Shown one piece after another: positions 1 through 64,000 of a DNA stretch of 64,000 bases. The translations under genes were made by a program, and so were the position numbers. Under the pieces are notes generated by a model, which did not search any database, had not been told where the DNA came from, and saw only the letters and a list, made by a program, of their open reading frames with translations. Source of the stretch: Promethearchaeota archaeon (GTDB taxonomy: Archaea > Asgardarchaeota > Lokiarchaeia > Sigyniarchaeales > SOKP01). Position 1 is the first letter of the stretch; the number at the start of each line of letters is the position of its first letter. The stretch spans positions 1 to 64,000 of the forward strand of contig JAGXNO010000013.1 in the NCBI GenBank assembly GCA_019894975.1, given 5' to 3'.

Positions 1-5
1 AATTA

Positions 6-905
6 ATGATAGCTGGTATCGCCGCCTCTCATGAAATATTCATTTCTCCAGGGGCTATTTACGGAGAGGCCGATAAAGATTATGTTGTTGCATGCGTAAT
101 ACCACGAGATATCCAAGGATTAACCATAATCGAAGCAACGCGACCAAGTGATAAACGAGATTTAGAAGATTTTTCATGTAAAGAGGTACCTGACACTGGA
201 GCTACTCAAGGTCTTTTATTCTTTGAGGATGTCTTAGTACCCAGTGAAAGGGTTTTTATGTGTGGAGAGTATCAATATACAGCTAACCTTATCCGATATT
301 TTACTTCTAATTATCGTGCTTGTATCGGAGCTTGCGTCTCAGGACAAGGAGATATGATGATTGGTGCTTCAATCTTGATGGCACGAGCAAATGGTTTATC
401 GTCAAGGACTTTTATGAATAAACTAGTTGAAATGTCTATAAATAACCAAATTACTTATGGTTTAGGAGTCGGTGCTTGTGCAATTGGATCAAAACATTCT
501 TCGGGGGCGTTCTTTGCTGACGCTCACACTGCTCACACAAATAAAGTAATGGTGGCTCAGTTACCTTATGAAACTAAAAGATTAACACAGGAAATTGGAG
601 GGGGAATCGTAGAGACTGGGTGTATGCCCTCTTATAAAGATTTTACGAATCCTGAATATGGGAAAATGGTGCAGGATTATTACAAAGCAGGTGATTGCTC
701 GGCTGAGACACGTTATAAGATTGCACGATTATCAGAGTGGTTAACTGTGGGGGGTGGAATACCAGGTTGTATGCACGGAGGTGGTTCCCCCGATGGAGCA
801 CGAATTGTTGTGAGAGCGACCACACCGTTTGAAGAATATGTTAATTATGCTAAGAAAATTATGAAGATTGAAGAAGAAGTACTTGAACCGCAGAAATCAA
901 AATAA
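6..905 (+). CDS. 4-hydroxybutyryl-CoA dehydratase / 4-HPA 3-hydroxylase family protein, C-terminal part (probably 5'-truncated by the window edge)
   Basis: FFEDVLVPSERVFMCGE and MHGGGSP motifs typical of the family; frame is open to the window start. Confidence 0.8.
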   Translation: MIAGIAASHEIFISPGAIYGEADKDYVVACVIPRDIQGLTIIEATRPSDKRDLEDFSCKEVPDTGATQGLLFFEDVLVPSERVFMCGEYQYTANLIRYFTSNYRACIGACVSGQGDMMIGASILMARANGLSSRTFMNKLVEMSINNQITYGLGVGACAIGSKHSSGAFFADAHTAHTNKVMVAQLPYETKRLTQEIGGGIVETGCMPSYKDFTNPEYGKMVQDYYKAGDCSAETRYKIARLSEWLTVGGGIPGCMHGGGSPDGARIVVRATTPFEEYVNYAKKIMKIEEEVLEPQKSK

Positions 906-937
906 AAAAGAAAAAAATTTTTTTAATAATTTTTTAT

Positions 938-3205
938 TTAATATGAAGTGTGTGTGCTACTCATATTAACTAATCGTGGCAATATTATACTAGAAGGGTA
1001 ATCAGGGCCAAATAATAGTGTATTATTTGCGATATTGTAATTTAAGTAGTTAAACGCTAATTGTGCACCAGTATTGGGGTTTGCTCCAAATCGAGGGTAA
1101 TTTGAACTCGAAATAGCCACTCTGATTTTATGACCAGGAGCAAAAACGTAAGCAGTAGACCAGCAATCGACTAATAGCTCATACACATCCATTTGATTAC
1201 CTGACATAAACACATCTGTAGTATAGTTATAACGCGACCTAACGGTAAGTGACCCATCTGTTATTAGCATTGAGCGTCCGTCGGGATAAACATCGGTTAA
1301 TTTAACAGTAAAATCTGTATCTGTGCAGTTGGATGTAACGAATAAATTGCCAAAAATTCTTCCCACAGTTTCGACCGATTCTGTTAACACAGGAGTTTCA
1401 AAGATTAAAACATCGGACCTATTTTCAATTTCCCGTTGGTCCATAGGTCCTATAAGATCGAATGGTTGGTTTTGCCCACCTAAATTTGGTACAGGGTCTC
1501 GTGGATCATATAGATAGGACATATTCTTGTTTATCGAAGGAAGTGTACTATTAATTAAGCTTCCAGTAGATGTAAAATACCATTTATCATCCTCATGATC
1601 TAATGGCCAATCATATGCGTATCTCCAATAATTCCAATCACTTGAAGGAGTATCAACATCTCCCATTAAATAGTATCCCACTCTTGTGCCTGTCCAACTG
1701 ATATGACTCCCTAAAAGAGCAGCATCAAATATTTTTTTTTCCCAATTAAATATCATGTCAAAACCTAATGAGTTTTTAGGATAATTTAATTCTCCCTGCT
1801 CAGTCGACCAGATATTTACGTGAGTCCAGGGCCCCATGATTAGTTTTTGATGACCCTTTGATGTGTTTGTTCCGTAATCATCATATCCTATATAGCCGTC
1901 TATTGTTCCTTGCGAAAAATGACAATAAAAGCCCCCTATATGAATTCCATAAACAGAGACATTAGAATAATGTGGTCCAATTGGTATTGATAAAGATGTT
2001 GAGTTATAGAGAGTTTCATTTTTAGGACTTGAATATGTAAAGAGAGTATCTATTTGATTTCGCCAGTTATCTGGAGCAGTGCTTTGTACCCATGTTTCTA
2101 CAGATGATTTATGATATGAACCTTGATAAATTGCATGATCATATAATTCAGGGGTACCAAACCATAACTGTTGTGCGACTAATCCCTCAGGATTCATACC
2201 TGCATAAAAATATTGATTGATACAAAGAGCAGAGGGTCCAGCACTCGCTATTTTCCCGTTACACCAACTTCGGTCTAGAATCCAATTAATGGTATCAACC
2301 CCATCTTGATATGATTTCACAAACAGTAAAAAGCTATCTCCTCCTTCAGAATCATGTGTACCTCTTAAATCCTGGATGACAAGGTGATAATCTTGGGTAG
2401 AATAGAAGGTTCTATACGTATCCATTCCATTTTTACCATAAGGTGTTCTTATAAGAATTACGGGTTTTGGAATTCCAAAAGATCCTGGAGCTATATATAC
2501 ATCAGTTGCTAGTTTAACGCCATCCCTCATTTCTATCATATAAGTTTTTTTTTCAGCAGGAGCGTATACCCCACAAAATGTGATAATTGTAGAAGGAATA
2601 GCAATTAATAGAATTAAACCAGCTCCTTTCACTGACTTATGAAATCCATTGAATCTTCTTTTATCATATTTTTGTATCAATTTCGAAAGCGACAAATCAC
2701 CAATTCTTAAACCGTAATGAAGGTAGGCTATAAGACTTATGCCTATGGCTGCGATCGAATAATAATCTAGATTGATGAAGAGAAACCAAATTATTCCCAT
2801 TGTTGGTATTAGGATATTAAATATTTTTGCCATGAGGTCTATATATTTGAACCTGATATTTTTGCTAATGTGTTTCAGATAGGAAGTGCTTACTATCAGC
2901 GAGTAAAAGGAAATGAATACAGCTATGGGGAAGTAAATCATTCCAAATAAAATCAGTGAGATTTGTTTTACACTAAAATAGATTTTCTCATTTTTGCTGA
3001 ATAATTTCACTCCTTCTTCTAATTCTTTATCATAGTCTTTAAAATATCTGAAGTAGTATGCGATTACATATATTCCACGGCAGATTATCAATGTTAACAG
3101 ACTTGTAGTAAATATTTCTTCAAGATTTAGATATCCAAAGTCAAATAAGATAAAAAATGTAAAGATAATCGGATCAATCATAAACTTATATTGAGATAAA
3201 GTCAT
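938..3205 (-). CDS. CocE/NonD-family serine hydrolase with an N-terminal multi-pass membrane region
   Basis: MRDGVKLATDVY, RTPYGK, QDLRG, nucleophile GPSA, GPWTH, ISSSNYPRF. Start moved to ATG 3205 to avoid overlap with the divergent gene at 3260. Confidence 0.85.
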   Translation of the reverse strand: MTLSQYKFMIDPIIFTFFILFDFGYLNLEEIFTTSLLTLIICRGIYVIAYYFRYFKDYDKELEEGVKLFSKNEKIYFSVKQISLILFGMIYFPIAVFISFYSLIVSTSYLKHISKNIRFKYIDLMAKIFNILIPTMGIIWFLFINLDYYSIAAIGISLIAYLHYGLRIGDLSLSKLIQKYDKRRFNGFHKSVKGAGLILLIAIPSTIITFCGVYAPAEKKTYMIEMRDGVKLATDVYIAPGSFGIPKPVILIRTPYGKNGMDTYRTFYSTQDYHLVIQDLRGTHDSEGGDSFLLFVKSYQDGVDTINWILDRSWCNGKIASAGPSALCINQYFYAGMNPEGLVAQQLWFGTPELYDHAIYQGSYHKSSVETWVQSTAPDNWRNQIDTLFTYSSPKNETLYNSTSLSIPIGPHYSNVSVYGIHIGGFYCHFSQGTIDGYIGYDDYGTNTSKGHQKLIMGPWTHVNIWSTEQGELNYPKNSLGFDMIFNWEKKIFDAALLGSHISWTGTRVGYYLMGDVDTPSSDWNYWRYAYDWPLDHEDDKWYFTSTGSLINSTLPSINKNMSYLYDPRDPVPNLGGQNQPFDLIGPMDQREIENRSDVLIFETPVLTESVETVGRIFGNLFVTSNCTDTDFTVKLTDVYPDGRSMLITDGSLTVRSRYNYTTDVFMSGNQMDVYELLVDCWSTAYVFAPGHKIRVAISSSNYPRFGANPNTGAQLAFNYLNYNIANNTLLFGPDYPSSIILPRLVNMSSTHTSY

Positions 3206-3259
3206 TAATAAAATTATCTGTAAATAATTAGGAATCAAGTAGTCTTCAATTAACGGTAT

Positions 3260-4699
3260 ATGGAAAACAACAAGCAGAATTCTGAGGAGAACACCTTTAG
3301 AAGAGCTTTTGGAATTCACTTAACATCAAGCGAAATTTTTTTGGAATATATTTTTCCAGAAATTCAGGATAAGCTATGGCAATATAGATGGATAGATTTG
3401 TATGCCGGAGAGGGAAATTTAATTATACCAATATTGAACTCCATTCCTTTTAAAGATCGCATAAAATTTTTTGAGGAACATATTTTTCTGTTTGATATTC
3501 ACTCAGAAATGGTTGATAAATGTATCGAAAATGTGGGGAGCTATGGAATTCCTCCCGAGATCGCTTCTAACAATATTAAAGTTCGAAATAATTTAGATTC
3601 CTTCCCTATCTTTTTGAAAAATGAACAACTACCGTTATACCATATAACAAATCCCCCATATTTATATTTAGGGTACATTAGGAAACATAAAGAGACTCAG
3701 AAGTATTTAAAACTTTTTGAAGGAGAAAATGAAGGATACCAGGATCTCTATCAGATTGCTATGATAAATGATCTAAGGAATAATATTGAAAATATGATTT
3801 ATATAATCCCATCTAATTTCCTCTTTGGGGCTTCAGTTTCAAATAAATTTCGTATAGATCTTTTAAAATATTATAAAATTAGTAAAATGTTCATCTTCGA
3901 GACTAAAGTATTCGAATTCACTGGCACAAATATTTGTATTGGATTTTTCAAGAAGAAAACATTCCCTAAATCTGAAATCATACAATTTAGTGGGAAAAAA
4001 ATTAGAAATGAAGGCAAGACGATTAGGAAGAGTTACATACTTAAACCAAAGTTTAATTATCGTGCTGGTTCAGAATTTGATGAGTTTCTTGAAAAATATC
4101 AGGTCAGATCACCCCTCAAAGTTAGATACTATTTATTAAAGAAGGATGTACTCAAAAATTTTGGAGAGAATAAACTAGATGTCATTGATGCAAATGACTA
4201 TCACAATAACCAATATAAGAAACTAAAAATTGAAGTGAACGATTGGCTAAAAGACTTAATCCGATCAAACATATTATACGTTCGAACAGTAGATACAGGT
4301 TCCTATCGTGGAAGGACTGGTTTGGAACTAATATCAGAAGATTTTAATGTAAACGGGATTTATGTTTCAGGGAATACTTATAGAACTCACCCAATTCAAA
4401 TTTTCTTTGAACCAGTTATTTCATTAAATGAACAGAATTTACTGAGGGATTATTTTAAATTCATATTGGAATTTTTTAGAGAGAAGTTAGATAGTGGATT
4501 TCTTACAACTTATAAGTATTCTAATGCTGAGTATACAAGAAAATACTTAGGTCTAACTCAAACTAGAAAATTAATTCAAACTTTCCCTCACAGTAGTATA
4601 ACTCCAGAAGTTAGGGAGAATTTGATAGATTTGATAGAAAAAAAAGAATTTAACAAAATTCTGGAACAATTAAAAGCTTGCAAAAAGGAAAGCGATTAA
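3260..4699 (+). CDS. Amino (N6-adenine type) DNA methyltransferase
   Basis: Motif I DLYAGEG precedes motif IV NPPY; YIIPSNF; FEFTGTNICI. Confidence 0.8.
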   Translation: MENNKQNSEENTFRRAFGIHLTSSEIFLEYIFPEIQDKLWQYRWIDLYAGEGNLIIPILNSIPFKDRIKFFEEHIFLFDIHSEMVDKCIENVGSYGIPPEIASNNIKVRNNLDSFPIFLKNEQLPLYHITNPPYLYLGYIRKHKETQKYLKLFEGENEGYQDLYQIAMINDLRNNIENMIYIIPSNFLFGASVSNKFRIDLLKYYKISKMFIFETKVFEFTGTNICIGFFKKKTFPKSEIIQFSGKKIRNEGKTIRKSYILKPKFNYRAGSEFDEFLEKYQVRSPLKVRYYLLKKDVLKNFGENKLDVIDANDYHNNQYKKLKIEVNDWLKDLIRSNILYVRTVDTGSYRGRTGLELISEDFNVNGIYVSGNTYRTHPIQIFFEPVISLNEQNLLRDYFKFILEFFREKLDSGFLTTYKYSNAEYTRKYLGLTQTRKLIQTFPHSSITPEVRENLIDLIEKKEFNKILEQLKACKKESD

Positions 4700-5542
4700 T
4701 CCTAGATAAGCACCTAACTTTAGTATTAGACTCACTTTTTTAAAGTCCTCTCTTTCCAAATTTCGTTTCATCATTATAATAACAGCATAACAAACAACCC
4801 CTAAACCGAAAAACATAGAAATTAAGAAGAATACATGATTTATAATTTCTGTAAAGAAGGGTAATATGAAGAATACTATTGCAAAAATTCCAAAAATCAT
4901 GGAAATTTTAGTAGATTTCTCAATTCCTATTTTAATAGCAAGAGTTTTCACCCCTTCATTTTTGTCTCCCTCAATGTCTTCACATCCCTTAATAATTTCT
5001 CGAGAAAGCAACAAAAAGAATGATGTTAAGAAGAAGAAATAGATGTAATAAGGTATATTAGAACTATTTAATATTGCCCCATAGACAAGTCCAATAGAAA
5101 ATGATACACTTACAATAATATTTCCAATAAATCCATTCTTTTTACCCCACACAGCATATAACCATCCGATAAAAACCATAAATAAAGCGATAATAATATT
5201 CAGAAAGCCTAAGATAAATAATAAACCATGAATTATCGCAATAACCAAACCAATTAGCGCTGAGATTATCCACCAAATCATCGCTTGCTTTAAAGTTATT
5301 GAACCTCTTGGAATAGGTCTATCAGGACGATTAATCTTATCAATTTCTATATCATAATAATCATTAATAACATTTCCTGAACCGGCAATAAAGAAATAAG
5401 TAATAAGTCCTAATACGATATTAATTATTAATGTAGGCGTTTCTACTCCAACTCTGGTATTTAAAATTCCAATGAGAACTGTTAAACTTCCCATTAAACA
5501 GTTAAGAGGGCGTAGAATTTCAATACCATCTTTAATTTTCAT
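4670..5542 (-). CDS. Digeranylgeranylglyceryl phosphate synthase (UbiA family)
   Basis: NDYYDIEIDKINRPDRPIPRG and EDIEGD motifs; multi-TM; adjacent to GGGP synthase. Confidence 0.9.
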   Translation of the reverse strand: MKIKDGIEILRPLNCLMGSLTVLIGILNTRVGVETPTLIINIVLGLITYFFIAGSGNVINDYYDIEIDKINRPDRPIPRGSITLKQAMIWWIISALIGLVIAIIHGLLFILGFLNIIIALFMVFIGWLYAVWGKKNGFIGNIIVSVSFSIGLVYGAILNSSNIPYYIYFFFLTSFFLLLSREIIKGCEDIEGDKNEGVKTLAIKIGIEKSTKISMIFGIFAIVFFILPFFTEIINHVFFLISMFFGLGVVCYAVIIMMKRNLEREDFKKVSLILKLGAYLGLIAFLFASF

Positions 5543-5548
5543 AGGTTT

Positions 5549-6367
5549 TCACTTTGCTGAATAATTCTTCTTTTGGGCTTTTCCAGCATTTTTTATTTCT
5601 TCAATAATCCCTTTTAATGATGTACCATTGTCTTTTAAAAGATTATTCTCAAGAAATGTGCCCATTACAATAACGTCAGCCCCCGCTTCAACAAAAGATC
5701 TGGCATCTTCCTTATTACTAACACCACCTCCAACAATCACGGGGATATTGAGAATTGTGGAACACATTTCAACATGTTCTTTTGGAATTCTTTCACTACC
5801 TGAACCTGCTTCTAAGTAGATCATTTTGAATCCAAACATTTCTGCTGCCAATGCATAAGCTGCAGTTAATTTTGGTTTATTTCTTGGTAATAACTTTGCA
5901 TTACCAATCCATCCTGCGCTTGCACCTGGTTCTATAATTAGGTAAGCCATTGAAATAGACTCCAAATTAGCAGCTTTTATTGTATATGATGCTAAGGCTT
6001 GTTCTCCTACAATAAAATAAGGATCCGATGAATTCAATAAAGACATGAAGAAAATTGCATCAGCATGTTGAGAAATATTGCTTATTCCTCCGGGAAATAT
6101 GATTAAAGGAATGCTCACCCTCTCTTTTATCGCTGTTATTGTTTTATCGACAAAAGCTTGGTTGAAAACAGTGCTACCTCCTATTAAAATTACATCAGTA
6201 CCTGCTTCTTCGGCGTATTCTGCCATTTTTGCTGCTTTATTCGCTCCTTGTCTTAAAGGATCTGGATCAATTAAAGAGAAGTGTAATACTCCTTCATTAT
6301 TGATTTTTTTAATAATATATTCATAAGTGCTTTTTACAATGTATTCATCAATAACAATATCAACCAT
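5549..6367 (-). CDS. Geranylgeranylglyceryl phosphate synthase
   Basis: LIDPD, IGGS, IFPG, YLEAGSG, VGGG motifs. Confidence 0.93.
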   Translation of the reverse strand: MVDIVIDEYIVKSTYEYIIKKINNEGVLHFSLIDPDPLRQGANKAAKMAEYAEEAGTDVILIGGSTVFNQAFVDKTITAIKERVSIPLIIFPGGISNISQHADAIFFMSLLNSSDPYFIVGEQALASYTIKAANLESISMAYLIIEPGASAGWIGNAKLLPRNKPKLTAAYALAAEMFGFKMIYLEAGSGSERIPKEHVEMCSTILNIPVIVGGGVSNKEDARSFVEAGADVIVMGTFLENNLLKDNGTSLKGIIEEIKNAGKAQKKNYSAK

Positions 6368-6385
6368 TTTATGACACCTTTATAT

Positions 6386-7780
6386 TTAGTTCCTTTTTTT
6401 AGTATTAACAATCATTTTTTTTATTCTATCATAAATTCCAACAACTTTTTCCTTCCATTCCGGAAAACCCGCTATATTTTCAGGAAAAGATTTATAAAGT
6501 CTAGAAATTTCATTCATTCTTAATCTCAGATAATTCATATCTAGCAAAAGATTTGGTCGGGAAATGCCTTTAAATGCTTTTATTGCCATGTTTATTACAG
6601 ATAGGTTTAATCCACCTTTAGAGGAAATTTCCAAAATATCCTCTCCACTAAGCAAATCTCGCTCTAAACCAAAATTTAATTCTTCATTAGAAAGGTGTTG
6701 AAGTACTATTCTAAGTAAATCTAATGCTGCAAATTCAGCACCAAAACTTGTCATGACGCTATGATTATAACCCCATAATGCATTTATTGAAAAGTTATTT
6801 TTTTCAAAAGCACTAAGTGCTGAATTAGCGGCATAATATCCTGCTCTCATTGATGGATCAATTCCTCCCCCATGAAGAGGATTCACTTGACAAGCTGAAT
6901 CTCCAATTAGCATAATACCATCATCAGCGCAAGACCATAACGGTCTTCTCACAGGAACAACACCTCCTCCAGAGGATATAATTTCAAATTTTGATACTTT
7001 AATGAATTCTTTAAAAGCATTTCTTTGGTAATAATCCTTTACTTTTCCCTTGTAACCCATAAAAGTTCCTAATCCTATATTAACAGAAGACTCATCCTTT
7101 GGAAAATACCAGATGTATCCTCCTGGCGCTTTTTCTTGATCAAGAATTATAGTGATGTATTCGGGATCTTGTACTGTTTGATCTTTTGGTGAAAATTTAA
7201 TTATTTCTCGATAGCATAATATACTATCTTCCTTGAGAATGGTTTTTTCAATTAAGGAACTTTTAAGAGCTTTTCTTATAGGAGAATAAAACCCACTTGC
7301 ATCGATTACAAGTTTCGATTTTAATTCAGTTTTCTCTCCATTTTCTAATTTTACTTTTAAACCACTAACAGTTCCATTAGAATAGATTAAATCTAATGCC
7401 ATAGTTTTATCTAAAAACTGTTTTACTCCTGCATCAATAGCTTCATTTAATAACCGCTGACCAAACTCCAATCTATTTACAATATATCCTGCTTGTTTAG
7501 GATCAATTAAAGTTAGGCATTTCTTGAGATTTGGTGAATAGAGTTTTGCTCCTTTTATATGACAAGAAAGTTCCTCACTTTTTGGGTGGTTTATATTTAA
7601 AAGCCCGAAGATTTCATTTCCTACAGCATCACCACAAATTTTGTCTCCTATTTTATCTCGTGGTTTTCTATCAATTAAACATACTTTTAATCCATTTTTA
7701 GCAGTAAACCTAGCAGCAGTGGTACCTCCAGTACCAGCTCCAACCACAATCACATCAAACGATTTTTGTATGTTTTCCAT
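6386..7780 (-). CDS. Geranylgeranyl reductase family (digeranylgeranylglycerophospholipid reductase-like)
   Basis: GAGTGG FAD motif, KICGD, PGGYIWYFP, GDSA..NPLHGGGI. Confidence 0.9.
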   Translation of the reverse strand: MENIQKSFDVIVVGAGTGGTTAARFTAKNGLKVCLIDRKPRDKIGDKICGDAVGNEIFGLLNINHPKSEELSCHIKGAKLYSPNLKKCLTLIDPKQAGYIVNRLEFGQRLLNEAIDAGVKQFLDKTMALDLIYSNGTVSGLKVKLENGEKTELKSKLVIDASGFYSPIRKALKSSLIEKTILKEDSILCYREIIKFSPKDQTVQDPEYITIILDQEKAPGGYIWYFPKDESSVNIGLGTFMGYKGKVKDYYQRNAFKEFIKVSKFEIISSGGGVVPVRRPLWSCADDGIMLIGDSACQVNPLHGGGIDPSMRAGYYAANSALSAFEKNNFSINALWGYNHSVMTSFGAEFAALDLLRIVLQHLSNEELNFGLERDLLSGEDILEISSKGGLNLSVINMAIKAFKGISRPNLLLDMNYLRLRMNEISRLYKSFPENIAGFPEWKEKVVGIYDRIKKMIVNTKKRN

Positions 7781-7842
7781 GACAATTGGCTTATAATCTT
7801 TATTTAATTTTGTTAATTTTTTTGAAAATTAAATTTGAATAC

Positions 7843-8604
7843 TTATATTAAAGTTAATAAAAATATAATTAAGGTACTACCTAAGGGAACAGTTAAATCA
7901 TCGAAGGTGCTCGGGGATATTAATTCGATTATTGTAGCAATTGTACTAGTAATTAGTGAATACACAATGATAGTAGGAAAAGAGAGTGGTTCTTGAAAAG
8001 TAGATATTAATAAACCAAATAAGAAAAATGATATGAAACATACGAAAAACGCAGTTACAAAGAAAGTTGCTGATCCTTCAAGAGTCCTTTTTGAATTTGT
8101 CCAAGGTAAGCTTATTCCTATCTTCCCCCAACGCTTCCCTATTACTGATGCTAGTGTATCCGCAACTATCATTATTAATACACCAGCGATGGGAAAATAA
8201 AAGTTTTCAGGAGCAGCAATTCCAAAAATAAAAACTAGAGCTGTAATTGAAAGACAGTAAAAAAATGGGCCTTGAAGAAAAGCTCTCTTTAAACCATCTT
8301 CTTGTTCTTCAGATATTGCATCATATAAATCTTTTAACTGTTTTATTTTTGCTTCTTTTGAACTAAAATAAACAAATAGCATCAAAGTTCCTGCAATAAT
8401 TGTAGGCCAGAAGGGCCAAAAATAAAAAGGAGAGCTCAATATTGCTAATCCTGCAAACATATGCACTGCTTTACGTGCAGAGAATTTGGATATTTTTTCT
8501 TTTTTATAGAGAGTTAATGGTACAAAAATTGTTAGAAGTACATAAATAAACGTGATAAATACTACAAATAAGTCCCATAGGAAGTTATTAACCATAGTGA
8601 ACAA
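7843..8604 (-). CDS. CTP-dependent prenol kinase (phytol/dolichol kinase family)
   Basis: RKAVH, DTLASVIGKRWG, KRTLEGS, DDLTVP; multi-TM. Confidence 0.8.
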   Translation of the reverse strand: MFTMVNNFLWDLFVVFITFIYVLLTIFVPLTLYKKEKISKFSARKAVHMFAGLAILSSPFYFWPFWPTIIAGTLMLFVYFSSKEAKIKQLKDLYDAISEEQEDGLKRAFLQGPFFYCLSITALVFIFGIAAPENFYFPIAGVLIMIVADTLASVIGKRWGKIGISLPWTNSKRTLEGSATFFVTAFFVCFISFFLFGLLISTFQEPLSFPTIIVYSLITSTIATIIELISPSTFDDLTVPLGSTLIIFLLTLI

Positions 8605-8725
8605 TATAATTTATTAATAAACCAAAAAAGTATTCTTACCAATAAAATCTTACGGATTGGAAGGAATTTATTACTTTAAAGAGTATGATTAATATCATAT
8701 CTAAAATAAGAAAAAATTCTAATAA

Positions 8726-9910
8726 TTATAGCTTAACTGGTGGTAATGGGGGTACCTTATCATATTTCCATTCATTAACTACGGGATATGACCACCAATG
8801 TTTGGGAATGCGATCATACACTCCATATTTTTCTAGACCTTTAGTGAAAGCTTTAACATTCGCCCGAGGTGCTTGAATATGGTCTACTTGGGGATAAAAA
8901 TAAGCACCAAAACCTCCTTCTTTTGTACCAAGATTTCGGATCATATGCCAAACTTCCCTTTCACACTCTTCTGGTGATCCCTGTGTATAAATTGATTGAA
9001 TATTTATACATGCCCATATCATAATTTTTCCTCTATATTGATGCAACTCAGAGTATCCTGTCATGCGAGGACTATCGAGTTCGATTGCATCTAAACCAAA
9101 CTCGATTAATAATGGGATAATGGGGTCAATTTTTCCACAACAATGCAGATGAAAATCACAATTTAATTCATGAGCAGTTTCAATTAAACGTCTATATACT
9201 GGTTCATAAAATTCTTTAAATAATTTTGGACTAAAAAAAGGTCCCTTCTGCTCCCCCAGATCGTCGTACAAAACAAATCCATGGGGTTCTGCGCCATATT
9301 TAACCCACATTTTTTCATGATGTACAAAAATATCTGTTATATATTTTAAAAGCTTCTTGAGATCATTTTTATTTCTATAATGGTCTAATAAATATTTATT
9401 AAAACCTCTCATTTGGCTGGCTATTTGAAATGGTCCTAATCCAAAAGAGCACATACGATATTTTTCTTTTGCTTGTAGTTTACCTCTCTGGATAGCAAAG
9501 GAATATCGGTCTTTTTCATCGAAATTTGGCGTGTGTTTTTCAAAGTACTTATCTAATTGACTATAATCTGGTAGTGAAGGTCGTCCAGGGTGTCCCATGG
9601 TATTAATACCACCTTTTTTCCATATAGTACCAAATTCATCGATTTCTTCTCGTGGTAAATCAATCCAATTATCATATTTGGGATTTTTGGCCCACTCTGG
9701 TTTATCCCATTCCCACAATCCATATTTTACTAAGTTTTCAGCTCCATGAGGAAATAATCCAGACTCATTGGCACCATGGCCCGGTTTCCAATCTTTGGAT
9801 GGTAAAGATGCAAGAGTATATACATCGCTTCCACTACTAAACTTCCAAATAGGGGCTTTATCTGGTTTGTTAAATTTAAGAGCTGCTTTTACACGTTCAA
9901 CTGATTTCAT
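8726..9910 (-). CDS. Uroporphyrinogen decarboxylase / methylcobamide methyltransferase family protein
   Basis: DDLGEQKGPFFSP and LHCCG motifs. Confidence 0.75.
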   Translation of the reverse strand: MKSVERVKAALKFNKPDKAPIWKFSSGSDVYTLASLPSKDWKPGHGANESGLFPHGAENLVKYGLWEWDKPEWAKNPKYDNWIDLPREEIDEFGTIWKKGGINTMGHPGRPSLPDYSQLDKYFEKHTPNFDEKDRYSFAIQRGKLQAKEKYRMCSFGLGPFQIASQMRGFNKYLLDHYRNKNDLKKLLKYITDIFVHHEKMWVKYGAEPHGFVLYDDLGEQKGPFFSPKLFKEFYEPVYRRLIETAHELNCDFHLHCCGKIDPIIPLLIEFGLDAIELDSPRMTGYSELHQYRGKIMIWACINIQSIYTQGSPEECEREVWHMIRNLGTKEGGFGAYFYPQVDHIQAPRANVKAFTKGLEKYGVYDRIPKHWWSYPVVNEWKYDKVPPLPPVKL

Positions 9911-10079
9911 GATCTGTATATAAATATCTTAATCTATTACTTACACGTACAAGAAGATTATTATATAAAATCAGAATATTTCTTAAAACTTTTATGTTAT
10001 ACCAAATTTCAATTTAAAGGAAAATAATATAATTAAATCTTTTATATACGAAGGTTAAAATTGAATAGATGAAAAGAAG

Positions 10080-14137
<4,058 letters not shown>

Positions 14138-14146
14138 AAATCCCAC

Positions 14147-14893
14147 TTATTTTTTCTCGGGATATGGTATTTTCACAGGTAATTCATGGTATGAGCTTAA
14201 TAAATTAAGAAATATTTTCACTTTTTCCCAAAAAGAAGTATCCATAAAGAAGGGATCTGGTAAGGAGAATAATCTGCTTGCTATGATACCCATTAAAGCA
14301 TTCCCAATTGGATTTACATGTAATCCATCTAACATAATTTCTGAGTATTTATCTGGTTCATTCTCATAAGAGGGGGAGAAATATTTATATTGATCAAGTA
14401 AGGGGATATTAAACTTATCCGCCAAATTTCTATTTATCTCAACGAATTTTGGAAATCGAAGAAAAATTTTATCCATTTTATCATACAAAAGACAATAGTA
14501 GGTCTGAAGCACAGGCAAACAGTTTACTTTTTTTATTTGTTCGATAATTTGGGTTAGATAACCTTCATATTCGGGAATTGTAAGATTTTTCCATGTATCA
14601 TTACCCCCAATTGTTATAATAACAAGATCAGGATTGAAAGAAAGTACATCTCTGTCAATTCTTTTTAGTAGATCTTCTGATGTTTCCCCACCAATACCAG
14701 AATTAATTGTTGTTATATGTCTTCCAATCCATTCTCTCATGGCACTTGATAACCAGGAAAACCAATTAAAGCCTCCTAATGAATGCCAATGGAGTTCTGT
14801 ATTACTCGAGCCAAAAGCTATAACTCTAACTGGTTTCTGAGGATTTTTTCTCCACTTATCAGATAGACTTTGCAATGTATTCAAAATAATCAC
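14147..14893 (-). CDS. SGNH/GDSL hydrolase
   Basis: FGSS, GIGG, GGND, DGLH blocks. Confidence 0.85.
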   Translation of the reverse strand: MIILNTLQSLSDKWRKNPQKPVRVIAFGSSNTELHWHSLGGFNWFSWLSSAMREWIGRHITTINSGIGGETSEDLLKRIDRDVLSFNPDLVIITIGGNDTWKNLTIPEYEGYLTQIIEQIKKVNCLPVLQTYYCLLYDKMDKIFLRFPKFVEINRNLADKFNIPLLDQYKYFSPSYENEPDKYSEIMLDGLHVNPIGNALMGIIASRLFSLPDPFFMDTSFWEKVKIFLNLLSSYHELPVKIPYPEKK

Positions 14894-15053
14894 AAAATTG
14901 TAGAATTAGGTAATTAATTATACTAAATGATTGAAAGATTTAATGAATAAAAGGTTTTAGAGAAAATATATCGAGGTTTAACTCACAATAGAATGATTAA
15001 ATTAGATTAAAAAAAAAGAAAATTGTAAAATAAAATCTAACAATAGAATTGAC

Positions 15054-15491
15054 TTATTCTAAAAGTTCTGCTCCGAGTTCCGTGGCAAGACCCTGAATTT
15101 CGCCAAATGCTATTGCATCTTGAAGATTTCCCTCAATGACAAGGTCTCCAGACATGTATGCGCTGGTAGAATCGATTTCACCAGCACTTAATCCGGTCCA
15201 AGTTGTCTGAGCTGCTTTCATAGTAACAGTTGCGTCATCATTTGAACCTTCACCATAATCAACTGCACCTTCACCAAATTTAACCCAATATTTATAGTCT
15301 ATATCGGTAACTTCCATTTGGGCAATAATGGTGTCTATATCTTCCAGTTCTTCTTTGAATTCCTCGTTTTCTTGTCCGAGTTGTTTCATGAATTCGAATA
15401 ATTTTAGAGCATCAGAAGGCTCGCTTGGTCCTTTCTCTCTCATTGCTTTTATTTCATTAATTAAATTTTCATCAACCATTTTACAAATCAA
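15054..15491 (-). CDS. SCP2 sterol/lipid-binding domain protein
   Basis: AYMSGDLVIEGNL motif; likely start ATG 15479. Confidence 0.8.
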   Translation of the reverse strand: MICKMVDENLINEIKAMREKGPSEPSDALKLFEFMKQLGQENEEFKEELEDIDTIIAQMEVTDIDYKYWVKFGEGAVDYGEGSNDDATVTMKAAQTTWTGLSAGEIDSTSAYMSGDLVIEGNLQDAIAFGEIQGLATELGAELLE

Positions 15492-15617
15492 CCTAATTTT
15501 TTTTATGATGATTTAGTTACGGAATGCAATGTTATTTTAAAGTTTTTAAAGTTTTAATTCAAAATATACATTTTAGTCCAAAAGGATTTTTACTAATAGA
15601 AATAAATTCATTAAAAA

Positions 15618-16829
15618 CTATAAACTTAGGCAACAATTTTTATATTTCTTTCCTGATCCGCAGGGGCAAAGTTCATTTCTTCCTATTTTTTTTGATTTAA
15701 TATGTACTTGAGAATGAATTTTATTATTATCTTTTATAGTCTTAGCTATTATCTTGAAGCGAGGTAAGGTATAGGTGTAAAACTTTTTCCATCCCTTACA
15801 TAAAGGACTTATAATATCTAAATTTTGAAAATCATTGAATCGGAATTTTTGACAATCTCCATGACAAAACTGGATGAATGGGCACTCAATACAAGTTTTA
15901 TTCCATTTTGCTTTTGAGGAGCCAAAATCAAGAAATTTATTAGAATGAATTAAGGCATCCCAACTAGTTGTTTTCACATTTCCTAATAGAAGATCTTCCC
16001 TGACAAAAAAATCGCAAGGATATACACTCCCATCATATTCGACTACAAAATATTGACAACAATCATTTCCCATATAACAAACGCTATACTTTCCATAGAC
16101 CAAGTAATTTAAAATTGAATCGAATAAACGAATTGAGACTTTATTAACGTCAGTTTTTATCCAGTTATCAAATAATTCGCAAAGAAATGTTCCCCAATCT
16201 TCTCCTGTAATGGAATATGGTTTAAGGTTATAATATTCGTCAAATTCAACACAGGGGATATATTGATGATAGTAAAATTCGTGTTCTTTCAGGTATTGAT
16301 AAATTTCCGTGGTTTTCTTAACAGATTTTTCATTTACTAGAGTCAGAATATTGAATTCAACATCATTTTTTTTTAAATTCTCAATTCCACGCATTACTAA
16401 GTTATGTGTAGGAGTATTGCCTATCGTCTTTCTATAAAAATCATGAATGTCTGGTGGGCCATCTAGACTAACGCCAAGAAGAAATTTATATTCCGTAAAG
16501 AATTTTGCTAATTCGTCAGTAATCAATGTTCCATTTGTTTGAAGCCCATTACTTATGACTGCTCCCGGGGGTGCATGTTTAGTTTGAAGCTCTACGACTT
16601 TTTCCCAAAAATTAAGTCCTAATAATGTCGGTTCACCTCCTTGCCACCCAAATGCATACTGATTATTTTGATCTGTCTGCATATAGCTAGCAATCATTGA
16701 CTCTAAAGAACTATCTGACATTCTGGGTTTTTTCTCGACTGTATCAAGATGATCAATGTAAAAACAATATTCACATCTTAGATTACAATCCGCTGAAACT
16801 GGTTTTATTAATAGTGAGAAAGATTTCAT
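15618..16829 (-). CDS. Anaerobic sulfatase maturase (radical SAM/SPASM) with C-terminal SEC-C motif
   Basis: CNLRCEYC, WQGGEPTL, YPCDFF, GRNELCPCGSGKKYKNCC. Confidence 0.93.
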   Translation of the reverse strand: MKSFSLLIKPVSADCNLRCEYCFYIDHLDTVEKKPRMSDSSLESMIASYMQTDQNNQYAFGWQGGEPTLLGLNFWEKVVELQTKHAPPGAVISNGLQTNGTLITDELAKFFTEYKFLLGVSLDGPPDIHDFYRKTIGNTPTHNLVMRGIENLKKNDVEFNILTLVNEKSVKKTTEIYQYLKEHEFYYHQYIPCVEFDEYYNLKPYSITGEDWGTFLCELFDNWIKTDVNKVSIRLFDSILNYLVYGKYSVCYMGNDCCQYFVVEYDGSVYPCDFFVREDLLLGNVKTTSWDALIHSNKFLDFGSSKAKWNKTCIECPFIQFCHGDCQKFRFNDFQNLDIISPLCKGWKKFYTYTLPRFKIIAKTIKDNNKIHSQVHIKSKKIGRNELCPCGSGKKYKNCCLSL

Positions 16830-16861
16830 TTTTTTTTGTTGTATACTATTTCTGTTTTTAT

Positions 16862-18637
16862 TTATTTTCCCTTAGCTATAACCAATTTGGTCATGTTTCT
16901 AAGCAGTGGAATGTAATTTTTGGGAAGAATTTTTTCAAAGATTTGTACCAATATATCTTCATCGATTTCAGTGGTTCCTTTCTTGTTAATCTCTTGTTCT
17001 ATTTGTAAATTAGTTGGTTTGTGGAACTGAGAGGGAATAAATCCCATAATAAGAGAATACATGCTTTTTCCTTTTTTATTCCATACAATTTCTGTATCTC
17101 CAATTTTATCTTTCATTCCTGAGCGAGTTTCAATTAGATCTAAATGATTATTTGTAATTTCACCATCATATGGGATTCCAAGACGTGTATACTGTTCAAG
17201 CGGAGAATCATTTTTCTTCATTTCTTCAATCAATGCCTTAATCATCCTTTTCTCAATGTCAGAATCTATTATTGGGTTTTCTTGATCGGGATCATTTTGA
17301 AGATCAAAAAGTAAACTACCAAAAATGTAAGGATTTATATATTGAGTTCTTGTGTTAGTTCTCATAAGCTTAGTTCCTTTCGTAAAACTAAAGGGATCTG
17401 CCAACTCGATTGTTTTCAATTCATTGATTGAAAAAAATCCACGCATATGGGTAGGCATAAGTGTATAATCATAAAGGGGTTTATTTAGAAGATTTGTGGG
17501 TCCTCTCATGTAAATATATCTCCCATCCGTTATGTTCACATGAGCTCCATGGGTTCCAAATAATAAATATTCCCTTACTTTTGCATCTGAATTAATTGTA
17601 TCGTTTAAAACCCTACCCTGCATATCTTTTGTACGATTTATTCCAAAAAACTCGAGGATTGTAGGTACTATATCTGTAGTTTGCACAAGAGCACTTCTCC
17701 TTTCACTTTTTTTACTCGATCTTGGATCCCAGATGAATAATGGTATTTGTGCGATCTCATTATATATAGGTTGTACTCCTTTTGCCCACCAATCTTTTTC
17801 CCCTAAAAGAAAACCATGATCTGTAGTAATAATAAGCATTGTATCTTTCCACATATCTTTCTCATCCATTATATCAAGAATCTTACCAAGATACGTATCA
17901 CACATACTAACAGAGGCTGCGTATTCCTTTCTAATATGTTGTACTTGCTCTTCGGTTTCTGTTACAATCCCATAATTTGGCCAATCGAAATGAGGTCCGT
18001 CATATTCATGCTTGTATAAATCTTTATATTTCTGTTGCGTAAAATAGGGTTCATGAGGGTCAAATGTTTCGATATGTAGGAACCAGTTATCTTCTGTATG
18101 ATTTTTATCAATGAACTCCAATGCAAGTTTAAAAGTTCCTGCTTGAGGTTGATCTTCTTCTTTTTGCATATATTTTCTGTTTACCCAATCCTGTCGCCAA
18201 TGAGGCCACCCTTGTCGCATATTTGGTACGGTTTCAGGAATGTCAGGATCTTTTATTTCTCCTTTCCATGGGTCTCCTTCATGTCCCCGGACAATTTCCC
18301 ATGTATTATATCTATTATGATATGTTAAACCTCCATCTTCCCAATAATGGTAATGATCGCTTACAAGATGGGAATACACACTATTTTTCTTTAATATTTC
18401 TGGCATTGAATCATCATATGGTTCTATTGGCCCCCAACTTCTGTGTAAAAAGTTATGTCTCCCTGTGTGAAGCTCTCTTCTAGCAGGGATACACATTAAA
18501 CTCCCACAATAACAATTATCAAATGTTACTGTTTTCTCAGCTAATCTCTTAAAATTTGGTGCATGTACCCAATTATTATCATAAGTGGGCAAAAAATGTT
18601 TATTTAAGGTATCAAATAGAATAAATATTACTTTCAT
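16862..18637 (-). CDS. Cys-type sulfatase
   Basis: CIPAR..LHTGR signature, FDPHEP, TDHG; co-oriented with the maturase. Confidence 0.9.
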   Translation of the reverse strand: MKVIFILFDTLNKHFLPTYDNNWVHAPNFKRLAEKTVTFDNCYCGSLMCIPARRELHTGRHNFLHRSWGPIEPYDDSMPEILKKNSVYSHLVSDHYHYWEDGGLTYHNRYNTWEIVRGHEGDPWKGEIKDPDIPETVPNMRQGWPHWRQDWVNRKYMQKEEDQPQAGTFKLALEFIDKNHTEDNWFLHIETFDPHEPYFTQQKYKDLYKHEYDGPHFDWPNYGIVTETEEQVQHIRKEYAASVSMCDTYLGKILDIMDEKDMWKDTMLIITTDHGFLLGEKDWWAKGVQPIYNEIAQIPLFIWDPRSSKKSERRSALVQTTDIVPTILEFFGINRTKDMQGRVLNDTINSDAKVREYLLFGTHGAHVNITDGRYIYMRGPTNLLNKPLYDYTLMPTHMRGFFSINELKTIELADPFSFTKGTKLMRTNTRTQYINPYIFGSLLFDLQNDPDQENPIIDSDIEKRMIKALIEEMKKNDSPLEQYTRLGIPYDGEITNNHLDLIETRSGMKDKIGDTEIVWNKKGKSMYSLIMGFIPSQFHKPTNLQIEQEINKKGTTEIDEDILVQIFEKILPKNYIPLLRNMTKLVIAKGK

Positions 18638-18768
18638 GTTTTTCTCCTAAAAAAATTCAATTATCAATAATGTTTTAGGTATTTTAATCTTAATTTTTAG
18701 ATTATTTAATTTATGAAAATTTTTAATTTTGAGTTAACTTTTCAATTTAAAGAAAATTAATTGATTCC

Positions 18769-19530
18769 ATGTTTAAGCACGCAATCATAAGAGATGTTTC
18801 TAAAAATTTTCAAAATGGTATAACTACATCAAAACTTGGAAAGCCTGTATATAGTACAGCATTCTTACAACATAAAGATTATAGTGATGCTTTAGAAAAA
18901 TGTGGATTAAAAATTTTATCACTAAAAGCAGAAGAAAAGTCTCCAGATTCAACATTTGTTGAAGATACTGCTATTGTAAACGAGGATTTAGCTATTATTG
19001 CTAATTTGGGGGCACCAAGCAGGAAGGGTGAAGAAGTCGAAATTAAAAAAGTTCTTGAGAAGTTTTATAATATTGTTGAATCGATAGAGAAACCAGGAAC
19101 TTTAGAGGGTGGCGATGTTCTTAGAATAGAGGAAGATTATTTCGTGGGATTATCTCAGAGAACTAATAAAAAAGGAGCTTTACAGCTTAAAGAAATCTTA
19201 AAGACTTATGGATACAGTTGTTCCTTAGTTAAATTGAATAAGGTTCTTCACCTTAAAACAGGAATAGCTTATATTGGGGATGGAAATTTAATCACATCTG
19301 GTGAATTCGTTAAAAATCCTATCTTCCAAGACTTTAATATAATTAAGGTTGATAAGGGTGAGAGTTATGCTACTAATTGTATTAGAGTAAATAATTATGT
19401 TTTGTTAGCAAAAGGTTTTGAAAAACTAAAAAGGTCAATTTCAGGATTAGGTTATGATATCCTTGAAGTTGATATGACAGAATTTCGGAAAATGGATGGG
19501 GGACTTTCTTGCTTATCTTTAAGATTTTAA
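18769..19530 (+). CDS. Dimethylarginine dimethylaminohydrolase (amidinotransferase superfamily)
   Basis: FVEDTA, LEGGD, LHLKT, GGLSCLS. Confidence 0.88.
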   Translation: MFKHAIIRDVSKNFQNGITTSKLGKPVYSTAFLQHKDYSDALEKCGLKILSLKAEEKSPDSTFVEDTAIVNEDLAIIANLGAPSRKGEEVEIKKVLEKFYNIVESIEKPGTLEGGDVLRIEEDYFVGLSQRTNKKGALQLKEILKTYGYSCSLVKLNKVLHLKTGIAYIGDGNLITSGEFVKNPIFQDFNIIKVDKGESYATNCIRVNNYVLLAKGFEKLKRSISGLGYDILEVDMTEFRKMDGGLSCLSLRF

Positions 19531-19927
19531 TAAATAAGAGAAAATCTATTACTTTCATTAGTTTGTCTTTTCTTAGATTACATTCTTAAAGGTTCGAACT
19601 TTGCCTGAAGTTCATAGAATGAAACTAAATATAGAATCTAAACTAAATATTATTTAATAAACAAAACTAAAAAAAGGTCAAAAAAAAATGAATAAAAAAG
19701 AAAAAAGGGTTAGTAAAGTAATTGCCGGATACAATCCAGTTATTCAGAGCTTTATTAGATAATTTATATTTTGATTTTCTATTTTTTTAATTCTCTTCTT
19801 ATTTTTAAACTAATTTTTATAATTAAAAACTCTTATATTATCCTTGATTCTTATTTTGTAGAGTTGTTATTGAATTTAAAAAAATGTTAAATACAAATTT
19901 ATTAATTAATTAAATTTATAATTCTCA

Positions 19928-21595
19928 ATGTCAACAACCCAAGATCAATTTGATTCTAAAAAAGTTTATGAAAGAGCCTTATTTCGGGGCTGTGGCTATT
20001 CTTCTGAAGATTTAGAAAAGCCCAAAATTGCAATAGTAAATTCATGGAATGAAATTAATCCAGGGCATATCCATTTGCGGAAATTAGCTGAATTTGTTAA
20101 ACAGGGAATTAGAGAAGCAGGGGGCACACCTATGGAATTTAATACAATAGCCTCGTGTGATGGGATCGCTAATTCTGGGAATTTTTCAAAATATATCTTA
20201 CCTACGAGAGAAATAATAGCTGCTTCAGTTGAGTGCACAATAAAAGCATATAATTTTGATGGAATGGTTTTGTTATGTTCTTGTGATAAAATTATTCCAG
20301 GGATGCTTTTAGCTGCTGCTAGATGCAATATTCCCACAGTTTTTTTAACAGGAGGGATAATGGAAGCTAAGTCCTTTAATGAAGGTCCTCTTAAAGGTAA
20401 AACTTATGTAACTTCTGATGTAAAAGAGGCAATTGGCCAACATTTAGCGGGAAGATTGTCTAAGGAGGAGTTACTTTTAATTGAATCTCAAACATGTTGC
20501 TCCCCTGGAGCATGCAATATGATGGGAACTGCAAATACAATGGCATGCATTGTAGAAGCTATGGGGCTTTCTTTACCTGGATGTGCTACAATGGGTGCAA
20601 TTAGTAAGGAGAGAGAAAGTTTATCTAAAACTTCTGGTAGGATAATAATGAATTTAGTTAAGGAAGATATTAAAGTACTAGACTTTATTACACCTAAATC
20701 AATTGAAAATGCAATTAAAGTGGCTTTGTCATTTGGTGGTTCAACGAATATGGTTTTACATATGTGTGCATTATCATATGAGATTGGGGGATCACTGAAC
20801 CATTTTGATTTTGATTCTCTAAGTAAATCAGTTCCATTACTAGCAAAATTTAAACCCTCCTCAGAATATAATCTCACAGAATTTCATGAAGCAGGGGGAG
20901 TTGGCGTATTAATGAAAAAATTATCACCTGTCTTAGATTTATCGACTAAGAATATTTTAGGAAATAATTTAAAAGAGTATTTAAACTCTATTGAGATTTA
21001 TGATTTTCAAATAATTCGAAATTTTAAAGATCCAATCGAAAAAGAAGGAAGTATAGCAGTTCTTAAAGGTAATTTAGCTCCAGAAGGAGCAATTGTTAAA
21101 CAAAGTGCTATAAGTACTGAAATGAGACACCATAAAGGCCCTGCTAAAGTATTTGAATGTGAGGAAGAATTAAGAGATGCTTTGATGGAGGGTAATGTGA
21201 AAGAAGGTGATGTTTTAGTTATAAAATACGAAGGTCCTAAAGGATCACCGGGAATGAGGGAATTATCTCTACCAGCAGCTATTCTTGTTGGAATGGGTTT
21301 AGGTAGTTCGGTTGCAATAGTTACTGATGGGAGGTTTTCTGGGGCTAAAAGGGGTCCGTGTATAGGACACGTGTGTCCTGAGGCTATTGAAGGAGGACCT
21401 ATTGCTATTGTTCAAGATGGGGATGAAATAGAAATCGATATTGATAATCGCAAATTAGAAGTCTTAATTTCTGATAGTGAAATTGAAAAACGGCTAAAAA
21501 AATGGAAAAAACCTGCAGAGAGGATTAAAACAGGCTATTTGAATATTTATAAAAAAATCGTAAGCTCTGCGAAATATGGAGCATATTTACAATAA
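19928..21595 (+). CDS. ilvD: Dihydroxy-acid dehydratase
   Basis: CDG, CDKIIPG, GTANTM, GGSTN, TDGRFSG. Confidence 0.9.
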
Positions 21596-21606
21596 TATCC
21601 TTAATT

Positions 21607-22764
21607 ATGATAGATGAAAATCGTATATTAGAAATTTTAAATGAATTATCTTTTCCAAGATTATCCGGAACCCAATTTGAGCATGATGCTTACGATAAAG
21701 TGAAAAAGAGAATAGAAAAATTAGGTCTTTCTCCGAAAGGTCAAGAATTCGTGTTTAGTACTTTCTATTCAAGAATTTACCCACGACTAACTATAACACT
21801 GTTAAGTTGGTTACTTCTAATATTATCGATAAATTTAAATGTAATTTTCAATCTAGTAAATCTTTTTTTAATCGCAATTTTTATTACAATTGTAATTAAA
21901 CTAACACGAACTCCAGAAAAAATAAAATTAGGATATAAATATCATTCACAGAATTTATTTTTAAAAATTCCATCTAAATCACAAAAAGAAAATGCAGAGC
22001 ATAATATCTTCTTCTTTTCCCATCTAGATTCGAAAGGACAGAGATTCTCTATCAAAATTCGTATCCAATTATATTATTACTGGATTATCACATTTCCTTC
22101 AGCTCTCACAATTATTCTTCTAAATTCTTTTTATTTAAGCGAAGTTTCAATATTCTTATACATTTTAGAATTTTTGGTATTAAGTATTAATTTTATTTCT
22201 ACAGTTCTTCTATGGATTAATAGAACTAATAATGAATCTCCAGGTGCAATCGATAATGCTTCTGGAGTTTCATGCGTTTTGGAAATATTACATCATTTTT
22301 CTGATCCAAAAAATAGGTTAAACAATTTTACATTATGGTTTGTTTTTACTGGTGCAGAAGAGTCTGGGACTATGGGAGTAAGAAATTTTTATAATTATAT
22401 AAAGGATTTTGATAGAGAGAAGACATACACAGTTAATTTTGACTCTATTGGCAAACAAGTGACTTTATGGGATCATGGTCTCCTTAATAATAAGTATTAT
22501 AAATCCTTTAATTATATTTTAGAAAATAAAGAGATAATGAAATTGGCGAAGAAAACACATAGATTTTATATTGGTGCATATAGTGACGGCTTATTTTTAT
22601 TGAATAAGAAATTCAAAGGAATTGGTAATGGAGATAAAAGTAATAATAATTATATTCATTCTAAAAATGACAATTTTGATTTAATTGATGCTAGAGTTAT
22701 AAAAAAGCTCAGCAAGTTTTACAGCATTCTATTACAGGAAGTTGATATTGATTTAAATAAATAA
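21607..22764 (+). CDS. Membrane-embedded M28-family peptidase
   Basis: SHLDS, GAIDNASG, GAEE, NFDS; internal TM segments. Confidence 0.82.
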   Translation: MIDENRILEILNELSFPRLSGTQFEHDAYDKVKKRIEKLGLSPKGQEFVFSTFYSRIYPRLTITLLSWLLLILSINLNVIFNLVNLFLIAIFITIVIKLTRTPEKIKLGYKYHSQNLFLKIPSKSQKENAEHNIFFFSHLDSKGQRFSIKIRIQLYYYWIITFPSALTIILLNSFYLSEVSIFLYILEFLVLSINFISTVLLWINRTNNESPGAIDNASGVSCVLEILHHFSDPKNRLNNFTLWFVFTGAEESGTMGVRNFYNYIKDFDREKTYTVNFDSIGKQVTLWDHGLLNNKYYKSFNYILENKEIMKLAKKTHRFYIGAYSDGLFLLNKKFKGIGNGDKSNNNYIHSKNDNFDLIDARVIKKLSKFYSILLQEVDIDLNK

Positions 22765-22783
22765 AATTTTGTGCTGATTAAAA

Positions 22784-24343
22784 ATACAGTTTAAAAGTAA
22801 AGATTTAGGAACTGTTCTGACTCCCCCTCAAACAGTAGAATATATTATTTCAAGATTAGGAGAAATAAAAGAAGAACAAATGATCTTAGATCCTTGTGTT
22901 GGGCACGGAATTTTTGTAGAAAAACTAATAGAATCAGGAATTGCTAGGAAACAAATAGTTGCTTATGATATAAATTCGGATTTTAAAAGTGAGATTCAAA
23001 AATTAGGAGTTAAATTTAAGGTACAAGATACACTTCTAACACTTTTTCCTGACTCATATAATGAATTTGATTTCATTCTGGGAAATCCCCCCTACTTAAA
23101 TAAAGCAAGTACTTATGTTCGCAAAAATAAAGTAAAGCTGAGAAGTCTCTATGGAAAGATCAATGCGCATGAAACCTATTCCATGTTCATAGTGAATAGC
23201 ATTTGGCGTTTAAAGGAAGGAGGCAAATTAGGATTCATTACAAGTGATTCATTCTTAACTTTGAGTACTCATACAAAACTAAGAAAATTTATTCTAAATA
23301 ACTGCTTGATTAACCAAATACTTTTAGCTCCGAAAAATTTGTTTGATAATCAAGATGTTAGTACAAGTCCCGTAATTATTATGTTAACTAAATGCACGGG
23401 TAAAAGCAATAAAAATTTAAGACAGAATAATGAAATGAAGATTATACCCCGGGTAAGAAGAGAAGCTGAATATAAAAACCCGTCTAAAATTCATAAAATT
23501 ATCCAAAAAAAATATCATTTATTGCCATTTAATATTTTTTTCACGGATATAGAAGAAGAAATTATCGATTTGTTTGAACAATCACCAAGATTGGAAGAGT
23601 ATGTAAAAGGATTTATTGGTATGCATACTCATAATAATTTAAAATATATTGCTGCTGTAGAAGGTACAGATTTAGCCCAAATCTTTAAAAATCGTAATCA
23701 AAAAATACAGGAAGAGGAAAACAAGCACAGAATTATAACTAAAAAAGACTTAAATACAGAAACATGGAAGAGTTATTTAAAAAGGGGTGGAGCTGATCAG
23801 TATTATCGACCAATAATGGAGGCATTAGAATGGGGAAATAATTCAATTCCAATTTATGATATTCCCAAGAACGTTCCTTTTGAAGAAGAAGGTATAGTAG
23901 TGAGTGGTGTAAGTTCAAGGTTAGCAGCCAGATACATGCCAAAAGGGTGTTATTGGGATTCAAATAAAGCTATAGGTTTTATTATTAAAACAGATTCGAT
24001 CTCTATAGAATACACTCTTGGATTATTAAATAGCTCCTTATATAATTATTTAGCAAAAGGAATTATAAATAATACAAATAGTATCCAGTTAACAGGAATT
24101 CATGCACTTCCATTTATATTACCTGATAATGAAACAATCGAAAAAGTTGAAAAATATGTAAAAATAATATTAAGGAATAAAAGAAAAGATCAAAACTATG
24201 ATTATAAAAAAGAACAAAAACAAATTGACAATATAATCTTTGATTTTTATTCAAAAACTTTTCATTTTACTAAAGACCTCAAGAAGAAATTAGATGATAG
24301 ATATTCAGTCTATAGAAATGATCAATCTAAAATTGGTGATTGA
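22784..24343 (+). CDS. N6-adenine DNA methyltransferase (Eco57I/TaqI-like); start uncertain
   Basis: LDPCVGHG, GNPPY, LGLLNS. The frame stays open upstream of ATG 22880 to 22778 and encodes motif X (LGTVLTP), so the start is probably earlier (ATA 22784 is a candidate). Confidence 0.8.
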   Translation: MQFKSKDLGTVLTPPQTVEYIISRLGEIKEEQMILDPCVGHGIFVEKLIESGIARKQIVAYDINSDFKSEIQKLGVKFKVQDTLLTLFPDSYNEFDFILGNPPYLNKASTYVRKNKVKLRSLYGKINAHETYSMFIVNSIWRLKEGGKLGFITSDSFLTLSTHTKLRKFILNNCLINQILLAPKNLFDNQDVSTSPVIIMLTKCTGKSNKNLRQNNEMKIIPRVRREAEYKNPSKIHKIIQKKYHLLPFNIFFTDIEEEIIDLFEQSPRLEEYVKGFIGMHTHNNLKYIAAVEGTDLAQIFKNRNQKIQEEENKHRIITKKDLNTETWKSYLKRGGADQYYRPIMEALEWGNNSIPIYDIPKNVPFEEEGIVVSGVSSRLAARYMPKGCYWDSNKAIGFIIKTDSISIEYTLGLLNSSLYNYLAKGIINNTNSIQLTGIHALPFILPDNETIEKVEKYVKIILRNKRKDQNYDYKKEQKQIDNIIFDFYSKTFHFTKDLKKKLDDRYSVYRNDQSKIGD

Positions 24344-25248
24344 ACTTGAAAAAAATAAAAATACCTGTAATTCTTGATACAGATATAGGTTTTGATATTG
24401 ATGATACTTGGGCTCTTGGTTTATTATTAAAATGTCCAGAGCTTGATGTGAAATTAATTACCACAACATCAGGAAATACACTGATTAAAACAAAACAGGT
24501 TGCCAAATTTCTTGAAAACGCGGATCGCACTGATATCCCCATAGGAATCGGACCGAAAAATGGTAATGATGAAGAACCACTCTATGATTGGGTAAAGGAT
24601 TATAATTTATCAGATTATCCTGGTGTAATTCATGAGGATGGTATTGAAATCATTTCTGATATGTTACAAAATTCTCTTGAACCTACAACACTAATCGCTA
24701 TTGGACCATTAGGAAATATTGCTAAAGCACTCAGACTCAATCAGAAGATTATGGAAAAAACTCGATTTATTGGAATGCAGGGAAGCATTTACAAAGGATA
24801 TATGGGAGATCCTAATCCTGCAGTGGAATATAACGTTTCTAGTGATATTCAAGCTTGTAGAGAAGTTTTTCAAGCCTCATGGGAGAAAACAATAACTCCA
24901 TTGGATACATGTGGTAATATCATGTTATCTGGAGAGCGTTTCAAGAGAATTCTAGATTGTAGTAATCCGATTGTTGATTCAATCAAAGAATGTTATGAAT
25001 TATGGGCTCAAAAATCAGACCGGTTATATTTAATTACAAAAAAACAAACGTCTACGATTTTATTTGATACAGTTGCTGTTTACCTTGCCTTTTCCGAAGA
25101 ACTACTAAACATAGAAAACTTAAAAATTGAAGTTAATAAGTCGGGAAGAACTTTGATAAGTGAAAAAGGGAGTAATATACGGTGTGCAACTTCTTGGAAA
25201 AACGTTCAAGATTTTAAAGATCTAATCGTTGATCGCTTAACTAGTTAG
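24340..25248 (+). CDS. Nucleoside hydrolase
   Basis: DTDIGFDIDD, IGPLGN, EYNV, PLD. Confidence 0.88.
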   Translation: MNLKKIKIPVILDTDIGFDIDDTWALGLLLKCPELDVKLITTTSGNTLIKTKQVAKFLENADRTDIPIGIGPKNGNDEEPLYDWVKDYNLSDYPGVIHEDGIEIISDMLQNSLEPTTLIAIGPLGNIAKALRLNQKIMEKTRFIGMQGSIYKGYMGDPNPAVEYNVSSDIQACREVFQASWEKTITPLDTCGNIMLSGERFKRILDCSNPIVDSIKECYELWAQKSDRLYLITKKQTSTILFDTVAVYLAFSEELLNIENLKIEVNKSGRTLISEKGSNIRCATSWKNVQDFKDLIVDRLTS

Positions 25249-25274
25249 ATCACATTATTTTTATTTTAGATTTT

Positions 25275-26371
25275 CTAAAGCTTTTCTCCCTTGATTTCTT
25301 CTTCATATTGTTTTCTTTGCTCTTTCAAATATTCTGGTCTTGGGACATCCCACCAACCAACAGCAGGAGATCCAGTATAAGGATATTCTCTTTGAACTTT
25401 AATTTCAATAACTGCGGGTTTTTTTGATTTTGCTGCTCTTTCGAGAGCAGGTATGATTTCTTCTTTTTTGGAGATTTGCTCAGCATAGCATCCAAATGCT
25501 TCACCGATTTTTGCAAAATCAGGAGAATAACTTTTCCCATCTTTATATTCAAAAGCAGTTCCATAGCCTCGATCTTCCCCAAATGCAGCCTGTTGCAAGT
25601 CTTTTATCGCAATCCAACCATGATTATTAAGAACTACAAAGAAAATGTTTTCCAGTCCTAGTTGTACGGCCATAGATAGCTCTGAAATTGTCATCATAAA
25701 ATCACCATCCCCCACAAGCGCAACCACCTGTTGATTTGGATTACCGAGATCAATAACACCTAATTTGGCACCGATTGCTGCTGGAACGCTATATCCCATA
25801 GTTGAAAATCCTCCCGCGGTAAGACATGTTTTGGGTTTGTAAAATTCTAATTCTTGAAGCATTTGAGCTTGTACATTTCCAGAACTTGTTACCATGATTG
25901 CATCCTTGTCAAAAAATTTCCTAACTTCTCTTATTACAGTAGAAATCATTACAGGAACTTTAGAATCATCCCGATTTTCTTCAACGAATTTAAACCATTT
26001 TTTTTTCTCTCAATTTCTTGTAGCACGCCTTTCCCTCTCATATGAACATGAGTATCTCCTGTTATTATAAGACAAGGAAAAGAATCAACAAAAGCATCAG
26101 CAACGCCAATCGCAGTATTGATTGCACCTGGACCAATTGAAGTAAAAACACATAAAGGTTGTCCAGTAATTCTATAATATCCCACTGCGAGATGAACTCC
26201 GGACATTTCTTGTTTTGGTTGAATTAACTGAATTTTATCCTTATCCTTGAAGAAGGCATCTACAAGAGGAAGGTTACCATGCCCTGGAATTCCGATGACA
26301 TATTTAACACCTTCTTTAATAAGATACTTGGAGATAATTTCTCCTCCTGTGTATTTAGACATTATAACCAT
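25275..26371 (-). pseudogene. IolD-like ThDP-dependent enzyme, internally deleted and frameshifted
   Basis: N part has GIPGHGN and TSIGPGA; C part has GDGDF..NN and WWDVP. They are joined out of frame at an A9 run (25998-26006) and the central domain is absent. Confidence 0.75.
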
Positions 26372-26563
26372 TTTCTTTGATGTTTAGCATTATTATAATG
26401 TAATAAGGATAATAAGAAAAAAATAGTTAATGCAATTAAAATTTGAATTAATAATAAAACTTAATTTGAAAATTCTTATGCCCTCTCTTTTTATAAGGTA
26501 ATTAGCAAGAGATAGTCTTAAAGATTTATTAATAAACACAGTTCTGTAGGACTAAGAAGAAAA

Positions 26564-27898
26564 TTGCCATCCACCTTAGAAAAGATACGGGTTTTAGGAG
26601 AAAACTCAAAATACGATATATGTGCTTCCACGGCTTCAACTAGAACAGATAAATACCCAAAGCTTTTTGGAAATACAAAAGAATGGATTGGAACTACAGC
26701 TAGTGCGGGGATTTGTCATAGTTATACACCTGATGGTCGATGCATGAGTTTATTCAAAACTCTATATACTAACAAATGTATTTATAATTGTAAGTATTGT
26801 TTTTCTAATACATGTAAACGAAAGATGAGTTTTACACCTGAAGAATATGCTCGGACTTTTATGAAACTGTATTCGATGAATGTTGTTGAGGGGGTGTTTA
26901 TATCATCAGGTATATGCGGGAGTGCTGATCAAACAACTGAAGAAATGTTAGAAGCCATTCGATTACTTCGATTCAAATATAATTTTCGAGGATATGTACA
27001 TTTTAAGTGCTTACCAGGTGCAAGTCAATATCTACTCAAAGAGGCAATATCTCTTTCTGATCGCATTTCAATTAATACAGAAGCTTCTTCTAAGGATTAT
27101 CTTTCTGAAATTTCACCAGAAAAAGACTTCAAAAATGATATAATAATGAGACAAAGCTGGTTAAAAAGTCTCCGTTTGAAGAATAACGAAGAATCTCTAA
27201 AAGAAATGAAAGATATGAAACAGGACACTATGTCTAAATTACAATTCCAAGAAAGAATGATAAAGGAAAGAAGAAAAAACGGATATAGGGCATTTCGCTG
27301 GGATGGAGCTCCAATTCTAAATAGTGGCCAAACAACTCAGTTTGTTATTGGTGCTGCGGAATCAGAAACGGATCTAGATCTCTTAAATATGATAGATTGG
27401 CAATATCGTACTGTTGATATAAGGCGCGCCTATTTTTCAGCGTTTATTCCCATTGAAGGAACACCTCTGGGCAATAAAAAACCCGCTCCATTAGAAAGAG
27501 AACATAGGTTATATCAAGCAGATTGGCTTTTAAGAATATATCATTATAAATTAAAAGATATAAAGGAAATTATCACTGAAGAGGGAAACTTACCGAAAGG
27601 GGATCCAAAACTCCATTTTGCAAGAGAGTATTTCAAACATCATAATCTTGTAGATCCAAATAATGCTTCCTACCAAGAATTATTACGAGTTCCAGGAATT
27701 GGGCCAATTTCAGCAAAGAGGATTGTAAATTTACGTAAAGGTAATTATGAATTCAATCGCAGAGAAGATTTAAAATCTGTTGGTGTTGTTTTAAAAAGAG
27801 CTGATCCGTTTCTCAGAGTAAATGGTAGAAATCAAAAAACCCTATCGAGTTTCCTTGAGAATGAAATTTCAAAAGAGGTTCAAAACAGTATATCATGA
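26564..27898 (+). CDS. Putative DNA modification/repair radical SAM protein with helix-hairpin-helix
   Basis: GICHSYTPDGRC, CIYNCKYC, REHRLYQADWLLR, LLRVPGIG. Confidence 0.9.
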   Translation: MPSTLEKIRVLGENSKYDICASTASTRTDKYPKLFGNTKEWIGTTASAGICHSYTPDGRCMSLFKTLYTNKCIYNCKYCFSNTCKRKMSFTPEEYARTFMKLYSMNVVEGVFISSGICGSADQTTEEMLEAIRLLRFKYNFRGYVHFKCLPGASQYLLKEAISLSDRISINTEASSKDYLSEISPEKDFKNDIIMRQSWLKSLRLKNNEESLKEMKDMKQDTMSKLQFQERMIKERRKNGYRAFRWDGAPILNSGQTTQFVIGAAESETDLDLLNMIDWQYRTVDIRRAYFSAFIPIEGTPLGNKKPAPLEREHRLYQADWLLRIYHYKLKDIKEIITEEGNLPKGDPKLHFAREYFKHHNLVDPNNASYQELLRVPGIGPISAKRIVNLRKGNYEFNRREDLKSVGVVLKRADPFLRVNGRNQKTLSSFLENEISKEVQNSIS

Positions 27899-28599
27899 GC
27901 TGTAATAATTCTCAGGATCCACTTCAAGTGAATGGGCGTTCTAGAGGTTATTCAAAAAAAGAATTACTTGAATATCTTCCCCGTCATAGTGATTTCTCAC
28001 CTATTCTTGTTCGAGAAATCAACAAATTACCTAATATAATTTTACGTAATATGGGTACTCCTTTTGCTCGAAGGATTATTAAAATGGCTAAAGAAATCTC
28101 TCTTGAAGCATATCGTGCAATACAATTTACGCGAACTGAAATTAATAACAGAGGAGTATTATATGGGACTGTGCTTCTCAAACATAAAGTAATGGATAGT
28201 GTCTTAAATTATTTCCATGAACGATGGCCTCAATGTATAATCTGTTTATATAATGAGCATAGAAAAATAACAAGCATAATTAATGAGAAGGGAATTATTC
28301 AGGAATTTAAATTACCCCTCAATAATGTTGTTGAGAAAATTAGCAGCAACCGTCCAATTATATCTTATTTTGACGATATACAATTTTCTGGTAAAGAAAT
28401 TTTCGAATCGTTATATGAATCTCAAAATATTATTGAGCGTGAAAATCCTCGATACTTTAAGAGTATGATCCCAGAGAAGTGTTATGAATTGCCTGGAATG
28501 AGAAATGGAATAGAAAAACGTTATATAGATAAACGTCATTCAGCTAAAACCAAAACTATTGATGATTTTTGCTATAAAAAAATACGTAAAAACAAATAG
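27895..28599 (+). CDS. DUF4130-like partner of the radical SAM protein
   Basis: ATGA overlap with the radical SAM gene; YFHERW and LYESQNIIERENP resemble the usual partner family. Confidence 0.65.
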   Translation: MSCNNSQDPLQVNGRSRGYSKKELLEYLPRHSDFSPILVREINKLPNIILRNMGTPFARRIIKMAKEISLEAYRAIQFTRTEINNRGVLYGTVLLKHKVMDSVLNYFHERWPQCIICLYNEHRKITSIINEKGIIQEFKLPLNNVVEKISSNRPIISYFDDIQFSGKEIFESLYESQNIIERENPRYFKSMIPEKCYELPGMRNGIEKRYIDKRHSAKTKTIDDFCYKKIRKNK

Positions 28600-28631
28600 C
28601 TATCTGTTTTTTCTCCTTGAGCAAATTTCAT

Positions 28632-29408
28632 TCAAATTATAGAAGCAAATAAGTCTTTTGCTGTTATATAAGCTTTGCTATCTACAGGTAACAACAGTAA
28701 ATTTTCACCGATTAAATTCATTTTACTGATATCATCGCTATTTGACACAAATCCTAAGAGTTTCACATTTTGTTCAGTAATCGAAGCAACTTCCTTTTCT
28801 AAGATTTCTCTAACGTCCTGGGGAAATCGATTTCCGACTATCCAAATATTTTCGAATAAAAGGTTTACTTCTTTGGTTATTTCTATTATCCGTTTCATGG
28901 TATGGAATCCCATTTTTGAAGGATCAGTCACGATGACGAGATCTGTGACGTTTCTCCCCGTTTTTCGGGCAAAGTATTCTAATCCCGCAGGGGCATCGAT
29001 GAGCACGAAATCATAATTCTTCGATAATATATCAATAATGCGTTTCAAATAATTATTAATACTACAATAGCATCCTTCTCCTTCTCCCCGACCCATTTCT
29101 AAGATATCGAAACTATCCATTTCAATTAAAGCATCAAATACCTCAGATTCAACGATTTGGTCTTTTGAGACGTCGAGAGGGATTTTTCTCTCTTGAATTT
29201 TATGTTTAAACTCAGCCATTTTTCCCCCGACGGTTTCTTTGAAATTAATTTCTTTCCCAATGATATCACCGATATTGGCATCAGGATCGGCATCGATAAC
29301 GAGGATATCAAGATTTTTATTTTTTTCAAGGAGATATTTGAGCATCAAAACAAGGAGAGTCGACTTCCCAACTCCCCCCTTTCCAGAGAATGAGATAATT
29401 TTTTTCAT
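28632..29408 (-). CDS. cooC: CooC/AcsF-like nickel-insertion ATPase
   Basis: GKGGVGKS, DADPDAN, GEGCYC, DAPAGLE. Confidence 0.85.
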   Translation of the reverse strand: MKKIISFSGKGGVGKSTLLVLMLKYLLEKNKNLDILVIDADPDANIGDIIGKEINFKETVGGKMAEFKHKIQERKIPLDVSKDQIVESEVFDALIEMDSFDILEMGRGEGEGCYCSINNYLKRIIDILSKNYDFVLIDAPAGLEYFARKTGRNVTDLVIVTDPSKMGFHTMKRIIEITKEVNLLFENIWIVGNRFPQDVREILEKEVASITEQNVKLLGFVSNSDDISKMNLIGENLLLLPVDSKAYITAKDLFASII

Positions 29409-29570
29409 GAATTACAGTTTAAAATTATTAATTTATCGTTATTTAATGTAAATTGAACTAAAATTAAAAATATACTATAAATAATTAAAAAGAATTAGAT
29501 GTTTTGTAGTAAGAAAAATTAACTTGTTTTACATAGAAATTAATAAATAATAGAAAAATAAGAAGAAATT

Positions 29571-30023
29571 ATGGTAATACGAGAAATTAAGAAAAATGAG
29601 ATTGATAAGCTATTAAAATTATATACCCATCTCCATCGGAAGGATGTTCCTCTGCCAGAAAAATCAAAATTAATAGCTATTTGGGAAGAAATCACCACTG
29701 ATCCGCGATTACATTACTTTGTTTTAGAAATTGATAATGAACTTGTATCTTCTTGTACGCTTTCTATTATCCCTAATTTAACCCGGGGAGGACGCCCGTA
29801 TGGTTTGATTGAAAACGTGGTAACCCATGCTGAGTATCGCAGACGTGGATTTGGAACTTCAATTCTCCAACACGCCCTTGAAAAAGCTTGGGAACATATT
29901 TGTTATAAAGTCATGTTATTAACAGGCTCAAAAGATCCTGCAATTCATCAATTTTATGAAAAGACAGGATTTCAAAAGGGATTAAAAACAGGGTTTGTAG
30001 CAAACGCGCCTGATTATTCATAA
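29571..30023 (+). CDS. GNAT N-acetyltransferase
   Basis: IENVVT..YRRRGFG, FYEKTGF. Confidence 0.88.
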   Translation: MVIREIKKNEIDKLLKLYTHLHRKDVPLPEKSKLIAIWEEITTDPRLHYFVLEIDNELVSSCTLSIIPNLTRGGRPYGLIENVVTHAEYRRRGFGTSILQHALEKAWEHICYKVMLLTGSKDPAIHQFYEKTGFQKGLKTGFVANAPDYS

Positions 30024-30039
30024 TTGGAGTGATAAAATT

Positions 30040-30714
30040 CTGGAAAATGTAAGTGGAAAAAGAAAGATTAAAGGAATAATTTTTGATTTTGATTTCACTT
30101 TAGCAGATTCATCAAGAGGGGTGGTAGAATGTGTAAATTATGCTTTAAAAGAGCTGGGTTTTTCTGAGGTTGCAGAAAAAGAGATTTTTATTACAATAGG
30201 GCTTACTCTTGAACACACGCTCATAAAATTGGTAGGAGAAAACAATGTTGAAAAAACGGAGGAATTCAAAAATCTATTTATCAAAAGAGCGGATGAGGTA
30301 ATGGCAGATTTAACTATAGTATTTAATGAGACCCCCACTATTATCAAAAAGTTAAATGAAAAAACAATAAAGTTAGCTATTGTTTCTACCAAATTTAGAT
30401 ATAGAATAGAGGATATATTGCGAAGAGAAAATCTCTTAAATTATTTTGATGTTATTATAGGAGGTGAGGATGTTTCATCCCTTAAACCTGATCCAACTGG
30501 GTTGAAATTAGCTATTGAAAAATTGGAGTTGAATTCTTCAGAGGTTTTCTATATAGGTGACAGTATAACCGATGCAAAAACGGCTTATAATGCGGATATT
30601 CTTTTTATTGCTGTTCTTTCAGGGGTTACTTCTGAGAGAGACTTTGGTGAATTCCAAGTAGAATATTTTCTTAAAGATATCTCTGAATTGCCAGAAATAT
30701 TGTTTAATAAGTAA
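30040..30714 (+). CDS. HAD-family phosphatase (start upstream of the ORF-track call)
   Basis: Motif I (IIFDFDFTL) lies in frame upstream of GTG 30121; KPDP and YIGDS present; GGAGTGA at 30026-30032 precedes ATT 30037 / CTG 30040. Confidence 0.85.
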   Translation: MENVSGKRKIKGIIFDFDFTLADSSRGVVECVNYALKELGFSEVAEKEIFITIGLTLEHTLIKLVGENNVEKTEEFKNLFIKRADEVMADLTIVFNETPTIIKKLNEKTIKLAIVSTKFRYRIEDILRRENLLNYFDVIIGGEDVSSLKPDPTGLKLAIEKLELNSSEVFYIGDSITDAKTAYNADILFIAVLSGVTSERDFGEFQVEYFLKDISELPEILFNK

Positions 30715-30749
30715 GAAATAGAATTTAATTAAATTTTTCAAGAAGATTT

Positions 30750-31553
30750 TTATTCTTGTCGATAAACTGGGACAATTTTGCTTGTGAATTCAGTCAAATC
30801 ATAATCAAATTCTTCTTCACTAGCAATCTTCCCTAATTCCAGTAATATATGTCTAGCTAAGAGCCAAAAAGCTAATCCCAGTGCCTTTTTACCTCGATTA
30901 TTTGCTGGAACTGCTAGATCTATGCCATTAAGAGTATCATCAGTATCAAAAAGAGCAACAACGGGAACACGTGCTAATTTTGCTTCTCTTAAAATTACTT
31001 TATCCGCATGGGGATCAACAATTACAACAACACTAGCATCCTTTATGTATGTACCTATAAGTGGATTAGTCAAACTTCCAGGAATAAATCGAGTTGTCAC
31101 TTCTTTACATCCCAAGACTTCACAGAATTTTTTAACTGGTTCTTTTCCGTATCTTCGTACAGAAGTAACAATTACCCTATCACTCCCTTCTTCAATATAC
31201 TTGCTTAAGAACTTCGCAGCAATCTTTAATCTTTCATCTGTTTTAGTTAAGTCAATAACATACAACCCATAGTTGGTTTGTCTATAGATAAATCTTCGGG
31301 CATCACCAGTTAACAGTTTAGTACCAATATGGATACCACAACTTAAATAGAGTTGTTTTCTTTCCTCATCTTTATCAACGAGTTCCTCTCTTAATTCTAT
31401 TCCTGCCTCTATGTCTTCAGTATCTAATAACTCCAGTTCTTCCTCTAGATCCAAATCTTCTTCAAAATCTATTTCAAGAGTTTCTTCAAAGTCTTCTAAT
31501 GTCTCGTCTTTCTTTTCACTTTCTTCTTCGGTCTTTTTCTTTTTCCTAGCCAA
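30750..31553 (-). CDS. rps2: 30S ribosomal protein uS2 with acidic N-terminal extension
   Basis: GIHIGTK, RFIPGSLTNP, PANNRG. Confidence 0.95.
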   Translation of the reverse strand: MARKKKKTEEESEKKDETLEDFEETLEIDFEEDLDLEEELELLDTEDIEAGIELREELVDKDEERKQLYLSCGIHIGTKLLTGDARRFIYRQTNYGLYVIDLTKTDERLKIAAKFLSKYIEEGSDRVIVTSVRRYGKEPVKKFCEVLGCKEVTTRFIPGSLTNPLIGTYIKDASVVVIVDPHADKVILREAKLARVPVVALFDTDDTLNGIDLAVPANNRGKKALGLAFWLLARHILLELGKIASEEEFDYDLTEFTSKIVPVYRQE

Positions 31554-31595
31554 TATAGAACCCTTATTTATTTTATATGTATATCTATTTTAAAA

Positions 31596-31614
31596 TTGAA
31601 AGTAATACTTTCAA
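31596..31614. promoter_or_regulatory. Perfect 9-1-9 palindrome in a divergent intergenic region; candidate operator
   Basis: TTGAAAGTA-A-TACTTTCAA, about 43 nt upstream of the rps2 start. Confidence 0.4.
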
Positions 31615-31777
31615 CTAATTATGAATACTTGAGTAAATACATTATAACTTTAATATTTTATCGAGAGGAAGTTTCTAATTAATTCAGAACTTAGGAATTA
31701 CTAATAACAAAAATGATTTTAATTATTATTCAATCACAATAATAATATATGAAATTAAATTTATGCTAGTTTAAATC

Positions 31778-32266
31778 ATGGCTTCCTACCGTTTGATTTT
31801 TGGGATTATCATAGGTATTATTTTAAGCTTTTTCAGTGTGTTCTTCTTTAACATGACAGGGGTTATTACTCAAATAAAGCAATATGTTGGATCTGATACT
31901 ATCAAAGCTGCTTCACTATTAGTAGGTGCTAATTTTGATTTTGACATGATTTCATTTTTTACAAGCAACCCCACAATTCTTGGTTTCTTTGCCCCAGAAT
32001 TGTTAGCATGGATTTTCTTAGGATTTTTAAGTGGCGCTATAGCAAAAGGTACAAAAAGAGGAGTAGTAACAGGATTACTAATTGTTGTAATCGATGTATT
32101 ATTATGGATCATATTCAGCATCGTTTCTGGTGAGGATTTAATGGCTCTATTTCAAGACACACAATTATCTGAGACTTTAGGTGGGATAATAAGCGCAATT
32201 TTGGGAGCTTTTATAGGAGGAGGACTTGGAGGTTTAATCAGCGGACCATATGAAGAATTTTATTAA
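31778..32266 (+). CDS. Hypothetical Gly-rich membrane protein (about 4 TM)
   Basis: Hydrophobic segments with GxxxG patterns. Confidence 0.7.
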   Translation: MASYRLIFGIIIGIILSFFSVFFFNMTGVITQIKQYVGSDTIKAASLLVGANFDFDMISFFTSNPTILGFFAPELLAWIFLGFLSGAIAKGTKRGVVTGLLIVVIDVLLWIIFSIVSGEDLMALFQDTQLSETLGGIISAILGAFIGGGLGGLISGPYEEFY

Positions 32267-32450
32267 AAGTAATTACCATTTTTCTATTTTTTTCTAAAAT
32301 AATTTACCAATATTCATGAAATAGCTCTAAGAATATAGATTTACCTCCTTTTTTCAAACTATATACCAAAATAAATAAGTTAATTATCGTACGGGATACC
32401 CATTTTTTTATACGTAAAACTTAAAGTAAATTGTCATCTTATAAAATTTA

Positions 32451-32987
32451 ATGGACCGGAAAGAAGATATTTTACCAGATCGAGATTATGTAATCGATCT
32501 TCTTAGAACGCTGAAAATTCCGCATTCAGTTCGTCGACATTCTGAAAAAGTGGCCATTAAAGCTTTAGAAATAGCAAATAAAATAACTAAAGCTAAAGTT
32601 GATGTAAATTTAGTGGAAATTGGTGCACTTTTACATGATATTGGTAGAACAAAGACACATGGGTTTAAACACGCCTTAATTGGAGGGAAGATTCTAAGAA
32701 AAAGAGGTTTTTCTGAGCGACTTGCTAGAATCTGTGAAACTCATATTTTGGGAGGCTTAGATTTAGAAGATGCCAAGATATTTGGTCTTCCTGAGAAAGA
32801 ATATCTACCAATTTCATTAGAAGAAAAAATAATATGTTTAGCAGACAAACATATGGCAGGAACAAATGAAGTTTCAATAACCGAAAGGTTTAATCGCTGG
32901 TTTCAAAAGTATGGGAGAAGCCAGATTTTGTTGAAATCTAAGAAACGCATTGAAAAAATCCAGGAAGAAATTGAAGGATTAATGTAA
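32451..32987 (+). CDS. HDIG-type HD-domain phosphohydrolase
   Basis: HS, LLHDIG, EEKIICLADK. Confidence 0.85.
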   Translation: MDRKEDILPDRDYVIDLLRTLKIPHSVRRHSEKVAIKALEIANKITKAKVDVNLVEIGALLHDIGRTKTHGFKHALIGGKILRKRGFSERLARICETHILGGLDLEDAKIFGLPEKEYLPISLEEKIICLADKHMAGTNEVSITERFNRWFQKYGRSQILLKSKKRIEKIQEEIEGLM

Positions 32988-33479
32988 TAATTTCTTCTTT
33001 AACTGGTTTATTATTCCTCCTTCTTTTAGTATATTGGTTAGAAAATCTGGTAATCTATCAAAATTCAATTCAAAATTTTTGGTTTTATTGAGAATCCTAC
33101 CTTTATTTAATGTAATCTCTATATGATCACCGTGAGAAAAGTTTTCTTCATTCCAATTTAATTGTATCCCTGGAATTCCTAAGTTAATTAGATTTCGAAA
33201 ATAAATTCGAGCAAATGATTTTGCAATTATCGCTTTTACTCCAAGTATCTTAAATACATTAACAGCTTCTTCCCGTGAACTACCAGTGCCAAAATTCCCC
33301 CCAGCAATGATAATATTTTCTTTTACCACTGTATTTGCAAAATTCGGATCGATGTATTTCAATGTATTCTTAGCCATCTCAGTAGTATCTCTTAGGGTTA
33401 AGGTATCAGATGGAACAATGTCATCCGTATTGATGTCATCCCCTAGGATATATACATAACCTTGAATTGTATCAATCAA
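32979..33479 (-). CDS. leuD: 3-isopropylmalate dehydratase/homoaconitase small subunit
   Basis: DINTDDI, NFGTGSSRE, SFARIYFRN. Confidence 0.88.
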   Translation of the reverse strand: MIDTIQGYVYILGDDINTDDIVPSDTLTLRDTTEMAKNTLKYIDPNFANTVVKENIIIAGGNFGTGSSREEAVNVFKILGVKAIIAKSFARIYFRNLINLGIPGIQLNWNEENFSHGDHIEITLNKGRILNKTKNFELNFDRLPDFLTNILKEGGIINQLKKKLLH

Positions 33480-34739
33480 TTATAGTACCTCCCTTGGATC
33501 TGTTATTTTTCCATATAACGCTGAAGCTGCGATCGTTGCGGGAGACGCTAAGTAAACTTGTGAACTTGGTGCTCCCATTCTCCCTACAAAATTACGATTT
33601 GAACTACTAATACAAACTTCCTCAGGTCCAAGTACCCCTAAATGACCTCCTATGCATGGGCCACATGTGGAATGTCCAACTATTGCTCCAGAGTTCAAAA
33701 AGATTTCAATTAAGCCTTCACTTAGCATCTCCTTATAAATTTCAGTTGATGCAGGGATAATAATTAATCGCGTTTTCGAATCAATTTTTTTTCCTCTAAG
33801 AATTTTTGCGGCTATACGGAAATCTTCCATTCTTCCATTGGTACAACTTCCAATAAAAGCTTGATCAATCTCAATACCCACTTGGTCTTCAATTTTAGCA
33901 AGATTTCCTGGGTTTGAAGGTTTTGCAACAACAGGAGTAATCTCTGAAAGATCAAAGTCAAATTCTTTTTCATAGGTAGCTGATTTATCGGGGTACACAT
34001 ATTTATAAGGCGGTTGAGTCCTTTTTCCTAACCATTTTGTTAATTTCTCATCTGGTAAAAAGATCCCAAATTTAGCTCCAGCTTCAACAACCATGTTTGT
34101 AATTGTCATTCTCCCATCGATTGAAATCTGTTTGATTCCTTCACCATGAAATTCCAATGATTTATAGATAGCACCTTTCGTTGATAGTTGACCTATCAGG
34201 GTTAAAATAAAATCTTTTGACATAACACCATGATTTAATTCGTTTGTAAGGTTTATTTTAAAAGATTCTGGTACCTTAAACCATAAATTCCCTGTTGCGA
34301 AGACGACTGATACGTCGGTAGCACCAATACCCGTAGAGAGACAATTAAAGGCACCATATGTTGTTGTGTGACTATCAGATCCCACTATCAGCATTCCAGG
34401 TTTGGAGAAACCCATTTCTGGTAAAACTTGATGGCATATTCCTTTATTCATTCCGATATTGTGAATGAATTTATATTTTTCCGCAAAATTTCTACAATCT
34501 TGATGCATTTCTGCTGCGGAAATTGTAGGGGCTGGAACCCAGTGATCAAGGATAAAAAAAATTTTATTTGGATCCCACACATAATCTAAGCCTAATTTCT
34601 CATATTCCCTATGAATTCGTCCTCCCAATTGCTCATGAACCATTATTAGATCGATTTCACATTCAATAAACTGTCCTGGAACCACATCCTTGTGATTTGA
34701 ATGATCTGATAATATTTTTTCAGCTATTGTATAACTCAT
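33480..34739 (-). CDS. leuC: 3-isopropylmalate dehydratase/homoaconitase large subunit
   Basis: DSHT, GSCTNGR, CGPC, NRNFVGRMG. Confidence 0.9.
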   Translation of the reverse strand: MSYTIAEKILSDHSNHKDVVPGQFIECEIDLIMVHEQLGGRIHREYEKLGLDYVWDPNKIFFILDHWVPAPTISAAEMHQDCRNFAEKYKFIHNIGMNKGICHQVLPEMGFSKPGMLIVGSDSHTTTYGAFNCLSTGIGATDVSVVFATGNLWFKVPESFKINLTNELNHGVMSKDFILTLIGQLSTKGAIYKSLEFHGEGIKQISIDGRMTITNMVVEAGAKFGIFLPDEKLTKWLGKRTQPPYKYVYPDKSATYEKEFDFDLSEITPVVAKPSNPGNLAKIEDQVGIEIDQAFIGSCTNGRMEDFRIAAKILRGKKIDSKTRLIIIPASTEIYKEMLSEGLIEIFLNSGAIVGHSTCGPCIGGHLGVLGPEEVCISSSNRNFVGRMGAPSSQVYLASPATIAASALYGKITDPREVL

Positions 34740-34745
34740 TATTCC

Positions 34746-35144
34746 TCACTCACATACTAATTGTTCATTTTTACACAGAATCTCAAAATCATTATCAAGC
34801 ATTGATATGGGCTTGCAGATTATTAAAGATGCTTCGTGTAAAACTTTAGGATCAACCTTATCTGGAGTATCAATCTTATTGTGTGTGTATTTTCCAGCAT
34901 CCCTAGTGACGATATCCACAGAATGATTTTTTCTCAAATGAAAAGGGACTGAATCTGTATGAGCTCCAGTAGACAGATGAAATCCGCTTATCTTTATATT
35001 TTCTTTGAGAGCAGCTTCATCTAAATACTTACTAAGAAGTGGTGCTATTTTTTTTCTTGGCAAGACACCATATGACTCTAAATATTCCACTCTATTTCTC
35101 GAACTTCCCGCACATGATATCATATCTAAATTAATATGAAAAAT
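34746..35144 (-). pseudogene. C-terminal remnant of an M28-family peptidase
   Basis: Frame begins IFHINLDMIS directly after a stop; has TDSVPF and THNKIDT but none of the N-terminal metal-binding motifs. Confidence 0.55.
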
Positions 35145-35159
35145 TTATGTTTTATTACT

Positions 35160-35768
35160 TTATTTCTTAATTATTCCTAATTTTTCTAACACTATGTTTT
35201 GAATCTTTTCTTGAACAAATTCAATAATTTCATTAGAATTAATTACATAATATCCTTCTTGCTTTGCTCGGGAAAGATAGAGATCCCTTACCTTATCTAA
35301 AAATGTAGTATCTTCAAATTTTTCTAAATCTTGATCAGTTTTTCGGGCTAATGCTATTTTCGGGTCTATATCCAAGATTATGGTTAAATCTGGGAGGCCT
35401 ACAAATTTATTTAATTTTTTTATCCATTCTATGGTAATGCGATCAGCCTGCAGAGATTGATAAATTATAGAAGATTCAATATAGCGATCAGAGATTACAA
35501 TGTATTCCTCATCTAATTTTTTCTTAATCTCATTATGATAGTGAAGATCTCTATCTGCTGCAAATAACAATGCATCTGTGGTAGGGGGAATTTCTTTATT
35601 CTTCAAATATTTCCTAAGTAAAATTCCAATTTCACTTTTTGATGGTTCACGAGTTAGATGGACTTTAAATCCTTTATATTCTAAAAAACTCGCGAGAAGT
35701 TGGCTGTGGGTAGTAGTGCCCGAACCATCAACTCCATCTAATACAATAAAAAAAGAATTTAGTGTCAA
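35160..35768 (-). CDS. tmk: Thymidylate kinase
   Basis: DGVDGSGTTT, TREP, LFAADR, SDRY. Confidence 0.92.
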   Translation of the reverse strand: MTLNSFFIVLDGVDGSGTTTHSQLLASFLEYKGFKVHLTREPSKSEIGILLRKYLKNKEIPPTTDALLFAADRDLHYHNEIKKKLDEEYIVISDRYIESSIIYQSLQADRITIEWIKKLNKFVGLPDLTIILDIDPKIALARKTDQDLEKFEDTTFLDKVRDLYLSRAKQEGYYVINSNEIIEFVQEKIQNIVLEKLGIIKK

Positions 35769-35957
35769 AATTCTGTAAGACTCTTAGTTTTACTCAATCG
35801 ATTTTAGCAAATTATAAATCAATAAGGAGTTATTGGTTTTAATTTTAATGAACTGAAATTATTAAAAATTTAACAAATAAAAAAAACAGATATAACCCTC
35901 CCAAAAAGATTAAAATGATTAAATATTCCAAAGAGAAATAAACTGATGAAATAAAAA

Positions 35958-36338
35958 ATGCCTACTAGTAATCCAACCGGTTTCTGTCCGAGATGTAATC
36001 AACAAGTTCTATTAAAACGTAAAGATTTCGATACTTGTTTAGCAATAATTTTATTGATTTTTACCGTGATTGGATTTTTTATTTATTTAGCTGTATACTA
36101 TAGTAGAAAAGAAGATAGATGCATTCATTGCGGTACAGAGATCAATATTCCCCCTTCTCAGAAATCGTATACCTATCAACCTCAAATTCAAACTAAATCT
36201 ACATTATCTCCTACACCAGGAAATTTAAATGAGGAAATTAAAGGAGTAATGCCTAATTACTGCCCTTTATGTGGGGAAAAATTAGAAACGGGTATAAAAT
36301 TTTGCCCAAATTGCGGTAGTAACATTACTAAAGAATAA
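35958..36338 (+). CDS. LITAF-like zinc-ribbon membrane protein with C-terminal zinc ribbon
   Basis: CPRC - hydrophobic hairpin - CIHC, then CPLC..CPNC. Confidence 0.7.
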   Translation: MPTSNPTGFCPRCNQQVLLKRKDFDTCLAIILLIFTVIGFFIYLAVYYSRKEDRCIHCGTEINIPPSQKSYTYQPQIQTKSTLSPTPGNLNEEIKGVMPNYCPLCGEKLETGIKFCPNCGSNITKE

Positions 36339-36481
36339 ATTCATAAGAAATCGAACTTCTTCCCTCTCTCTCAATTAATTTTAAAACTTATTCCAATCAA
36401 AAATTGGTCTCGAGATCATTTATCTAAAACTATAATTTATTTCAAATTAAAGAACTATAAAAAAAAGAGGTAAGATAAATA

Positions 36482-36850
36482 TTGTATTGCTCTCAATGTA
36501 AAACGAATGTAGAAACAAAAAAAATGGAATTTAATATTGCTTTTGCAATATTCTTAGCTATATTCACTGGAGGAATTGGGTTATTAATTTATGTTGCAGT
36601 TTATTTAGACAGGGAGAAGAGACCTCGTTGTATTCAGTGTAATTCGGTTTGCTATGCTCTAACTAATACTCAACCAAGTCCGAAGTATCAATTAGTTACT
36701 ACAACTAACCAAGCTATGGATCAGAAAACGGTGTTAGTGACTCAAACTGAGGATGAAAAATCCAAATTCTGTTATAACTGTGGATCTGAACTAAATCAGA
36801 GAGAAGTTGCTCGATTTTGCCCACTATGTGGAACTAGTACCGATCAATAA
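36482..36850 (+). CDS. LITAF-like zinc-ribbon membrane protein (tandem paralog)
   Basis: CSQC - hydrophobic hairpin - CIQC, then CYNC..CPLC. Confidence 0.7.
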   Translation: MYCSQCKTNVETKKMEFNIAFAIFLAIFTGGIGLLIYVAVYLDREKRPRCIQCNSVCYALTNTQPSPKYQLVTTTNQAMDQKTVLVTQTEDEKSKFCYNCGSELNQREVARFCPLCGTSTDQ

Positions 36851-36996
36851 CAATTTTTTTTTATTCTTATATTATTTTTATAAATGGATTGAAATTATTA
36901 TATAAATTATTGAAATGGCAATTTTCTTTAGAACGATCTAATCTTCCAGTGAAGAAGTTTTTAAAAATTTATAGATCTTTGCGTTTAATAATCAAT

Positions 36997-38211
36997 TTAT
37001 TTAGTACTTAACGTTAATCTTTCTTTAATAATTTTTAAGATTGTTGATTCAACAGGAGCACATCCATGTATAAATATCCCATTTTCTTTATGATTTGATA
37101 TGCAATTTCCAATTAGAAACGTGTCTGAATAAAGATCTGATTCTGTTATTCCTTTTCCTATTGCTAAATTCAGAGGTTTTTCAGGAGTATAATGTTTATC
37201 AATAAATTCTTTATTATTTTTCAATAAATTGAAGACAGTCGATAAACAAGCAGAACAAGAGTCAATATCTATAAGATTAACGTTTTCATATTTAATTGTT
37301 ATTGATTTGGGAGGGGATTCTATAGGTCTGATAAATTCATTAATATCATCTGGAATTGTTTTTATGTCATTTAAAGACTTAATTGAGGGAAAAATAGACT
37401 CAGAAAGTAATTTCAAATGGGGCACATCCTCTAGAGACCATTTTGGTTGAGAGATAGCGAGAGCAACTATATCCGCTGCTAAAAAATTAGTAGAAGCTAT
37501 AACCGTGTCTAATTTTACAGCGTTCCCCGAGGATGGACCCATTCCCTCATGAGCATATGAAGCATCTATTATCACTAAATCAGGACGGATAACACTTCCG
37601 AGATCAGCTATAGCAATATCTAATTCTTTTATTTTTCCTATGGTTTTTTTCAATTCTTCAAGTATTTCTGGAGCTTGTAAGTGGTGTAGGGTGGTTTTAT
37701 CTCTTTTATATATCAGTCCCTTCATATTTTTAAAACTTAATGAGGCTCCGCAATGCATATGCATTTTTAAAACAGGGATAGAAACAGTATAATCAATTTC
37801 ATGCCAATAACCTGTTAATCGTATGTTTTTTAGAACTTTTCCATTCGGAATTTCTATGTTCACCGGAGAGCGATCATCCAAATCAATAAATTGCAGATCA
37901 TCATTTTTTAATAAATTTTTGTAGCCTGATTGCTCAAATGCTTTAAATGTATCTGTGTTTATTATTGGAGAATCACCAATTAAATATTTTGCTTCAAAGC
38001 GGTCTTTAAGATAATTAAAAATGGTATCAACGACTTCTGGGTTTGTATTAATACCTAAGTTAGGATCAACTTCTCTACCGACATTTGGCTTCAATAACAC
38101 TGTTTTCCCAGAGAGGTTTGGGATTTCAATCTTATCAAGAGCAGCATGAACTGCTTTTGAAATGTCTTTATTACGGTTAACTGAGACTATAGGTTTATTA
38201 TTTCCATTCAT
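36997..38211 (-). CDS. DUF362 iron-sulfur protein
   Basis: VLLKPN, PVLKMH, SFKNMKG, EGMGP; C-terminal CSAC, GNC, GCAP. Confidence 0.82.
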   Translation of the reverse strand: MNGNNKPIVSVNRNKDISKAVHAALDKIEIPNLSGKTVLLKPNVGREVDPNLGINTNPEVVDTIFNYLKDRFEAKYLIGDSPIINTDTFKAFEQSGYKNLLKNDDLQFIDLDDRSPVNIEIPNGKVLKNIRLTGYWHEIDYTVSIPVLKMHMHCGASLSFKNMKGLIYKRDKTTLHHLQAPEILEELKKTIGKIKELDIAIADLGSVIRPDLVIIDASYAHEGMGPSSGNAVKLDTVIASTNFLAADIVALAISQPKWSLEDVPHLKLLSESIFPSIKSLNDIKTIPDDINEFIRPIESPPKSITIKYENVNLIDIDSCSACLSTVFNLLKNNKEFIDKHYTPEKPLNLAIGKGITESDLYSDTFLIGNCISNHKENGIFIHGCAPVESTILKIIKERLTLSTK

Positions 38212-39080
38212 TATGTAAGTCCTAGAAATTCGATAATTTTATTCTTCATCAGGTCTTTACTAGGTTTTTTATTTAACCACCATTCAAATGCTACTATTCC
38301 TTGATTAACGAGCATATCTAAACCACCTAGTGTTTCACATCCAATCTCTGCTGCCTCTTTCATCAATCTAGTTTCAAGAGGGTTGTAAACAACATCAAAT
38401 ACGAAAAGATCATCATGAAGCAATTCTTTTGGTATCGGAGTTTCATCAACTTTTGGGTACATTCCAATGGGAGTTGCATTGATAAGAATATCTGTTTTTT
38501 TTATATGTTTCTCAATAATATCCTCATTGCTTAGATATCCTTCAATATCTACTTTCATACCATCCTTGATTTCATTAGCAAGTAGTTTTGCCCTATTCTC
38601 GATTAAATCAGTTAAAACAATTTTATTAGCTTCTTCTGCTAAAATATAAGCTATGGCTCTTGAAACACCCCCTGAACCTAGAATGAGAACATTTTTCCCA
38701 GAGACATCTAATCCCATTTCCAATAGAGATTTCTTTGCTCCCCCAGCATCGGTATTTCTTGCTTTTAAAACCCCCTCTTCATTTTTAATTGTATTTATTG
38801 CGCCTATTTTAAGTGCTAGGGGATCAACCTCATCTATATACTTAATGATTGTTTTTTTATGAGGGATTGTGACGTTTACACCCTTGATTTCCAATGATCT
38901 TATACCAATCATGGCTTTTTCGAGATTGTCAGGATGAACATCAAAAGCTACATAAATATAATCAAGGCCAAGTTCTTGGAGAGCGGTGTTAAACATGATT
39001 GGGGACATGCTATGAGCTATTGGGTGACCCAAAACTCCCAAAACTTTCGTTTGTGAAGTTATTCTATTTGAAATAGGCAT
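38211..39080 (-). CDS. aroE: Shikimate dehydrogenase
   Basis: HSMSP, NVTIPHK, NTD, GSGG, NATPIGM, DVVYNP. Confidence 0.95.
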   Translation of the reverse strand: MPISNRITSQTKVLGVLGHPIAHSMSPIMFNTALQELGLDYIYVAFDVHPDNLEKAMIGIRSLEIKGVNVTIPHKKTIIKYIDEVDPLALKIGAINTIKNEEGVLKARNTDAGGAKKSLLEMGLDVSGKNVLILGSGGVSRAIAYILAEEANKIVLTDLIENRAKLLANEIKDGMKVDIEGYLSNEDIIEKHIKKTDILINATPIGMYPKVDETPIPKELLHDDLFVFDVVYNPLETRLMKEAAEIGCETLGGLDMLVNQGIVAFEWWLNKKPSKDLMKNKIIEFLGLT

Positions 39081-39169
39081 CTTGCAAGCAGAAGTTTTAA
39101 ATTTTATTTAAATTAAATAGAATAAGAAAAATTGTAATATATAATTATTTAGCTAAAATGAGGTAAAAT

Positions 39170-39739
39170 TTGAAGATGGATAAAGTTAGATTAAGTACAG
39201 GAATGACTACCTTTCCAATGCCAGCAGCAGTTATATCAGTGGGAATTGGGGATGAAGCAAATTTAATCACGCTTGCCTATGTGGGAAAAGTATGCTTGAA
39301 TCCTCCGATTATTGCGATATCTATACAACCAAAACGTCATTCGTACAAATTAATAGAGGAACATGGAGAATTTGGGATAAATTATCCCAATATTGACCAG
39401 TTGAGAGATATGGATTATTGTGGAACAAGGTCAGGAAGAGACGTAAACAAATGGAAAGAGTTAAACCTGACTAAAGAAAATGCATCAATAATTCAAGTAC
39501 CACTTGTAAAAGAATTCCCTTGGAATATGGAATGCAAGGTTATTCAGAGAACAGAATTAGGATCTCATGTATGTTATTTTGGTGAAGTTCTAGCCGTACA
39601 TTCTGATGAAAATCTTGTCAAAAACAACAATATTGATCCCGATAAAATTAGCACCTTTGCCTATATATCAGGTTATTATGTTAGTTTAGAAAAGGGTGCA
39701 ATAGGTAGGCACGGATTTTCATTTGGAGACAGTAAGTAA
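39170..39739 (+). CDS. Flavin reductase family (flavoredoxin-like)
   Basis: CGTRSGRDVNK, MECKV, LGSH. Confidence 0.85.
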   Translation: MKMDKVRLSTGMTTFPMPAAVISVGIGDEANLITLAYVGKVCLNPPIIAISIQPKRHSYKLIEEHGEFGINYPNIDQLRDMDYCGTRSGRDVNKWKELNLTKENASIIQVPLVKEFPWNMECKVIQRTELGSHVCYFGEVLAVHSDENLVKNNNIDPDKISTFAYISGYYVSLEKGAIGRHGFSFGDSK

Positions 39740-39754
39740 AGTAAAAAGGTAAAA

Positions 39755-40285
39755 ATGAAGAAAGCTTGTATTGCTCTTATTGGTTTTATGGCAACGGGTA
39801 AGACTACCGTAGGAAAAGCATTAGCGAAGCATTTAGGAGATGCCTTCAAATTCATAGAAACTGATCAGATAATAATTGAAATGGTAGGAAAAACTATTCC
39901 CGATATTTTTTCTGAAGATGGTGAGGTTAAATTTAGAGAATACGAAGTAGCAGCTTGTAAAAAAGTTTCAAACCTTTCAAATATTATTGTGTCATGCGGA
40001 GGAGGAGTTGTTTTAAATAAGGTGAATATTGATAATTTAAAATTGAATTGTCACATAGTCTTATTGGAAGCATCTATTGAGGAAATTTATAAAAGAGCTA
40101 TGAGAGATGGGAAAGAAACTAGGCCTGTAATCAATAAGGATGATCCTAAAAAAGAAATAGAAAATGTTCTAGTTTTTCGAAAACCCTACTATCAAGCAGC
40201 AGCAGAATATATTATTGATACTACCAGTAAGGAAATACAAGATATTGTTGAGGAAATTGTTATAAAAACTCATTTAAAAACCTAA
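39755..40285 (+). CDS. aroK: Shikimate kinase, P-loop (bacterial AroK) type
   Basis: GFMATGKTT, FREYE, SCGGG, RP, R.PYY. Confidence 0.9.
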   Translation: MKKACIALIGFMATGKTTVGKALAKHLGDAFKFIETDQIIIEMVGKTIPDIFSEDGEVKFREYEVAACKKVSNLSNIIVSCGGGVVLNKVNIDNLKLNCHIVLLEASIEEIYKRAMRDGKETRPVINKDDPKKEIENVLVFRKPYYQAAAEYIIDTTSKEIQDIVEEIVIKTHLKT

Positions 40286-40348
40286 ATTTAAATTAATCAA
40301 ACCTACTAATTATATAAAATATTTTACGAACGGGTTAAGGTTGGTTTA

Positions 40349-40519
40349 ATGACTGAATATAAAAGAGTTAAGTGCATAAATTGTGGAGAAGAAAATCCAC
40401 GGAAATTACATGAGGAACAAGATAAAAATCAAGTCCTTTATTATTCGATGCAAGGGACACCAGTTTATAAGTATAAAATGAAATGTGGCTCATGCGGAAC
40501 TAAATTTGATAAAGCATAA
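40349..40519 (+). CDS. Small zinc-ribbon protein, 56 aa (not in the ORF track)
   Basis: MTEYKRVKCINCG...KMKCGSCGTKFDKA*; two CxxC pairs; T-rich tract follows. Confidence 0.75.
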   Translation: MTEYKRVKCINCGEENPRKLHEEQDKNQVLYYSMQGTPVYKYKMKCGSCGTKFDKA

Positions 40520-40575
40520 TAAATATTCCCTTATTTTTATCTCTCATTTTTTTAAATTTTTTACTCAAGATAAAT

Positions 40576-41331
40576 CTAATTTGATCTATTCAAAAATAGA
40601 TTTAAAGAGGCTCTCATATCCTTTACATTGATTTGTCCTGGGGCAGTCTCTTCAACTATGGAAGCATATGTTAAAAATGAACCATTTAAAACACAACATA
40701 TTCTAGAGAAGATACCTAACGTTCCCATGCAAAAAGATATAATATTCATCTTTCTTGTTGAGAATTCTTTACATATTTTTAAAGAAATGAGATTATCTTC
40801 AAAATCATTTGCTTTACACACTAATTTAAAGATAACTTTCTCTAATCTATTTGAATCCAAACCAAACTCCTCTTTCATGATCTCTAAGAATTTCTGGATT
40901 TGATCAGAAAGTACCTCATAAGACGGTGTTTCATCAAAATTATGGTATGAGAAAATTAAGTTTACATCATTTTGATTAGTTAAATTTAAGATATCTTTTA
41001 GCATTCTTTTTTCTGTATTCATTTCTATATCTAAATAATGTGGTTGAGATAAAACAAGGGTTTTTAAGATATTAAACCTTGTTTTCTCATCAATTTTGAT
41101 TTTTCCGCCTTCATGAGGGGATCTAAACGTAAAAATAACTGGGATTTTTGGATAGACATTATCTAGCATTTCAGTAATAAAATTTTGGGTTATTTTCTGA
41201 ACATCATCGATATAATCATATCTAAATTCAATTAGATTAGGATTAAATCCCATTACATTTTCAATTCTTGATTTAAACTCGAGAATGTTCGCAGATTTGA
41301 TGGGTATTGGTACACATATTTTGAATTTCAT
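40576..41331 (-). CDS. aroD: Type I 3-dehydroquinate dehydratase
   Basis: EFRYD, FTFR..EGG, SYHNF, MG..G..SR, APGQ. Confidence 0.92.
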   Translation of the reverse strand: MKFKICVPIPIKSANILEFKSRIENVMGFNPNLIEFRYDYIDDVQKITQNFITEMLDNVYPKIPVIFTFRSPHEGGKIKIDEKTRFNILKTLVLSQPHYLDIEMNTEKRMLKDILNLTNQNDVNLIFSYHNFDETPSYEVLSDQIQKFLEIMKEEFGLDSNRLEKVIFKLVCKANDFEDNLISLKICKEFSTRKMNIISFCMGTLGIFSRICCVLNGSFLTYASIVEETAPGQINVKDMRASLNLFLNRSN

Positions 41332-41361
41332 AATAAGTAAATTATAAATTAGTAGAAAAAA

Positions 41362-42027
41362 TTAAAACTCAATTATTTTCTTTATATCATCTTCAGTATA
41401 TTTCAAAGTAGCTGTTGCATCTACTTTTTTCAATTTTCCTTTTTTCTTATAGTACTTAATTACAGGCTTTGCATTTTTCTCGTAGGTATCTAATCGGTTT
41501 TTTAGAGTATCTTCTGTATCATCGCTCCTTTGTTTAAATTCTATTTCAGCACCACATTTATCGCAAACCCATTTGTTTTCCTCTATTTTTTCTTTTGGTG
41601 GTAAGGTGTACTTATTGTAAATTTCATTACACTCGCCACAGCTAAATCTTCCGAGTATTCGTTTTGTAATTATATCCCGACTAACTTCTAATAAGAGAAG
41701 AAAATCAACCTGAGTCATTTCACTTAAAGCTTTTGCTTGAGACATATTACGAGGGAATCCATCGAGGAGGAAGCCGCTTTTTTCAACATCCTCCCTACTT
41801 AACCTGTCTCTAACCATTTCAATAGTAACATCATCAGGAACCAATTCTCCCTTATCCATATACGATTTAGCTTTTAATCCTAGGGGTGTTTCATTTTTAA
41901 GATTTTCCCGAAAGATATCCCCCGTGCTTATATGAGCAATATCTGGTAATATCTTTTTAATTTGTCCGGAAAAAGTGCCTTTTCCGGCTCCAGGAGGTCC
42001 AAACAAGATTAACTTTAGCTTTTTCAT
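41362..42027 (-). CDS. adk: Adenylate kinase, bacterial/eukaryotic type with Zn-binding LID
   Basis: GPPGAGKGT, HISTGD, LDGFPR, CGEC..CDKC, QRSDD. Confidence 0.93.
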   Translation of the reverse strand: MKKLKLILFGPPGAGKGTFSGQIKKILPDIAHISTGDIFRENLKNETPLGLKAKSYMDKGELVPDDVTIEMVRDRLSREDVEKSGFLLDGFPRNMSQAKALSEMTQVDFLLLLEVSRDIITKRILGRFSCGECNEIYNKYTLPPKEKIEENKWVCDKCGAEIEFKQRSDDTEDTLKNRLDTYEKNAKPVIKYYKKKGKLKKVDATATLKYTEDDIKKIIEF

Positions 42028-42108
42028 TTTGATTGATCTCTAAATTTTAGTTTTTAAAAACTTGATTTTGTTATAATTATTGATGTAAATTAACGCCTTT
42101 AAAAAAAT

Positions 42109-42696
42109 TTATCCCGTGTGATAAGATTGTTCTACTTTATTAATCAAGGATTTTACTTTTCGTCTTTCTCGTAAACTGAATAAAGTAGCATAGCCACGCT
42201 TTATAGAAGAACCAAAGTAAGTGTTTCCAAAAAAGGTATTGGATTTATTTATTGCGTTTAATAATAATTTTATACTTCCAATATGAAGATAAATTGATAT
42301 ATCATTAATGATCAATACTGGTGTTGGATTTCCATTGAAAATATTAAGAATTTCTGATGTCTTCTTTAAATTTTCACGCGCATATTGATATAATTCCGTT
42401 TTGTTGCTTGATTTTAGGCGAGGAGGGATAATATCTCCTTTAAATATGATATTATTACAAGTACTACTTTGTTTGTAAAAATCTTGAATTTGTCCCCCAA
42501 TCTTCAGATTTTTTATTTCCATTAAAGAAGGAGCAAAATCTAATATACTAATTTCCTTTGAGCGTATGTGCTTCGATTCTAATAAAAATTTAACAAACTC
42601 AGATGTTTGGTAAGTTTTATAAGTATTTGTTTCTCCATACAAAAGAGTAGAGTGATTAACTAAATTATCAAAATTTAAGTTTAAACCAAATGTCAT
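42109..42696 (-). CDS. Hypothetical protein with degenerate P-loop NTPase motifs
   Basis: TLLYGETNTYKT (altered Walker A); VLIIND (Walker B-like). Confidence 0.5.
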   Translation of the reverse strand: MTFGLNLNFDNLVNHSTLLYGETNTYKTYQTSEFVKFLLESKHIRSKEISILDFAPSLMEIKNLKIGGQIQDFYKQSSTCNNIIFKGDIIPPRLKSSNKTELYQYARENLKKTSEILNIFNGNPTPVLIINDISIYLHIGSIKLLLNAINKSNTFFGNTYFGSSIKRGYATLFSLRERRKVKSLINKVEQSYHTG

Positions 42697-42737
42697 ATAA
42701 TATTCAAAAAAATTTTGTTATTTTTATCTTACCTGAC

Positions 42738-43304
42738 TTAATCGAAATCTTTCCAAGTGATTCCTGCTTTCTCTAGAAAAGATAGTATTACATAACCTAT
42801 AAGAGCTCCAGGGATACTACTCACGGCAAATAAACCCCAATAAATTAAGAAACCTTCGATTGCAGAAGCATCTACCATAGGTAAAATTAACTGTGCTATA
42901 GTCCCCCCTATGAATACTGTACCTAATGGCTCAATTAATGCTGCAAATTCCACAAATTTCGGAAATTTTCGACGTAAAAAATATGCCATCGCTCCAACTA
43001 CTAATGCTCCAGCCATTCCTCCGTGGAATGCATGAATTGTCCCTATCCCTAGAGAAAAACGTAGAATTGCAATACCTAATGCTGTAACAACTGAAAAGAC
43101 GAGGCCAATCAACACACCAGTTATAGCATTAATAACATGAGCAAAGGGATTGATTTTTGCCCCAGCTATCTCAAGGTATGCAAATGGATTAAGATAGCTT
43201 AGAATTAACCCAACTGCTATAAAAATACCAGTAGTGGCTACTTTTATTGTCTTTGGATTCTGAAATATTCTTTTTTCTTCAACATTAGAATTTTTCTCGC
43301 CCAT
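42738..43304 (-). CDS. thiW: ECF transporter S component, ThiW family
   Basis: PFAHVINAITGV, LRFSLGIGT, EPLGT..IG. Confidence 0.82.
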   Translation of the reverse strand: MGEKNSNVEEKRIFQNPKTIKVATTGIFIAVGLILSYLNPFAYLEIAGAKINPFAHVINAITGVLIGLVFSVVTALGIAILRFSLGIGTIHAFHGGMAGALVVGAMAYFLRRKFPKFVEFAALIEPLGTVFIGGTIAQLILPMVDASAIEGFLIYWGLFAVSSIPGALIGYVILSFLEKAGITWKDFD

Positions 43305-43394
43305 ACTTATTACATCTCATTTCATTTCTTTAAATTAAATATTAAATTATAGTCCAAAATTTAAAGTTTATTTAATCTAATAATCCGGATAAGT

Positions 43395-43994
43395 TCAATC
43401 ATTCCTAATAATATTAAAGATTTTTCTAATTTTTTCAACTATATCGGTTGAATTCATTCCAAATAACCTAATCATTGGTTCTTTTCCAATCGATCCTTTA
43501 TCCCAAATAATATCTGGTATCTTCCCGTCCTTGTCTATGCTCTCTTTAATCAACCACTGCATGGTAGAAAATTCTTTAGTTTTAACTTTTTCAGGTTGTC
43601 TTTCTCTCTTAATTTCAATTAGTATGAGATCAGTTTTCTTCTGAATTTTTTTTACTAATTCAGGTGTGTATTTCAAATTCATTACAAAATTTATAGAATT
43701 ATCGAACTCTTTTGCTGTAAGAACTAATCTTGCTGTGTGTTCAGCAACTCCAAATTTGATATTTCCCGCCGCTTTAGGAAGTCCATCAACAATCGTAATT
43801 CTACCATCAATTCCTGCTACGTCTTCTTTTGTTTTCGCGTCTATTAAAGCTCCTGCAATATTTGTTCGTACTTCTGGAATTAATTTGCAGAATTGTTTAG
43901 TAGTAATAAAGTTATAAATTTCTCGAATCTGATTTATGACTTCTAACTGTTCCTTTGAGAGTAAGGGCTCTAAGGGCTTATTGTTTTCCATCAA
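43395..43994 (-). CDS. ThiN-type thiamine-phosphate synthase domain protein
   Basis: LIPEVRTN, GRI, FG..H.AR, GKEPMI. Confidence 0.82.
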   Translation of the reverse strand: MMENNKPLEPLLSKEQLEVINQIREIYNFITTKQFCKLIPEVRTNIAGALIDAKTKEDVAGIDGRITIVDGLPKAAGNIKFGVAEHTARLVLTAKEFDNSINFVMNLKYTPELVKKIQKKTDLILIEIKRERQPEKVKTKEFSTMQWLIKESIDKDGKIPDIIWDKGSIGKEPMIRLFGMNSTDIVEKIRKIFNIIRND

Positions 43995-44062
43995 ATCTAT
44001 AAGTAATATAAATTTATTTAATTTATCGATTAATCATACAATTTTGGTTAGAGTAAGGTTTT

Positions 44063-44746
44063 ATGATAAAAATAGGAGATATTACGATAAATCCCTCTAA
44101 GGTACTTTGTTTAGGTACTAACTACATGGATCATATAGAAGAAACAGGATTGGATATACCAAAAGAACCACTTCTCTTTCCAAAAACACCTAATTGTTTA
44201 ATAACTAACAATCAACCAATTATATACCCTAAATATTTGAAAGATAATAGAAAATATAATAGAGTTGATTATGAAGTAGAGCTAGCTTTTATAGTTAAAG
44301 ATAAGTGTAAAAATGTATCTTCGGATGATGTTTATAATCATATCTTAGGATATACTGTTTTTAATGATATAACGGCCCGTAAAATGCAAACTATGGATAT
44401 AGTTTCACAGAAACCATGGTTTCGCTCTAAATCATTTGATACTTTTGGGCCTATAGGTCCTGTTATTAAAAAAGTGGACGAAATCACAGATCCTCATAAT
44501 CTCAATATTGAATTAAAGGTAAATAAGGAAATTAAACAAGCTTCAAATACAAAACATTTGTTATTTAAGATTCCTGAGACTTTTGAATATATTACACAAC
44601 TTTTTACAATGGAGCCCGGTGATATTATTGCCACAGGTACTCCTGCAGGAATAGGTCCTGTTGTTCCGGGAGATTTGATTGAAGCGACAATCGAAGGAAT
44701 TGGTACTCTTACAAATAAAGTAATTTTAGAAGGAGATGATAATTAA
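44063..44746 (+). CDS. Fumarylacetoacetate hydrolase family protein
   Basis: DYEVEL, NDITAR, KSFDTF, GDIIATGTP. Confidence 0.9.
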   Translation: MIKIGDITINPSKVLCLGTNYMDHIEETGLDIPKEPLLFPKTPNCLITNNQPIIYPKYLKDNRKYNRVDYEVELAFIVKDKCKNVSSDDVYNHILGYTVFNDITARKMQTMDIVSQKPWFRSKSFDTFGPIGPVIKKVDEITDPHNLNIELKVNKEIKQASNTKHLLFKIPETFEYITQLFTMEPGDIIATGTPAGIGPVVPGDLIEATIEGIGTLTNKVILEGDDN

Positions 44747-44748
44747 TT

Positions 44749-45420
44749 TTGAATATTGGTTCTACAGAGATAAAGCCCACAAAAATCGTTTGTATCGGTC
44801 GAAATTATCTGAAACACGCTAAAGAATTAAATTCACCTGTACCTACTGAGCCCGTTTTTTTTGTAAAGACAATAAATACGCTTATAACAGATGAGAAACC
44901 TATTATATATCCCAGAATTCTTTATGAAAATGAGGAGTTCAATCGAGTAGATCATGAAGTTGAGTTAGCTTTTATTCTGTCAAAGAAGTGTAAAAATATC
45001 TCTTCAGATGAAGCTTTTGATTACATTCAGGGATATTCAATATTTCTCGATATGACCGCAAGAAAGATGCAGATTTTTGACCGAAATAAAAATTTGCCTT
45101 GGTATCGTAGTAAGAACTTTGATACTTTTTCAGTTATTGGTCCTCGTATAGTTCCTCCAAATGAGATTGAAGATCCTCATAATCTAAAAATAGAATTACT
45201 ATTGAATGGGAAAACACAGCAATCTTCAAACACCAGTTATATGATTTTTAAAATTCCAGAGATGATTGAATATCTTTCAAGTTTTTTAACGCTTGAAAAA
45301 GGAGATATTATAGCAACCGGTACACCAAGTGGAGTTGGACCTATTCAACCAGGAGATGTTATTAAAGCATCCATAGAAAAAATTGGCACTATTACCCATG
45401 AAGTTATTTTAGAAGACTAG
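44749..45420 (+). CDS. Fumarylacetoacetate hydrolase family protein (tandem paralog)
   Basis: DHEVEL, DMTAR, KNFDTF, GDIIATGTP. Confidence 0.9.
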   Translation: MNIGSTEIKPTKIVCIGRNYLKHAKELNSPVPTEPVFFVKTINTLITDEKPIIYPRILYENEEFNRVDHEVELAFILSKKCKNISSDEAFDYIQGYSIFLDMTARKMQIFDRNKNLPWYRSKNFDTFSVIGPRIVPPNEIEDPHNLKIELLLNGKTQQSSNTSYMIFKIPEMIEYLSSFLTLEKGDIIATGTPSGVGPIQPGDVIKASIEKIGTITHEVILED

Positions 45421-45524
45421 AGCTGTTGACTAGTTTTAGTAATTTCACAGTTTTAATCTACAATATGCCACACATATATAAATTTGTATTTTATTATTTA
45501 CCTTAAGACAAAACAATATCAAAA

Positions 45525-46667
45525 ATGGAAAAGAAAGTATTAATTGCTTCGGAATCAGCATTTCGAAGGAATTTTCTATCTGAAATACTTGGGTCTCACA
45601 AGAATATAAGAATAGTGGGTCTTGTAAGGAATGCTAAAGAAGCATTAGAAATAATTGGGAACCAAAGTCAAGATGCTCTAATTTTAGATATTGAATTTGA
45701 GAATGAAGATTGGTTTAGTCAATTTTATCCAATGATGAAAACCTTTCCAATTAAAACTATTATCTTAAGTGATAAAAATCCTGAAACGCTGGATTCTTCG
45801 AAGATACCTATAATTTTAAAATCATATGATTATATCGTTAAACCTGATGGTATTTGGAAGGAAGAATTGCCGAAAATTAGGGATGTAATAATTTCAAAAG
45901 TGTTAATGGTTGACATACCTAAAATACATAAATTAGACAGTAGAACAAGACAGTTTAATAAAAATTTATTCATAAAACAAAGTCAGAAATCAGATGAAAC
46001 AAACCATCAAAATTCTACTAAGATAATTAAACCAAATATTTCCTCAAGATCAGAGGAGTACTTTTTAGATCTATCACCCTTTACCATTAAAAAACTAGAA
46101 ACAAAAATTGTTGTAATAGGAGCTAGTGTAGGGGGCCCTAGAACACTAAAAACTATCTTTAGTGAAGTTCCCCAAGATTTTTCTGCCCCTATATTAGTTG
46201 TTCAACATTTGAACCATCTCTTTATGCGACAGTTTGTAACTTCTGTAAGGAATATTTGTAAATTAGAGGTAAAGATTGGACTAAATTATGAAGAGATTCA
46301 ACCCGGAATAATTTATTTCTCTCCTGGAGACAAACATATGCAAGTCACCGTTAAAAATAGCAAACCTTGTATTAGAACGTTTGAGGGAGAACCAGTAAAT
46401 TTTTGCAGACCATCTGTAGATGTACTATTTTATTCTACTACAAGAGTGTATAAGGAAAAAACTCTCGGGATATTATTGACCGGAATGGGAAAAGATGGTG
46501 TTAATGGACTTCAAGCGATTAAAGCTGAAGGGGGAAAGACAATTGCTGAATCTGAAGAAACAAGTATATTATATGGTATGCCTAAAGTTGCTGCTGAAAC
46601 TGGGGCTGCAGACAAAATTATACCCAATTATAATATTGTAAAAGAAATGATAAGATTTGCGAATTAA
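45525..46667 (+). CDS. cheB: CheB protein-glutamate methylesterase with atypical receiver domain
   Basis: GASVGGP, VVQH, RPSVD, LTGMGKDG, YGMP. Confidence 0.9.
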   Translation: MEKKVLIASESAFRRNFLSEILGSHKNIRIVGLVRNAKEALEIIGNQSQDALILDIEFENEDWFSQFYPMMKTFPIKTIILSDKNPETLDSSKIPIILKSYDYIVKPDGIWKEELPKIRDVIISKVLMVDIPKIHKLDSRTRQFNKNLFIKQSQKSDETNHQNSTKIIKPNISSRSEEYFLDLSPFTIKKLETKIVVIGASVGGPRTLKTIFSEVPQDFSAPILVVQHLNHLFMRQFVTSVRNICKLEVKIGLNYEEIQPGIIYFSPGDKHMQVTVKNSKPCIRTFEGEPVNFCRPSVDVLFYSTTRVYKEKTLGILLTGMGKDGVNGLQAIKAEGGKTIAESEETSILYGMPKVAAETGAADKIIPNYNIVKEMIRFAN

Positions 46668-46695
46668 ATTTTTTAACTATAACCGATTTTAATAG

Positions 46696-46884
46696 ATGAT
46701 GGAAATAAAAGTCAGTAAAGAAATTAAAGAAGAAATTCTAAAATTAATTTCTACTCCTGGAGTGGAAGTTAAGGATATTGTGGAAAAAGTGAAATTAGAT
46801 TACAACACAATAATGGACTTCTTGTCTGAAGAATATTTAAAATATGACTTCGATTATGGTAGAAGGCTCTGTTGTAGGTTTTAA
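46696..46884 (+). CDS. Small hypothetical protein (possible helix-turn-helix), ends in CCRF
   Basis: 62-aa ORF directly downstream of cheB on the same strand. Confidence 0.55.
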   Translation: MMEIKVSKEIKEEILKLISTPGVEVKDIVEKVKLDYNTIMDFLSEEYLKYDFDYGRRLCCRF

Positions 46885-47101
46885 CATTCTATAAATCTGA
46901 ATATACTTTAGTAAAATTTTTTAACTTTGTTTTATTCTAAAACTCACTAAGTTTAAAAAATATTCTTAGAAACTTAGGACGCAAATTAAAGCGGTTTCGA
47001 TATATATTAGATATTGAAATAAAGAAGTTTTACTTTAATCACGCGTTCTTAACCTTTAGATTATTTTTTAGACCAAGATAATTGAAAAAAAGTGAAATTG
47101 T

Positions 47102-47634
47102 GTGAGTACTAAAGGAAAGGTAATTGTTAAGGCACTTGTAACCGGTGGTAGTGCTTCAGGTGGGCCGCCTATTGCATAAAGCATATTGCTTTTGTGAAGT
47201 TCGGTAAAGGTCCCGCCGTAGGCCCAACTGGTATCAATATCAAAGACGTGGTCGACGAGATCAATGAAAAAACGATGGTCTTTAAAGGCTTAACTGTACC
47301 GGTCAGAATAGAATGTGATCCAGAAACCAAGCAATTTGAAATTTATATTGAAACACCTTCTACAGCATCATTACTCCTTAAAGAAGTAGGCGCAGAAAAA
47401 GGGAGCTCAGCAAGTTCAGAAAAGATAATCGGTGATCTATCACTTGATCAAATAGTTACTGTCGTTCAAGCAAAGAAGGATAAATTTCTAGAAAAGAATT
47501 TGAAGCTCGCAGTTAAATCAGTTCTAGGGACGGCTTTATCCATTGGAATAACTGTTGAGGGAGAAGATCCCAGAGAAATTCAAAAAAGAGTAGAAAGTGG
47601 AGAATTTGACGATAAAGTGAGGGGTGAACTATAA
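47102..47634 (+). CDS. rpl11: 50S ribosomal protein uL11, interrupted by a 35-nt insert: join(47102..47172,47208..47634), 165 aa
   Basis: Exon 1 GTG-STKGKVIVKALVTGGSASGGPP(I); exon 2 GPAVGPTGINI...; joining restores GPPIGPAVG; first gene of the L11-L1-L10-L12 cluster. Confidence 0.9.
47173..47207 (+). other. Candidate BHB-type mRNA intron in rpl11
   Basis: 35 nt; in-frame TAA at 47177; exon helix 47162-66/47209-13; AAA bulge 47206-08; central helix GCC/GGU; internal hairpin. Confidence 0.75.
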
Positions 47635-47636
47635 AG

Positions 47637-48365
47637 ATGAAAGTAGACGATAAATTACTAAGAAGATCTTTGGATGTAGCAATGGATTTTGCAGTCCTCA
47701 AAAAAGAAGGATTCAAAGATAAAATTCGAAAATTTGATGAATCAATTGACATTATCATTAATATCAAGGACGTAAATTTAAATGATCCAAAAAACAGGAT
47801 TGATAAAGAGATTATCCTCTCAAATGATGTAATTACTGACGATAAACCTAATATATGTGTAATTGCCTCAGATGAGATTTTACTTGAAGCAAAGAAAATT
47901 GGGGTGGATACGCTCGATTCAGAAGGGTTAATCAATTTAAACAGTGAAGAAAAGAAGTATAAAAAGAAGTTCGCGAAGAAGTATGAATTTTTTGTTGTAG
48001 AAGATAAGTTGATGCGTGATGTCGCTCGATATTTAGCAAGATTTCTTGGACCCTTAGGAAAAATGCCAAAACCTTTTCCTACAGGTTATGGAATAATATC
48101 CAGTCCGGAAGATTTACAAGTTGCTTTTGAGCGGTATAAAAAAGTGATTCGTGTTCAAATGAAAAAACAACCGATCATTTTTCTAAAAATAGGGAAGAAA
48201 TCTATGGATGCTGATAAATTATTTGAGAACATGAAAACTGTTGTTAATTTTATAGGAGATCAAATGCCCCATAAGTTCAACAACTTCAAATCCATGCATT
48301 TAAAATCAACCATGGGGAAACCAGTTAAAGTAAGTGAACAATTTTTAAATGGTATAGAGGTGTGA
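47637..48365 (+). CDS. rpl1: 50S ribosomal protein uL1
   Basis: RKFDESID, LGPLGKMP, KSTMG; operon position. Confidence 0.93.
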   Translation: MKVDDKLLRRSLDVAMDFAVLKKEGFKDKIRKFDESIDIIINIKDVNLNDPKNRIDKEIILSNDVITDDKPNICVIASDEILLEAKKIGVDTLDSEGLINLNSEEKKYKKKFAKKYEFFVVEDKLMRDVARYLARFLGPLGKMPKPFPTGYGIISSPEDLQVAFERYKKVIRVQMKKQPIIFLKIGKKSMDADKLFENMKTVVNFIGDQMPHKFNNFKSMHLKSTMGKPVKVSEQFLNGIEV

Positions 48366-48369
48366 AAAA

Positions 48370-49266
48370 ATGATTACAAAATCGCATATACCGCAGTGGA
48401 AATTAGAAGAAGTAAATAATTTAATTGAATTATTTAAAACTTATAGTAATGTCGCTGTTATAGAAGTTGCTCACCTAAATGATTTGCAAATCCAAACCAT
48501 GCGTAAGATTTTACGGGGAAAAGCTATATTTCGAATGTCGAAGAAATCTCTACAGACTAGAGCAATTGAGAAATTCAAAAAGGAATCAAAAAAGGCAAAT
48601 TTAGATGAATTGGCATCGCATATTCCGGGTCAATCAAGTCTTGTGTTCACGAATCTTGATTTAATAGAACTAAAAAGTATATTCCATGATTATGAGTGGA
48701 TGGTTCCAGCAAAACCAAATGATATCACACCTGTAGATATCTGGGTACCCGAGGGAGATACGGGATTACCAACTGGTCAAGTTATTAGTGAGTTAAACAT
48801 GACTTTAAAGCTCCCTACAAGGATCATGAATGATACAATACACATACGTGAGGATACAAGAACTCATAAGGCAGGAGATCTGGTGAGTGTAAAACAAGCA
48901 GCTGTGTTGAAAAAACTTGGTATTACCCCCATAGAATCTTTAATTAAGATTCACTTCGCTTGGGCTGATGGTGAAATTATCCCAGAAGATGTTTTATATA
49001 TGGATATGGATCAATTCAAACGTGATGTGGTAACAGGATATAGAGAAGCACTTGCTATTCTCTTTGAAATGCCCTTTATTGAAGGAAGCATGACAGAAGA
49101 ATATCTTCGTAAGGCTGTATCTGAAGCTAACACTATCGAAGCGATGTTATTTGGAGAGGGTATTCCTACCCCTACTGAACCAGAAGCAAAGAAAGAAGAG
49201 AAGAAGAAGGACGATGAAGAGGAGGAACCGGGTGAGGAAGTTGGCATTGGAGGATTGTTTGGATAA
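48370..49266 (+). CDS. rpl10: 50S ribosomal protein uL10 (P0)
   Basis: IPQWK, MRKILRG, LKKLGITP, acidic tail ending GIGGLFG. Confidence 0.93.
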   Translation: MITKSHIPQWKLEEVNNLIELFKTYSNVAVIEVAHLNDLQIQTMRKILRGKAIFRMSKKSLQTRAIEKFKKESKKANLDELASHIPGQSSLVFTNLDLIELKSIFHDYEWMVPAKPNDITPVDIWVPEGDTGLPTGQVISELNMTLKLPTRIMNDTIHIREDTRTHKAGDLVSVKQAAVLKKLGITPIESLIKIHFAWADGEIIPEDVLYMDMDQFKRDVVTGYREALAILFEMPFIEGSMTEEYLRKAVSEANTIEAMLFGEGIPTPTEPEAKKEEKKKDDEEEEPGEEVGIGGLFG

Positions 49267-49342
49267 TTAAATATGATTTTTTTAAAGTTCAATCAAAAAT
49301 ACAAATATAATGTTAAAAAAAATATAATAGAGGTTAAAAAAT

Positions 49343-49630
49343 ATGGAAAGTATCTATGCTGCATTATTGCTTCATAAAGTTGGTGGAAAAATTTCAGAAG
49401 CAAGTGTAGAAAAAGTATTAACTGCTGCCGGTGGGAAAGCTGATAAAGATGAAATCGCAAAACTTATCGCCGGTTTAAAAGAAACCAAAATTGATGACAT
49501 CATTAAGTCTGCTGGCTCAATGCCAGTGATGGCTGCCCCAGCTGGAGATAAAAAGGAAGCAAAGAAAGAAAAGAAAAAGAAAGAAGAAGAAGTTGAAGAA
49601 GAACCTACAGGTATCGGATCGCTCTTTTAA
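49343..49630 (+). CDS. rpl12: Ribosomal stalk protein P1/L12 (archaeal)
   Basis: MESIYAALLLH; acidic tail GIGSLF. Confidence 0.93.
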   Translation: MESIYAALLLHKVGGKISEASVEKVLTAAGGKADKDEIAKLIAGLKETKIDDIIKSAGSMPVMAAPAGDKKEAKKEKKKKEEEVEEEPTGIGSLF

Positions 49631-49647
49631 ATTAAACGAATAACTTA

Positions 49648-49676
49648 TTTTTTTATTTATTTTTTTACAATTTTTT
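49648..49676 (+). terminator. Oligo-T terminator-like tract after rpl12
   Basis: Consecutive T runs right after the last gene of the cluster. Confidence 0.45.
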
Positions 49677-49855
49677 ATGACTTATCATTTATTTACTGTT
49701 TTTTAGAAATATCTAGTTAAGTAGCTCCCTAAATCAAAAACTTTTTTTAAAATTCTATTTTTTTTTAATTACAGTTTAAATTAATGAAACTGAAAATTAT
49801 ATTTTTGTAAGATTTACGTTAATCTACTTAAAAAAACTCACATTGTTGATAAAAA

Positions 49856-51319
49856 ATGGCTGGCAAATTTCTTAAATTCTTTTCACCGTTCGTAAGAGCC
49901 ATGCCAGAAATCAAAAATCCTCAACGTGAAGTTTCATTTAAAGAAAAATTCATTTGGACCGGAGTTGTTCTTATTGTCTATTTAATTATGTCCAATATTC
50001 CTCTTTATGGGATTGATATTGCAGAATCAACAGATTATTTTTATTGGTTACGGGTAATTCTCGCCAGCCAAAGAGGTACACTCACAGAACTAGGTATTGG
50101 TCCTATTGTAACCTCAGGACTTATAATGCAATTACTTCTAGGATCTCGAATTATCAATGTGGATATGGCTGATCCATACGATAGAGCATTATTTAGTGGA
50201 TCTCAGAAAGTTCTTGCTATGTTTCTAACAGCATTTAACTCCATCGCTTATCTTTTTGGAGGGGCTTTTGGTAATCTATCCAATATTGGAATTCAAAAGG
50301 GACTTTTTATTTTTGTGCAACTATTATTCTCAGGAGTAATTATTATCTTACTCGATGAGGTGCTTCAAAAAGGGTGGGGGCTTGGAAGTGGTGTGTCCTT
50401 ATTTATTGCTGCTGGTGTATCAGGTCAAATCTTTTGGAATATGTTTAGTTTTATTGAGGGTCCAGATGGTATACCAAGAGGTATCATCATTGCTTTCTTT
50501 TCAGTCTTATTTGATGGCAATCCCAATACTGATATAGGAGATATTGCACTTAGACAACAACTTCCTTCGCTGCTAGGAATTGTAACAACCGTTATGATTC
50601 TCTTTATAGTCATATGGTTTGAATCAACCCGTGTTGAAATTCCTCTTACTTACAGAGGCTATCGAGGTTATAAAGGGAAATATCCGATGAAACTGCTGTA
50701 TGTGTCCAATATCCCCGTGATATTGGTCAATGCTTTATACGCGAATATTCTGTTTTTTGGGCAATTAATAGCTGGTCCGGGATCGGGTCTTCGTGGTGGG
50801 GATTTCGATTTCTGGATCAACTTAATTGGAGTTTTTGAAAACCCAGAAGTAGGAGGTGGTATGGGAACTCAATTAATACCTAAATCAGGGATAATTTATC
50901 TACTCACGCCCCCGCTCGGGCTCGACCAATTAATAGCAGATCCGTTTAGAGCTGTAATTTATTTATTCATTTTTATTGGGCTCTGTATTATGCTTGGAAA
51001 GGTTTGGGTCGAAGTGAGTGGGCTAGCGCCGCGTGATATCGCAGGACAGATAATCGATTCACAAATGCAGGTGCCCGGATTCAGAAGCTCCGAAAAAGTA
51101 CTAGAAAAGATACTGAAAAGGTATATTCCAACTCTTGTCATCATCAACGGTATCCTGATTGCAGTTCTCAGCTTCTTTGCAGATAGTTTGGGGGCGCTCA
51201 CCTCTGGCACTGGACTTTTAATTAGCATAGGCATAATTCATCAATATGGTGAGACTTTAGCTAAGGAAATGGCTGCTTCACAGTACCCGGGACTCCGAGG
51301 GATGCTTGGGATGGATTAG
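49856..51319 (+). CDS. secY: Preprotein translocase SecY/Sec61-alpha
   Basis: ELGIGPIVT, KGWGLGSGVSLFI, LLYVSNIP, GFR, SGTGLL. Confidence 0.96.
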   Translation: MAGKFLKFFSPFVRAMPEIKNPQREVSFKEKFIWTGVVLIVYLIMSNIPLYGIDIAESTDYFYWLRVILASQRGTLTELGIGPIVTSGLIMQLLLGSRIINVDMADPYDRALFSGSQKVLAMFLTAFNSIAYLFGGAFGNLSNIGIQKGLFIFVQLLFSGVIIILLDEVLQKGWGLGSGVSLFIAAGVSGQIFWNMFSFIEGPDGIPRGIIIAFFSVLFDGNPNTDIGDIALRQQLPSLLGIVTTVMILFIVIWFESTRVEIPLTYRGYRGYKGKYPMKLLYVSNIPVILVNALYANILFFGQLIAGPGSGLRGGDFDFWINLIGVFENPEVGGGMGTQLIPKSGIIYLLTPPLGLDQLIADPFRAVIYLFIFIGLCIMLGKVWVEVSGLAPRDIAGQIIDSQMQVPGFRSSEKVLEKILKRYIPTLVIINGILIAVLSFFADSLGALTSGTGLLISIGIIHQYGETLAKEMAASQYPGLRGMLGMD

Positions 51320-51399
51320 CGATAACTTCAAATCATTCTGGATAATCTCCTCCACGTAATCCTTTAATAAATAACTTTCTCGTTTTGATAATACCATAA

Positions 51400-52056
51400 T
51401 TAATGTGAAATCTGATTGCGGAAACTGTCGAAAATTAGCGCGGTTCCTATTAATAAGATTATTGTTGAAGTAATATTAAGTATATCTATCGAAAACATTT
51501 CTGGTTTTAAAATACTTCCCAATCCAATGAAAATTACACCTGAAATCACTTTCAAAGATTTCAGTTTTGGCGTTCCTGTATTTTTTAAAAGTATGAGAAA
51601 TAATAAATAAGGAATGAATGAGGTGCTAGTCAAAATACATATTAATATAATATTTGGGAGACCCGTGAAGCTTACAATAAGAACTATAATTAATGGGATT
51701 ATTCCTGCAAAGTGATGTCTTTCATAAGTAATCTTATTCATTACTTTCTCCAAATGTATAATTTTATTCCAAAAGGGAAAGAACAACAATAAAATCCTGA
51801 TTCTAAGTAGAAAATCGTGAGTAACAGAATCTATTGGTAAAAAAACTGAGAGAATTTTCATAAGATTTTCAACAGCTATAATAAAAAAGAAGATTTCCCA
51901 AGAAAATAAGTCGTTATAAAAGTGAAAGTCTTTTTCTTTGGAGAATTTCTTTGAAATATACAGCATATTAATGATAATTAGAGCTATTGATACGGATAAA
52001 ACCACATTGACTAAAAATAATAAAGCTCCGGTAAGGACAATATCCAATTTTATCAC
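51400..52056 (-). CDS. Hypothetical multi-pass membrane protein
   Basis: About 6-7 hydrophobic segments. Confidence 0.65.
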   Translation of the reverse strand: MIKLDIVLTGALLFLVNVVLSVSIALIIINMLYISKKFSKEKDFHFYNDLFSWEIFFFIIAVENLMKILSVFLPIDSVTHDFLLRIRILLLFFPFWNKIIHLEKVMNKITYERHHFAGIIPLIIVLIVSFTGLPNIILICILTSTSFIPYLLFLILLKNTGTPKLKSLKVISGVIFIGLGSILKPEMFSIDILNITSTIILLIGTALIFDSFRNQISH

Positions 52057-53339
52057 TCTAGTAAATGAAATAATACGATTGGTACTAAATTTCCTTCAAG
52101 GGATACTCGCTCATTATTGGCACGATTTACCAGATTATTTGCTGTAGTATTTATCGACTGTTCAGCAGAATCGAGATTGAACAATTTCCTATATTTTTGA
52201 TCATCTGGGTTTGATATTATTTTCTTTTTCCATTTCAAACCTAGAGCATTTGCCTGTAATTGTAGCCCTGCTAAAGCCATTCCAGCCTCTACTTCAGCCC
52301 AATACTTAAGATTCATAATTCTGTGTATTAATCCGGCACAAGGTTTTTTTCGATCAATACATAATAATATGGCATAATTAGAGAAACTCATATCAAACTC
52401 CTTTTCAATCTCAACGCTGGGAGTCCCAGAGCTAAATTTCTGTATAAAATGATCATATGTTATGGTTCCATTAACCTTAACCCACCTATTTAATGCAGAA
52501 TACCCGACTGGATTATAATGATATGATCCATCAGGCACATTAGCAAGATTCTTTACATAAACTATTGGATATACTGCATATCCAGCACATCCTGATGCAT
52601 GGACACGACCAAAACCATTTTTCTCTAAAGCATCACGATTTCCATGAGTTGCATGATCGTTTTCCCCTTGGCAAGCCCAGAGCAGTTGAGAGATTTGGTG
52701 TAGATTTGTATGATTCGGTGACTTTTCATCAACCCGATTAAAAATAGCATCATCTAGTTGAATGCCTTTATACGTATTCTCATAGATTGCGCGATCTTTG
52801 TAGCAAGTCGGAGTGTCGAGTAAGATCGTACCCTCAGCTACTTTTTTTTGAAGAGGTTCTGCAGTATCTTTCATTAACGCTGCCCTATCTCTTTCTCGAA
52901 CTGCTACCGAATATAAGAAGGAGTAATTTTGATTTGTTACATTGTTAACGAGTTTATTATATTTTTTAGGCGCTCTTGCCCGTTGAGATACACCCAAACC
53001 TATACTATCCACTTTTAATGAGAGGTATTGCCATGTAATCCCTACCCGAATTAAATCCTCGAACTCAATAGATTCCTTCCAAAACAATTCGGGATACAGT
53101 TCCATAGTCGATTTAGTTTTTTCTTTATCAGTTAATCGAACCAAACCATCGTTATTATATTTATATATCCCTCCAGTGTAATCTTCCCCATTAGGTAACA
53201 CAACAAATAGAGAATTTGAAGGTGCTGCTTGAAATGTAGAATTACATATTTCTTTAATAACAGATAATTGCAATACGCGTCCTTCACCTGAGCAATCTTT
53301 ACGCCTTGCTAAACACTCTTGAAGACTCATTTCATACAC
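52053..53339 (-). CDS. SagB/ThcOx-like nitroreductase-fold protein, apparently two tandem domains
   Basis: SQLLWACQG, RVHASG, GSYHYNP, EAGMA..LQLQANALGL; degenerate N-terminal copy (SLQECLARR, AAPS, GIYKY). Confidence 0.6.
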   Translation of the reverse strand: MYEMSLQECLARRKDCSGEGRVLQLSVIKEICNSTFQAAPSNSLFVVLPNGEDYTGGIYKYNNDGLVRLTDKEKTKSTMELYPELFWKESIEFEDLIRVGITWQYLSLKVDSIGLGVSQRARAPKKYNKLVNNVTNQNYSFLYSVAVRERDRAALMKDTAEPLQKKVAEGTILLDTPTCYKDRAIYENTYKGIQLDDAIFNRVDEKSPNHTNLHQISQLLWACQGENDHATHGNRDALEKNGFGRVHASGCAGYAVYPIVYVKNLANVPDGSYHYNPVGYSALNRWVKVNGTITYDHFIQKFSSGTPSVEIEKEFDMSFSNYAILLCIDRKKPCAGLIHRIMNLKYWAEVEAGMALAGLQLQANALGLKWKKKIISNPDDQKYRKLFNLDSAEQSINTTANNLVNRANNERVSLEGNLVPIVLFHLLE

Positions 53340-53515
53340 TAAACTAATTTTAATTAAATAATTATAATAAGAAGATTAGTGTATTACTTCAAAACTTTTT
53401 TGACTTTTAAAAATAGTAAAAAAAATTAGAATCTAATCATGATTTCAAGTTTCAGATTCAAATCAGAATCCATCTATAAAGTTTAAAATGTTTTCAATAT
53501 AATGTAATATTAGAT

Positions 53516-54115
53516 ATGCTGTTATTAATTTTTAAAAATGCTTTTGAAGAATGGATTTCGGCTCCTCCAGGTTCAATGCTTTTCGTGTTGGTATTAGCGA
53601 TGACTACAGCTCTAATTAGTGCTGGTTTAACAAAATGGTTAGTAGATACTGAAGAAGTCTCACGTAAACAAGTACAAATTAAGGGGCACGACGAAGAGAA
53701 AGCAAAAATAATTGATTTAGCAGAAGTTGATCCTGAGCGTTATAGGAAACAACGTAAAAGATGGGAGCGTAAAGATACTATGTTAAAGCAAACGCAACAA
53801 AAGATGTCTCTCCAACGATTAAAACCTACGTGTATAACGTTTCTTCCAATGATTATTATATTTGGTCTATTAAATGCAATATTTAGAGGTGCACATGTGG
53901 CTCTCAGCCCTATGCATGCGAATGATGTTCCTATTATAGGAGGTTTCATAAGTTCAGGTAAGGTTTGGTTAAATTTTACTTCGTGGTATTTCTTGTGTTC
54001 ATTAGGAATTAATACATTGATTCAAAGACTCCTTGGACTTCAAACTCAAGCTTCAGGAGGAATGGGGCAAATGATGGGCACTTCGAAAGCTAAAGGTTTG
54101 GAATTTCCCGATTAA
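53516..54115 (+). CDS. EMC3/TMCO1 (DUF106, Oxa1-superfamily) membrane insertase
   Basis: TM - coiled coil - KPTCITFLP - WYFLCS architecture; near secY and eL34. Confidence 0.88.
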   Translation: MLLLIFKNAFEEWISAPPGSMLFVLVLAMTTALISAGLTKWLVDTEEVSRKQVQIKGHDEEKAKIIDLAEVDPERYRKQRKRWERKDTMLKQTQQKMSLQRLKPTCITFLPMIIIFGLLNAIFRGAHVALSPMHANDVPIIGGFISSGKVWLNFTSWYFLCSLGINTLIQRLLGLQTQASGGMGQMMGTSKAKGLEFPD

Positions 54116-54189
54116 TATAATTAACCGTAACTAATTATAATTTTATAAACTAAATCTTAACTTTATTAGTGTTCCAAAATATAAAAAAG

Positions 54190-54290
54190 CGCAGACAGAG
54201 GGATTCGAACCCTCGGGTGCATTCACACACTGGCTTTCAGGGAATAATTCCGTTCCAGGCCAGCGCCGTACCAGGCTAGGCAATGTCTGC
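54190..54290 (-). tRNA. tRNA-Ser(GGA) with 17-nt intron at 37/38 (54236-54252)
   Basis: Acceptor GCAGACA/TGTCTGC, anticodon stem CTGGC/GCCAG, long variable arm, GAGGG-TTCGAAT-CCCTC, discriminator G; 84 nt spliced. Confidence 0.95.
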
Positions 54291-54435
54291 AAAAATTTAA
54301 AACTAATTTTATTTACTACATTTTCAATATAACATTCTAAAATTTTAATATTTTATTATAGTAGCAAGATAATGATAGTATGAAATTGAGATTAGAACGA
54401 TTTTGAGAAAAAAAAAAAAATAATAAATATAAATA

Positions 54436-54708
54436 TTATTTAATAGGAATGGAAATGGTTTCATTCATCTTTTTATCCAATTTAGCCTTTTTAATAGCAG
54501 CTTCAACATCCTCATGTTTAGCGCCTTTCTTGATGTCAATTGTATCTGTTAATGGTTCAATATGGTTGAAATTGACTCTTCTTCTTCTAACCTTTAAACC
54601 ATCAATTAATAAATAATTCTTATCAATAACATCAACAATAATGCAATAATGACCCGCTTCTCTTCCCATAGTCTTGACACAGAGTCTTCCTATATCATAA
54701 ACGCTCAT
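54436..54708 (-). CDS. rpl14e: 50S ribosomal protein eL14
   Basis: IGRLCVKTMGREAG, VRRRRVNFNHIEP; ATG 54708 preferred over TTG 54723. Confidence 0.93.
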   Translation of the reverse strand: MSVYDIGRLCVKTMGREAGHYCIIVDVIDKNYLLIDGLKVRRRRVNFNHIEPLTDTIDIKKGAKHEDVEAAIKKAKLDKKMNETISIPIK

Positions 54709-54833
54709 ATAATTTGTCACCAAACTATTTAAATCATAACTGGTTTTGGTTATTCCAGTAAATTATTCAATTTTTTAGTAAGATTTTAAATTTATCCCCA
54801 AATAAATTGTTTTTGATTTTTAGTAAGTTCAAA

Positions 54834-55376
54834 TCATTTTTTTTTTTTCTTTAGCTTAGTGAGGATTTTATCTGCAATTTCTTCAATAGTCAAGTTGCTA
54901 GTATCTATTATCAAATCATAAATCTCTGAATTCTTCTTAGAATCATTCAGATCAATTATATAAAGTTCTTTAAATCTCTCTAATTCTGATTCTTCTCTCA
55001 TTAACGTCTCTTTTAACTTTTCATCGTATGAGGTATGATCTCTCTCAATCATTCGTTGGATTCTTATATTTAGTGGACAAGTTAATAAGATTTTTAAATC
55101 TGCTACTGATTTCAGAAAATAAGCACTTAATTGACTGTCAATAATAACATTACCTATTAGTGCGATTTCATTTATTTTATCGTCTAATTTCTTATCGATT
55201 TCAGGATTTTTTTCTGCGTGCTCTGAGAATTCTTCTAAAGTTAAATTCATTTCTTTTGCAAGATCTCTAAATGCTTGTCCAGTACTGTAATATTTGATCT
55301 CTAGTTTTTGAGCAATCAATTTCCCTATTGTGCTTTTTCCAGTTCCATGAAGTCCTGAAATTGTTATTAGAAACAT
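54834..55376 (-). CDS. cmk: Cytidylate kinase (archaeal type)
   Basis: ITISGLHGTGKST, STGQAFR, YDLIIDTS; between eL34 and eL14. Confidence 0.9.
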   Translation of the reverse strand: MFLITISGLHGTGKSTIGKLIAQKLEIKYYSTGQAFRDLAKEMNLTLEEFSEHAEKNPEIDKKLDDKINEIALIGNVIIDSQLSAYFLKSVADLKILLTCPLNIRIQRMIERDHTSYDEKLKETLMREESELERFKELYIIDLNDSKKNSEIYDLIIDTSNLTIEEIADKILTKLKKKKK

Positions 55377-55465
55377 TTTTTTAAATTAAAGTATTAGTTT
55401 TATTTCAAATCAATTAATGAAGTAATCGTATTTAAATAATAAATTAAGACCAAATGAAAAAGAGA

Positions 55466-55735
55466 TTACTGATTCCACACTGCCTTTTTTATTAATGTCT
55501 GCAAGCAGTTAGCACAATACCTACCACTTTCCATTCTATTTGCTCTTCTGGCAGTTTTGTTAGTTTTCCCCATCTCAGTGGGCCGTACTCTTGGAATAGA
55601 TTGGAGGGGTTTTTTACAAATAGCACATTGTGCTCTAGAAGGTTTTTTTCGCCAATAGTGGGTTACATTTTCATTCCCGGGAGTTCTTATTTTTTTCCTA
55701 GCTTGAGCTTTGGATCTTAAACCTGGACGTGGAAT
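55466..55735 (-). CDS. rpl34e: 50S ribosomal protein eL34, 89 aa, ATT start (not in the ORF track)
   Basis: PRPGLRS..RTPG..HY.RKKP..AQCAICKKPL..YCANCL; no in-frame ATG/GTG/TTG between the upstream TAA (55760-62) and this N-terminus. Confidence 0.93.
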   Translation of the reverse strand: MPRPGLRSKAQARKKIRTPGNENVTHYWRKKPSRAQCAICKKPLQSIPRVRPTEMGKTNKTARRANRMESGRYCANCLQTLIKKAVWNQ

Positions 55736-55826
55736 AATAATTACCTTTAAACTATAATTTTAAAGCGTTTGTATTAGGCTAATATAATTTTAAAGCAAAG
55801 AAAGAATATTAATTTTATTGTTTTAA

Positions 55827-56483
55827 TTACCCTTTTAGATTCAATTTGTTTTGGAATTCTTTAAAGGTTTGATATAGTTCATCAACAATTTCTTCAATAA
55901 AGAGATTAACGTTTTCTATATCCTGATATTTACTTACCATACGTTTATGAATATTTTTAACCTTTCTTCTGAGATCATCCATTCCTGGAAACTTCTTCAA
56001 AAAACCGTTTAAGTCGTAAAATAATTTATTAACAAGTTCAATTTCATGGAAGCCCTTCAATTTTAGCGCATCCATTAATGTAATGAAGGTTGAAGTAATT
56101 TCTAAAGTAATACCTGGTAATTCTAGTACAGTTGAGTTTATAACTTTTGAATCTTGAAGTTTCTCACTTCTTGATTCTTCAGGTAATGCACCAGAAAATT
56201 CTAGTGCGGATATTTTGTTAATAATTTCAATAGCTTTATAATATTGGGTGATAAAATTCATTTTCTTAAGGAGCTTAGAAAGGTTAATTTTATTTTCATC
56301 CAAATATATATTGAATTTTACCAAATCATTAATTGTGTTTCTAACTTTTTTCTGAAAGAAATTATCTTTAATGATTCCTTTTTTAAATTTTTCATATGCA
56401 TTTAAAATGGTATTAATAAAAGCATAAAGCTCCGATTCGATATCCAACTTCGTTTCTGATTGAAAATTATTTTCTTCTACCAT
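55827..56483 (-). CDS. Vps28-like ESCRT-I subunit
   Basis: ESELYAFINT N-terminal helix, FITLMDALKL, and C-terminal DELYQTFKEF resemble Vps28; similar size (218 aa). Confidence 0.72.
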   Translation of the reverse strand: MVEENNFQSETKLDIESELYAFINTILNAYEKFKKGIIKDNFFQKKVRNTINDLVKFNIYLDENKINLSKLLKKMNFITQYYKAIEIINKISALEFSGALPEESRSEKLQDSKVINSTVLELPGITLEITSTFITLMDALKLKGFHEIELVNKLFYDLNGFLKKFPGMDDLRRKVKNIHKRMVSKYQDIENVNLFIEEIVDELYQTFKEFQNKLNLKG

Positions 56484-56533
56484 CTTAATATTTCTTTTAA
56501 TATTTTTAAATTCTGAAGTCTTGATTTAGAAGA

Positions 56534-57460
56534 TTACCCTAATAAATTTGGTCGTAAAAAGTAAAATAATATTGCTATAACAATCCCGATTATTAGAGTT
56601 GGAATTAATACACGGGTGGTAGAAGAGTTACTTAATTCCCTAATAGATATTGTCATTAAAATGGGTACCCAAATAGCAACGGTAAGAGCGTCTATCACAT
56701 CTAAAACTGCCCAAGTTCCAGAAGCAAACATTTGATCAAAAATAGTAAAATCATATGGAGTAGCCTGTGATGCTGTTACATTTGGGAATCCTACGAGAAT
56801 TATAAGAATTTTTATCGCATTGATGAGTAAGAATGGAGCAAACGCAGATAGCATCATATTGAATTTATATGAACCCTCTAAATGTAGCATTGTTCCCCCT
56901 TTATAGATACTAAAAGGGCTGATCTCTGCTTCTTTATACTTATCCCTAGTATCTTGTAATCCCCCAAAACGTGTTTCTAATCTCTGAGTGAATCCAACTG
57001 CAACATTTGCTCCTTTAGTAAAAAGCCAGATTAAAACCGCAAATAACACTAACTGAGATATGAATCCAAACACGAAAAAAGTGGCAAAAATACTTAAATT
57101 ATACACAAATCGGATGAGCGAATAGGTACCAACACCTGTAATATTAAAATGAGAGAAAAAAGCTAAACCCATAAGTCCGTAAAGTAATGAACTAAACAAT
57201 AAAATTAACCAACCGGGAGCCTTACTTCTTTTATGATTGATGTCCCAAAAACTACGGGAAGGATTTATAAAAAGGTATAAGATCTTTAAATACCAGGGAT
57301 AAGGATTTATCCATTCTGCTTCATATCTTTTAAAGAAACGGATTGTTTCAATCTTCTCAACTTTTAGATGAAAACCACAGAAAGCGCAGGCAAAACTATC
57401 AGCAGTATTCTCGTTTCCACATCTGGGGCAACGTTGGAATGCTGCTACTGTTTGAGACAT
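56534..57460 (-). CDS. Zinc-ribbon plus Yip1-like membrane protein
   Basis: CPRC..CAFC, then LFINPSRSFWDI and about 5 TM segments. Confidence 0.6.
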   Translation of the reverse strand: MSQTVAAFQRCPRCGNENTADSFACAFCGFHLKVEKIETIRFFKRYEAEWINPYPWYLKILYLFINPSRSFWDINHKRSKAPGWLILLFSSLLYGLMGLAFFSHFNITGVGTYSLIRFVYNLSIFATFFVFGFISQLVLFAVLIWLFTKGANVAVGFTQRLETRFGGLQDTRDKYKEAEISPFSIYKGGTMLHLEGSYKFNMMLSAFAPFLLINAIKILIILVGFPNVTASQATPYDFTIFDQMFASGTWAVLDVIDALTVAIWVPILMTISIRELSNSSTTRVLIPTLIIGIVIAILFYFLRPNLLG

Positions 57461-57627
57461 TCTTTTTACAACATTCTTTAATTTTTTATATTAAACATAT
57501 AATAAATTATTCTTATAAAAATTTCTTTTAAATCGTTAATATATTTGGATTCGATTTTAATTATTTAGCAGATTCTTTTTATTTATCATTTAATTCGAAA
57601 ATTAATAATTTTACTTGGGGTAATATT

Positions 57628-58689
57628 TCATACGTATTCTATGATAGAATAATCTTTCTTTTTGAGTACACGATATTCGCGTTGAGTGAATAATTTAGTT
57701 AACTCTAGGTTCGTTAGTGTGTGTTTTGTTATTTGTCCAACTTTTATTCTTGATGGTTTTTTTACAAATGACATTAAAGGAATTAACTGATCGCTTAAAT
57801 AATTATCAACAGGAATTTCATTAGAGATATATTTAATCATTTCATCTGCAGCTAAACGACCTACTTTTTCTGAACTCATGTTTTTTTCACCTAATATTGT
57901 TCCTGTAGAAATTATTGCTCCTGTATCGGAAAGAGACCATAAAGAAAGACCTACGCCTGAACTTAATGAGTCAACATATGTAATTTTTACATCCAGATCA
58001 ATCTTTAAATTTCTTTTAAGATGTTGATATATGACCTTTTTTATCCTCTCACCAATGTTTCTATTCTTAAGGTGATTTGTGGCGATAATTTCACCTTTTA
58101 TAATATCGAGATTTCCTAATTCAATAAGATTTATGGGTTTAATTTCATGTTGAGAGGAATGAAGGGTGCATCGTACTTGTGCTCCCCCCTTCGGATAAAA
58201 GCCATGTTCCTTTATTTCAACATCAATTTTTAATCCTGAATTTCTAAATAGTTGATAGGTGACCTCTTGAAGATAATTAAGACTCGGAGCCCATTTCCCA
58301 AAAGTTCCCCCTCCTTGTATATTAATATTAATTATTTCTGAGTTTCTAAAACCTAAACATGCTATCTGTATTGGTTGTAGTAGTAATCCTATACTTCCGG
58401 CAGTATTGATGTTTACATCGATATTAGATTTAATTTCAGTATTGGGAATTAATGTTATTTCTTTTGACCCAACCTGGCATTTTGATAAGTTACTATTAGT
58501 TAATTTCGCAAGTGTTTGTAATCCTATTAAATGTTGCATTCTTAACCCTGGTTTTGGTCTATTTGCCCTTATATTTTTTATTCGAATAGGCCGTGAGAAT
58601 AAACTAGAGAATCCTGCTCCGATTCTAAGTATGGACCCTCCACCTTCCCCAAAGGAACCATCAATTTCTAATTTGTCTCCTTGAGTCAT
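57628..58689 (-). CDS. rtcA: RNA 3'-terminal phosphate cyclase
   Basis: IDGSFGEGGG, IRANRPKPGL, GFYPKGG, DQL, TKHTLTN. Confidence 0.92.
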   Translation of the reverse strand: MTQGDKLEIDGSFGEGGGSILRIGAGFSSLFSRPIRIKNIRANRPKPGLRMQHLIGLQTLAKLTNSNLSKCQVGSKEITLIPNTEIKSNIDVNINTAGSIGLLLQPIQIACLGFRNSEIININIQGGGTFGKWAPSLNYLQEVTYQLFRNSGLKIDVEIKEHGFYPKGGAQVRCTLHSSQHEIKPINLIELGNLDIIKGEIIATNHLKNRNIGERIKKVIYQHLKRNLKIDLDVKITYVDSLSSGVGLSLWSLSDTGAIISTGTILGEKNMSSEKVGRLAADEMIKYISNEIPVDNYLSDQLIPLMSFVKKPSRIKVGQITKHTLTNLELTKLFTQREYRVLKKKDYSIIEYV

Positions 58690-58699
58690 ATTTCATCAA

Positions 58700-59824
58700 T
58701 TAAGATAACGATTTTATTCGATTTATACCATCAAACTCTTCCATTAGTTTTATTACTTCTTGTGGAACTAAAGATTTCCAAGTCTTATCATCCTTAACGA
58801 TCAAGCGTCGAATATTACTAGCATTGAATTTTCGTTTAAAAATTGCATATTTTTTCCCAAGAGTAAATCCTTTTTTCAGGAATAATTCTCTAATCCAATC
58901 ACTATTAGAAAAGATAGCATTAAAATCACCGACTATGGAAACTACATGATCAACCCAATTTTTAGCATCAAAAATATCAGGAATTTCATAAATCTCATAT
59001 CTCTTAGGAGATAATTGTCTTTTTTTAAAAACTGCTTTGATGAACTCATTTCTTTCTCTGTTTGTAAAGGGATCATTGAATGTGTTTGCAAGTTGAGAGC
59101 TCCCTATTCCAATTTTTACATTATTATATGTTTTTAAAATACTTCTAAGAACATAGATGTGACCGTGATGGAGAGGTTGGAATCTCCCAATAAACAACGC
59201 TGTATTTTTACGAGAGTCTTTTTGCTTTATTTTTTCTCTGAAAAGAGAATTAATATCATAATTTAGAATATATCTCCAAATTTCTTCGCTATGATCAACT
59301 AGTTTCTCATTTTTTAATAGATTTTCTAATTCTTCTTTAGTGTAGAATTTGCTATGTTCAAAATCTAACTCCTTAGGATCTGGATTTAAGGGGGTTCTAT
59401 AATCAACTAATCCAAAGAAAATATAAGATATTTCTTTTGTACCATTGTCTTCTTCTTCACTTAATTCATAAAACCTTATTTCTTGAATCGTTTTTGATGG
59501 AATTCCAAATTCTTCCTCTAGCTCTCTCAAGGCATCCTTTTTAATGCTAATTAGATTTAGATTCTTTGCCCATAGAACATGTCCAGAAGAAGAATCTGTG
59601 AAATAACCTGGAAAGGAACTTTTATTTTTACTTCTTTTTTGAACCAAATAGAGAATTTCCCCTTCAGGTGAAATTGATATAACAAAAAATCGGGTTATGA
59701 GATGCGTAATATTTTTCTCGTGAGCTAAGCTTCTTTCCATTGGAAAAATATATTTAGAAATTTGACCTGAGTGCAAAAATTTTATATTTTCTTCTTTAAT
59801 ACAAGCCAAAATTTCTTTTTTCAT
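58700..59824 (-). CDS. Nudix (IDI1/YfcD-like) domain fused to NMN adenylyltransferase (NadM)
   Basis: QKRS..K..FPG, SGHV, RELEEEFGI; then FIGRFQPLHHGH, NDPFT..ER, ASNIR. Confidence 0.85.
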   Translation of the reverse strand: MKKEILACIKEENIKFLHSGQISKYIFPMERSLAHEKNITHLITRFFVISISPEGEILYLVQKRSKNKSSFPGYFTDSSSGHVLWAKNLNLISIKKDALRELEEEFGIPSKTIQEIRFYELSEEEDNGTKEISYIFFGLVDYRTPLNPDPKELDFEHSKFYTKEELENLLKNEKLVDHSEEIWRYILNYDINSLFREKIKQKDSRKNTALFIGRFQPLHHGHIYVLRSILKTYNNVKIGIGSSQLANTFNDPFTNRERNEFIKAVFKKRQLSPKRYEIYEIPDIFDAKNWVDHVVSIVGDFNAIFSNSDWIRELFLKKGFTLGKKYAIFKRKFNASNIRRLIVKDDKTWKSLVPQEVIKLMEEFDGINRIKSLS

Positions 59825-59839
59825 TTCAAATATCTCCTT

Positions 59840-60667
59840 CTATATTTGTACAGTTATAATTTCCCCTGATTTAAATCCTAGTTTATTAGATGCATTTCCT
59901 TGGTTAATAGAAATTTCAAGAAATCCCGTAGAACCAACAAGGAATAGTAAGGAATCAATAGGAACACCTGAAAAATGAGTATTGAAGATTCCTTTGTATT
60001 TTTCATTATTAATAATTAATGTGATTTCTGCTCCATCTTCTAATGCAATATTTAAATCTTTAATAATATTATCAACTATTTGGATTGGAGTTATCCCATT
60101 TCCGAAAGAATCTATATACTGAATTGGGCAGGTTATACTTCTTCTATCCGAATTAATTTCATATTTTACAGGATTTCTTTTTAAATTGTTAAAATTATAT
60201 TTTGGACCTAGATCAGATAAGGGAAAATCTTCATATTTGGCAATATAAGCACCTACTGGTGCCATAATATCTCTCCCGTGGAATGTAGTTGAAACAGGGT
60301 GATTGAAATATTCTTTGTTTTGAACACTTATGCATTCAGAAATTTCTGTTGCTTCGAGAAAATTTGGAAAAATACCATTATCAGGTCCAATGAAGTAGAA
60401 GTTTGATTTGGTTTTCAAAGCGATAATTTCTCTTGAGCTTCCAACTCCGGGATCAACTACAGTTATGAATATTGCTTTATCAGGAAAATATCTATATGTA
60501 GATTTTAAAATATATGATGCTTCTCCTACTGAATAAGCGGAGATAGTATGGGAAAGATCTATTATTTTTACTAAAGGATTCGTTTTTAAGATGACTGCTT
60601 TCATTACAGCTACATAATGCTGACCTCTTGGTCCAAAATCAGTTACTAACCCAATATATCTTTCCAT
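59840..60667 (-). CDS. SAM hydroxide adenosyltransferase (chlorinase/fluorinase, DUF62 family)
   Basis: TDFG, VVDPGVG, GPDNG, TFHGRD, IDSFGN. Confidence 0.92.
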   Translation of the reverse strand: MERYIGLVTDFGPRGQHYVAVMKAVILKTNPLVKIIDLSHTISAYSVGEASYILKSTYRYFPDKAIFITVVDPGVGSSREIIALKTKSNFYFIGPDNGIFPNFLEATEISECISVQNKEYFNHPVSTTFHGRDIMAPVGAYIAKYEDFPLSDLGPKYNFNNLKRNPVKYEINSDRRSITCPIQYIDSFGNGITPIQIVDNIIKDLNIALEDGAEITLIINNEKYKGIFNTHFSGVPIDSLLFLVGSTGFLEISINQGNASNKLGFKSGEIITVQI

Positions 60668-60731
60668 TTTTTTACAAGCGTAACTAAATTCTTCTTAGGA
60701 GTACTTTATATTGCTACTATATACACAAAAT

Positions 60732-61643
60732 TTATGATGGTATTTCTTTCCTATATTTCTGATCAATTTTGTAAAAATCTTCAAGAGCTTTAGATTTTAA
60801 CCTAAATTCCTCTTCTTTGTCAAATTGTACTAATTTCTTAGAAATTTCACTTGCTTTTCTGTATGAGGTATAGGCTGTATGGAAGTCTTCGTTTCTTAAG
60901 GCATAACGAGCTTCTTGAACAATCTTTTCTCTTTCTTTTGACAATTCTGGTATTTGTTGAGAAAACTCTCCCTTCTCTTTTAAGGAAGCAGCTATATCCA
61001 TTATATAGAGTTCTTCTGCTATCTCGGCTGCTCTTTTATAGCTTTTTGCAGCTTTTTCATACTCTAGAGATTTAATTGCAGATTCCGCTGTTCTATATAA
61101 ATCAGAAACTTTTGTATGTTCACCATTCTCAATTTTTCCTAAAAGGTCTTGAGCTATTTTTCTTTCTTTCTTTCCACCACTTAACATGAATTTAGTTATA
61201 TTTATAATATTATTCTTCAATGCTTCAGGTTGAAGAATATCAATTAAAGGCTCTAAATGTTCAAAATAAATATCTTTTAAGATTGTTTCAAATTCTTCCT
61301 TTGACTTACCTATAATGTTAAGGCTAGGCATCTCAAGTGCTTCAGCAGCTTCTTTAAGAGAAGATCGAAATTTTTCTGGCTCATTTTCTTCAGTTAATAA
61401 TAAACCTATAATAATTCCAGAAGCTTTTCTAGCTAATTTACCCTTTAGCTTATAGATATAAGAAAAAACTCGGTCTTCTTTTAATTTTAGCAAATTATAA
61501 TCATTTTTTGAATGATCCAGATTCAATCTAAGAAATAAATCATTCGTTATTTCAAATCTCGATTCTCCTTCTTTAAAATAATACCCCATTACTTTATAAT
61601 CTGAATCTGTTGGGAGTAATACTACAAAACAACCGTTTGGCAT
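60732..61643 (-). CDS. Hypothetical protein: alpha/beta N-terminal domain (longin-like?) plus TPR-like helical repeats
   Basis: Two similar repeats (YEKAAKSYKRAAEIAEEL, FHTAYTSYRKASEISKKL). Confidence 0.6.
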   Translation of the reverse strand: MPNGCFVVLLPTDSDYKVMGYYFKEGESRFEITNDLFLRLNLDHSKNDYNLLKLKEDRVFSYIYKLKGKLARKASGIIIGLLLTEENEPEKFRSSLKEAAEALEMPSLNIIGKSKEEFETILKDIYFEHLEPLIDILQPEALKNNIINITKFMLSGGKKERKIAQDLLGKIENGEHTKVSDLYRTAESAIKSLEYEKAAKSYKRAAEIAEELYIMDIAASLKEKGEFSQQIPELSKEREKIVQEARYALRNEDFHTAYTSYRKASEISKKLVQFDKEEEFRLKSKALEDFYKIDQKYRKEIPS

Positions 61644-61708
61644 CTTAAATCATGTACCTCTTAGTTTTTTAAATTTAAAACAAGTTCTTATAACAAAATA
61701 CTTGTAGT

Positions 61709-62131
61709 TTAGGATTGGGTACTACTAATTATTCTATTTGTTTCTTCCCTAATACTTTGGATAATATTTAACAATTGAGCAAAATAAAGATTATCAGCAA
61801 CAGTTTTTGATGCCTGCTTTATTGTTTCAATAGCTTTCTTTTCATCTTCTGTAATTACTTCAATCGATTTTTTATCCCATAACTCTTTTACTTTTGTATT
61901 AAAATCTTCAGATAATTCTTTTAAACTAATACTTGATTGAATTCTGAATTGTTTTAAAACCTCTACAATCAATCTAATATTTTCTGTCATTGAAACAGTT
62001 TGTTCAGAAAAACTTTGGCTCATTTGAGTAATTGATTGACTCATCTGGCCAATTTGGGCAATCGTCCCATCTAATGAACTCATTATTTGATTAATTTTTT
62101 GAATCATCTGATCTAATAATTGTTCTGCCAC
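61709..62131 (-). CDS. Coiled-coil hypothetical protein
   Basis: Heptad pattern; N-terminus similar to the neighbouring gene. Confidence 0.7.
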   Translation of the reverse strand: MAEQLLDQMIQKINQIMSSLDGTIAQIGQMSQSITQMSQSFSEQTVSMTENIRLIVEVLKQFRIQSSISLKELSEDFNTKVKELWDKKSIEVITEDEKKAIETIKQASKTVADNLYFAQLLNIIQSIREETNRIISSTQS

Positions 62132-62166
62132 TTTTCTATCACCTATTTGTTTTAAATAAAATTTAC

Positions 62167-62580
62167 TTATTCTACTACCTCTTCCTTATTAAGTGATTCT
62201 TTTAAAACTTTTACAGAATCGATAGCTTCTGATAATAATAAATTCACTGTATCTTGATTAAGAATTCCTTCAGAGAGATTGGAAAACTCTTCAAGTTTTT
62301 TAATTAAATTTTTAAGTGCATCTAAACCTAATCCTTCTTGTATTATTTTTAATTCCTTAGTTGTTACACTCCCAATTTCCTTCATTGCGTCAATATGTTT
62401 AGTTTGTGTAACGTTAATTTCATTAGAAAATTCTCCTAATTTCTCTGTCAAATTTGAAATTTTTTCTTCGATGTTTGTATTAAGCTGGTTAAGTGATTCG
62501 TTAAGCGTTTGTATTGAAGCGCCCAATTGTGCAATCCTTTTATAAATATTCTGAAGAAGGTCGGTTAACATCTCAGCCAT
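62167..62580 (-). CDS. Coiled-coil hypothetical protein (probable paralog of 61709-62131)
   Basis: MAEMLTDLLQNI versus MAEQLLDQMIQKI; 137 versus 140 aa. Confidence 0.7.
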   Translation of the reverse strand: MAEMLTDLLQNIYKRIAQLGASIQTLNESLNQLNTNIEEKISNLTEKLGEFSNEINVTQTKHIDAMKEIGSVTTKELKIIQEGLGLDALKNLIKKLEEFSNLSEGILNQDTVNLLLSEAIDSVKVLKESLNKEEVVE

Positions 62581-62839
62581 ACATAATCAACTTTTTTAAC
62601 TTTTAGTTTGGTAATTTACTAATGTCTCTTTTTGTTACTTCAATTATAAATATAACAGATTACATCAATAAAAAAATATTCAATAAAAAAATATTTATCT
62701 TTTTTCTTATTTAATAAGAATATAAACACAAACAAGATTAATAGCCATCGAAACGATTAATTATATAAAGGAGAAACAACACCAAATACTTTGAAAAACT
62801 GAGTTTGTACAAATAACAATAAGGGCCATTTGCTTAGCC

Positions 62840-62869
62840 AAAATTGGAAATTTATTCCCATTTCTAAAT
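62840..62869 (+). other. tRNA intron 1 (30 nt, D-loop, 17/17a)
   Basis: BHB: helix TTAG/CTAA, bulges CC|A and AT|T, intron helix AAAT/ATTT plus GGAA/TTCC. Confidence 0.85.
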
Positions 62870-62875
62870 TGGTTA

Positions 62876-62903
62876 TCAAGGTTTTTGAGTACGCTTGGCC
62901 AAC
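62876..62903 (+). other. tRNA intron 2 (28 nt, 21/22)
   Basis: BHB: helix TGGT/GCCA, bulges TA|T and AC|A, intron helix CAAG/CTTG. Confidence 0.85.
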
Positions 62904-62919
62904 AAGCGCAGGTCTTATA

Positions 62920-62972
62920 AATGACCTACAGACATACAAAAAAGTATTAACAAAGTGTCTGTAATAAGTAAA
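62920..62972 (+). other. tRNA intron 3 (53 nt, anticodon loop; register 37/38 or 38/39 ambiguous within A runs)
   Basis: Relaxed BHB (TTAT/GTAA helix in the 38/39 register); 8-bp internal stem TACAGACA/TGTCTGTA. Confidence 0.75.
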
Positions 62973-62993
62973 AACCTGAGATCCGGGGTTCAA

Positions 62994-63024
62994 GTGATGA
63001 TTGGGATTCCCTTCATCAGAACAA
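62994..63024 (+). other. tRNA intron 4 (31 nt, T-loop, 58/59)
   Basis: Canonical BHB: helix GTTC/GAAC, bulges AA|G and AA|A, intron helix TGATGA/TCATCA. Confidence 0.9.
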
Positions 63025-63039
63025 ATCCCCGATGGCCCA

Positions 63040-63061
63040 TTTTTATCTTCTTTTTACTTTT
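63040..63061 (+). terminator. Oligo-T terminator-like tract after tRNA-Ile
   Basis: T-rich run immediately after the discriminator base. Confidence 0.5.
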
Positions 63062-63192
63062 AGAGTCAAAAAACTTCGTGAAACATCAATTTCACGTTTT
63101 TTTATATATCTTGGAGAAATACCTCCATATGGATTAGGATATTATTTTAAGGTATTGAAGATTTAATTGTAAAAAACAAATGATATAATGAT

Positions 63193-63885
63193 TTACTTAT
63201 CCAAATTGGTACTAATTAGATCAAGTAACCATTTCTTTATTTGGGTAAGATTTTTAATTATACCAGGGATAAGATTCTCGGGAAAATTTTGTTCGTGATT
63301 TAATCTCTGAGCTGTTTCCATCCATTTATTTAATGCTAGCTGTACCAAACTAGCGCCTTCTGCTTCCATAAAAATTGGAACAACAGCGGCAGATTCTCTA
63401 GCATCACCAATTGCAAAATAAATTCTCCGATTACTCTCTTTTAACATTACTAAATTAGCACACTCATCAAGTTTTCTCTCAACTAAGATGCTTTTTAATA
63501 TTTGATCTTTTAAATCTTGATCTTTAGAAACAAATAGCTCTTTCCTTCTTTTGAGAGTTGGTTGAATTTCAGATACAACTTTATCCCCTGTATCTCCTTG
63601 ATTAAAATATTTTGTAATTCTAACACCATCTTCTAAAGCTTCGATAGCTGTAAATTTTTTTGTGTTGGAATAAAAAATTGCTTTAGAACCCGGTTGATCT
63701 TCGCTGGAAGATAATTTAGTATGAATACTTCTCATAACCACAGAATTACATGTATGATAAGCGATTTCAAACAATTCTCTTGGGATTAAAGAAGCATACG
63801 GTTCTTCTATATGCTTAGAGAGCCACTGAGAAGTAATAACCCCATTAAATTGTGATAAAAGTCGGTTTTCCATAACTATTCGCAA
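63193..63885 (-). CDS. Hypothetical protein
   Basis: 230-aa ORF with no recognised motif. Confidence 0.7.
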   Translation of the reverse strand: MRIVMENRLLSQFNGVITSQWLSKHIEEPYASLIPRELFEIAYHTCNSVVMRSIHTKLSSSEDQPGSKAIFYSNTKKFTAIEALEDGVRITKYFNQGDTGDKVVSEIQPTLKRRKELFVSKDQDLKDQILKSILVERKLDECANLVMLKESNRRIYFAIGDARESAAVVPIFMEAEGASLVQLALNKWMETAQRLNHEQNFPENLIPGIIKNLTQIKKWLLDLISTNLDK

Positions 63886-64000
63886 TTTATTTGTAAATAT
63901 TCAGTTAGAACAAATTTTATTAAAATATAGTACTTCTAGTTTTTAATTATTGTTATTTCTGATAAAGTAGAAATTTTAAAATTGTAGATGGTTTCTACTT

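What the first reader, a model, noticed from the sequence alone, without database searches (positions are those of the whole stretch)
62823..63039. Hidden tRNA gene with four introns and a 6-nt micro-exon
Seen: a 217-nt region closed by GGGCCAT/ATGGCCC resolves into five exons (17, 6, 16, 21, 15 nt) and four introns (30, 28, 53, 31 nt) at 17/17a, 21/22, the anticodon loop and 58/59. Introns 1, 2 and 4 each have a 4-bp helix with two 3-nt bulges, and their predicted cut sites independently give a canonical 75-nt cloverleaf. About 65% of the gene (142 of 217 nt) is intron. Known: multi-intron tRNAs at non-canonical positions are described mainly in Thermoproteales, with up to three introns to my knowledge. 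Inference: four introns would be exceptional, standard tRNA finders probably miss this gene, and it implies a broad-specificity splicing endonuclease. The 6-nt exon UGGUUA contributes to the BHBs of both intron 1 and intron 2, which suggests ordered splicing.
Basis: partly seen in the sequence, partly recalled or inferred. Interest (0 to 1): 0.9.

Follow-up and report, generated by a model that had tools for sequence, protein, structure and literature searches.

The report
Four-intron tRNA-Ile with self-guide intron
This is a real isoleucine tRNA gene of an Asgard archaeon cut by four introns, which is already known in this group; the new point is that its anticodon intron carries a conserved stem and 'ACA' tag placed as in pseudouridine guide RNAs, so it probably directs a chemical change of its own anticodon that stops the tRNA misreading methionine codons.

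Summary
Confirmed: 62823-63039 splices to a 75-nt tRNA-Ile(UAU) in a Lokiarchaeia (Asgard) genome. Relatives lacking introns 1, 2 or 4 show the same junctions. One correction: intron 3 lies at 38/39 (62921-62973); the mature tRNA is unchanged. Four introns are not exceptional: one is in published Asgard data, a preprint reports five, and 14 of 61 orthologues have four. Ordered splicing is unsupported.

TiaS was not found in any of 161 class genomes, so this tRNA probably reads AUA; this scan found that before on other DNA. New here: intron 3 pairs back on exon 28-32, stacks on a covarying 7-bp stem and ends in ACA 14 nt from the base facing U33 (39 of 40 unselected introns; one AUA). Other TiaS-less Asgard families keep the spacing (15 of 20 genes) with a different intron site, some with a different stem. 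This is the geometry by which Cbf5 reads H/ACA guides and tRNA U55, with U34 as target. Best reading (about 0.6): a cis element for Psi34, perhaps Psi36, made before splicing. It lacks the K-turn and 5' guide strand, so it is not a classic H/ACA RNA. No modification was measured.

The parts
62823..62839 (+). exon 1 (positions 1-17)
62840..62869 (+). intron 1, 17/17a, BHB; present in only some relatives
62870..62875 (+). exon 2, 6-nt micro-exon UGGUUA (17a-21)
62876..62903 (+). intron 2, 21/22, relaxed BHB; present in nearly all genus orthologues
62904..62920 (+). exon 3 (22-38), with the anticodon
62916..62918 (+). anticodon UAU; U34 (62916) is the predicted pseudouridine target, U36 (62918) a possible second
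   Evidence: target inferred from the 14-nt spacing
62921..62973 (+). intron 3, 38/39; kept in every Loki orthologue seen; carries the ACA element
62923..62927 (+). guide-like segment GACCU, pairs with exon 28-32 (62910-62914)
62928..62934 (+). lower stem, strand next to the ACA; pairs with 62956-62962
   Evidence: compensatory changes
62936..62938 (+). ACA box
   Evidence: 39 ACA + 1 AUA in 40 unselected introns
62956..62962 (+). lower stem, partner strand
62968..62971 (+). intron strand GUAA of the splicing helix, pairs with 33-36
62974..62993 (+). exon 4 (39-58)
62994..63024 (+). intron 4, 58/59, BHB; present in only some relatives
63025..63039 (+). exon 5 (59-73); discriminator A73, CCA not encoded; T-rich run follows

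Best explanation
The gene encodes the tRNA that reads AUA (Ile) in a lineage where TiaS is not found. All four introns are removed by the two-subunit EndA and a ligase. Introns 1, 2 and 4 are ordinary BHB introns; 1 and 4 come and go among relatives. Intron 3 has a second job. In the precursor its 5' end pairs with exon 28-32 in place of exon 39-43, putting U33-A38 in a loop. That helix stacks on a 7-bp intron stem that ends in one spacer base and ACA. This copies the T-stem + acceptor stem + CCA unit, and the lower half of an H/ACA guide, that Cbf5 measures from; U34 sits where U55 or a guided uridine would. Cbf5-Nop10-Gar1 would thus make Psi34 (possibly also Psi36) in cis. The RNA then refolds into the less stable BHB form and is spliced. 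Psi34 cannot take the Elp3-type C5 modification and would restrict reading to AUA. Shown: gene structure, conservation, covariation, spacing, enzyme genes. Inferred: Cbf5 binding, the modification, its position, the order modify-then-splice, and the decoding effect.
For: ACA at intron nt 16-18 in 39 of 40 introns not selected for it, the other AUA; ACA frequency elsewhere in those introns 8/922; flanking nt 15 and 19 vary. Lower stem: 8 of 9 pairs scored change on both sides, covariation 0.341 vs 0.182, 0/500 shuffles, slid controls under 0.1; exon:intron helix 97% paired, and positions 4 and 5 change only to wobble-compatible bases. G3 is invariant even where the BHB outer helix offers it no partner. 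The guide fold is the predicted minimum-energy fold: -15.0 vs -10.4 kcal/mol for the BHB form. The same spacing (ACA 13 nt after the G facing C32) occurs in 15 of 20 Ile(UAU) genes of other TiaS-less Asgard families found without using ACA. There the intron is at 37/38; in f7, f9, f19, f26-f28 the lower stem is made with exon 19-26 instead, with compensatory changes; in f7 the unit sits 25-32 nt further into the intron. Nine other anticodon introns of this genome lack it; 80 TiaS-positive genomes gave only chance-level matches and none of 30 loci checked was a tRNA. TiaS_FLD: 0 of 161 class genomes, 184 of 239 other Asgard genomes. Only two CAU tRNAs found here, initiator- and elongator-Met-like; AUA is 33 per 1000 codons. 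Cbf5, Nop10, a Gar1-like gene (under cut-off) and Elp3 are present. Literature: Cbf5 anchors by PUA on CCA/ACA, prefers ACA, and with Nop10-Gar1 modifies an acceptor+T half-tRNA (PMC2018633); 2-4 bp cis duplexes were proposed to load U7/U9 of sR563 into Cbf5 (PMC11077068); an ACA-dependent pocket modifies both U of an unpaired UAUG (PMC7075261); archaeal U34 Ile tRNA gets cnm5U and binds AUG (PMC3895270).
Against: No modification, binding or transcript data. No upper stem or K-turn and no conserved 5' guide strand. In family f1 the base facing U33 is U (a mismatch), so U33 could be the first unpaired U. Five of 20 genes in other families lack the box at that place (L325, L326, L328, L329, L330), so it is not universal. 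In some families ACA lies in a short loop if the intron's own hairpin forms. A TruA/Pus1-family enzyme is present and is the eukaryotic catalyst. Three DPANN Ile(UAU) introns lack the exon-pairing segment. The exon strand is invariant in f1, so that helix shows only one-sided changes. Kin sequences are not independent.
Confidence: 0.62

Rival explanations
1. The intron fold is a recognition platform for anticodon modification, but the catalyst is not Cbf5 or the target is not U34: for example the TruA/Pus1-like enzyme making Psi34/36 as in yeast, another PUA-domain enzyme, or Cbf5 acting on U33 or U36 only.
For: TruA-family gene present; yeast Pus1 makes Psi34/36 in an intron-dependent way (PMC9602550); U33 faces a U in f1; intron 2-4 could also pair with 33-35, which would place U36 at 14 nt.
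Against: ACA/AUA at a fixed 14-nt spacing is the Cbf5 PUA signature; in L311, L312 and L332 the base facing U33 is A and pairs with it, leaving U34 as the first free U.
Confidence: 0.2
2. The element only shields or delays: pairing with the anticodon arm hides U34 from Elp3 or slows splicing; no new modification is made and unmodified U34 reads AUA, as in Mycoplasma mobile.
For: The guide fold is more stable than the BHB fold; Elp3 is present; some genes lack the box.
Against: Does not explain an invariant ACA at a fixed distance in two different stem builds; shielding would end at splicing.
Confidence: 0.08
3. Intron 3 is an ordinary old BHB intron; its conserved features are shared ancestry plus splicing constraints.
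For: Intron 2 is also kept and similar across the genus; intron nt 2-5 can serve as the BHB outer helix in some relatives.
Against: ACA is kept while neighbours and the linker drift, across nine families, two intron positions and two stem builds; it plays no part in the BHB.
Confidence: 0.07
4. The locus is a pseudogene or is not spliced as predicted.
For: No RNA evidence; intron 3 has weak flanking helices; an Atabeyarchaeia Ile-TAT gene was flagged 'possible pseudo'.
Against: Single copy, conserved in 34 of 36 genus genomes, exons near-invariant, no other AUA reader found, AUA very common.
Confidence: 0.03

Closest known systems
Multi-intron tRNA genes of Asgard archaea (PMC11291895; bioRxiv 10.64898/2026.10.13.758758)
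   Same: Several BHB introns at non-canonical sites, D-arm introns missed by software, four or five per gene, two-subunit EndA.
   Different: Here a Lokiarchaeia gene, outside the three focal families; no role for any intron is proposed in the passages read.
tRNA-Ile(UAU) of Nanoarchaeum equitans, Korarchaeum cryptofilum and ARMAN archaea (PMC6000648, PMC3239211, PMC3895270)
   Same: UAU anticodon, anticodon-loop intron, and (ARMAN) no TiaS or Ile2(CAU).
   Different: Whole Asgard class plus five further families; 38/39 intron in this family; ACA element, which three DPANN introns seen here lack.
Archaeal H/ACA sRNAs, especially Sso1/sR115 guiding Psi35 of pre-tRNA-Tyr (PMC2651775, PMC11077068)
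   Same: Lower stem, ACA box, 14-nt spacing, 3' guide strand paired to the bases 5' of an anticodon uridine of a pre-tRNA.
   Different: In cis inside the intron, strand order permuted, no upper stem, K-turn or 5' guide strand; target U34.
Guide-independent Cbf5 activity on tRNA U55, half-tRNAs and sR563/sR109 (PMC2018633, PMC11077068)
   Same: About 12-bp stacked helix, one spacer base, CCA/ACA; target is the second base of the loop; short cis duplex.
   Different: Built from an intron and the anticodon arm; loop of 8 nt (4 nt in some 37/38 forms), not a T-loop.
Eukaryotic pre-tRNA-Ile(UAU), intron-dependent Psi34/Psi36 by Pus1 (PMC9602550)
   Same: Same anticodon, retained anticodon intron, same predicted product.
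   Different: Catalyst there is Pus1, not Cbf5; homology of the introns was not tested.
C/D guide in the archaeal pre-tRNA-Trp intron (own knowledge; paper not held)
   Same: An intron guides modification of position 34 of its own tRNA.
   Different: 2'-O-methylation by C/D RNP, not pseudouridylation.

Membership tests
Archaeal BHB-intron tRNA gene | Exons join to a cloverleaf tRNA | tested here: met
   ARAGORN tRNA-Ile(tat)
Archaeal BHB-intron tRNA gene | 4-bp helix with 3-nt bulges at each junction | tested here: met
   4 of 4 pairs for all four introns with intron 3 at 38/39; flanking helices weak for introns 2 and 3
Archaeal BHB-intron tRNA gene | Cleavage by EndA | not testable with these tools
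   EndA genes present
TiaS-independent tRNA-Ile(UAU) | UAU anticodon on an Ile body (A73, C4-G69, U12-A23) | tested here: met
   identity elements from own knowledge
TiaS-independent tRNA-Ile(UAU) | No TiaS gene | tested here: met
   TiaS_FLD 0/161 class genomes; TiaS_TCKD only partial (2-60 of 156) hits in 4
TiaS-independent tRNA-Ile(UAU) | No tRNA-Ile2(CAU) | tested here: inconclusive
   two CAU tRNAs found, both Met-like; genome 95% complete and several other tRNAs not recovered
TiaS-independent tRNA-Ile(UAU) | Charged with Ile, reads AUA not AUG | not testable with these tools
   needs biochemistry
Classic archaeal H/ACA guide RNA | ACA/ANA box 14-16 nt from target U | tested here: met
Classic archaeal H/ACA guide RNA | Lower stem P1 next to the box | tested here: met
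   7 bp, covarying, strand order permuted
Classic archaeal H/ACA guide RNA | 3' guide strand pairs with bases 5' of the target | tested here: met
   4-5 bp with exon 28/29-32
Classic archaeal H/ACA guide RNA | 5' guide strand pairs with bases 3' of the target | tested here: not met
   no conserved complement to U36-A38 after the stem
Classic archaeal H/ACA guide RNA | Upper stem with K-turn or K-loop | tested here: not met
   no upper stem or conserved tandem G-A in alignment A1, read by eye
Classic archaeal H/ACA guide RNA | Cbf5 binding and Psi formation | not testable with these tools
   Cbf5, Nop10, Gar1-like genes present

The most novel reading that the evidence does not exclude
TiaS-less Asgard lineages solved AUA decoding with a tRNA-Ile(UAU) whose intron is a minimal cis H/ACA-like element that makes Cbf5 write Psi34 and Psi36 (the eukaryotic Psi-A-Psi anticodon) before splicing, with splicing held back until the RNA refolds; this would be the first intron-built pseudouridylation guide for a wobble base and an archaeal counterpart of eukaryotic intron-dependent Psi-A-Psi.
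Probability: 0.35. Interest if true: 0.85.

Novelty: new variant of a known kind. Interest (0 to 1): 0.66.

Why it matters
How archaea with a U34 isoleucine tRNA avoid reading AUG as Ile is open; an engineered one misreads AUG (PMC3895270). This intron gives a precise, cheap test: three recombinant proteins and a short transcript. If right, it gives a function to a tRNA intron, explains why this intron is never lost while its neighbours come and go, adds a half-guide (stem + ACA, no K-turn) to the Cbf5 substrate rules, and shows the eukaryotic combination UAU + intron + pseudouridine in Asgard archaea by a different enzyme. The four-intron count itself matters little.

Tried and rejected
37/38 placement of intron 3: rejected. 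Nested introns or a hidden CAU anticodon using the conserved CAUA in intron 3: no BHB register found by hand, and sister families with 37/38 introns give UAU directly. C/D box or K-turn in intron 3: not seen in A1. Obligate order of introns 1 and 2: unsupported. A fifth intron in orthologues: five sites are used across the family, but none of 61 genes had more than four. Pattern searches gave chance hits except L423; BLAST hits in G044 and G049 were chance. No Ile(UAU) gene was recovered from the single-contig genomes G044, G062 and G064 or from most f19, f5 and f6 genomes; extra introns may break the patterns, so this is not absence. The five f2 genes found by model R1 and the metagenome set were selected with ACA in the query and were left out of the ACA counts. 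L326's ACA call is a chance register and was counted as a failure. Crude CAU scan was uninformative. Paper searches for an intron-encoded H/ACA guide of tRNA-Ile found none; most subscription papers are not searched.

Full report
1. Observation. The stretch 62823-63039 is intergenic between two minus-strand genes. ARAGORN and Rfam find nothing there, but the joined exons give a 75-nt tRNA-Ile with anticodon UAU. A spliced profile search built without this gene also found the locus, with four gaps but some misplaced borders; the other tRNA genes I could parse carry at most two introns. Introns 1, 2 and 4 have 4-bp central helices with the expected bulges. Relatives give natural controls: 34 of 36 same-genus genomes match, and those without intron 1, 2 or 4 show the predicted junctions.

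2. Correction. Intron 3 does not pair in the 37/38 register (0 of 75) but does at 38/39 (73 of 75), with UUAU facing GUAA, GUAG, AUAA or AUGA. It runs 62921-62973. The mature sequence is unchanged because the junction is a run of A.

3. Organism and intron count. Named records with the same gene are Promethearchaeota/Promethearchaeia, so this is a Lokiarchaeia genome. Four introns are published for Freyarchaeia tRNA-Ile2 (PMC11291895 supplement) and up to five in a 2026 preprint. Among 61 orthologues, 14 have four introns drawn from five sites. The genome has two EndA paralogues; the catalytic one is closest to the Aeropyrum subunit, as the preprint reports for most Asgard genomes. The shared micro-exon bases make the two D-loop motifs mutually exclusive in strict form, but intron 2 usually occurs without intron 1, so no order follows.

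4. Decoding role. tRNA-UAU is rare in archaea (PMC6000648). TiaS_FLD was found in none of 161 genomes of the class nor in families f9, f19 and f26-f28, but in 184 of 239 other-class Asgard genomes. Ile(UAU) genes turned up in f2, f3, f4, f7, f9, f19 and f26-f28. Ile2(CAU)-like genes were seen in TiaS-positive genomes (L366, L372). This genome showed two CAU tRNAs, both Met-like, and uses AUA at 33 per 1000 codons. Earlier notes of this scan had reached the UAU/TiaS result on other genomes.

5. The element in intron 3. Alignment A1 shows U2-G3, a segment 3-6 complementary to exon 29-32, a stem of nt 8-14, one free base, then ACA, then a variable linker. ACA is at nt 16-18 in 39 of 40 introns collected without asking for it; the last has AUA, an accepted box variant. 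The stem covaries well beyond shuffled and slid controls (kinship inflates such tests). The fold with intron 3-7 on exon 28-32 is predicted to dominate over the BHB fold. Counting back from ACA, nt 3 faces C32 and nt 2 faces U33, which puts U34 at the 14-nt position of H/ACA targets (PMC2651775; PMC7075261). The same count maps nt 3-7, 8-14, 15 and ACA onto tRNA 61-65, 66-72, 73 and CCA, with U34 as the second loop base like U55; Cbf5 anchors on that unit and prefers ACA (PMC2018633).

6. Independent builds. In f2 and f3 the intron is at 37/38, two bases shorter before the G, yet ACA keeps its distance. In f7, f9, f19 and f26-f28 nt 7-13 pair with exon 20-26 (5-8 of 8 pairs, changing together with the exon) and ACA again follows at the same count; in f7 the unit lies 25-32 nt deeper in the intron. 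Fifteen of 20 genes found without ACA in the query conform; five do not. Other anticodon introns of this genome and TiaS-positive genomes do not show it.

7. Mechanism. Shown: structure, conservation, and genes for Cbf5, Nop10, a Gar1-like protein and Elp3. Inferred: Cbf5 docks on stem + ACA and makes Psi34; the unpaired UAUA could allow Psi36 as in the ACA-dependent UAUG case; cis loading by short duplexes has been proposed in Sulfolobus. By chemistry (own knowledge) Psi uses C5 for its sugar bond, so the Elp3 route to cnm5U, which lets U34 Ile tRNA bind AUG, is closed. The precursor must then refold to be cut. Rivals: a TruA/Pus1-like catalyst or another target base; shielding only; plain ancestry; pseudogene.

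8. Comparison and verdict. It is a member of the BHB multi-intron tRNAs and, on the tests that could be run, of the TiaS-independent Ile(UAU) kind. It works like the lower half of an H/ACA guide but fails two defining features (5' guide strand, K-turn stem), so it is not filed as an H/ACA sRNA. I found no paper or scan note describing this element; the scan has notes on a different, K-turn-type self-guide in Asgard tRNA-Tyr introns. Novelty: new variant of a known kind. Interest 0.66, resting on the intron element and not on the intron count.

Noticed in passing
G000:C111:16279-16417 (-); L351, L352, L354, L361, L378, L386, L388: Elongator tRNA-Met(CAU) introns across Asgard carry a conserved GGGUC(A/G)GA-type segment antisense to their own anticodon arm; possibly a second cis guide, for example for C34 methylation.
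   Followed up: no
G000:C142:12935-13085 (-): The tRNA-Tyr intron ends in CAGCCG, antisense to its own CGGCUG arm; fits the scan's notes on a K-turn self-guide for Psi35.
   Followed up: partly
window 63077-63096: Inverted repeat CGTGAAA...TTTCACG downstream of the tRNA, with the GTGAAACAT core in 23 of 28 orthologous loci and near variants in four more, at variable distance from the tRNA but fixed before an AT-rich TATATAT run; single copy in the genome. Terminator or protein-binding site for the flanking minus-strand genes.
   Followed up: partly
L050, L106, L121, L103: Ile(UAU) tRNAs of two DPANN archaea and one unnamed record (37/38 introns with CUGA) and an intronless one in a Saccharibacteria bin share the same anticodon arm as the Loki gene; partly a product of the search pattern.
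   Followed up: no
window 62681-62730 and 62760-62772: AT-rich motif conserved upstream of orthologues and a second TATA-like run; candidate promoters of the tRNA or of the divergent gene.
   Followed up: partly
window 54190-54290 (-); G000:C44:65495-65582 (-): tRNA-Ser(GGA) with an anticodon intron in the window; tRNA-Sec just beyond it.
   Followed up: no
window 57628-62580 (-): Gene run: two ~140-aa helical proteins, a 303-aa protein, SAM hydroxide adenosyltransferase, NUDIX-cytidylyltransferase fusion, RNA 3'-phosphate cyclase.
   Followed up: no
L310: cbf5 begins about 115 nt after tRNA-Lys(UUU) on contig C90.
   Followed up: no
L005: Intron 4 is nearly identical in a different species of the genus whose other introns differ, while other relatives have unrelated T-loop introns at 59/60.
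   Followed up: no
L328: A second, unrelated Ile(UAU) gene in bin G047 (1150 contigs) lacks the element; possibly contamination.
   Followed up: no
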